IMG/VR virus record: IMGVR_UViG_3300029742_000283
Length of the DNA stretch: 8,229 nt
DNA from: a virus
Lineage: Duplodnaviria; Heunggongvirae; Uroviricota; Caudoviricetes
Direction: 5' to 3' (one strand)
Numbering within the stretch: the first letter of the stretch is position 1; each line of letters opens with the position of its first letter. The notes under the pieces were generated by a model, which saw nothing but the letters and a program-made list of their open reading frames with translations, ran no database searches and was not told the origin of the DNA. Positions 1 through 8,229 of this stretch are shown here, piece after piece. The position numbers and the translations under genes are program-made.

Positions 1-81
1 AAATACTCCCGCTATCAACTGACGCTAGTATAACGGAAGCAAATCATCTGCAATGCATTAAGCAGCAGGCAAATTGAGGAT

Positions 82-108
82 AAAAAAAACCCCCACATCA
101 TGTGGGGG
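82..108 (-). terminator. Intrinsic terminator-like hairpin, minus-strand orientation
   Basis: Seen in sequence: 8-bp GC-rich inverted repeat cccccaca (90-97) / tgtggggg (101-108) with a 3-nt loop, directly preceded on the plus strand by A8 (82-89), i.e. followed by U8 on a minus-strand transcript. Lies in the non-coding region beyond ogr. Confidence 0.5.
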
Positions 109-198
109 AAGACAGGGATGGTGTCACAAAAAAGCACCTAACCTGATGATATAAATGGATTTATATCAACCACTGTCCACATAGCGTCCACATCGACC

Positions 199-232
199 AT
201 AAATAAAGCCCCTCAACTGAGGGGCTATTTTT
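199..232. terminator. Bidirectional intrinsic terminator immediately downstream of ogr
   Basis: Seen in sequence: stem gcccctc (208-214) / gaggggc (219-225) with loop aact; plus strand then has T5 (228-232); minus strand has TTTATTTAT after the stem (207-199). The ogr stop codon (TGA, 237-239 on minus) is 12 nt upstream of the stem. Confidence 0.55.
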
Positions 233-236
233 GTGA

Positions 237-455
237 TCACATCCACATAATTTGCTGCCCTGACGGCAACGGGTGCGGCCTTACGGCGTGGACTTCTCCC
301 GGCTTCACGATGTATCGCTGTACCGACTCATAAGTGATGAACGTGGCACTGCAATTCACGTTCTGGCACTGATGATAACGCTCTTTTGTCGTGTCAGTGA
401 TATAGCGGCTTGTACGCGCATGTGCGGCATGCTGGCATAAAGGACAATGAAACAT
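237..455 (-). CDS. ogr: Ogr, zinc-finger late-gene transcriptional activator (72 aa)
   Basis: Translation MFHCPLCQHAAHARTSRYITDTTKERYHQCQNVNCSATFITYESVQRYIVKPGEVHAVRPHPLPSGQQIMWM matches my recollection of phage P2 Ogr, with a CxxC...CxxxxC zinc-binding motif. True start is the internal ATG at 455-453, preceded on the minus strand by AAGAGGTG (RBS, about 7 nt spacing); the 93-aa ORF-track version starting at 518 is an upstream in-frame extension that overlaps the promoter. Position after gene D matches P2 order. Confidence 0.9.
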   Translation of the reverse strand: MFHCPLCQHAAHARTSRYITDTTKERYHQCQNVNCSATFITYESVQRYIVKPGEVHAVRPHPLPSGQQIMWM

Positions 456-489
456 CGCGAGCACCTCTTCCGGTTTTGTTGATGGTGCC

Positions 490-518
490 ATTTTAGTTAA
501 TTTAACCTTATAAAACAA
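490..518 (-). promoter_or_regulatory. Putative sigma70 promoter for ogr
   Basis: Seen in sequence on the minus strand: -35 TTGTTT (518-513), 17-nt spacer, -10 TAAAAT (495-490), about 35-40 nt upstream of the ogr ATG in the D-ogr intergenic region. Consistent with ogr having its own promoter in P2; not experimentally verifiable here. Confidence 0.5.
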
Positions 519-536
519 ACAGATAAAAGAAACACT

Positions 537-1700
537 TTACTCATCACCTTCTGTTTCGTACTCCACATCAGAAAGCCTGACCTCAAGCTCTAAGGACGTC
601 GTGAAGCCGCTATTATTCAGAAAATGTGTCACCTTAGTGATTGTCCAGTCCTGCTCGTCTATGACGCGCTTAAAGCCAGACACTTTGACCGGTGTTTCCG
701 TGTAAATATCTGCCCGACCGGTAGCCAGGCTGATGGAGAACTCCGCAACGCCCCGTTGCAGTTTATCCCACTTCGCCTGAGCGGCGCGCATGGCCTGCGC
801 TTTCGTGGCATATACCGTGGTCAGGGCAAAAACGTTGTCAGCCTCACCGGCCATGTATTCACCTTCACGCGCTTCCGGTACTTTAGGCGCTTTCTTCTGC
901 CTGACCGGTTTCGCTTTCGGGTGCTCCAGTGCGCGCAGGTGTTTCTCTTTCTTTTTGCGTTTCAGTTTTACCTTCTGCTTTTGAGGCTTCGGGTCTTTGG
1001 TGTGTAGCCATTTTGCCGTTACACCGGTGTAGGCTCCACGGTCAGCAATCGCAAAATGATGGCGGTCGCCGTCGCTGCGGGTTATGGTGACCTGCGGGAT
1101 TTTTTTACCGCTGGCCGTCACTCCCTGCCCCGCTTTGAGAAACAACAGTTTTCCCATTTTTACCGACACCTCACCGCCGTTGCGTTCTGCAAGACGGGTC
1201 AGGAATTTCGCATCAGACTCCTGCGACTGGTCGATGTGCGGGATTTTAATTCCGGCCAGTGACGGCGCGACACTGGCTTCCAGCCTGTTACGGGAGGCTA
1301 TCACCTCAACAATCGCACCGAGCGTGGTGTCATGCCAGGAGCCTTCACGGCGGGAATTGAGCGTCCCGCGAAAATCTGCACTCCGGGCGCGGATGGTAAC
1401 CACATCCGGCGCGCCCCGGTGTTCAACCTCATCAACGGTAAATTTCCCTTTGCATACCAGGGCAAAACCTTTCCAGCCGATATACACCGTCAGGACAGCG
1501 CCACGAACCGGCAGCCCGACCTGCCCGTCGGCATCGTTCAGTTCAATATCAAGCTGGTCAGCCTCAAAGCCCCGGTTATCCGTCAGGGTCATACTCATCA
1601 GACGGTCGCTGATATTGCCGGTAATATCCCTGCTGTCGAGCATCAGCATGTAATCCGGCGTCAGCGTACTGCCTGCATCAAATGTCAGCGCATCCAGCAT
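537..1700 (-). CDS. D: Tail protein D (phage late control gene D family, gpD), 387 aa
   Basis: 387-aa ORF whose length and sequence match my recollection of P2 gpD; sits between U and ogr as in P2. Its ATG (1700-1698) overlaps the U stop TAA (1702-1700) as TAATG, indicating translational coupling. Confidence 0.88.
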   Translation of the reverse strand: MLDALTFDAGSTLTPDYMLMLDSRDITGNISDRLMSMTLTDNRGFEADQLDIELNDADGQVGLPVRGAVLTVYIGWKGFALVCKGKFTVDEVEHRGAPDVVTIRARSADFRGTLNSRREGSWHDTTLGAIVEVIASRNRLEASVAPSLAGIKIPHIDQSQESDAKFLTRLAERNGGEVSVKMGKLLFLKAGQGVTASGKKIPQVTITRSDGDRHHFAIADRGAYTGVTAKWLHTKDPKPQKQKVKLKRKKKEKHLRALEHPKAKPVRQKKAPKVPEAREGEYMAGEADNVFALTTVYATKAQAMRAAQAKWDKLQRGVAEFSISLATGRADIYTETPVKVSGFKRVIDEQDWTITKVTHFLNNSGFTTSLELEVRLSDVEYETEGDE

Positions 1701-2179
1701 TATCCCTCCCCCGTCATACCCGTGAATTTAGTCGCCATACTGCCAGCCTTACCGATGAGCGATTCCGCCTGTTTACCGATATCGCCATAAAGCGCGGCCA
1801 GTGATTCATCAACGCGGGTGAGTGACAGCGTAAAATCAATTTTCCGGGGTGTGCCGTCTGCAAAGAAAATACTCCCTGTTTCACTCACCCTGCTGATGAC
1901 ATACATGCCGTAAATCATGCCGGTGCCATCCAGCAACGGCCACGCCCGGCCTTCCTCTGCCATCAGTCTGAGCGTGGTCATCGTCAGCTTCCCGCCGGTC
2001 AGTTCAGGATAAAGCACACCGGCAAGCGTGATGTTTTCCTCACCCGCACCGAGAAACTGAAAGGCATCCCGTTTGCCGATACGGGAATTTGACGGCCAGC
2101 GATAATCTGATTCACGCTGCATGGTCTGGTGTGGCAGCGTCTGGCGCATAAAAACAAACATACCTAACGCGAGCATCAT
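1700..2179 (-). CDS. U: Tail protein U (gpU), 159 aa
   Basis: 159-aa ORF, same length as P2 gpU, located between T and D. Strong RBS AGGAGG 8 nt upstream of the ATG at 2179 (minus strand). Confidence 0.88.
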   Translation of the reverse strand: MMLALGMFVFMRQTLPHQTMQRESDYRWPSNSRIGKRDAFQFLGAGEENITLAGVLYPELTGGKLTMTTLRLMAEEGRAWPLLDGTGMIYGMYVISRVSETGSIFFADGTPRKIDFTLSLTRVDESLAALYGDIGKQAESLIGKAGSMATKFTGMTGEG

Positions 2180-2193
2180 TTTTCGTTACCTCC

Positions 2194-4641
2194 TTAACCG
2201 TCATGCATCATGCTGGCACGGGCGCGCGCACGTTTATCCCGCTCGTATTTTTCGAGCGCATCCTGTAACTGGCGGTCAAGCTGTGTCCCCGGCGCAGTAC
2301 CGCCCGTCAGGTTGATGTGATATTCGTTTTTACTCTGGTCCACATAAGAGCGACCAGCCGGTGCCGTGACCGGCTGGTAAGCCTGATAGCCTGCATAAGA
2401 GCTGGTCGCCGGAATATAACCACCTGTGCCATACGTGGCGGCATGAGTTCTGGCGGCAGTCTGGTCAAGTGCGTCAGACTCTTTGTTGATGACGCCGAGT
2501 TTTTCCAGTACCCAGTCAATACCGCTGCGCAGTTTGTTGAACGCATTAAGCGGCAGCATCAGCGCGTCAGCCAGTGCCTGCCCGAACATGACGCCAGTAT
2601 CACGGCAACGGTTCAGGGTGTCCTGGGTGGCTTTGACCGGGGCAATCAGGTTTTTAAACCACTGCCACGCGGCCTGTAACTTTTCGCCCAGCCAGTCAAA
2701 CACCGGCTTCAGTGGCGTGAACAGTTCTCCCACCGGCGCAAATGCCGCTTTCAGCCCTTCCACCACACCGCCAAAGAATGCGCTGACAGGCTCCCAGTAT
2801 TTACGGATAAGCAACGCCCCGGCGACAATGGCGGCCACCACAGCCACAACCGGCCAGCTAATCGCCCCGATGGCCGTCATAACAGCACTGCCAACCGTCG
2901 TGAAGATTGCCCCCATTGCGCCTGCTGCCGCGATGATGGCATTGATGCCAGTGATAACCGGCCAGGCTACGAGGCCAATGGCACCGATGACAGCAGTCAG
3001 CGCCAGTGCGCCACCGGCAATGAGGCCGATGGTTGACGCCAGTGATTTGTTTTTCTGGATCCAGCCATCGAGTTTTAACACATACTTTGTGGCCGTCTGT
3101 GTGAGATTACGCAGTGCGCCTTCCTGCTGGTCAAACAGGTCAGTCCCCACCGCCTCATAAGCGGACTGAAACTCCTTAAAGTCACCGCCGAGGTTATCCT
3201 GCATGATTTTAACCAGCTCTTCCGTTTTACCGTCCGAGGCTTTCAGCGTGGCGGTCAGCTTATCCAGTTTTCCGCTTGCTGCCGCTGCCAGTAAAACGTT
3301 CGCTGATTTCAGGGCTTCCTCACCAAAAATGGTTTTAAGGTATTCCCCCTTCTGAGACGTTCCCAGCTTGTGTTTATCAAAGCTGGCCTGAATCTCTTTC
3401 AGAATGGTGAACAACGGACGCATATTTCCCTTTTTGTCCGAGGTTTTAACGCCAAGCTCTTTGAGTGCATCCCATGCTTTTCCAGTCGGTGCCTGTAATC
3501 GGGTGACAACGGCACTGCTACCCGTACCCGCCATTGACCCCCTGATGTTATTGTCATGCAGCACACCTGTCATGGCCGCTGCCTGCTCAAGACTTACACC
3601 TGCCGTCCTCGCAACCGGCCCGAGGTAAGTCAGTGCATCACTGAGCCCCTGAAAATCAGCCGCCGACTTATTCATCGTTGCCGACAACACGTCGCCCACA
3701 TGGCTGACATCATCATTTGACAGTTGAAAGGATGCCTTAGTCCCCAGCAACAGTTGCGCGTTTTCTTCCATCGACCGCTGATTCGCCAGTGCCATATTCA
3801 GCGTGACCGGCGTTGCCGCCTGAATAGCCGCAGCATCTCCACCCGCTTTCGCAATGATAATCTGCGCACCGGCCGCATCATCCGCCGAGGCGGCGGTATT
3901 ATCGCCGAGCTGGCGCGCCTGCTTGCGGAGCGCGGCCATTTCGGCGGAGTCTTTTGCCACTCCGAGCACGGCCTGCAATTCTGAGTTTTTCTGCGCAAAC
4001 TCATAACCGGGCATCAGCAACTTAACTCCGGCCATCGTTCCCGCCGCCGCAATCCCCACACCGGCAGCGCCCACTGAGGCCATATTTCCGGCCAGTTCCT
4101 TTCCTGCCTGATAACGCTGTTTGACTGCGTTAAGTTTTGCCTGTTGTGCACTGACACGCGCCAGCGCGTCACGCTGACGATTAAGCTGTGCGGTGGTTTC
4201 ACTGATACGGTTTTTCAGCCCCTGCTCATCATGTGCAAGATTGCGGGTATTAATTCCCACAGCGGCCAGTTCCCGCTGCTGGCGTTTAACGGAATCCGTC
4301 AGGCGGTTATATTTCGCCTGTAAGTCCTCCGCCGCACGCTTTGCGGATTCCAGCACTTTCGCCTGAGCACGGGTCGGTCGTTCGGTGTTTTTAAACTGTG
4401 TGGCAAGGGCTTCGGCCTCCTGCCGTGCCTTTTCAAGTGCATGACCAGTCACGGCGAGCTGTGCACTGGTCTTGCGAAATCCCTCAATACGGGATGCCTG
4501 ACCGTTCAGCTCGCGCAGTGATTTTTGTGTTTCCCGGATATCCCCCGACAGCGTCTTGCTCGCTGTACGGATGGATTTAAACGGGCGGGATGCCTGGTCA
4601 ACAGCCCTGAGCAATACCTGTAATTTTACATTGTTACTCAT
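2194..4641 (-). CDS. T: Tail tape measure protein (gpT), 815 aa
   Basis: 815-aa ORF, same length as P2 gpT. N-terminal half is rich in predicted coiled coil (Q/A/R/E/K-rich); it has a long hydrophobic Ala/Gly/Ile-rich segment typical of tape measure proteins. The start overlaps the end of the E' frameshift product. Confidence 0.9.
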   Translation of the reverse strand: MSNNVKLQVLLRAVDQASRPFKSIRTASKTLSGDIRETQKSLRELNGQASRIEGFRKTSAQLAVTGHALEKARQEAEALATQFKNTERPTRAQAKVLESAKRAAEDLQAKYNRLTDSVKRQQRELAAVGINTRNLAHDEQGLKNRISETTAQLNRQRDALARVSAQQAKLNAVKQRYQAGKELAGNMASVGAAGVGIAAAGTMAGVKLLMPGYEFAQKNSELQAVLGVAKDSAEMAALRKQARQLGDNTAASADDAAGAQIIIAKAGGDAAAIQAATPVTLNMALANQRSMEENAQLLLGTKASFQLSNDDVSHVGDVLSATMNKSAADFQGLSDALTYLGPVARTAGVSLEQAAAMTGVLHDNNIRGSMAGTGSSAVVTRLQAPTGKAWDALKELGVKTSDKKGNMRPLFTILKEIQASFDKHKLGTSQKGEYLKTIFGEEALKSANVLLAAAASGKLDKLTATLKASDGKTEELVKIMQDNLGGDFKEFQSAYEAVGTDLFDQQEGALRNLTQTATKYVLKLDGWIQKNKSLASTIGLIAGGALALTAVIGAIGLVAWPVITGINAIIAAAGAMGAIFTTVGSAVMTAIGAISWPVVAVVAAIVAGALLIRKYWEPVSAFFGGVVEGLKAAFAPVGELFTPLKPVFDWLGEKLQAAWQWFKNLIAPVKATQDTLNRCRDTGVMFGQALADALMLPLNAFNKLRSGIDWVLEKLGVINKESDALDQTAARTHAATYGTGGYIPATSSYAGYQAYQPVTAPAGRSYVDQSKNEYHINLTGGTAPGTQLDRQLQDALEKYERDKRARARASMMHDG

Positions 4642-5061
4642 TCGTGTTTCCGCTTCGCCGGAGCGCCTTTTCGCGCCATGTGATGAGTTCGGTCAGGCTC
4701 ATGGGATACAGTTCTGATGGCGGCCAGTGAAATATCACTGCCACATCCGCCATCAGGTCATCGACCGAGAGATTTTTCGGAAACGTTATTGCACCGAGTT
4801 CGGAGACAAAAAACCGACCACCTTACCGGCCAGCGCCACAAGGTCAGGCAGTTCCAGTGCGGCGACTTCCTGCTCGGTCAGCATCGGTGCAGTCATGCGC
4901 GGCAGCACCTTAATCAGTGCATCGACTTCGGAGTTCGCGACCGCAGCCAGACTGACACCGCGCAGCGTCCCGGCATTGGGTTTCATCAGCGTGACCTGTT
5001 CGATGACCTGCTCACCACGCTTGACCGGATTGTCCAGGGTAATCACATTTTCTTTGTTCAT
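4634..5061 (-). CDS. E': Tail assembly chaperone gpE+E' made by programmed -1 ribosomal frameshift (142 aa)
   Basis: I translated the -1 frame downstream of the slippery heptamer by hand: ...VGFL then VSELGAITFPKNLSVDDLMADVAVIFHWPPSELYPMSLTELITWREKALRRSGNTNE, stop TAA at 4636-4634. That is 85 aa + 57 aa = 142 aa, the size I recall for P2 gpE+E'. The E' stop overlaps the T start (4641). Confidence 0.75.
4786..5061 (-). CDS. E: Tail assembly chaperone gpE (91 aa, zero-frame product)
   Basis: 91-aa ORF matching my recollection of P2 gpE, immediately upstream of T. Contains the slippery site near its 3' end. Confidence 0.85.
   Translation of the reverse strand: MNKENVITLDNPVKRGEQVIEQVTLMKPNAGTLRGVSLAAVANSEVDALIKVLPRMTAPMLTEQEVAALELPDLVALAGKVVGFLSPNSVQ
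4807..4813 (-). other. -1 frameshift slippery heptamer T_TTT_TTG
   Basis: Seen in sequence: minus-strand GGT TTT TTG in the E frame (plus-strand caaaaaac at 4807-4814). Heptamer of X_XXY_YYZ type, positioned so the -1 frame stays open to just past the T start. Confidence 0.7.
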
Positions 5062-5089
5062 GGTTTTCTCACTTCTGAATCAGGGTTAA

Positions 5090-5110
5090 CCGGTCAGCCT
5101 GGCTGACCGG
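5090..5110 (-). other. Stem-loop in the FII-E intergenic region
   Basis: Seen in sequence: ccggtcag (5090-5097) / ctgaccgg (5103-5110), 8-bp perfect stem with a 5-nt loop, between the FII stop (5118) and the E start (5061). No strong U-tract follows on the minus strand. Confidence 0.45.
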
Positions 5111-5117
5111 ATGAAAA

Positions 5118-5636
5118 TCACAGGCCGATATTGCGGCGGTGTTGCTCCAGCCGGTCGACGCCGTTCACCTTCTCAATCATGTTGATGGTGTCAATTTCGA
5201 CCAGCTCCTTACCGTCCATCGTCAGCCGGAAATAGGTACAGACCACGGAGATTTTCGACTCGGTGTCTTCTCCCTGTTTACCCTCGCCGGTGTCGATTTC
5301 TTTCTGACGGCCACGCATGACCACTTCGACGGCCACCGTTTCGCCGGTATCGTCACGCTGGTAAGAGCCAGCAAAACGAATCGGCACGGCATCCACACCG
5401 GTTGCGGCGTAAAGCTCCCAGATAACCGAATCCGGGAAGCCCCCGAGCGACCACTCCATTGACAGCGCATCGTCATCAAGGCCGAGGTCTACCGGTGCGC
5501 TGCCGTTCATCCCCGCACCGCGATAGTTTTCGAGCTTACGGGTCAGTTTTGGCAGCGTGACGGACTTTGCAACGCCCTGATAGCTGTAGCCGTTCAGAAA
5601 GACGTTCATTAACTTGAGTTTGCGCGGCATTGCCAT
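5118..5636 (-). CDS. FII: Tail tube protein (gpFII), 172 aa
   Basis: 172-aa ORF matching my recollection of P2 gpFII in length and sequence; RBS AAGGAG 8 nt upstream of the ATG at 5636; directly downstream of the sheath gene. Confidence 0.9.
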   Translation of the reverse strand: MAMPRKLKLMNVFLNGYSYQGVAKSVTLPKLTRKLENYRGAGMNGSAPVDLGLDDDALSMEWSLGGFPDSVIWELYAATGVDAVPIRFAGSYQRDDTGETVAVEVVMRGRQKEIDTGEGKQGEDTESKISVVCTYFRLTMDGKELVEIDTINMIEKVNGVDRLEQHRRNIGL

Positions 5637-5648
5637 CGGTCAGGCTCC

Positions 5649-6839
5649 TTAATTGCTGTTAACCGAGGTGACCAGATTTGCCAGGTATTTATCGGTAATA
5701 CGCTGGCGCAGGGTCAGGTTTTCAAGAGGAGGCACCGGGGTATAGTCGTAGTCGATATACAGTTTTCCGGCCTTAAGGGTTTCCGCATCGTTGGATTCTT
5801 CGCTGAACCAGCATGAGCCATCCACGATATAGCCGTTTGTTTTCAGCTCACGGAATTTGGCATTGATGCCGTCAACGATGTCGCGAATCAGCGTTGCGGT
5901 GATGGGCTTGTCCACCGCCCACATGTGCGCCTCAGCCATCGTGTCGGCCAGCACCTGCGCGGTGCGGGTGTAGTTTTCAAAGAGGAACAGCGGGTCATCA
6001 GAGCAGGTACGGTTACCCCAGAATCGGAAACCGTCGCGTCGAATCAGCGTTGTGACGCCAGACTCGTTAAGCAGGTCAGCATCGGTACCGGACTCCTGCA
6101 AATCCCAGAATACGGACGCGCTGATGCCGGTAACACCGTTTACCCCGACGTTGGACAGCGTTTTATGCCAGCCCTGCTCCTGGTCGATTCTGGCACGCAG
6201 ACCCAGCGCACGGGCGGTGGCATACGCGGTGGCGGTGGTACTGGTGACCGTATCCCATGCGAGGAAATCCGGCCAGATGACCATCAGCTCACGCTGACTG
6301 AAATTCTGGCGGTAGGCTTTCACCTCGGAAATGGTTTTACAGCCCCATGCGCTGATATACCCGAAAGCGCGCAGCTTCTGGCAGACTGATGCCAGTGCAA
6401 CAGCCACCTCTTTGGTGTCCAGTCCCGGCACACCGAGAATACGCGGTTTAACACCGGTTACCGACTCTGCCGCCAGCAGGGCTTTCAGTCCGGTATACTG
6501 ACCGTTTTCGTCAGTGGTGCCGATGATATTGGAAACGGTCTGCGCGAGTTTCGTTTCTTCGTCGTCGCCGGTGCCGTCTTCCACACGCACGACAACGGTG
6601 ACCGGTTTTGACTGGTCAGCGATGGCCTGCAGCGACGCCGCCAGCGTGCCTTTTTTACCGGCCTTTGCAATTGCGCTCTGCACATTGGTAATCAGCACAG
6701 GTTTATTGAGGGGGAAGGTTTCCGCATCCGCATCGCTGGCCGTGCAGACCATGCCGACAATGGCAGTGGATACGGTGGAAATGACGCGGGTGCCGTCGTT
6801 AATCTCCAGCACCTGCACGCCGTGATGATAGTCACTCAT
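5649..6839 (-). CDS. FI: Contractile tail sheath protein (gpFI), 396 aa
   Basis: 396-aa ORF beginning MSDYHHGVQVLEINDGTRVISTVSTAIVGMV..., which I recognise as near-identical to P2 gpFI. RBS GGAG about 8 nt upstream of the ATG at 6839. Confidence 0.92.
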   Translation of the reverse strand: MSDYHHGVQVLEINDGTRVISTVSTAIVGMVCTASDADAETFPLNKPVLITNVQSAIAKAGKKGTLAASLQAIADQSKPVTVVVRVEDGTGDDEETKLAQTVSNIIGTTDENGQYTGLKALLAAESVTGVKPRILGVPGLDTKEVAVALASVCQKLRAFGYISAWGCKTISEVKAYRQNFSQRELMVIWPDFLAWDTVTSTTATAYATARALGLRARIDQEQGWHKTLSNVGVNGVTGISASVFWDLQESGTDADLLNESGVTTLIRRDGFRFWGNRTCSDDPLFLFENYTRTAQVLADTMAEAHMWAVDKPITATLIRDIVDGINAKFRELKTNGYIVDGSCWFSEESNDAETLKAGKLYIDYDYTPVPPLENLTLRQRITDKYLANLVTSVNSN

Positions 6840-6864
6840 CCGTTTAACTCCGTGGTTAATGGGT

Positions 6865-6930
6865 GCAACTATTTTCTGTTGTGCAGAGCATGAGACGCTA
6901 TTTGACCTGGCTGGTCAGTGGATGAAACAA
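6865..6930 (-). promoter_or_regulatory. Candidate Ogr-dependent late promoter for the FI operon (P_F equivalent)
   Basis: Inference from P2 architecture, where a late promoter precedes FI. Seen in sequence: imperfect dyad tgg-N12-aca (6912-6929) resembling the TGT-N12-ACA element of P2 late promoters, with an A/T-rich -10-like hexamer (minus AGAAAATA, about 6870-6877) downstream. Match is imperfect. Confidence 0.3.
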
Positions 6931-6935
6931 CAGAT

Positions 6936-6961
6936 AAAAAAGGCGGGCAATCAGCCCGCCT
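6936..6961 (-). terminator. Intrinsic terminator downstream of the tail fiber / tfa transcription unit
   Basis: Seen in sequence: stem aggcgggc (6941-6948) / gcccgcct (6954-6961), loop aatca; on the minus strand the stem is followed by TTTTT (6940-6936). Lies between tfa and FI, where P2 separates the V-G and FI-D late operons. Confidence 0.6.
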
Positions 6962-7159
6962 GCGGTATTTCCGACCATTCAGGATTTGCAGGATCCACAC
7001 GACCAGAAAGACAGCTACTGATTAATCAGGCCAATAAACACATGAACACTAAGCAATAGCCCGGCAGGTCTGAGGTACTGGCGCAATATAATTTGTGGCT
7101 GGATTACCTGTACGCACCGGAGCGGTCCGATACTTCCGGTACGTCAGATATTGAATGGT

Positions 7160-7570
7160 CTACGCCTCCGGCAGTTCAGGCCAGATGACATCCGGTGCGG
7201 TGCTGGTATCTGTTGCCGTCACAGCGTCGATATAATCCAGCACAACGTTAAGTCGGGTAGTTTCCTCTTGCGTCAGTTTGCGCCCGGCCTGCAGCTTTAA
7301 CTGAATCACGCTGATATTGGCCATTGCTGCGTCTAACAGCGACTGTTTTTTCTGTTCAGCGTCAGCTACCAGTTCATCATGAGAACGTTCCTGAGTGGGT
7401 GGTGCAGTAAATCCCCCTTCTGAATACCCCCAGCCGATTCCGGGCTGCTCACTGATATCAGAAATATTAATGAGCTGCTGATTATCCGGCACTGTGAATT
7501 CAGCCTCGCCATCCCAGACAATGACATTCACAACCATCCCATTTTCAATAACTGCATATGACGTATTCAT
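7160..7570 (-). CDS. Tail fiber assembly protein (Tfa-family chaperone), about 136 aa
   Basis: C-terminal motif ...DAVTATDTSTAPDVIWPELPEA resembles the conserved C-terminus of lambda/P2-type Tfa proteins. Preferred start is the ATG at 7570-7568, which overlaps the tail-fiber stop as TAATG and has GAGGAG 8 nt upstream; the ORF-track start at 7594 (MYYRGVCIM...) is a less likely upstream extension. Shorter than the 175 aa I recall for P2 gpG, so likely a different Tfa subtype. Confidence 0.75.
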   Translation of the reverse strand: MNTSYAVIENGMVVNVIVWDGEAEFTVPDNQQLINISDISEQPGIGWGYSEGGFTAPPTQERSHDELVADAEQKKQSLLDAAMANISVIQLKLQAGRKLTQEETTRLNVVLDYIDAVTATDTSTAPDVIWPELPEA

Positions 7571-8229
7571 TATGCAAACTCCTCGATAATACAAATCCCT
7601 GAAGCGCCTTTCCCGCCCGTCATACTGGTTCCGCTATAACCGGCATCGTATGCGCCACCTCCGCCTGAACCATATGCTTTACCGATAACACCACCGCCAG
7701 CGCCTGCACGTCCACCGCCGCCCCAGTGCGATGTTCCGCCTTCACCGCTGACGCTGATATTTCCGGACTGACCGTCGCCTCCATCTCCACCAGTGATGCG
7801 GATATCGCCAGTACTCGGCACACCTCCGTTACCGCCGTTTGTGTTTGTAACACCCGCTTTCCCGCCACCTTCGCCACCAGGAGCAATTAACGATGCGAAT
7901 ACGCTATTCCCGCCCCTGGTGCCGTTCGTCGCACTAACACCACCGGCCCCACCTGCGCCGATAGTGACTGGATAACTATTCTGTGTCGGGGTCATTATTG
8001 AAATTATTGTTCCACCGGCCCCACCGCCAGCACCGAAAAACGTTTCATTATTGGATGCAGCCTTGCAGCCGCCCCCTCCGCCACCGCCGCCCGTTATTGT
8101 GACCCTGATCCGTTTTGTTCCTGGCGTCGGGGTGTATGTACCTGATGAGGTGAAAACCCGGGTATTCAGCCAGCGTCCAACGTATCCACTTGCATCGCTC
8201 AGACCAAGATATTGAATAACCGCCTGTGT
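7570..8229 (-). CDS. Tail fiber protein, C-terminal part (5'-truncated by the window edge), glycine-rich
   Basis: The frame is open from the window edge (8229) to the stop at 7572-7570; I translated 7996-8229 by hand and found no stop (…LNTRVFTSSGTYTPTPGTKRIRVTITGGGGGGGGCKAASNNETFFGAGGGAGGTIISIMTPTQNS…). Product is dominated by Gly-rich repeats and is immediately followed by a coupled tfa gene. Occupies the position of P2 gene H, but the C-terminal region does not look like what I recall of P2 gpH. Confidence 0.7.
   Translation of the reverse strand, partial: TQAVIQYLGLSDASGYVGRWLNTRVFTSSGTYTPTPGTKRIRVTITGGGGGGGGCKAASNNETFFGAGGGAGGTIISIMTPTQNSYPVTIGAGGAGGVSATNGTRGGNSVFASLIAPGGEGGGKAGVTNTNGGNGGVPSTGDIRITGGDGGDGQSGNISVSGEGGTSHWGGGGRAGAGGGVIGKAYGSGGGGAYDAGYSGTSMTGGKGASGICIIEEFA

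Follow-up and report, generated by a model that had tools for sequence, protein, structure and literature searches.

A stretch of DNA that runs out in non-coding sequence beyond the last gene of a P2-like phage raises the question of what that sequence is: the free attachment site of an unintegrated phage, the junction of a prophage with its host, or what an excised element left behind. The window, i.e., the whole stretch of 8,229 nucleotides analyzed here, carries on its minus strand a P2-like tail-gene block (sheath, tube, E/E', tape measure, U, D) and then ogr (237-455, minus strand), which encodes a late-gene activator of 72 amino acids and is the last phage gene ahead of the attachment site. 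The first-pass annotation had read the remaining interval (bases 1-236) as attR plus host flank or, if the element was not integrated, as attP, and had failed to match the P2 core because the element uses the WΦ core instead.

Host, core, and phage sequence at the prophage end

We mapped the junction in an ungapped stack of the window with the cpxP-fieF region of Escherichia coli K-12, the attP of phage WΦ, and the opposite ends of the E. coli W and GF47 prophages. Bases 1-78 are the host flank (B'): they correspond to the 5' untranslated/promoter region of fieF (minus strand), are identical to E. coli K-12 MG1655 at 78/78 positions, and show no similarity to WΦ attP in the stack. Window base 1 directly adjoins the minus-strand ATG of fieF, which lies to its left, and the gene is annotated as directly adjoining in both strain GF47 and K-12. 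The next 47 bp (79-125) form the common core (O) of attR, which reads GACACCATCCCTGTCTTCCCCCACATGATGTGGGGGTTTTTTTTATC on the minus strand. This core is identical to WΦ attP (AY135739) and to the attL of GF47 and W at 47/47 positions, is also present in the attL of AR_0137, and matches the K-12 attB at 46/47, the sole difference falling at window position 98. From base 126 to base 236 the sequence is the ogr-side phage arm (minus strand; the "P arm" of the P2 RefSeq record), which is identical to WΦ attP, unrelated to K-12, and colinear with P2 bases 24255-24357. The WΦ paper reportedly gives a 47-nt identity, in agreement with the 47-bp core of our stacked comparison.

Searches of phage and bacterial genomes drew the boundaries at the same bases. 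In free phage genomes (WΦ, the Yersinia phages HQ103 and L-413C, and others), similarity to the window begins at base 79 and extends to the right, with 99.6% identity to WΦ and 100% to HQ103 over 79-600. Uninfected E. coli K-12 matches bases 1-125, and part of the query was matched by every complete E. coli genome. At the far prophage end, the 47 bp recur as a direct repeat between cpxP and the phage integrase gene in GF47, W, and AR_0137; in these three junction-sharing genomes, a phage integrase or tyrosine recombinase is annotated beside cpxP, outside the window. Overall, attB, attP, attL, and attR have one core in common, which in the window separates host DNA from phage DNA; it is the core of WΦ attP and is situated between cpxP and fieF. 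We are thus highly confident that bases 1-236 represent attR, where the right end of a P2-family prophage meets its host at the WΦ-type site of E. coli, between cpxP/cpxQ and fieF. The two checks that the first-pass annotation had proposed, i.e., finding where homology switches from phage to host and looking for a matching direct repeat at the other prophage end, both bear out its attR reading: the switch lies inside the interval, which is neither all phage nor all host, and the repeat is present beside int and cpxP in related prophages. Both the kind of junction and this instance of it are known, since it is a WΦ-type attR whose integration module was characterized years ago, and the practical value of the mapping is a base-exact prophage boundary (host 1-78, core 79-125, phage from 126).

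The near-identity of bases 79-600 to the free WΦ and HQ103 genomes would also be expected if the interval were a host-free attP from phage DNA that is circular or packaged rather than integrated. However, bases 1-78 bear no similarity to WΦ attP on its int side and are identical to the K-12 sequence upstream of fieF, and fieF directly adjoins an identical junction in other genomes. The host bases rule out an attP free of host DNA, and we give this half of the earlier proposal practically no chance. An excised phage or a cryptic remnant such as K-12 ogrK was likewise rejected, as the host flank and a complete tail-gene block are both present. A 40-amino-acid open reading frame on the minus strand (15-137) was dismissed as spurious, as it spans the host/core junction and a terminator. 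Separately, one record labeled "Escherichia phage P2" (KC618326.1 / NC_041848.1) matches window bases 1-600 fully, including the 78 bases of fieF flank, and is therefore an in-silico-excised prophage whose right end runs into host DNA.

Across 5426 complete E. coli genomes, a junction-spanning attR query was covered at ≥80% in 790 (about 15%), and an empty-site query was covered in 4591, so that the element is a common E. coli prophage and its recovery an ordinary scan result. The window is identical to the GF47 locus (L001) over bases 1-600 and displays 162 differences from it in an ungapped 6600-base comparison, which indicates either a related but different prophage or strain, or an indel. 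In the GF47 prophage at the cpxP-fieF site, gene A is followed by an inserted IS1A and by cargo genes for hypothetical proteins and a DNA cytosine methyltransferase (L005 5638-6335). We also noticed that many complete E. coli assemblies, e.g., NZ_CP172169.1 (L005/L006), start exactly at the prophage gpA, the replication endonuclease gene, which places attR at about 25-30 kb in the record; apparently, rotation software took the phage replication gene for the origin.

The core as the 3' end of the small RNA CpxQ

We next consider what the phage core is in the host. In K-12, the 58-nt cpxQ gene is annotated at 4106330-4106387, directly after cpxP (1831-1888 of the extracted locus, L003), and the core falls at about 4106344-4106390 on the current record. 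The minus strand of 79-125 thus corresponds to CpxQ nt 15-58 and three further bases. RNase E releases CpxQ from the 3' UTR of the cpxP mRNA, and the sRNA functions together with Hfq in the envelope stress response (PMC5736990). The core therefore includes the cpxP/CpxQ intrinsic terminator (82-108, minus strand), with a stem at 90-98/100-108 (CCCCCACAT/ATGTGGGGG) and a U-tract encoded by 82-89; the copy differs from the K-12 CpxQ terminator by one loop base. As the run of eight A residues at 82-89 precedes the stem on the plus strand, this hairpin is terminator-like only on the minus strand, where the RNA of 79-139 that contains it folds at -19.7 kcal/mol.

The first-pass annotation had listed this hairpin as one of two terminators insulating phage and host transcription from each other. 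Of that pair, the hairpin within 199-232 does hold up as a predicted phage terminator (see below), whereas 82-108 is the host's own cpxP/CpxQ terminator, inside the core. As the core holds the last 44 nt of CpxQ with the terminator, integration leaves both host transcription units undisrupted, because the full CpxQ is rebuilt at attL from 14 host nucleotides plus the core, and a copy of the terminator is kept before fieF. The attR copy is 5'-truncated: it retains only CpxQ nt 15-58, its first 14 nt being replaced by phage sequence, and it lies ~30 kb from cpxP; its intact terminator stands ahead of fieF, like that of the full copy in the uninfected chromosome.

Our literature search found no paper linking CpxQ to the WΦ core or to any phage attachment site, and the overlap between CpxQ and the core appears to be new. 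The P2 core is likewise the 3' end of an sRNA, CyaR, and Rfam CyaR matches were detected beside P2-type junctions (L091, L098, L177). WΦ thus targets the terminator half of an envelope-stress sRNA, as P2 targets the CyaR terminator. It is plausible that the inverted repeat of the CpxQ stem serves as a pair of core-type sites for the integrase.

Several side observations concern this target. P2-type integrases with other cores also appear, as judged by eye, to target intrinsic terminators. In Kosakonia oryzendophytica, a P2-type prophage end was found at the homologous CpxQ-fieF site (L095, about 1416-1640), so that this integration target is used beyond Escherichia; the CpxQ stem there is the genus's own variant with compensatory changes, CCCCTCCAT/ATGGAGGGG. 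An Rfam scan of window bases 1-700 returned sub-threshold matches only, and K-12 cpxQ was similarly without a gathering-level match. The best match was to RF02628 (Hrs1, "Hfq-regulated sRNA 1"; plus strand, 82-148), at 31.8 bits against a gathering score of 56.4. Read in reverse complement, the Hrs1 consensus looks like the cpxP 3' end and CpxQ, and RF02628 may be a CpxQ homologue modeled on the opposite strand.

The one core position that separates the window from K-12, window 98 in the CpxQ terminator loop, is polymorphic in empty sites, with C in K-12 and A in many strains. At attR, the fetched loci carry A in 23 cases and C in 4, and at least 23 complete genomes match a C-allele query at 100%. 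Both attP copies compared (L002, which is WΦ, and L214) carry A, while AR_0137 displays A (in the CpxQ sense) at attL and C at attR. If the phage brought the A in this strain, strand exchange would have occurred on the cpxP side of the loop, i.e., within window 99-125; were the alleles assigned the other way round, exchange would fall on the opposite side of the loop. Window 98 is thus a natural marker for the position of strand exchange, and part of a lysogen's CpxQ can be phage-derived.

Predicted integrase sites, terminator, and palindrome of the ogr-side arm

The phage arm holds two copies of GTCCACAT, as the first-pass annotation had noticed. The ogr-proximal copy lies at 186-193, as stated there; the core-proximal one is at 175-182 rather than 174-181, which makes the start-to-start distance 11 bp, or one helical turn, and not 12. 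Both read ATGTGGAC on the minus strand, in the contexts aTGTGGACag and aTGTGGACgc (175-193), and fit the published arm consensus of P2-type integrases, tgTGGaCa (PMC3448106). They are homologous to the annotated Int site of the P2 P arm, and the int-side arm has an equivalent pair, GTGTGGACACTATGTGGACAC, in attL and attP, so that the repeat is found on both arms. As an 8-bp direct repeat at a spacing of 8-22 bp arises in 6% of 2000 dinucleotide-preserving shuffles of 1-236, the chance test alone makes the repeat only weakly significant, and support comes from homology. This evidence supports the GTCCACAT pair as predicted integrase arm-type sites, one of the two functions suggested earlier. 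A third near-copy, ATCCACAT (ATGTGGAT on the minus strand), lies at 240-247, within the final codons of ogr (..MWM*); P2 has it as well, outside the annotated Int footprint, and it is probably coincidental coding sequence.

The other function suggested for the pair was binding of the excision factor Cox. Recombination directionality factors are described as typically binding to direct repeats spaced by about one helical turn (PMC7498355), and the 11-bp distance between the copies would suit such a factor. Against this, the Cox-protected region of P2 is annotated on the int side of the core, across the core from the repeats, whose own P2 homologue is annotated as an Int site, and the repeats fit the integrase consensus, not the P2 cox-box TTAAA(G/C)NC(A/C) (PMC3936717). 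The target of WΦ Cox, moreover, is a direct repeat of 12 nt in the Pe-Pc region (PMC5009727). That region contains two repeat families, GTCACCAATA (two copies) and CCWGTCCYTTCTAGG; the two copies of GTCACCAATA, at 34-bp spacing, are the C operator (PMC1904268). One more copy of CCWGTCCYTTCTAGG, the sole non-operator repeat, is found in WΦ attP at L002 2941-2955, to the int side of the core; the window has none. Cox sites at 175-193 are therefore very improbable, and we retain the pair as putative integrase sites.

Between these sites and ogr lies a bidirectional intrinsic terminator (207-226; stem AGCCCCTC/GAGGGGCT) that would end the transcripts of ogr and the late tail operon. It is terminator-like on both strands and is the homologue of the P2 "rho-independent terminator for ogr transcript and F operon". 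RNA segments containing the hairpin fold at -17.8 and -20.8 kcal/mol, with z-scores of -3.8 and -5.9. A G+C-rich stem-loop followed by a U-tract was thus seen for minus-strand transcription at 108-90 and in either direction at 207-226. In a chance comparison, terminator-like sites numbered three against 0.6 expected.

Between the arm sites and the core, in the counterpart of the P2 IHF footprint, we found a perfect palindrome, TGATATAAAT gg ATTTATATCA (147-168). The first-pass annotation had rightly called it perfect, at 9 bp (148-167); its arms are in fact 10 bp long (147-156 and 159-168), with a 2-nt spacer. Of 2000 dinucleotide-preserving shuffles of 1-236, 0.15% produced a perfect inverted repeat of 10 bp or longer (loop ≤10), and likewise 0.15% produced two or more of 9 bp or longer. 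The palindrome overlaps an IHF-consensus-like element, TATCATCAGGTTA (139-151, minus strand; WATCARNNNNTTR with one mismatch), which occupies the same position as the consensus in the annotated P2 IHF site. The window holds 11 IHF consensus matches against 8 expected, so that the consensus alone is at chance level.

We examined how the palindrome varies among P2-type attachment sites. Searches for loci by Ogr were of limited reach (80 viral loci, all with an identical Ogr, and 20 loci from a genome scan), and a DNA pattern of the arm sites, TCGATGTGGNCNNNNTGTGGAC, proved more productive. P2-type arms (loci L007-L347) were gathered with this pattern from viral and metagenome contigs and supplemented with the Ogr-linked loci. 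The resulting 97 distinct arm sequences stand on many different cores, and conserve the pair of arm sites, a fixed 7-bp spacer, the palindrome, and TCA...TTR. In all 97, a 20-bp dyad (window 148-167) lies seven bases past the second arm site. Its commonest form is GAAATAAA-TCCT-TTTATTTC, followed by TCA-N5-TTR; conservation of the TCA...TTR columns extends over 65 arm variants, and that of TCA-N5-TTR over 65 to 97 arms.

Variation within the dyad largely preserves its symmetry. Double changes were observed from AT to TA at pair 2/19, from AT to TA (the WΦ type, as in the window) and to GC at pair 3/18, with a GT intermediate, from TA to CG and to AT at pair 5/16, and from AT to TA at pair 6/15, and variants with a single mismatch also occur. 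Among 65 sequences, four pairs changed on both sides, and none of 500 column shuffles reached the observed covariation, which was far lower in slid registers. Among all 97, none of 2000 shuffles reached the observed Watson-Crick fraction, number of compensated cells, or number of pair types. As the sequences are related, these shuffle tests overstate the significance.

This covariation was a new by-product of the comparison, without a stated explanation. One reading, which we hold to be possible but doubtful, is that the palindrome at 147-168 is functional in its own right, as the site of a symmetric dimeric protein or as a DNA or RNA hairpin, and is more than the A/T-rich half of an IHF site. 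The compensatory changes at four of the eight arm pairs and the outcome of both sets of shuffles speak for it, as does the asymmetry of the IHF consensus, which does not predict mirror-image compensation. Set against these are the position of the element, exactly where P2 is annotated as IHF-protected, the overlap of its right half with the conserved TCA of the IHF consensus, the asymmetric and conserved center (TCC), the weak fold of the palindrome as RNA (-5.9 to -7.1 kcal/mol), and the relatedness of the sequences; no candidate symmetric ligand was identified. We tentatively suggest that the dyad at 148-167 could be a separately selected element of P2-type att arms, in which at least five apparently independent compensatory double substitutions restored symmetry, and which would imply a symmetric ligand or a hairpin function. 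If this is true, the dyad might, for example, serve a control that is different in circular and integrated phage DNA, as integration separates the arm from int.

A further reading is that the copy of the core in attR (and attP) gives rise to a CpxQ-like sRNA, 5'-truncated or chimeric and borne by the phage, which would interfere with the host's envelope-stress regulon. The phage does carry 44 of the 58 CpxQ nucleotides, with the terminator intact, and on the minus strand the palindrome reads TGATATAAAT, which resembles an extended -10 element, ~30 nt upstream of the core. In lambda infection, moreover, CpxQ features prominently among the chimeras with phage RNAs that are bound by Hfq (bioRxiv 10.1101/2024.10.31.621285). 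However, a promoter scan of window bases 1-600 returned no sigma-70-like site, the copy is preceded by the ogr terminator and lacks CpxQ nt 1-14, and duplication of the target's 3' end is the ordinary result of integration into an RNA gene or terminator. The -10-like TGATATAAAT is, in addition, peculiar to the WΦ version and missing from the commoner P2-type palindrome (GAAATAAATCC), so that a promoter does not explain the conservation. We consider expression of this phage-borne 3' two-thirds of CpxQ very improbable, and less likely than the palindrome being a separately selected element.

Proposed recombination and comparison with known attachment sites

Taken together, the homology of the arm to P2 attP suggests how the site would work; the integrase and IHF assignments follow the P2 footprints as recorded in the RefSeq annotation. 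The N-terminal domain of a heterobivalent tyrosine integrase would bind the arm-type sites at 175-182 and 186-193, and IHF would bend the DNA at the A/T-rich palindrome and consensus region (139-168). This bend may let the same integrase molecules reach core-type sites within 79-125, where their catalytic and core-binding domains are expected to act. For excision, Cox would act on the other arm, which in the prophage is the attL arm. Integration would thereby regenerate the full CpxQ at attL and leave a terminator copy before fieF at attR. The hairpin at 207-226 presumably stops ogr and late transcription ahead of the attachment site and, because it is terminator-like on the plus strand as well, would in the circular form also stop read-through from int.

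The closest known system is WΦ (Peduovirus Wphi) at E. coli cpxP-fieF, with which the window shares the 47-bp core and the whole ogr-side arm; the same core has been reported for Yersinia phage L-413C. The WΦ site was identified earlier, and the WΦ (and L-413C) integration site was given as K-12 position 4104392 in older numbering (PMC3448106). The ~2-kb offset from current K-12 coordinates would reflect only a change of genome version. The GF47 and AR_0137 prophages, which have the same junction, are not WΦ: their integrase, C, and Cox accessions differ from those of WΦ and E. coli W, and their int-side arm has diverged from that of WΦ and E. coli W.

P2 attP displays the same order and spacing as the window, i.e., ogr, terminator, two Int arm sites 11 bp apart, a palindrome with an IHF site (annotated in P2, putative in the window), and core, and the arms are clearly homologous. 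The P2 RefSeq record (NC_001895) lists, in order, ogr, the rho-independent terminator, an Int site ("P arm"), IHF, the attP core, Cox, and a second Int site, the last within the 3' end of int. In the alignment, window AGCCCCTCAGTTGAGGGGCT falls on the P2 terminator, TCGATGTGGACGCTATGTGGACAG on the P2 Int site TCGATGTGGTCAATGTGTGGACGT, and GATATAAATCCATTTATATCATCAGGTTAG on the P2 IHF site region GAAATAAATCCTTTTATTTCAATTTATTG. The core differs: that of P2 is 27 bp long (AAAAAATAAGCCCGTGTAAGGGAGATT) and lies at the cyaR 3' end, whereas the element here uses 47 bp at the cpxQ 3' end.

More distantly, phage lambda attP is recombined by a heterobivalent integrase and combines arm-type sites with IHF sites such as H'. 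Its logic is that proposed here, with arm sites bound by the integrase N-terminal domain, an IHF bend to the core, and an excision factor on one arm (PMC3448106). The two differ in the sequences, number, and arrangement of sites, the window having one putative IHF site on the arm distal to int, and in the excision factor, which is Xis in lambda and here Cox, a bifunctional repressor/excisionase. Integration into the 3' end of RNA genes for tRNAs, tmRNA, or sRNAs, in which the displaced part is duplicated, is also known from phage 186, in tRNA-Ile, and from Fels-2/SopEΦ, in ssrA (PMC3448106). These phages likewise carry the 3' part of their target; here, it comes with a terminator, and the host gene is rebuilt at attL. 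Whereas their targets are tRNA-like genes, the target here is CpxQ, a 3'-UTR-derived sRNA processed from the cpxP mRNA (PMC5736990).

What the first reader, a model, noticed from the sequence alone, without database searches (positions are those of the whole stretch)
4634..5061. Programmed -1 frameshift produces gpE and gpE+E', with E' ending inside the tape-measure start
The slippery heptamer T_TTT_TTG (4813-4807, minus strand) sits 7 codons before the E stop. Hand translation of the -1 frame gives a 57-aa extension that ends at a TAA at 4636-4634, 2 codons past the T start codon, for 142 aa total. This is the conserved chaperone frameshift found upstream of tape-measure genes in long-tailed phages (analogous to lambda G/GT). 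Standard ORF callers will miss E', as the six-frame track did.
Basis: partly seen in the sequence, partly recalled or inferred. Interest (0 to 1): 0.45.

Follow-up and report, generated by a model that had tools for sequence, protein, structure and literature searches.

The report
Phage P2 tail-chaperone frameshift, already known
This is the well-characterised programmed -1 ribosomal frameshift that lets a P2-type prophage make two tail-assembly chaperones (gpE and gpE+E') from one start codon; it is real, correctly described and ordinary.

Summary
On the minus strand, gene E (5061-4786, 91 aa) contains T_TTT_TTG (4813-4807) in the X_XXY_YYZ register, 7 codons before its stop. The -1 frame then stays open for 57 codons to a TAA (4636-4634) that overlaps the tape-measure start (ATG 4641-4639). 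The conceptual 142-aa product is 139/142 identical to phage P2 gpE+E' (NP_046780 / UniProt O64312), which is curated as a -1 frameshift product. It carries Pfam Phage_TAC_7 in frame 0 and Phage_P2_GpE (E = 1.2e-21) in frame -1. The T6 heptamer, its register and the E'-stop/T-start overlap are kept in 80/80 IMG/VR loci and 80/80 Enterobacterales species genomes. The exact heptamer is kept in 14 of 17 sequences compared (window, P2 and 15 diverged Peduoviridae). No stimulatory structure lies within 45-67 nt downstream. Verdict: already known, low interest. One side lead: an anti-Shine-Dalgarno-complementary motif, AGGUG(G/A)UC (4823-4816), sits 2 nt before the heptamer. It is held at synonymous sites (Lys AAG 63:1 against AAA 180: AAG 71 elsewhere in the same genes). 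Its spacing is shorter than the 9-14 nt reported for -1 stimulators. Whether it tunes the shift is untested.

The parts
4786..5061 (-). Gene E, frame 0. A 91-aa tail assembly chaperone, gpE.
   Evidence: ORF and translation. Pfam PF10109 Phage_TAC_7, residues 7-85, E = 2.6e-12. PHROG 103 'tail protein', E = 3.4e-43. The exact sequence is named 'phage tail assembly protein' and was seen on 1000 contigs, the counting limit.
4807..4813 (-). Slippery heptamer T_TTT_TTG, spanning the last base of codon 83 (Gly 83) and codons 84-85 (Phe 84, Leu 85).
   Evidence: Sequence and register. Identical in P2 and pro483. TTTTTTG is kept in 80/80 IMG/VR loci. T_TTT_TTN in register is kept in 80/80 Enterobacterales genomes: 69 G, 9 A, 2 C. 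TTTTTTG is kept in 14 of 17 sequences compared (window, P2 and 15 diverged Peduoviridae). Codon -1 is GGT in all 76 distinct sequences that have Gly there (of 79).
4634..4807 (-). E' extension in the -1 frame: 57 codons plus TAA (4636-4634). G4807 is read twice. Residues 86-103 form a variable linker. Residues 104-139 match the GpE domain.
   Evidence: Translation. Pfam PF06528 Phage_P2_GpE, residues 104-139, E = 1.2e-21. PHROG 1756, E = 1.8e-28, covers 56 of the 57 residues. No start codon lies before the ATG at 4753. Against phage 186, 8 of 14 substitutions in the last 39 codons fall at third positions of this frame.
4634..5061 (-). Composite E+E' coding region (join 5061..4807, 4807..4634), 142 aa.
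   Evidence: 139/142 identical to P2 gpE+E'. The P2 reconstruction equals NP_046780.1 / O64312 exactly. RefSeq P2 has a joined CDS of the same 428-nt span.
4634..4641 (-). ATGAGTAA junction. The start codon of tape-measure gene T (4641-4639) overlaps the E' stop (4636-4634).
   Evidence: The same geometry is annotated in P2. The overlap is kept in 79/79 evaluable genome loci: 8 nt in 60, 11 nt in 13, 14 nt in 5, 23 nt in 1.
2194..4641 (-). Gene T, the tail tape-measure protein (815 aa). It is the presumed client of the chaperones.
   Evidence: ORF. Pfam PF10145 PhageMin_Tail, E = 2.1e-44.
5118..5636 (-). Gene FII, the tail tube protein. It is the upstream neighbour that fixes the tube / chaperone / tape-measure gene order.
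   Evidence: Pfam PF04985 Phage_tube, E = 2.3e-60.
4816..4823 (-). AGGUGGUC, complementary to the 16S rRNA 3' tail (GAUCACCU). It ends 2 nt before the heptamer. Candidate 5' modulator of the shift (inferred, untested).
   Evidence: Duplex with the anti-SD is -14.0 kcal/mol. It is the strongest anti-SD complement within -210..+190 nt, and 92% of 79 distinct relatives score -7 kcal/mol or better there. Synonymous entropy is lowest here among 38 conserved degenerate columns, apart from the heptamer-constrained Gly GGT codon at position -1: AAG 63:1 and GTG 73:4. In 10 of 12 sequences compared (the window and 11 diverged Peduoviridae) the 16 nt upstream of the heptamer falls in the top 2.5% of 16-nt windows within +/-600 nt.

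Best explanation
The window carries the late tail operon of a P2-type (Peduovirus) prophage in the order FI-FII-E-T-U-D-ogr.

Proposed mechanism:
- Most ribosomes translating E stop at TAA 4788-4786 and make the 91-aa chaperone gpE.
- A minority slip back one base when tRNA-Phe and tRNA-Leu occupy UUU UUG of U_UUU_UUG (4813-4807).
- These ribosomes re-read G4807 and continue for 57 codons in the -1 frame.
- They terminate at TAA 4636-4634, inside the first codons of tape-measure gene T. The product is the 142-aa gpE+E'.

The two proteins share the TAC domain, which by analogy with lambda G/GT binds the tape measure. Only the long form carries the GpE domain, which by the same analogy recruits the tube protein. 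The slip therefore fixes a many-to-few ratio of the two chaperones.

What is shown here: the anatomy, the near-identity to P2 and the deep conservation.
What is inferred: that slippage actually occurs in this prophage, and the division of labour between the two domains.
What rests on my memory of Christie et al. 2002, which I could not read here: about 10% efficiency and the essentiality of E' in P2.
For: - Anatomy is exact.
- DNA is 98% identical to P2-type phages. The heptamer and the whole E' region 3' of position 4786 are identical to P2.
- The product is 139/142 identical to curated P2 gpE+E'. The same slip model reproduces NP_046780.1 / O64312 exactly.
- Two Pfam domains lie in two frames, joined only by the slip. 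PHROGs agree.
- The gene order tube / E / tape measure is confirmed.
- Comparative evidence. T6 in register is kept in 80/80 IMG/VR loci (66 distinct sequences) and in 80/80 species genomes. TTTTTTG at the same site is kept in 14 of 17 sequences compared, with E identity down to about 39%. The rare codons GGT, TTT and TTG/TTA are fixed where GGC, TTC and CTG would encode the same protein.
- The -1 frame is open for 55-64 codons and carries the conserved MADIAVIFHW...WRE motif.
- Literature: P2 shifts at TTTTTTG to give the 91-aa E and the 142-aa E+E' (PMC3091744). The lambda G/GT model is described in PMC5009743.
Against: - No expression data exist for this particular prophage.
- The heptamer alone is at chance frequency in the window.
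- No canonical 3' stimulator was found.
- The upstream SD-like element is closer than the 9-14 nt rule for -1 stimulators. The efficiency here therefore cannot be predicted from known rules.
- The functional split (E binds T, E' binds FII) is by analogy with lambda only. There is no sequence similarity to lambda G/GT and no solved structure of a relative.
Confidence: 0.94

Rival explanations
1. Transcriptional slippage. RNA polymerase adds one U in the T6 run, and ordinary translation of the U7 mRNA gives a 142-aa product with Phe instead of Leu at position 85 (..VVGFFVSELG..).
For: A homopolymeric T6 run is present. It is invariant in length across relatives, while the seventh base varies G/A/C. 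A run-length mechanism would also predict this.
Against: The review states that bacterial transcriptional slippage operates on runs of about 9 A or T (PMC5009743); T6 is short. The curated P2 product has Leu85-Val86, which is the ribosomal tandem-slip model. The run is always in the X_XXY_YYZ register. Register conservation is partly confounded by the conserved G-F-L residues.
Confidence: 0.03
2. E' is an independent small gene. A 39-aa protein starts at ATG 4753, as PGAP annotates it, and there is no fusion to E.
For: PGAP and many phage records annotate a stand-alone 30-51-aa 'GpE family' CDS. That 39-aa sequence is on record on 997 contigs.
Against: - The -1 frame is open from the heptamer itself in every relative, well upstream of that ATG.
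- PHROG 1756 matches 56 of the 57 extension residues, including the linker.
- The Met is not conserved: Val in KP12, Ala in RSY1, Ile in Alfacinha1.
- No anti-SD complementarity precedes 4753.
- The synonymous fixation of GGT TTT TTG would be unexplained.
- From memory of Christie et al. 2002: P2 fusion-protein and complementation data.
Confidence: 0.02
3. Relic. The arrangement is inherited from P2, but this prophage is defective and the site is no longer used.
For: The window's tail-fibre end (6840-8229) is poorly matched in phage records. The closest E. coli genome has truncated fibre-assembly genes at the corresponding place.
Against: FI, FII, E, E', T, U, D and ogr are all intact, full-length and in P2 order. 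The only E/E' changes relative to P2 are conservative.
Confidence: 0.01

Closest known systems
Bacteriophage P2 genes E and E+E' (NC_001895 19430-19857; NP_046781 / NP_046780; UniProt O64312 TAPFS_BPP2)
   Same: Same heptamer, same register and same 428-nt span. Same 8-nt overlap with T. Same 91-aa and 142-aa product lengths. 139/142 residues are identical, and the flanking genes FII and T are the same.
   Different: Three substitutions: N29S, S87A, I92V. The E stop is TAA rather than TGA. The first codon after the heptamer is TCT rather than TCG, which removes one pair of a small 5-bp hairpin predicted in P2. None of these touches the heptamer or the GpE domain.
Phage 186 orf51/orf52 and PSP3 gp23/gp23.5 (Eganvirus)
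   Same: TTTTTTG at the homologous codon, a 57-codon -1 extension and an 8-nt overlap with the tape-measure start. Both are annotated as a probable or -1 frameshift.
   Different: E is 111 aa, with about 20 extra N-terminal residues in the aligned products. The aligned part is about 72% identical, and the linker residues differ.
Lambda G / GT tail assembly chaperones (Levin 1993; Xu 2004, 2013, 2014)
   Same: Two products share an N-terminus and are made by a low-level -1 shift near the end of the gene lying between the major tail/tube gene and the tape-measure gene. The model has many short forms and few long forms (PMC5009743).
   Different: The slippery sequence differs (G_GGA_AAG in lambda, from my own knowledge). 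There is no detectable sequence similarity: only PF10109 and PF06528 hit here. P2 has a contractile tail, so the partner is a tube protein inside a sheath.
E. coli dnaX -1 frameshift cassette (SD-like element, A_AAA_AAG, 3' stem-loop)
   Same: A -1 tandem-slip heptamer preceded by a sequence complementary to the 16S 3' tail.
   Different: The spacing is 2 nt from the end of the duplex, or 7 nt from the G that would pair with C1535. That compares with 10 nt in dnaX and a stated 9-14 nt range. There is no 3' stem-loop. From memory, the expected efficiency is about 10%, not 50%.

Membership tests
P2-type gpE / gpE+E' tail assembly chaperone pair | N-terminal tail-assembly-chaperone domain (Pfam PF10109 Phage_TAC_7) in frame 0 | tested here: met
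   Residues 7-85, 47 bits against a cut-off of 25, E = 2.6e-12.
P2-type gpE / gpE+E' tail assembly chaperone pair | GpE domain (Pfam PF06528) encoded in the -1 frame downstream, with no initiation site at the start of that open frame | tested here: met
   Residues 104-139 of the fusion, 76 bits against a cut-off of 23, E = 1.2e-21. The first ATG/GTG/TTG in that frame is at 4753, 18 codons after the heptamer.
P2-type gpE / gpE+E' tail assembly chaperone pair | T_TTT_TTG slippery heptamer in X_XXY_YYZ register a few codons before the E stop | tested here: met
   Located at 4813-4807, with 6 sense codons before the TAA.
P2-type gpE / gpE+E' tail assembly chaperone pair | Located between the tail tube gene (FII) and the tape-measure gene (T), with the E' stop overlapping the T start | tested here: met
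   Pfam assignments of the neighbours. ATGAGTAA junction. The layout is the same in P2 and in 79/79 evaluable genome loci.
P2-type gpE / gpE+E' tail assembly chaperone pair | Sequence identity to the experimentally studied P2 product | tested here: met
   139/142 identical. The reference sequence was verified as NP_046780.1 / O64312.
P2-type gpE / gpE+E' tail assembly chaperone pair | The 142-aa fusion is actually produced, and E' is required for tail assembly | not testable with these tools
   This needs a reporter assay, mass spectrometry or genetics. From memory it is known for P2 itself (Christie et al. 2002), but that paper could not be read here.
Conserved tail-assembly-chaperone frameshift of long-tailed phages (lambda G/GT type, Xu et al. 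2004) | Two overlapping ORFs between the major tail/tube gene and the tape-measure gene, joined by a -1 slippery site near the end of the first | tested here: met
Conserved tail-assembly-chaperone frameshift of long-tailed phages (lambda G/GT type, Xu et al. 2004) | Homology to lambda gpG / gpGT themselves | tested here: not met
   Only PF10109 and PF06528 are hit at E <= 0.01. The relationship is therefore functional analogy and synteny, not demonstrable sequence homology.
dnaX-type SD-stimulated -1 frameshift cassette | Upstream sequence complementary to the 16S rRNA 3' end | tested here: met
   AGGUGGUC at 4823-4816, -14.0 kcal/mol. It is conserved at synonymous sites and gives a positional peak in the anti-SD profile.
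dnaX-type SD-stimulated -1 frameshift cassette | SD-to-shift-site spacing of 9-14 nt | tested here: not met
   The spacing here is 2 nt from the end of the duplex, or 7 nt from the G aligned with C1535. The rule is taken from PMC5009743.
dnaX-type SD-stimulated -1 frameshift cassette | Stable stem-loop or pseudoknot starting about 5-9 nt 3' of the heptamer | tested here: not met
   The 67 nt downstream fold at z = +0.92. The 45 nt downstream fold at z = +0.12 in the window, and at -1.8 to +1.5 in 13 relatives. The only strong hairpin starts 50 nt downstream and is not conserved beyond close relatives.
Transcriptional-slippage recoding site | Homopolymeric A/T run of about 9 or more | tested here: not met
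   The run is T6. The length rule is from PMC5009743.

The most novel reading that the evidence does not exclude
The P2-family frameshift is not stimulator-free. It would use a 5' element, AGGUG(A/G)UC, that pairs with the 16S rRNA 3' tail only 2 nt upstream of U_UUU_UUG, equivalent to 7 nt in dnaX-aligned terms. That is outside the 9-14 nt window described for -1 stimulators. The element would set, by raising or by capping, the gpE : gpE+E' ratio.

- There is strong nucleotide-level selection on the motif. Lys is AAG 63:1 at this codon, against AAA 180 : AAG 71 elsewhere in the same genes. Val is GTG 73:4.
- It is the lowest synonymous entropy among 38 conserved degenerate columns, apart from the heptamer-constrained Gly GGT codon at position -1.
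- It recurs in diverged Peduoviridae under different amino acids.
- A competing upstream hairpin is not supported.

I could not establish whether this element has already been described.
Probability: 0.35. Interest if true: 0.4.

Novelty: already known. Interest (0 to 1): 0.1.

Why it matters
As a finding it adds little. The P2 E/E+E' frameshift was demonstrated in 2002, is curated in RefSeq and UniProt, and this prophage copy is nearly identical.

It has two practical values. First, it shows that automated bacterial annotation still splits the product into a 91-aa 'phage tail assembly protein' and an orphan 39-aa 'GpE family' CDS, so the true 142-aa protein is missing from protein databases for this allele. 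Second, the large set of natural variants gives a clean comparative picture of what the site needs. T6 is invariant, the seventh base can be G, A or C, there is no 3' structure, and a conserved anti-SD-complementary motif lies immediately 5'. If that motif modulates the shift at such short spacing, it would extend the known rules for rRNA-mRNA pairing in -1 frameshifting.

Tried and rejected
- **Downstream stimulator.** Folding 67 nt (z = +0.92) and 45 nt after the heptamer gave nothing better than shuffles, in the window or in 13 relatives. The 141-nt fold is significant (z = -2.54) only because of a hairpin at 4756-4714, 50 nt away. That hairpin is kept in P2, 186, PSP3 and ENT4 without any informative variation and is lost in more distant relatives. 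Rejected as a conserved stimulator.
- **Upstream hairpin 4834-4813, ending at the first U of the heptamer.** It was picked up by the terminator scan at chance level and folds at -10.5 kcal/mol, z = -1.75. Three of its 8 pairs form in only 44-60% of 70 distinct relatives, with no compensatory changes, and the median z is -0.37. Rejected, also as an explanation for the conserved AAGGUG.
- **Rfam.** No family reached its gathering score anywhere in the window.
- **NCBIfam.** No hit for the fusion or for the extension.
- **PDB by sequence.** No relative with a solved structure.
- **Primary paper.** Christie et al. 2002 could not be retrieved by DOI or PMC id. Efficiency and essentiality are therefore quoted from memory only.
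- **L004.** It looked like a divergent fused variant (78% identity). It is the same gene with two 1-nt deletions and keeps the heptamer.
- **Structure prediction.** Not run.
Full report
**1. Observation**

The minus strand of 4500-5200 was read directly.
- Gene E starts at ATG 5061 and ends at TAA 4788-4786, giving 91 aa.
- TTTTTTG occupies 4813-4807. The codons read GGT(83) TTT(84) TTG(85), so the heptamer is in the tandem-slip register T_TTT_TTG.
- Six sense codons follow before the stop.
- Re-reading G4807 in the -1 frame gives 57 sense codons and a TAA at 4636-4634.
- The 815-aa tape-measure ORF starts at ATG 4641-4639. The junction is therefore ATGAGTAA, an 8-nt overlap. The fused product has 142 residues.
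- Every number in the finding is correct.

The heptamer string alone is not significant: 2 occurrences in the window against 1.76 expected. The case rests on register, position, the open -1 frame and what that frame encodes.

**2. What it is**

The neighbours were identified with Pfam:
- tail sheath, 6839-5649;
- tail tube FII, 5636-5118;
- tape measure T, 4641-2194;
- gpU, 2179-1700;
- gpD, 1700-537;
- Ogr, 455-237.

This is the P2 late tail operon in P2 order. The fusion carries Phage_TAC_7 at residues 7-85 in frame 0, and Phage_P2_GpE at residues 104-139 (E = 1.2e-21) in frame -1. PHROG 1756 matches 56 of the 57 extension residues.

The 701-nt region is 97.9-98.3% identical to the best-matching Peduovirus genomes. 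In a three-way alignment with P2 and pro483, the heptamer and everything 3' of position 4786 are identical.

RefSeq P2 annotates E (19430-19705), a two-piece E+E' CDS (19430-19857), a 'site of -1 translational frameshift', and T starting at 19850. This geometry is identical to the window. The window's product differs from P2's at N29S, S87A and I92V.

The P2 product I reconstructed under the same slip model (Leu85, then Val86 from the re-read G) is exactly NP_046780.1 / UniProt O64312, 'Tail assembly protein E''. An alternative join that gives Phe86 is not on record.

**3. Comparative support**

tblastn with the 85 pre-slip residues found 406 phage records. Nearly all alignments ended at residue 85, which is the slip site.

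Seventeen sequences were compared: the window, P2 and 15 diverged phages with E identity of 73% down to 32%.
- Fourteen have TTTTTTG at the homologous codon.
- In those, the -1 frame is open for 55-64 codons and carries the conserved motif (D/E)D.MADIA.IFHW.P...L.EL..WRE.A..RSG.
- Aeromonas phage 3 has TTTTTTC.
- Two Xuanwuvirus/Reipivirus phages lack the heptamer at that codon but keep a 69-70-codon -1 frame with the motif.
- A Mannheimia phage is annotated with a different slippery sequence.

Larger samples agree.
- All 80 IMG/VR loci (66 distinct sequences) keep TTTTTTG.
- In 80 species-representative Enterobacterales genomes, all have T_TTT_TTN in register: 69 G, 9 A, 2 C.
- In those genomes the extension runs 45-58 codons, median 57.
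- The E' stop overlaps the T start in 79/79 evaluable loci.
- The Gly codon before the run is GGT in all 76 distinct sequences that have Gly there, of 79.
- Against phage 186, the last 39 codons of E' have 8 of 14 substitutions at third positions of the -1 frame.

**4. Mechanism**

The best explanation is P2-type programmed -1 ribosomal frameshifting by tandem slippage on U_UUU_UUG. It yields a majority short chaperone and a minority long one.

The literature held here states the essentials for P2. The shift is at TTTTTTG, E is 91 aa and E+E' is 142 aa, and no downstream structure is present (PMC3091744). The lambda G/GT model, in which the common part binds the tape measure and the extension binds the tail shaft protein, is described in PMC5009743.

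The roles of the two domains in P2-type phages are inferred by that analogy. The approximately 10% efficiency and the essentiality of E' are from my memory of Christie et al. 2002, which I could not open.

**5. Stimulators**

Nothing significant folds within 45-67 nt downstream, in the window or in relatives.

A strong hairpin lies at 4756-4714 (-23.7 kcal/mol, z = -4.78). It is 50 nt away and is conserved only among close relatives, without informative variation. An upstream hairpin ending at the heptamer is not conserved.

What is conserved is a linear motif immediately 5': AAG GTG (G/A)TC.
- Among 38 amino-acid-conserved degenerate columns in the 75 codons before the slip site, these two codons have the lowest synonymous entropy after the heptamer's own GGT. 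The values are 0.12 and 0.34 bit; the next lowest is 0.56.
- Lys is AAG 63:1 here, while the same genes use AAA 180: AAG 71 elsewhere.
- AGGUG(A/G)UC is complementary to the 16S 3' tail. The duplex is -14.0 kcal/mol in the window.
- A positional scan over 79 distinct relatives peaks here, with a mean of -11.2 kcal/mol. It is stronger than anywhere else within -210..+190 nt.
- In 10 of 12 sequences compared (the window and 11 diverged Peduoviridae) the 16 nt upstream of the heptamer rank in the top 2.5% of windows within +/-600 nt. Their amino acids differ: K-V, E-V, Q-V, A-V, V-V.

By the review's rule, SD stimulators act at 3 nt for +1 shifts and at 9-14 nt for -1 shifts. Here the spacing is 2 nt from the end of the duplex, or 7 nt when aligned on the G that would pair with C1535, against 10 nt for dnaX. 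So the element does not meet the dnaX-type definition, and its effect could go either way. This is a lead, not a result.

**6. Rivals**

- Transcriptional slippage is unlikely on a T6 run, and it predicts Phe85 rather than the curated Leu85.
- Independent initiation of a 39-aa E', as PGAP annotates it, does not explain several things. The frame is open from the heptamer. The linker matches PHROG 1756. The Met is not conserved. No SD-like signal precedes 4753. The heptamer is fixed at synonymous sites.
- A dead relic is unlikely because all operon genes are intact.

**7. Comparison and novelty**

The site is a member of the P2 gpE/gpE+E' family on every testable criterion. It works like lambda G/GT without demonstrable sequence homology. 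It resembles dnaX only in having an upstream rRNA-complementary motif. The finding is already known.

The only new element is an annotation gap. The window's exact 142-aa protein is absent from the protein collection, while its two fragments are each on about 1000 contigs.

**8. Verdict**

- Observation: confirmed.
- Interpretation: supported.
- Novelty: already known.
- Interest: 0.1.
- The most novel reading not excluded is a short-spacing rRNA-pairing modulator of the shift (probability about 0.35, interest about 0.4 if true).

Noticed in passing
window 4816-4824 (-): The motif AAGGUGGUC lies just 5' of the heptamer and is complementary to the 16S rRNA 3' tail. It is almost fixed at synonymous sites in 79 distinct relatives (AAG 63:1, GTG 73:4). 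It is the strongest anti-SD complement within about 200 nt either side. Its spacing is shorter than the 9-14 nt reported for -1 stimulators.
   Followed up: partly
window 4714-4756 (-): A very stable 43-nt hairpin (CUGAUGGCGG...CCGCCAUCAG, -23.7 kcal/mol, z = -4.78) lies inside the most conserved part of E' (LMADVAVIFHWPPSE), 50 nt after the heptamer. It is kept in P2, 186, PSP3 and ENT4 and is absent in more distant relatives. Its function, if any, is unknown.
   Followed up: partly
window 5090-5110 (-): A 9-bp GC-rich hairpin (CCGGUCAGC/GCUGACCGG) sits in the FII-E intergenic spacer with no U-tract after it (59-nt fold -19.4 kcal/mol, z = -3.31). Phage 186 annotates a 'partial terminator tI' at the equivalent place. 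It could set the ratio of tube/sheath transcripts to chaperone/tape-measure transcripts.
   Followed up: no
window 195-455 (-): The ogr late-gene activator lies at 455-237 (Pfam Ogr_Delta). It is followed by a strong terminator hairpin at about 226-207 (46-nt fold -20.3 kcal/mol, z = -4.73). This matches P2's annotated terminator for ogr and the F operon.
   Followed up: partly
window 1-200: This is probably the prophage/host junction. In E. coli strain 146 the match begins directly next to fieF. Every one of 5426 complete E. coli genomes matches some part of the window. No complete E. coli genome exceeds about 97.6% identity over the whole window, so the source strain or species is not in that set.
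   Followed up: no
window 6840-8229: The tail-fibre end is mosaic. Only 20% of it (7071-7345) matches any phage record, at 87% identity or less. ORFs 7594-7160 (Caudo_TAP fibre-assembly domain) and 7995-7570 (glycine-rich domain) overlap by 25 nt. The closest E. coli genome has truncated fibre-assembly pseudogenes in the corresponding region.
   Followed up: no
L096 (Citrobacter phage Shae_phiSM) and L099 (Klebsiella phage Kp4851-1), about 950-1170: These E homologues lack TTTTTTG at the homologous codon (TTTTATG and TTTCTTG). They still have a 69-70-codon open -1 frame with the GpE motif. The slip site must lie elsewhere or be of another type. Mannheimia phage 2256AP1 (L097) is annotated with an AGGGAAAG slippery sequence.
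   Followed up: no
L089 (Ralstonia phage RSY1) 649-1119: The deposited 'ORF30' is a 156-codon ORF called in the E' frame from a TTG start. It is an artefact of a long open frame in a GC-rich genome. The real E is in the other frame, and TTTTTTG is present at 946-952.
   Followed up: partly
L155, L159-L161, L165, L166, L170, L171, L174 (TTTTTTA); L151, L157 (TTTTTTC): Natural variants of the seventh base of the heptamer occur in Rahnella, Ewingella, Serratia and Edwardsiella prophages. T never occurs there. This is a ready-made series for testing A-site codon effects on the shift.
   Followed up: no
L004 1501-1923: An IMG/VR contig has two single-base deletions inside E. It is either a draft-sequence error or a decaying prophage. 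The heptamer and E' are retained.
   Followed up: partly
L002 686 (NC_001895 position 19685): RefSeq's 'site of -1 translational frameshift' point feature falls on the T after the heptamer's G. The deposited protein corresponds to re-reading the G at 19684. This is a one-base annotation offset.
   Followed up: partly

Follow-up and report, generated by a model that had tools for sequence, protein, structure and literature searches.

Hairpins within operons

In Escherichia coli the partial terminator present between rplL and rpoB is an attenuator that acts inside an operon to set subunit ratios, while the REP element of malE-malF and the hairpins of the puf operon are intercistronic structures that stabilize messenger RNA. 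The hairpin discussed in the present work, which separates the tail-tube gene from the chaperone gene in P2-type phages, is of an already known kind, that of ordinary intra-operon control, and it has an annotated ortholog. With the rplL-rpoB attenuator it would share its proposed role, that of a leaky stop placed between high-copy upstream genes and low-copy downstream genes of a single transcription unit; the two are unrelated in sequence. With the malE-malF and puf elements it shares a stable stem-loop devoid of a U-tract, 3' of the more expressed proximal segment. Yet it is not a REP sequence, it is present as a single copy per phage genome, it matches no Rfam entry, and its role as a barrier to decay is putative.

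The closest described counterpart is found in phage 186. The curated record of this phage (NC_001317.1) has, at 15906..15932, the feature 'tI; partial terminator of pJ transcript', which reads ACCGGUCAGC-ACU-GCUGGCCGGU. As the same record labels its other terminators 'predicted' or 'expected', this wording suggests, without proving it, that tI rests on transcript data. Gene order in 186 is J-I-tI-H-G-F-D, to be compared with FI-FII-hairpin-E-T-U-D in the DNA studied here, I being the homolog of FII and H that of E. Judging from location and alignment, the hairpin is the ortholog of tI. Both lie on the sense strand of a late tail operon, between the tail-tube gene and the E-type gene; the 5' arm of tI is identical to that of our hairpin, the two 3' arms share 8 of 9 positions, and 94 relatives aligned in register make a continuous series of intermediates between the two. 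The tails that follow the stems are similarly poor in U (UAUUACCCCC in 186, UUAACCCUGA here). By contrast, tI has a U.G wobble pair where our hairpin has U-A, its loop is ACU instead of CAG, its stem can be extended to 10-12 bp, the flanking genes display only about 74% protein identity between the two phages, and it is for 186 tI only that a function of partial terminator has been annotated. In the reference record of P2, the hairpin between FII and E is unannotated, though terminators and one 'putative attenuator' are annotated elsewhere, and full-text literature searches found no transcript mapping of the FII-E junction. The reference annotation of P2 lacks a feature carried by its sister phage 186. 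To be sure, this kind of regulation belongs to textbooks, and confirmation would refine annotation while leaving understanding unchanged.

The tail operon and its single gap

The window, namely the whole stretch of 8,229 nucleotides that was analysed (IMG/VR record IMGVR_UViG_3300029742_000283), is the tail-gene end of a P2-type (Peduovirus) prophage, with its genes on the minus strand (Table 1). P2 and many P2-like phages show 97-99% DNA identity to this region, the FII protein is 100% identical to that of P2 (tblastn), and the sequence was found in 1,598 of 5,426 complete E. coli genomes. The P2 record groups FI, FII, E, E', T, U and D into one 'F operon', which begins at the Ogr-activated pF promoter, with the activator site and the transcription start immediately upstream of FI, and which stops at the terminator that follows ogr; in the window, pF is located between the terminator at 6961..6941 and FI. 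Within this operon the 56 nt that extend exactly from the stop codon of FII to the start codon of E (5062-5117) make the sole sizeable non-coding gap. This gap is also the boundary between the genes for the high-copy sheath and tube and the low-copy E, E+E', T, U and D, with the tail genes T, U and D (537..4641, minus strand) downstream of the hairpin. An internal promoter for E was considered and rejected, as a sequence scan of the spacer found no promoter-like site. It may be added, as a matter of nomenclature, that the label 'head closure' given to FII, the tube protein, by PHROG 55 and by many phage entries of RefSeq, those of P2 and 186 included, is a propagated misnomer.

Table 1. Genes and RNA features of the tail operon in the window (all on the minus strand)
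Feature	Position	Strand	Basis
FI, tail sheath, 396 aa, first gene of the late F operon	5649..6839	-	ORF list; PHROG tail sheath, E = 2.7e-160; same gene order in the P2 record
FII, tail tube, 172 aa, TGA stop at 5120..5118	5118..5636	-	
E, tail assembly chaperone, 91 aa, ATG at 5061..5059	4786..5061	-	
E+E' -1 frameshift run UUUUUUG	about 4812..4806	-	frameshift annotated at the matching relative position in the P2 record
T, tape measure	4641..2194	-	ORF list, PHROG
U	2179..1700	-	ORF list, PHROG
D	1700..537	-	ORF list, PHROG
ogr	455..237	-	
Conserved mRNA hairpin (5' arm 5110..5102, loop 5101..5099, 3' arm 5098..5090)	5090..5110	-	folding, conservation, 186 annotation
Pyrimidine-rich 7-nt spacer UUUUCAU, stop codon to stem	5111..5117	-	
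Tail 3' of the stem, UUAACCCUGAUU, U-poor, C-rich and G-poor; expected site of any terminated 3' ends	5078..5089	-	
Weak Shine-Dalgarno region of E, GUGAGAA	5066..5072	-	
Canonical terminator (8-bp stem, UUUUUAU), end of the preceding tail-fibre operon	6941..6961	-	terminator scan
Canonical terminator 3' of ogr	207..226	-	terminator scan; in P2, annotated as ending both the ogr transcript and the F operon

A stable structure after the tube gene

On the messenger strand the gap, with its bordering codons, reads UGA-UUUUCAU-CCGGUCAGC-CAG-GCUGACCGG-UUAACCCUGAUUCAGAAGUGAGAAAACC-AUG. The segment CCGGUCAGC-CAG-GCUGACCGG folds into a hairpin with a 3-nt loop, located 7 nt past the FII stop and 28 nt ahead of the E start, with a predicted energy of -15.8 kcal/mol. 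A previous sequence-only reading had described at this place a perfect GC-rich stem-loop of 8 bp; the location and the perfect pairing hold, and the stem has 9 pairs (7 G-C and 2 A-U). That reading had also proposed RNA folding of the minus strand of the gap as a check, and a stable structure is obtained: the 56-nt spacer has a folding energy of -19.4 kcal/mol, whereas dinucleotide shuffles give -10.65 +/- 2.51 kcal/mol (z = -3.49), not one of 200 shuffles being as stable, and the hairpin is kept in the centroid structure of a 161-nt context. A search of Rfam with 5062-5117 gave no match even at E <= 1, and the motif is present as a single copy in each of the genomes of P2 and 186, which led us to reject a repeated element of the REP/BIME type or a member of a known RNA family.

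When the 56-nt spacer is folded on its own, the hairpin of the minimum-energy structure stands on a 7-bp lower stem in which UUUUCAU pairs with the Shine-Dalgarno sequence of E, GUGAGAA, and similar pairing can be formed in Klebsiella phage ST512-KPC3phi13.2. This might mean that the hairpin serves as a clamp, lowering translation initiation of E. The lower stem, however, is worth only about 3 kcal/mol and it is absent from the centroid of the 161-nt context. When coding context is included, the probability that the Shine-Dalgarno sequence pairs with the spacer is 0.17 in the P2 group, and it falls in 71 diverse relatives to 0.024, below the 0.052 of shuffled spacers. Sequestration of the ribosome-binding site of E was rejected on this count, and we deem translational control of E very improbable.

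At the DNA level the hairpin corresponds to an inverted repeat of 10+10 nt, with its arms 1 nt apart. In the set made of the window and loci L003-L082, two loop alleles, CAG and CUG, are common. The central base of a perfect 21-nt palindrome (window position 5100) is all that distinguishes them, so that reverse complementation turns either allele into the other; the switch between them could happen via a point change or via inversion of the hairpin.

Selection for pairing in the messenger RNA

Conservation was explored in 80 near-identical IMG/VR loci and in 80 loci from different Enterobacterales species with 70-100% identity in FII, to which P2 and 186 were added. Altogether, 163 P2/186-like loci yielded 95 distinct FII-E spacers, and a hairpin is present at the matching position in 94 of these. 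Stems of 7-12 bp close loops of 3-6 nt, with energies ranging from -9 to -21 kcal/mol (median -15.8), and they begin 3-10 nt (median 7) past the FII stop. The short segment between stop codon and stem is 79% pyrimidine and the tails after the stem are 77% pyrimidine, with 37% C and 5% G in the first 10 nt; overall, pyrimidines make up about 78% of the flanks, which are poor in G. The remainder of the spacer can barely be aligned among relatives, and nothing else in it is conserved.

The single exception comes from Yersinia aldovae ATCC 35236 (L144), with a spacer of 26 nt that looks like a 186-like spacer from which stem-loop and tail have been cleanly deleted. The hairpin, having been lost in this clean way, is not indispensable. 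One assembly in the sample deserves a word of caution for database users: L086 (CACSKA010000005.1, 'Chryseobacterium sp. 18061') is labelled as Bacteroidota and contains an enterobacterial P2-like tail operon, with an FII 94% identical to that of the window and the same FII-E spacer as Citrobacter sp. OP27 (L087), likely the result of contamination or mislabelling.

Covariation was measured in a helix of 11 pairs, after 89 sequences had been aligned with MAFFT without forcing. The bases are paired in 87.9% of cells, a share that falls to 13-44% once the partners on the 3' side are displaced by 1-3 columns. Double-sided compensatory changes are seen in seven of the 11 pairs, and none of 500 shuffles matched any of the five measures used. 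As cases in point, columns 27-50 are C-G (63 sequences), G-C (10) or A-U (2), columns 28-49 are C-G (82) or U-A (4), and columns 31-46 are U.G (44), C-G (28) or U-A (15), this last pair being U-A in the window and U.G in both P2 and 186. Conservation of the hairpin in P2-like phages with compensatory changes in its stem, which had been named beforehand as a check, is therefore found across the relatives. The structure is also oriented. Because G·U wobble pairs are lost in the complement, the hairpin of the messenger sense is stabler than its antisense counterpart in 56 of 74 diverse sequences, with means of -16.5 and -13.3 kcal/mol respectively. Loop sequences, for their part, vary freely.

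Taken together, compensatory changes, the strand bias created by wobble pairs and the free variation of the loop tell us that selection bears on pairing in the RNA of the sense strand, not on a palindrome in DNA nor on a loop motif. The perfect 10+10 palindrome of the window might otherwise have been seen as the site of a dimeric protein, as a signal for recombination or for the junction of modules, or else as a chance structure with no function. A pair that is U.G in half of the relatives, however, would be mismatched both in a palindrome of DNA and on the other strand, the loop is free in length (3-6 nt) as in sequence, and the motif occurs once per genome in P2 and in 186. The DNA-level palindrome or protein-binding site was rejected on account of the U.G pairs, the sense-strand bias and the freedom of the loop. 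As for chance, the shuffle test and the conservation of the hairpin in a spacer that cannot otherwise be aligned speak against it: the hairpin is not a chance structure. Neither member of this family of explanations retains more than a very slight probability.

A possible terminator without a U-tract

The absence of a strong U-tract, already stressed in the sequence-only reading, stands: only 3 U are found in the first 8 nt past the stem (UUAACCCU), and the hairpin is skipped by a terminator scan, which does recognize three canonical terminators in other parts of the window. The same scan gave a hit inside E (4834..4812), which was rejected as a terminator; its U-run is the UUUUUUG of the E/E' frameshift, and its fold is weak (z = -0.31), not above shuffles. 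With the canonical intrinsic terminators of the window (6961..6941 and 226..207) the hairpin has much in common, namely a G+C-rich stem of 8-9 bp, a short loop, energies of -15 to -17 kcal/mol and a location after a stop codon on the sense strand, and its dimensions fall within the 5-14 bp of stem and 3-8 nt of loop that characterize such terminators. It departs from them in that it has 3 U where a U-rich tract would have at least about 5 in 8 nt, and in that it sits inside an operon, 7 nt from a stop codon, with essential genes downstream.

A score of the d'Aubenton-Carafa type, computed with modern energy parameters and of value for relative ranking only, places the window hairpin at -11.5 and 186 tI at -12.0, against +14, +42 and +51 for the operon-end terminators of the window. 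The stems of the latter being similar in stability, the gap lies in the U-tract, with 6-8 U in the first 8 nt at the operon ends. Among the relatives the median is 3 U in 8 nt, and only 7 of 94 score above zero; clearly U-rich tails were seen in L155, L157, L121 and L137.

The ribosome would add a second handicap. At lambda tR2, termination drops from about 90% to under 10% when a stop codon is placed 5 bp upstream, the last ribosome blocking the closing of the base of the hairpin, and about 10-15 nt or more of free RNA is needed between stop codon and stem for folding behind that ribosome (Li et al., PMC4824070). The distance is 7 nt in the window and 3-10 nt in the relatives, short of this figure. 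A poor U-tract combined with a nearby ribosome predicts a weak stop at best, and with the polymerase of E. coli such a hairpin may terminate very little.

These features lend weight to a purely post-transcriptional explanation, in which the polymerase would not be stopped at all. An RNase E-type cut downstream, in the A/U-rich single-stranded stretch that precedes E, or an end created by Rho, would give access to 3'-to-5' exonucleases, and the hairpin would block them, so that the FI-FII segment would outlast the distal segment; differential expression would be equal to that obtained by termination, via another step. It is indeed the stable stem that has been conserved and not the U-tract, while the stem keeps to the very range of distances from the stop where the ribosome strongly represses termination (PMC4824070), and a bias for the sense strand at the RNA level would be expected here as well. 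Against this, the curators of 186 chose for the ortholog the label of partial terminator, and U-rich tails do exist in several relatives (the four loci just cited, as well as phages of Mannheimia and Pseudomonas described below), which suggests that termination is a selected activity, tuned in its strength. We regard stabilization as the sole function as unlikely, while granting it serious weight. Termination and stabilization lead to the same stoichiometric outcome, and the two may operate jointly.

Rho might also act in a more direct way. The hairpin would make the polymerase pause, the untranslated stretch beyond it, rich in C and poor in G, would load Rho, and a fraction of the transcripts would be ended within E or T. 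The composition of the 10 nt after the stem, maintained across relatives, is in line with this view, as are the about 35 nt left untranslated before the weak ribosome-binding site of E. The C-rich stretch, however, covers only about 10 nt, when typical Rho loading sites are far longer, and the spacer has no other conserved element; this makes an attenuator of the Rho-dependent or pause type quite improbable.

The same junction in more distant phages

The junction between tube and E genes was further examined in P2-like phages more remote from the window. Unrelated G+C-rich hairpins occupy it in Klebsiella ST512-KPC3phi13.2, Ralstonia RsoM1USA, Stenotrophomonas Smp131 and Burkholderia PhiBP82.2, and hairpins are likewise present in Yersinia vB_YenM_56.17 and Erwinia ENT90. 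In Mannheimia vB_MhM_1127AP1 the junction harbours a full terminator with its U-tract, annotated from TransTermHP, and in Pseudomonas PPpW-3 a canonical terminator, again with a full U-tract. No hairpin was found at the tube-E junction of Burkholderia KS5 and Aeromonas 13AhydR10PP. All in all, these junction hairpins resemble that of the window in their position and in their design, a G+C-rich stem-loop, while their stem sequences are unrelated to it; some have a full U-tract, most have none.

Further IMG/VR sets, 39 ST512-like and 56 Burkholderia-like, were compared over the first 45 nt past the tube stop with composition-matched shuffles, after exclusion of two mis-anchored loci (L206 and L289). 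Folds more stable than 95% of shuffles were observed in 95% of the 39 ST512-like sequences, in 64% of the 56 Burkholderia-like ones and in 88% of the P2/186-like ones. In both new sets the tails again lack U-tracts. That a hairpin appears to have been kept at this junction in other lineages, even with unrelated stems, counts in favour of a leaky terminator. Consistent absence of the U-tract across lineages fits a stabilizer that does not terminate equally well, and this pattern of stems without U-tract in two further lineages is part of the case for it.

A proposed leaky stop in the late F operon

The reading that we favour, somewhat above even chances, is that the hairpin is the P2-type ortholog of 186 tI and would work inside the late F operon as a factor-independent terminator that is weak by design. 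Transcription would begin at pF, upstream of FI, and once FI and FII had been copied, the nascent RNA would fold into the 9-bp G+C-rich hairpin. Because the tail is poor in U, and because the ribosome finishing FII would cover the base of the stem, only a fraction of the polymerases would, on this proposal, be released. The product would be an abundant FI-FII messenger of about 1.8 kb, its 3' end capped by the hairpin and shielded in this way from 3' exonucleases. Those polymerases that are not released would also transcribe E, E+E', T, U and D, as far as the ogr terminator. As a result, more message would be made for the sheath and tube, required in roughly 200 copies, than for the chaperone, tape-measure and baseplate-hub proteins, required in few copies. 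The P2 record, with its single F operon from FI to D and no annotation of a hairpin, counts against this proposal. Its general form, a partial terminator or a stabilizing 3' hairpin giving differential expression within one operon, had been put forward from the sequence of the window, and it draws support from covariation, from the annotation of tI and from the location of the hairpin at the boundary between high-copy and low-copy genes. The termination event itself, its efficiency, the stabilizing effect and the effect of the ribosome are what we infer from these observations.

The short distance between stop codon and stem may have a meaning of its own. It is conceivable, albeit rather doubtful, that the conserved 3-10 nt that separate the stem from the tube stop are themselves the selected feature, kept even when stems have been replaced, and that the hairpin is an attenuator gated by translation. 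Read-through would take place when the base of the stem is hidden by a ribosome completing FII; when the polymerase runs ahead of the ribosomes, the hairpin would form and transcription would stop. If so, whether the genes for the tape measure and the baseplate hub are transcribed would depend, for each individual polymerase, on tube protein being made at that moment.

As a leaky terminator, the hairpin would explain how one late promoter supplies from a single operon both the about 200 copies of sheath and tube and the few copies of chaperone, tape-measure and hub proteins. For those who engineer P2-type phages, tailocins and contractile injection systems, it would make a natural part for tuning expression, its stem being stable, its tail weak and the stop codon close to it.

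Other structures at the prophage end and in the head genes

Beyond the ogr terminator, at 90-108 (minus strand) and 147-168, there are a second canonical terminator (9-bp stem followed by U8) and an A+T-rich palindrome that is perfect (TGATATAAAT/ATTTATATCA); the two are presumably close to the attachment site or to the boundary of the prophage. On the plus strand, 82-237 gave sub-threshold Rfam matches to Hrs1 (31.8 bits for a gathering score of 56.4, E = 0.004), STnc100 and Phe_leader; these matches, located over the ogr terminator and the end region of the prophage, probably owe their scores to the terminator hairpins. Finally, outside the tail genes, a long hairpin of about -46 kcal/mol occupies the gap between the small terminase gene (M in P2, R in 186) and the head completion gene (L and Q, respectively), at 5901-5999 in the P2 locus (L174) and 6648-6739 in the 186 locus (L173); it is conserved between the two phages and annotated in neither record.

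Follow-up and report, generated by a model that had tools for sequence, protein, structure and literature searches.

An empty Z/fun cargo slot and an apparent tail-fibre module replacement scar between tfa and FI in a P2-like prophage

The DNA analyzed here, called the window, is a stretch of 8,229 nucleotides (IMG/VR record IMGVR_UViG_3300029742_000283) that holds the late tail region of a P2-like prophage. Between its tail-fibre assembly gene tfa (stop codon at 7162-7160) and its sheath gene FI (ATG at 6839) lies an interval of 320 bp (6840-7159), which most probably (about 85%) is an empty P2-type Z/fun cargo slot whose interval was lengthened by replacement of the adjoining tail-fibre module from an invertible-type cassette. 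In the interval, 198 of the 320 bp (about 60–62%) are gene debris, made up of 156 bp from a second tail-fibre assembly gene in inverted orientation (tfa') and 42 bp of a P2-type G gene, and this extra length of some 200 bp is read from its homologies as a scar of module replacement. A preliminary description had already noted an interval of about 320 bp with an intrinsic terminator and a candidate late promoter, which agrees with the 320 bp, the hairpin at 6961-6941 and the 96 nt identical to P2 found here. It had regarded the interval as an unoccupied spacer, and this is right to the extent that there is no accessory gene and wrong in that about 62% of it is tfa' and G pseudogene debris. The features that the argument needs are as follows.

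Ending at 7570, minus strand: distal part of the tail-fibre gene H, with a glycine-rich domain (PF21722).
7160-7537, minus strand: tfa, the predicted live tail-fibre assembly gene, 125 aa, Caudo_TAP (PF02413, 76.6 bits).
7004-7188, plus strand: tfa' remnant, the final ~62 codons of a second tail-fibre assembly gene that lies inverted, recognized by protein, profile and DNA homology.
7003/7004, no strand: junction J1 between the imported block (tfa' side) and the resident P2 backbone (G side), with possible microhomology TTCTG(GTC).
6962-7003, minus strand: remnant of a P2-type G (tfa) gene, last 13 codons in forward orientation, 41/43 identity to G 3' ends.
6961/6962, no strand: empty cargo slot, the G end being fused to the terminator with 9 bp (CAATAAATA) gone.
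6935-6961, minus strand: predicted intrinsic terminator (8-bp stem, 5-nt loop, T6) that would end the V-W-J-I-H-tfa late transcript.
6840-6934, minus strand: predicted PF late-promoter region and FI leader, from identity with P2; the transcription start is a deduced one.
6859-7059, plus strand: non-genic 66-aa ORF that starts opposite the FI leader, in antisense, passes the terminator hairpin and the G remnant and finishes in the tfa' frame.
5649-6839, minus strand: sheath gene FI (PF04984, PF17482, PF22671).
237-455, minus strand: ogr, with a product essentially the same as P2 Ogr.

All genes flanking the interval are on the minus strand, in the order H distal part, tfa, interval, FI, then FII, E/E', T, U and D, and finally ogr; an AGAGGAG motif precedes the tfa ATG. 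The same gene order, including the same tfa, is seen in the RefSeq annotation of an Escherichia coli 19M19 prophage (94.6% identical), and the best complete E. coli genome reaches 97.5% identity across the window. The 19M19 copy of tfa is annotated as intact (125 aa), whereas in E. coli STN0717-20 (L006, 2521-2847) the live-side tfa is itself flagged by PGAP as a pseudogene without its N-terminus. At the other end of the window, some close prophage relatives cease to align at position 146 while others run on to position 1, and all 5426 E. coli genomes show some match to the window; the prophage therefore probably ends near 146 (the attR side, just beyond ogr and its terminator), with host DNA past it. 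Within the tape-measure gene T, a sharply bounded block at 3200-3800 differs from two relatives (L001 and L012) by 47–64 positions per 200 bp compared with 0–15 elsewhere, and two other relatives (L009 and L010) are near-identical to the window across it; this block is a recombinant patch.

The P2 genome has two well-documented variable loci (PMC9122126), and the Z/fun locus is one of its two classical hot-spots (PMC9122126; bioRxiv 10.1101/2024.10.15.618418). Aligning the interval with those of P2 and P2-like prophages, as the preliminary description had proposed, located both flanks of the cargo island in the window (7003-6962 on the G side, 6961 onward on the terminator side). In P2 these two flanks are 1023 bp apart with the Z/fun island between them (Z/fun at L003 1751-2296, as had been stated for the P2 G-FI interval), and in APEC O78 the distance grows to 2056 bp and takes in three genes. 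Since P2 and APEC O78 carry their cargo exactly there, the insertion point must lie between the G stop codon and the terminator stem. The P2 locus resembles that of the window in its backbone position, in its terminator hairpin and in an identical PF region and FI start; in contrast to the 1.0-kb island of P2 and the 2.1 kb of cargo at the same point in APEC O78, the window has no accessory gene at the slot, where the flanks are joined directly with a loss of 9 bp and with no credible ORF. Judged from its sequence, then, the Z/fun slot of this prophage is truly empty, in agreement with the earlier claim that it holds no cargo.

The closest model for such a slot is the prophage of strain NCTC11151 (NZ_LR134031), with which the window aligns without a break from 7003 to 3820 (L008, 96.9%) and which shares the empty slot, the terminator, PF and FI. 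In NCTC11151 an intact 175-aa P2-type G ends in TAA, followed by ATA and then by the terminator, PF and FI, so that a clean empty slot measures 128 bp; up to 10 E. coli genomes have a clean empty slot with a P2-type G, and this is the one that was inspected. Unlike NCTC11151, the window keeps only the last 13 codons of G together with a different, imported tfa. The remnant reads RVDPANPEWSEIPQ, and P2-type G ends in RVDPANPEWPEMPQ followed by the stop codon; on the minus strand, 7003-6961 (42–43 nt) matches the P2-type G 3' end of about 500 E. coli genomes at 41 of 43 positions. The 9 bp CAATAAATA, which include the old G stop, are missing from the window between CA repeats and are present in NCTC11151, in STN0717-20 and in three of the five IMG/VR contigs that carry J1. 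The view of the preliminary description, a plain spacer in which nothing but a terminator and a promoter is to be found, accounts for the lack of an intact gene and for the terminator and PF region, but it is practically untenable in view of the 198 extra bp of tfa' and G fragments, a clean empty slot being 128 bp long.

The larger part of this excess is the tfa' remnant. In the plus-strand frame ending at 7188 it reads ...ERQLLINQANKHMNTKQ*PGRSEVLAQYNLWLDYLYAPERSDTSGTSDIEWSTPPAVQAR*, and compared with intact genes it has lost the N-terminal ~85 codons, reads TAG where they have TGG (7057-7059) and lacks 21 bp near 7070/7071. Against the C-terminal 70 residues encoded by the intact tfa' of the P2-like phage KC618326, it shows 67% amino-acid identity (E 2e-31). 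With the stop read as W, the PF02413 (Caudo_TAP) profile scores 27 bits (cutoff 22.1) over positions 71-130 only; because the match is confined to these positions and needs the stop to be read through, the remnant is counted as a gene fragment and not as a Caudo_TAP member protein. At the DNA level the tfa' side is 80.7% identical over 363 nt to KC618326 (L002) and 88.9% identical over 693 nt to the yfdK region of a CPS-53-like region in strain ACN001 (L007; aligned from 7677 to 7006), in which tfa' (yfdK) comes next, then an H'v of the gp53-like kind and a recombinase gene that is truncated. Within the interval, high identity to P2-type phages (97%) is limited to 6962-6840, and the rest matches genes annotated as tail fiber assembly protein at 74–79%. 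RefSeq genomes with an identical interval have a second, partial tfa annotated on the opposite strand (by PGAP, a tfa pseudogene with the N-terminus missing). The 3' ends of tfa and tfa' overlap tail-to-tail by 29 bp, and the same overlap is found in KC618326. The remnant also contains a perfect 12-nt palindrome (CTGATTAATCAG, 7018-7029) located 15 nt from J1, which encodes LINQ, a conserved motif of tail-fibre assembly proteins, identically on either strand.

Convergent chaperone genes of this kind belong to the invertible tail-fibre cassettes that switch host range, such as Mu G/gin, P1 C/cin and e14 P/pin. KC618326 has the order H, tfa, tfa' (inverted), H'v (inverted), invertase and FI, with the segment bounded by 31-nt perfect inverted repeats, which is the Mu-G/e14-P design. 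Its DNA invertase (L002, 4909-5460) is annotated as only 495 bp and the sequence runs on in another frame to the PF region, which suggests that the gene is frameshifted and possibly inactive, or else that the sequence contains an error. Invertible tail-fibre loci are also found in P2-like prophages of EPEC, where inversion has been demonstrated (PMC4272514). The window shares with these cassettes the convergent tfa/tfa' pair with its 29-bp 3' overlap and the homologous Caudo_TAP C-termini; unlike them, it does not have two full sets of alternative tip and chaperone in opposite orientation, H'v being absent and tfa' reduced to ~62 codons with a nonsense codon. Between tfa and FI there is no ORF of a Hin/Gin-family serine invertase, which relatives possess. 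The 26-nt crossover site of KC618326 has no match in the window at up to 3 mismatches, a looser pattern of the crossover core occurs twice in the window against 0.8 expected (not significant), and the region 6800-8229 holds no suitable inverted repeats. With tfa' truncated and interrupted, and with no H'v, crossover sites or serine invertase, nothing in the window is able to invert.

A degenerate, lone crossover-like sequence was seen at about 8195-8220. Two relatives that carry the scar (L001 and L006) begin their homology to the window exactly at 8208, which is the centre of TTATTCAATATC-TT-GGTCTGAGCGAT (window 8195-8229, minus strand, encoding ..QYLGL..), a sequence that matches 17 of the 26 positions of the KC618326 crossover site and has only 21 nt of window upstream of it. 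Thus, a crossover site that has since decayed may mark where the variable fibre-tip module begins on its left.

The two kinds of homology meet at J1. Left of 7004 the window aligns to tfa/tfa' cassettes, and right of 7003 it aligns to the empty-slot prophage. We infer from this arrangement that the recipient would have been a P2-type phage with an empty Z/fun slot, its G already abutting the terminator, in which the H-distal/G region was exchanged for a block from a Mu-G/e14-P-type invertible cassette. The imported block would have comprised the distal domain of H, tfa and, convergent with tfa, a 3' portion of tfa', with its right end inside tfa' at 7004, and it would have been joined to the last 13 codons of the resident G at 7003 by illegitimate or microhomology-mediated recombination. 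Decay probably followed, with the nonsense codon and the 21-bp deletion in tfa' and the 9-bp deletion at the joint of G and terminator. J1 itself could have arisen at import or could result from a later deletion, the search having turned up no intermediate for either course, and the block may have arrived in more than one step, since no donor more than 90% identical across J1 was found.

A different history would have the ancestor carry a complete cassette (tfa', H'v, gix and invertase) between tfa and FI, from which a single deletion running from the middle of tfa' to beyond the invertase left the present interval. In favour of this history, KC618326 and at least 268 of the 5426 complete E. 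coli genomes have the full cassette beside FI at exactly the same position, and the window preserves the tail-to-tail overlap of tfa and tfa'. However, what lies downstream of J1 is a forward P2-type G 3' end fused to the backbone terminator, as in the empty-slot prophages. KC618326 has neither a G remnant nor a terminator after its invertase, its homology to the window resuming only at 6930, and for this reason it is considered unlikely that the interval arose purely by deletion, in situ, from a cassette already resident there. Moreover, among the matches listed, those that start at the G remnant come from genomes that are also listed as scar carriers, and the expected intermediate (full cassette followed by G remnant) was not seen among the inspected matches from complete E. 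coli genomes.

The import of a tail-fibre module, which is the preferred reading, finds a parallel in E. coli CV839-06. The block of the window from 8229 to 7177 (the glycine-rich, PF21722-bearing H-distal part plus tfa) is 99.1% identical to a CV839-06 prophage (L014, 3501-4553) whose sheath gene is only 67.5% identical to that of the window and which has no tfa' debris. The presence of a near-identical block in a different backbone without debris indicates that the tail-fibre module is mobile and that its right breakpoint varies. The CV839-06 homology stops 17 nt short of the tfa stop codon, and this end point in another backbone points to an independent placement of the same receptor-binding module.

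Of 5426 complete E. coli genomes, about 34–37 have the scar. The 32-mer spanning J1 was recovered, as an exact match, from 5 IMG/VR contigs and is absent among GTDB species representatives. Every scar carrier inspected shares J1, the TAG codon and the 21-bp deletion, and for this reason the scar appears to have had a single origin. The 19M19 and STN0717-20 prophages are examples, being identical to the window in these three features and annotated by PGAP with a "tail fiber assembly protein, incomplete"; STN0717-20 differs in that its otherwise identical scar retains the 9 bp lost in the window.

In the scarred interval, the late H-tfa transcript would cross ~200 nt of non-coding debris and halt at the backbone terminator, after which the Ogr-dependent promoter PF would drive FI-FII-E-T-U-D; the debris would have no function of its own. 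The terminator is predicted from a hairpin at 6961-6941 on the minus strand (8-bp stem with 7 G-C pairs) followed by TTTTTT, which is the G+C-rich hairpin and T run on the transcribed strand expected of Rho-independent termination; its fold is of -20.2 kcal/mol (z = -2.2), and the same hairpin is found in P2, downstream of Z/fun, and in the empty-slot prophage. For PF, the pattern sought was a weak -10 promoter in front of FI with a TGT-N12-ACA dyad that has its centre near -55, following P2 PF and the late-promoter consensus (PMC3931495). A TGT-N12-CCA sequence at 6929-6912 has one mismatch to this Ogr-type dyad, a motif that the window contains no more often than chance predicts (32 occurrences, 38 expected), and a -10-like hexamer GAAAAT (6876-6871, minus strand) and a GGAG ribosome-binding site for FI (6851-6848) are also present. 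The putative promoter is supported mainly by the 100% identity with P2 over the 96 nt that precede the FI ATG, which is stronger than the dyad motif.

It might still be supposed that the interval encodes a functional small product, either the 66-aa ORF (6859-7059), a 43-aa minus-strand ORF (7000-6869) or a small or antisense RNA, as both ORFs exist and three relatives show zero differences in the interval. This is very improbable. The 66-aa ORF, which the preliminary description had rightly dismissed as a non-credible frame spanning the hairpin, is a chimera that ends in the tfa' frame at the very TAG that inactivates tfa'; neither ORF matches a Pfam family, and a scan of 6600-7400 on both strands found no sigma-70 promoter. 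A search of 6700-7300 against Rfam 15 at E <= 10 gave sub-threshold chance matches only, the best with 19.9 bits against a gathering score of 81.3. Nor is the interval specially conserved, and the arrangement does not extend beyond some 34 genomes of E. coli. Purifying selection on the interval was considered and rejected, as the identical blocks continue well into FI, other relatives differ normally (10–18 differing positions, gaps counted, in the 200-bp bin 6800-6999) and the differences along the window are patchy, in the manner of a mosaic.

Equally doubtful is a co-option of the debris, whether of the antisense tfa' fragment, which may form an imperfect hairpin with the tfa 3' end in the late mRNA, or of the 66-aa ORF, for instance as a 3'-UTR stabilizer, as an antisense regulator of chaperone expression or as a homology patch promoting further cassette capture. 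When the inverted homology of tfa and tfa' was folded as RNA (7345-7000), it gave a long imperfect hairpin with z = -1.6, which is not significant. As far as sequence alone can tell, the debris may be transcribed in the lysogen.

The preliminary description had counted evidence of an insertion remnant against its own reading, and the tfa'/G debris is indeed a remnant, yet one that stems from the adjoining tail-fibre module; it is no leftover of defence or conversion cargo that was once present. Because it derives from this neighbouring module, the conclusion that the slot holds no novel system stands. A debris-bearing empty slot is ordinary phage mosaicism of a kind already described. The Z/fun hotspot has been characterized as "mixed purpose", since it houses defence-like cargo as well as tail-fibre and tfa genes that have been swapped, frequently together with a DNA invertase (bioRxiv 10.1101/2024.10.15.618418); the same study reports a third hot-spot, which lies between the tail genes and the repressor gene. 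That P2 tail-fibre genes are exchanged horizontally has been known since 1992 (Haggard-Ljungquist et al., cited in PMC13100340).

The result is thus a negative one with a precise map: the prophage of the window carries neither defence nor conversion cargo at its Z/fun slot, and the slot can be defined to the nucleotide as the succession of G stop, ATA and terminator stem. Since this slot is empty, a hunt for novel systems should turn to the old/tin-side hot-spot, which is in the gpA-to-portal region, outside the window. How long the intergenic stretch is says little about whether the Z/fun locus is occupied, because exchange of the tail-fibre module leaves chaperone-gene debris alongside it. 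The J1 scar offers a handy marker by which one family of P2-like prophages in E. coli can be traced as a lineage, and the interval as a whole provides a small worked example of how tail-fibre modules of invertible cassettes become fixed in phages that do not invert them.

Follow-up and report, generated by a model that had tools for sequence, protein, structure and literature searches.

The window analysed here, an 8,229-nt stretch of a tailed phage genome (IMG/VR record IMGVR_UViG_3300029742_000283), carries on its minus strand the P2-type tail genes ogr, D, U, T, E, FII and FI, a tail fibre gene and a gene for a tail fibre assembly chaperone (Tfa). Nucleotide comparison with P2 (NC_001895) gave identities of 98.2% for ogr, 98.5% for D, 97.3% for U, 89.8% for T, 95.7% for E, 98.7% for FII and 96.1% for FI; the encoded proteins were 92–100% identical. 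The stretch from FI to ogr had been predicted to be near-identical to P2, and with about 90–99% nucleotide identity it is. The fibre gene, the equivalent of P2 H, is represented by its 3′ end (7570–8229, minus strand). It runs off the window and comprises 219 codons and a stop, the reading frame extending from 8229 to 7573 and the stop codon lying at 7570–7572. The ATG of tfa (7160–7570, minus strand) overlaps the fibre stop codon (TAATG) and is preceded by a GAGGAG Shine-Dalgarno sequence 8 nt upstream.

The 320 nt between tfa and FI consist of gene fragments, a terminator and the pF region. One fragment, tfa′ (7006–7188, plus strand), was recognized by blastn and by comparison of its translation with the intact plus-strand tfa of MET_P1_103_31. 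It is the dead remnant of a second, inverted tfa, with about the last 60 codons left, an in-frame TAG and a 21-nt deletion, and its 3′ end overlaps that of tfa by 29 nt, tail to tail. The same fragment is annotated by PGAP as a partial tfa in Escherichia coli EF7-18-58. The other fragment (6961–7008, minus strand) preserves the final 16 codons of a P2-type G gene, with 46 of 52 aligned positions matching the 3′ end of P2 G (L003, 3220–3271), and is a scar of the replaced chaperone. A terminator scan placed the intrinsic terminator of the fibre operon at 6932–6961 (minus strand), just upstream of the pF/FI region; its stem (6961–6941) has 8 pairs, 7 of them G-C, and is followed by TTTTTAT. A stretch homologous to the terminator region lies upstream of P2 pF. 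An ORF of 66 codons (6859–7059, plus strand) was considered as a moron or invertase remnant and rejected: it had no Pfam match and is stitched together from the region upstream of pF, the terminator, the G remnant and the tfa′ remnant.

Fibre tip and chaperone

Glycine accounted for 67 of the 219 residues of the fibre fragment (30.6%) and for 31% of its last 209 residues; in the backbone proteins it made up 173 of 2,099 residues (8.2%). The runs GGGGGGGG, GGDGGDG and GGGGRAGAGGG were all found in the translation. The closest complete relative is the 603-aa fibre of E. coli EF7-18-58, whose residues 385–603 are 96% identical to the fragment and whose domains are an N-terminal collar (PF12571), four shaft repeats (PF03406) and a C-terminal PF21722 domain. 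In the window, PF21722 (Gly_rich_2, a Pam3 gp24-like TNF-like plus glycine-rich domain) was matched at 7582–8148 on the minus strand with 50.3 bits (cut-off 24.3; E = 4e-13). The match covers residues 28–216 of the fragment and profile positions 2–224 of 226, ending three residues before the fibre stop. Among the best 150 of the 7,847 representatives of the family at 50% clustering, nearly all had the match at, or within a few residues of, the protein C-terminus. The domain is presumed to be the receptor-binding part of the fibre. The original prediction called this poly-glycine tip unusual; it is indeed rich in glycine, but with a family of that size, and with 262 of the 5,426 complete E. coli genomes (about 5%) carrying the tip, it is not a rarity. 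No mention of PF21722 was found in the literature searched.

The tail fibre gp24 of cyanophage Pam3 (PDB 7YFW and 7YPX; PMC9608196) has a C-terminal TNF-like plus glycine-rich domain of the same family, and a fragment of it matched PF21722 with 26.0 bits over profile positions 10–225. Sequence searches of the PDB did not establish the link to Pam3: phmmer with the tip reached the Pam3 fibre only at E of about 1, and no match was obtained with a profile made from 17 E. coli relatives. Pfam and Foldseek supplied the link instead. When the alignment was to be deepened with the Pam3 gp24 fragment as query, no more than four proteins were found, so the AF2 model of the tip stayed poor (mean pLDDT 57, with the glycine-rich half, residues 124–203, below 50). 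For this low-confidence model the best PDB match was the Pam3 fibre, 7YPX_A (E = 2.7e-5, TMq 0.61); the Bxb1 tail tip and the glycine-rich domain of ALK came next. Because the model is poor, the fold match rests mainly on its N-terminal half and on the Pfam link. Pam3 carries the tip after a short helical shaft in a minimal fibre of 280 aa, whereas the window tip ends a long fibre of the P2 type that has a collar and shaft repeats.

The 136-residue Tfa matched PF02413 (Caudo_TAP) with 76.6 bits (cut-off 22.1; E = 2.5e-21). Its AF2 model was confident (mean pLDDT 89.6), with strands at residues 3–55 and helices at 64–119, which divides the protein into an N-terminal beta domain (about residues 1–58, nt 7397–7570) and a C-terminal helical domain (about residues 61–136, nt 7163–7390). 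Foldseek returned a single significant PDB match, 7YPX chain a, which is Pam3 gp25 (E = 8e-4), although with a low TM-score of 0.35. The best matches of the tip and Tfa models are therefore the two chains of one structure. EF-G and ClpC1, the only proteins found by phmmer with Tfa against the PDB, were dismissed as chance matches. Pam3 gp25 is likewise encoded downstream of its fibre and likewise combines conserved C-terminal helices with an N-terminal beta domain (about 55 aa) that is variable; its published domain boundaries, Met1–Ala55 and Pro64–Phe162 (PMC9608196), match those of the Tfa model, and it is reported to leave the mature Pam3 fibre (PMC9608196). The two chaperones differ in length (136 versus 162 aa), identity to Pam3 is only about 26–33% for the tip and 21% for Tfa, and the hosts are unrelated.

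Tfa is exactly 136 aa long, as had been estimated, and not 175 aa like P2 gpG, with which it shares 24% identity over 131 aa (E = 2e-5). The two proteins have the Caudo_TAP C-terminal region in common and differ in their N-terminal parts. Residues 61–136 shared 79% identity with the Tfa of a phage whose tip is unrelated, while residues 1–60 found matches only among Tfa proteins adjoining glycine-rich tips. Tip and Tfa occurred together in all seven contexts examined, and the N-domain was near-identical in six E. coli contexts and more diverged in the seventh, phage Goslar.

The short Tfa could instead be a truncated pseudogene in a decaying part of a defective prophage. PGAP flags the equivalent Tfa as 'incomplete; missing N-terminus' in several RefSeq genomes, tfa′ and the 3′ end of G are genuine gene fragments within the region, and baseplate J and the portal are encoded by truncated genes in the relative EF7-18-58. 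Both ORFs of the window are open, however, and the tfa start overlaps the fibre stop and follows GAGGAG. Tfa was intact at 136–138 aa in all seven glycine-rich-tip contexts, including the lytic Goslar with its diverged N-domain, and databases contain many full-length proteins of 136 aa, one of them found on 285 contigs. The confident Tfa model and the strong constraint at glycine positions (see below) also speak against decay, which we consider unlikely; the PGAP label is regarded as an artefact.

Conservation of the glycine-rich region

The glycine run G8 (residues 47–54; 8068–8091, minus strand) is encoded by an imperfect 9-nt repeat, GCCGCCACC in 2.7 copies. It was the only array reported by TRF (score 34, 80% match). 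Eight glycines were kept in 107 of 113 relatives and five to seven were present in the other six; the domain was 212 aa long in 109 of the 113 and two to three residues shorter in four, in three of these by exactly three residues. Column entropy among the 109 relatives of equal length was 0.027 at glycine positions and 0.304 elsewhere. The variable non-glycine segments (residues 75–84, 99–114, 120–125 and 142–149; 7783–8007, minus strand) are separated by invariant glycine motifs and are candidate receptor-contact loops. DNA identity to the cassette of L005 was 75–88% across these segments and 95–100% elsewhere.

The same alternation of invariant glycine motifs with variable segments, which would face the receptor, is found in the gp38 adhesins of T2- and S16-type phages (a polyglycine sandwich with hypervariable segments; PDB 6F45), and Pam3 gp24 is reported to resemble S16 gp38 structurally (PMC9608196). 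6F45 was not found as a sequence or Foldseek match to the window tip. Whereas gp38 is a separate protein on the tip of gp37, the window domain forms the C-terminal end of its own fibre chain.

It had been suggested that the glycine-rich region may be unstable in its repeats. In its strongest form this would make the region a slippage contingency locus, in which changes of length vary receptor specificity. The imperfect 9-nt repeat behind G8, the six relatives with five to seven glycines, the three domains whose loss of three residues fits the loss of one 9-nt unit, and short GC-rich direct repeats scattered throughout the fibre gene are what such a locus might show. But as 107 of 113 relatives keep all eight glycines, and glycine positions are near-invariant, repeat instability found no support, and G8 is retained even in Goslar at 67% nucleotide identity. 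The codons of the run are mixed (GGC, GGT, GGA and GGG), so that there is no homopolymer or perfect tract, and a single imperfect array is all that was detected. Change among relatives takes the form of substitutions in non-glycine loops, not of length. We therefore regard a slippage locus as very unlikely.

Joints and distribution of the cassette

The fibre and tfa genes have the same position and order upstream of FI as P2 H and G, whereas fun(Z), which lies between G and FI in P2, is absent from the window. The similarity breakpoint sought within the fibre gene was sharp: similarity to P2 gpH is conserved through YLGL and the sequences are unrelated directly after it. Of the 669 residues of P2 H, the window fibre is homologous only up to residue 404. 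A full-length relative was 56% identical to residues 1–404, and the distal 265 residues have no detectable similarity to the tip; comparison of the tip residues with P2 H 405–669 gave no significant match. Full-length alignment of the fibre C-terminus and Tfa to gpH and gpG, the outcome expected had no module been exchanged, was not obtained. By alignment to P2 H, the LGL codons at 8200–8208 (minus strand) mark the left joint, where the P2-type shaft meets the exchanged tip. As only about 10 shaft codons lie in the window, this joint was placed with the help of relatives. The exchanged stretch had been given as 7160–8229; the unit of fibre tip and Tfa stands, but its left boundary is really 8200–8208, about 10 codons into the window.

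Among the 113 relatives, the same LGL box follows at least six distinct shaft sequences. The cassette of a Mu-like-tail prophage matched window 7190–8208 with 91.4% DNA identity, starting at 8208. In E. coli CV839-06, with another Peduoviridae backbone, the cassette was 99.1% identical over 7177–8229, while the sheath, tube and D genes were only about 67% identical to those of the window, a contrast that points to recent transfer. In all, tip and Tfa were found on five kinds of backbone, namely P2-like (73 complete genomes), another Peduoviridae, Mu-like-tail prophages, P1/P7-like plasmids and the jumbo phage vB_EcoM_Goslar; LGL was again the joint on the last three kinds. GC3 was lower in the cassette (0.46–0.50) than in the backbone (0.59–0.70). 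With the sharp YLGL breakpoint, the contrast between cassette and backbone identity and the LGL grafts elsewhere, the proposal that fibre tip and Tfa form a horizontally exchanged unit on a P2-type backbone is well supported.

Within the phage collection, Goslar alone among isolated phages has the cassette. It is a lytic phage of 237 kb with a 1,324-aa fibre (Goslar_00090) containing repeats like those of P1 S, and with a Tfa (Goslar_00089) that is 66% identical over its full length. Nucleotide identity was 67% over window 7215–8213, and the tip is homologous from LGL to the C-terminal IIEEF, the sequence upstream of LGL being unrelated. A tblastn search of the collection with the tip found Goslar only, and low-complexity filtering confined the match to half of the query, so that the count is no measure of how rare the tip is.

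Remnants of inversion and proposed origin

Din-invertase switches of fibre genes include the Mu G segment (S/U and S′/U′, with Gin), the P1/P7 C segment (Cin), the e14 P segment (Pin) and those of hin-carrying P2-like phages. The tip and Tfa of the window form one arm of a live invertible segment in L010, a segment that also contains an intact counterpart of tfa′, and they occur in the S gene of a P1/P7-like plasmid. A live version was likewise present in MET_P1_103_31. The crossover sites of L010 and MET_P1_103_31, which are inverted repeats, encode (Y/N)LGLG(E/D); inverted pairs were located at 3767–3784 and 5593–5610 of L010 and at 11470–11496 and 13354–13380 of L001. The window LGL box, ATATCTTGGTCTGAG, is a degenerate relative of the Din-invertase crossover site and differs from the core of its relatives at 3 of 10 positions. 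A functional hix- or gix-like site at the box was rejected on account of the degenerate core and the missing partner.

The locus might nevertheless still be an active, phase-variable fibre switch. The cassette clearly derives from an invertible segment, tfa and tfa′ stand tail to tail with their 29-nt overlap, the LGL box is located where relatives have crossover sites, and P2-like prophages of EPEC are documented to carry invertible fibre loci (PMC4272514). Against this, no invertase gene was found in the 320 nt between tfa and FI, no inverted partner of the degenerate LGL box was found within 6840–8229, and the opposite strand of the window held no alternative tip, only the tfa′ fragment, which is truncated and interrupted by a stop. 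An active switch is hence highly improbable. With a dead tfa′, a G remnant and no invertase, the locus resembles the fossil of an invertible fibre segment that has become locked, a fixed one-state derivative with neither second crossover site nor alternative tip. In-place divergence from P2 without any exchange, to which the uneven divergence of the backbone (tape measure gene T at 89.8%) might point, is refuted by the abrupt change to unalignable sequence after YLGL, a 99% identical cassette on an approximately 67% identical backbone, and the P2-type G 3′ end left beside the new Tfa. A tip of different Pfam family and, on the low-confidence model, of different fold also speaks against it.

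We thus consider it probable that 7190–8208 is a mobile module of glycine-rich tip and cognate Tfa that was placed in a P2-type backbone from an invertible donor and is now locked. We infer the chaperone mechanism, the trimer geometry and the order of events as follows. In the distal 210 or so residues, a hydrogen-bonded lattice would be built from the invariant glycine motifs, and the loops that vary between them would make up the receptor-binding tip. By homology to Pam3 gp24–gp25, the variable N-terminal beta domain of Tfa (about 58 aa) may clamp the side of each tip domain, and the conserved C-terminal helices may trimerize, thereby nucleating the fibre trimer so that it folds from its distal end. 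The module would have been joined to the P2-type shaft at the LGL box, where invertase-carrying relatives have a Hin/Gin/Pin-type crossover site, the other joint lying within or just beyond the conserved tfa 3′ end. The donor was probably an invertible fibre segment; the subsequent loss of the alternative tip, most of tfa′ and the invertase would have locked the fibre in the glycine-rich state.

In this state the phage would adsorb to a surface structure other than that used by P2. A receptor different from that of P2 is plausible, given the unrelated tip fold. Our best guess is LPS, with an outer-membrane protein as the alternative. In Klebsiella phages, gp24-like fibres bind LPS and host-range mutations fall in the glycine-rich domain (PMC12671077), and in P2-like coliphages host range is set by the fibre C-terminus (PMC5285337).

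As LGL is the coding image of the Hin/Gin/Pin/Cin crossover site, foreign invertases might catalyse capture of the cassette. Invertases of co-infecting or co-resident prophages would then act site-specifically at LGL between replicons, tip and Tfa would move in this way among P2-like, Mu-like, P1-like and jumbo phages, and the window would be a captured and locked product. We think this improbable; ordinary homologous recombination at two conserved boxes explains the movement of the cassette equally well. The locus is a textbook case of fibre modularity, an ordinary trade of host-range cassettes with no new principle.

The portable unit of tip and chaperone has defined boundaries, from the LGL box to the tfa 3′ end (7190–8208), and occurs naturally on at least five tail architectures. 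It may serve to retarget P2-type phages or R-type pyocins and to predict host range for the roughly 5% of E. coli genomes that carry it. Annotations can also be corrected: 308-aa fibres with a glycine-rich tip are widely labelled 'carbohydrate kinase', and the 136-aa Tfa, although intact, often bears a pseudogene flag.

Breakpoints between the P2-type backbone and the fibre cassette

All genes in the window were located on the minus strand in the order known from P2: ogr (237-455), D (537-1700), U (1700-2179), the tape measure gene T (2194-4641), E (4786-5061), FII (5118-5636), FI (5649-6839), a 320-nt gap, the Tfa gene of 136 codons (7570 to 7160) and the last 219 codons of the fibre gene (8229 to 7573, stop 7570-7572), which exits the window. 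The seven backbone genes were 89.8-98.7% identical to P2 (NC_001895) in nucleotide sequence and 91.7-100% in amino acid sequence, so the backbone had correctly been called near-identical to P2. T was clearly further from P2 (89.8% nt, 91.7% aa) than the genes beside it (96-99% nt), which suggests a second mosaic patch within the backbone.

The window has just 10 shaft codons, and the left joint was placed by means of E. coli EF7-18-58, the closest complete relative (98.1% identical over 6840-8229; fibre of 603 aa). Residues 1-417 of its fibre were 56% identical to residues 1-404 of the P2 fibre gpH, through '...TLT(N/K)VGR(N/D)IL...AVI(Q/E)YLGL', and the two proteins were unalignable directly past YLGL. 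The breakpoint sought within the fibre gene was thus found right after this motif, the LGL codons being located at 8200-8208 in the window. The tip gave no significant alignment with the distal 265 residues of gpH, and Tfa was 24% identical over 131 aa to the P2 assembly protein gpG; the full-length high identity to both P2 proteins that would mean no exchange was clearly absent. On the right, DNA identity to the cassette of a Mu-like-tail prophage (L005) extended from 8208 down to 7190, stopping 30 nt short of the Tfa stop. GC3 was also lower in the cassette (tip 0.46, Tfa 0.50) than in the backbone (0.59-0.70).

The decisive evidence for a mobile module is the contrast in E. coli CV839-06, which carries a cassette 99.1% identical over 7177-8229 and sheath, tube and D genes only ~67% identical. 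Together with the sharp breakpoint and the GC3 shift, this bore out the original prediction that fibre tip and chaperone were exchanged as a cassette on a P2-type tail. The 1992 paper on the P2 H and G sequences, which PMC13100340 cites, reportedly described such exchange of fibre tips and chaperones among unrelated phages, and the phenomenon has been known ever since.

A reverse-transcriptase-domain protein gene (L008 128-901, beside ssrA) lies between ogr and the tmRNA gene in CV839-06 and may be a retron or other defence moron at the prophage end.

The glycine-rich tip and its chaperone

The fibre fragment contained 67 Gly among 219 aa (30.6%) vs 8.2% Gly in the backbone proteins, and all of the glycine runs quoted previously were present. 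It matched Pfam PF21722 'Gly_rich_2' across the entire profile (50.3 bits, cut-off 24.3). A fragment of gp24, the fibre of cyanophage Pam3 (PDB 7YFW/7YPX), also exceeded the cut-off with the entire profile covered, and this shared membership ties the solved structure to the window tip. The Pam3 fibre was likewise the best PDB match of the tip AF2 model (E = 2.7e-5, TMq 0.61), a weak model with mean pLDDT 57 and <50 in the glycine-rich half; a Pam3-type fold is likely. The next matches were tail-tip proteins of mycobacteriophage Bxb1 (PDB 9D93 chains Pa, Qa, Qb) and then the ALK glycine-rich domain. They hint that siphophage tips, myophage tips and animal receptor kinases share this fold, but the model is too weak to build on. 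The ALK matches comprised human and nematode proteins. The tip family is already known, being curated in Pfam with a solved member and 7,847 representatives at 50% clustering; no paper describing this tip on a fibre of P2 type turned up in our literature search. Its practical interest is modest and lies in phage or pyocin retargeting and annotation correction.

At 7620-7975, several long ORFs run across the tip gene in other frames and on the opposite strand, e.g. a proline-rich one at 7793-7975 (+). They were rejected as genes, being by-products of GGN/NCC codon bias in a glycine-rich gene. The 308-aa tip-bearing fibres of Mu-like-tail prophages (L005 8001-8927 and others; one was seen on 238 contigs) commonly carry the name 'carbohydrate kinase' in NCBI and nr records. 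This name is a propagated misannotation, because the L005 gene is flanked by a Mu gp48 homologue and Tfa.

In an alignment of the 109 relatives that have the same length, glycine columns were nearly invariant (entropy 0.027 vs 0.304 for non-glycine columns) and variable residues fell chiefly at 75-84, 99-114, 120-125 and 142-149. Glycine-rich motifs are likewise interleaved with variable segments in Pam3 gp24 and the gp38 adhesins (PMC9608196). The suspected repeat instability was not upheld: TRF detected a single weak array, 9 nt x 2.7 copies, corresponding to the G8 run, which was 8 Gly long in 107 of 113 relatives and in phage Goslar, and 5-7 Gly long in the remaining 6. A contingency locus was rejected; the glycine tracts are read as structural, with length under selection. 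Four of the 113 relatives had a tip domain 2-3 residues shorter; three of these lacked exactly three residues, as expected if one 9-nt unit is occasionally lost.

The Tfa ATG overlaps the fibre stop (TAATG) with a GAGGAG Shine-Dalgarno ahead. Tfa was exactly 136 aa long, in agreement with the earlier estimate, compared with 175 aa for P2 gpG, and matched PF02413 Caudo_TAP (E = 2.5e-21). AF2 modelled it with confidence (pLDDT 89.6), placing beta strands at residues 3-55 and helices at 64-119, and the sole significant PDB match was the Pam3 chaperone gp25 (E = 8e-4), in the same entry as the match of the tip. The C-terminal helical domain of gp25 (64-162) is conserved, trimerises and drives fibre assembly (PMC9608196). 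Residues 61-136 of Tfa were 79% identical to a Tfa from a phage having an unrelated tip; residues 1-60 occurred only beside glycine-rich tips (7/7 contexts examined). This pattern fits the two-domain split of gp25.

RefSeq/PGAP calls Tfa a pseudogene in several genomes ('incomplete; missing N-terminus', 351 nt; L002 9321-9671, L009 4561-4911, L010 4558-4908). The intact ORF of 136-138 aa from the ATG overlapping the fibre stop was kept in all seven contexts, and the label is probably an annotation artefact from models built on longer Tfa proteins.

Distribution of the cassette and probable traces of an invertible segment

No close match to the cassette was found among ~50,700 phage records; the best was jumbo phage Goslar (67% nt), in which both tip and Tfa showed homology, beginning at the LGL box and continuing to the end. 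Tip DNA was present in 262 of 5,426 complete E. coli genomes, with plasmids holding 77 of the 375 matched places. In the same set the P2-type FI gene occurred in 1,606 genomes, and 73 genomes had tip, Tfa and P2 FI linked in the arrangement of the window. The other backbones with tip and Tfa were Mu-like-tail prophages (308-aa fibre after Mu gp45-48 homologues), a second Peduoviridae type (strain CV839-06), P1/P7-like plasmids of ~90 kb (within the S gene) and a Mu-like-tail prophage annotated with stfP. In 113 cluster representatives with tips 84-100% identical, at least six unrelated shaft sequences preceded one box, LGL(S/G)D(A/T)SGYVGR.

The gap between Tfa and FI is a palimpsest of earlier states. 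It holds the final 16 codons of a G gene of P2 type (6961-7008, minus strand; 46/52 aligned positions match), a strong terminator (6961-6932, minus strand) and tfa', approximately the last 60 codons of an inverted second tfa (7006-7188, plus strand). This tfa' carries a TAG in frame, has lost 21 nt through a deletion and shares 29 nt with the 3' end of the live Tfa. P2 differs in having fun(Z) here, and different insertions occupy the site in other relatives. A 66-aa ORF fills the gap (6859-7059, plus strand). Its pieces come from the terminator of the operon, the region upstream of pF and the P2-G and tfa' remnants; it had no Pfam family match and was judged spurious, not a moron gene.

The tail-to-tail arrangement of tfa and tfa' is the layout of invertible fibre segments, which have already been documented in P2-like prophages (PMC4272514). 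At the corresponding position, the P2-like phage MET_P1_103_31 carries hin and tfa' along with an alternative tip, and its hix/gix-like 27-nt inverted repeat (L001 11470-11496 / 13354-13380) encodes AYLGLGE within H. In the Mu-like-tail prophage L010, the glycine-rich tip lies inside an invertible segment with crossover repeats AAACGTTGGTTTGGGAGA / TCTCCCAAACCAAGGTTT. That segment also contains an alternative tip resembling gp53, along with an alternative tfa and part of a recombinase. The LGL joint thus mirrors, at the coding level, a Din-invertase crossover site. The window version, ATATCTTGGTCTGAG, was degenerate; no partner site was found in 6840-8229 and no invertase gene in the window. 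Given these three features, the window locus looks like a descendant of an invertible segment that is now locked.

Receptor specificity

These data establish the boundaries, family membership, tip-Tfa co-inheritance and mosaic history of the cassette. [quoted passage not shown] Since P2 has an unrelated tip, a receptor or epitope different from that of P2 is likely. Our best guess is LPS, with an outer-membrane protein about equally probable.

Downstream of fibre and Tfa in the Mu-like-tail prophage L005, and likewise in L006 and L007, there are an Acyl_transf_3 gene and one encoding a GIY-YIG (LEM-3-like) protein (9604-10671 and 11221-11998). The Acyl_transf_3 product possibly acts in O-antigen acetylation, and a receptor-modifying moron adjoining the fibre would fit an LPS receptor.
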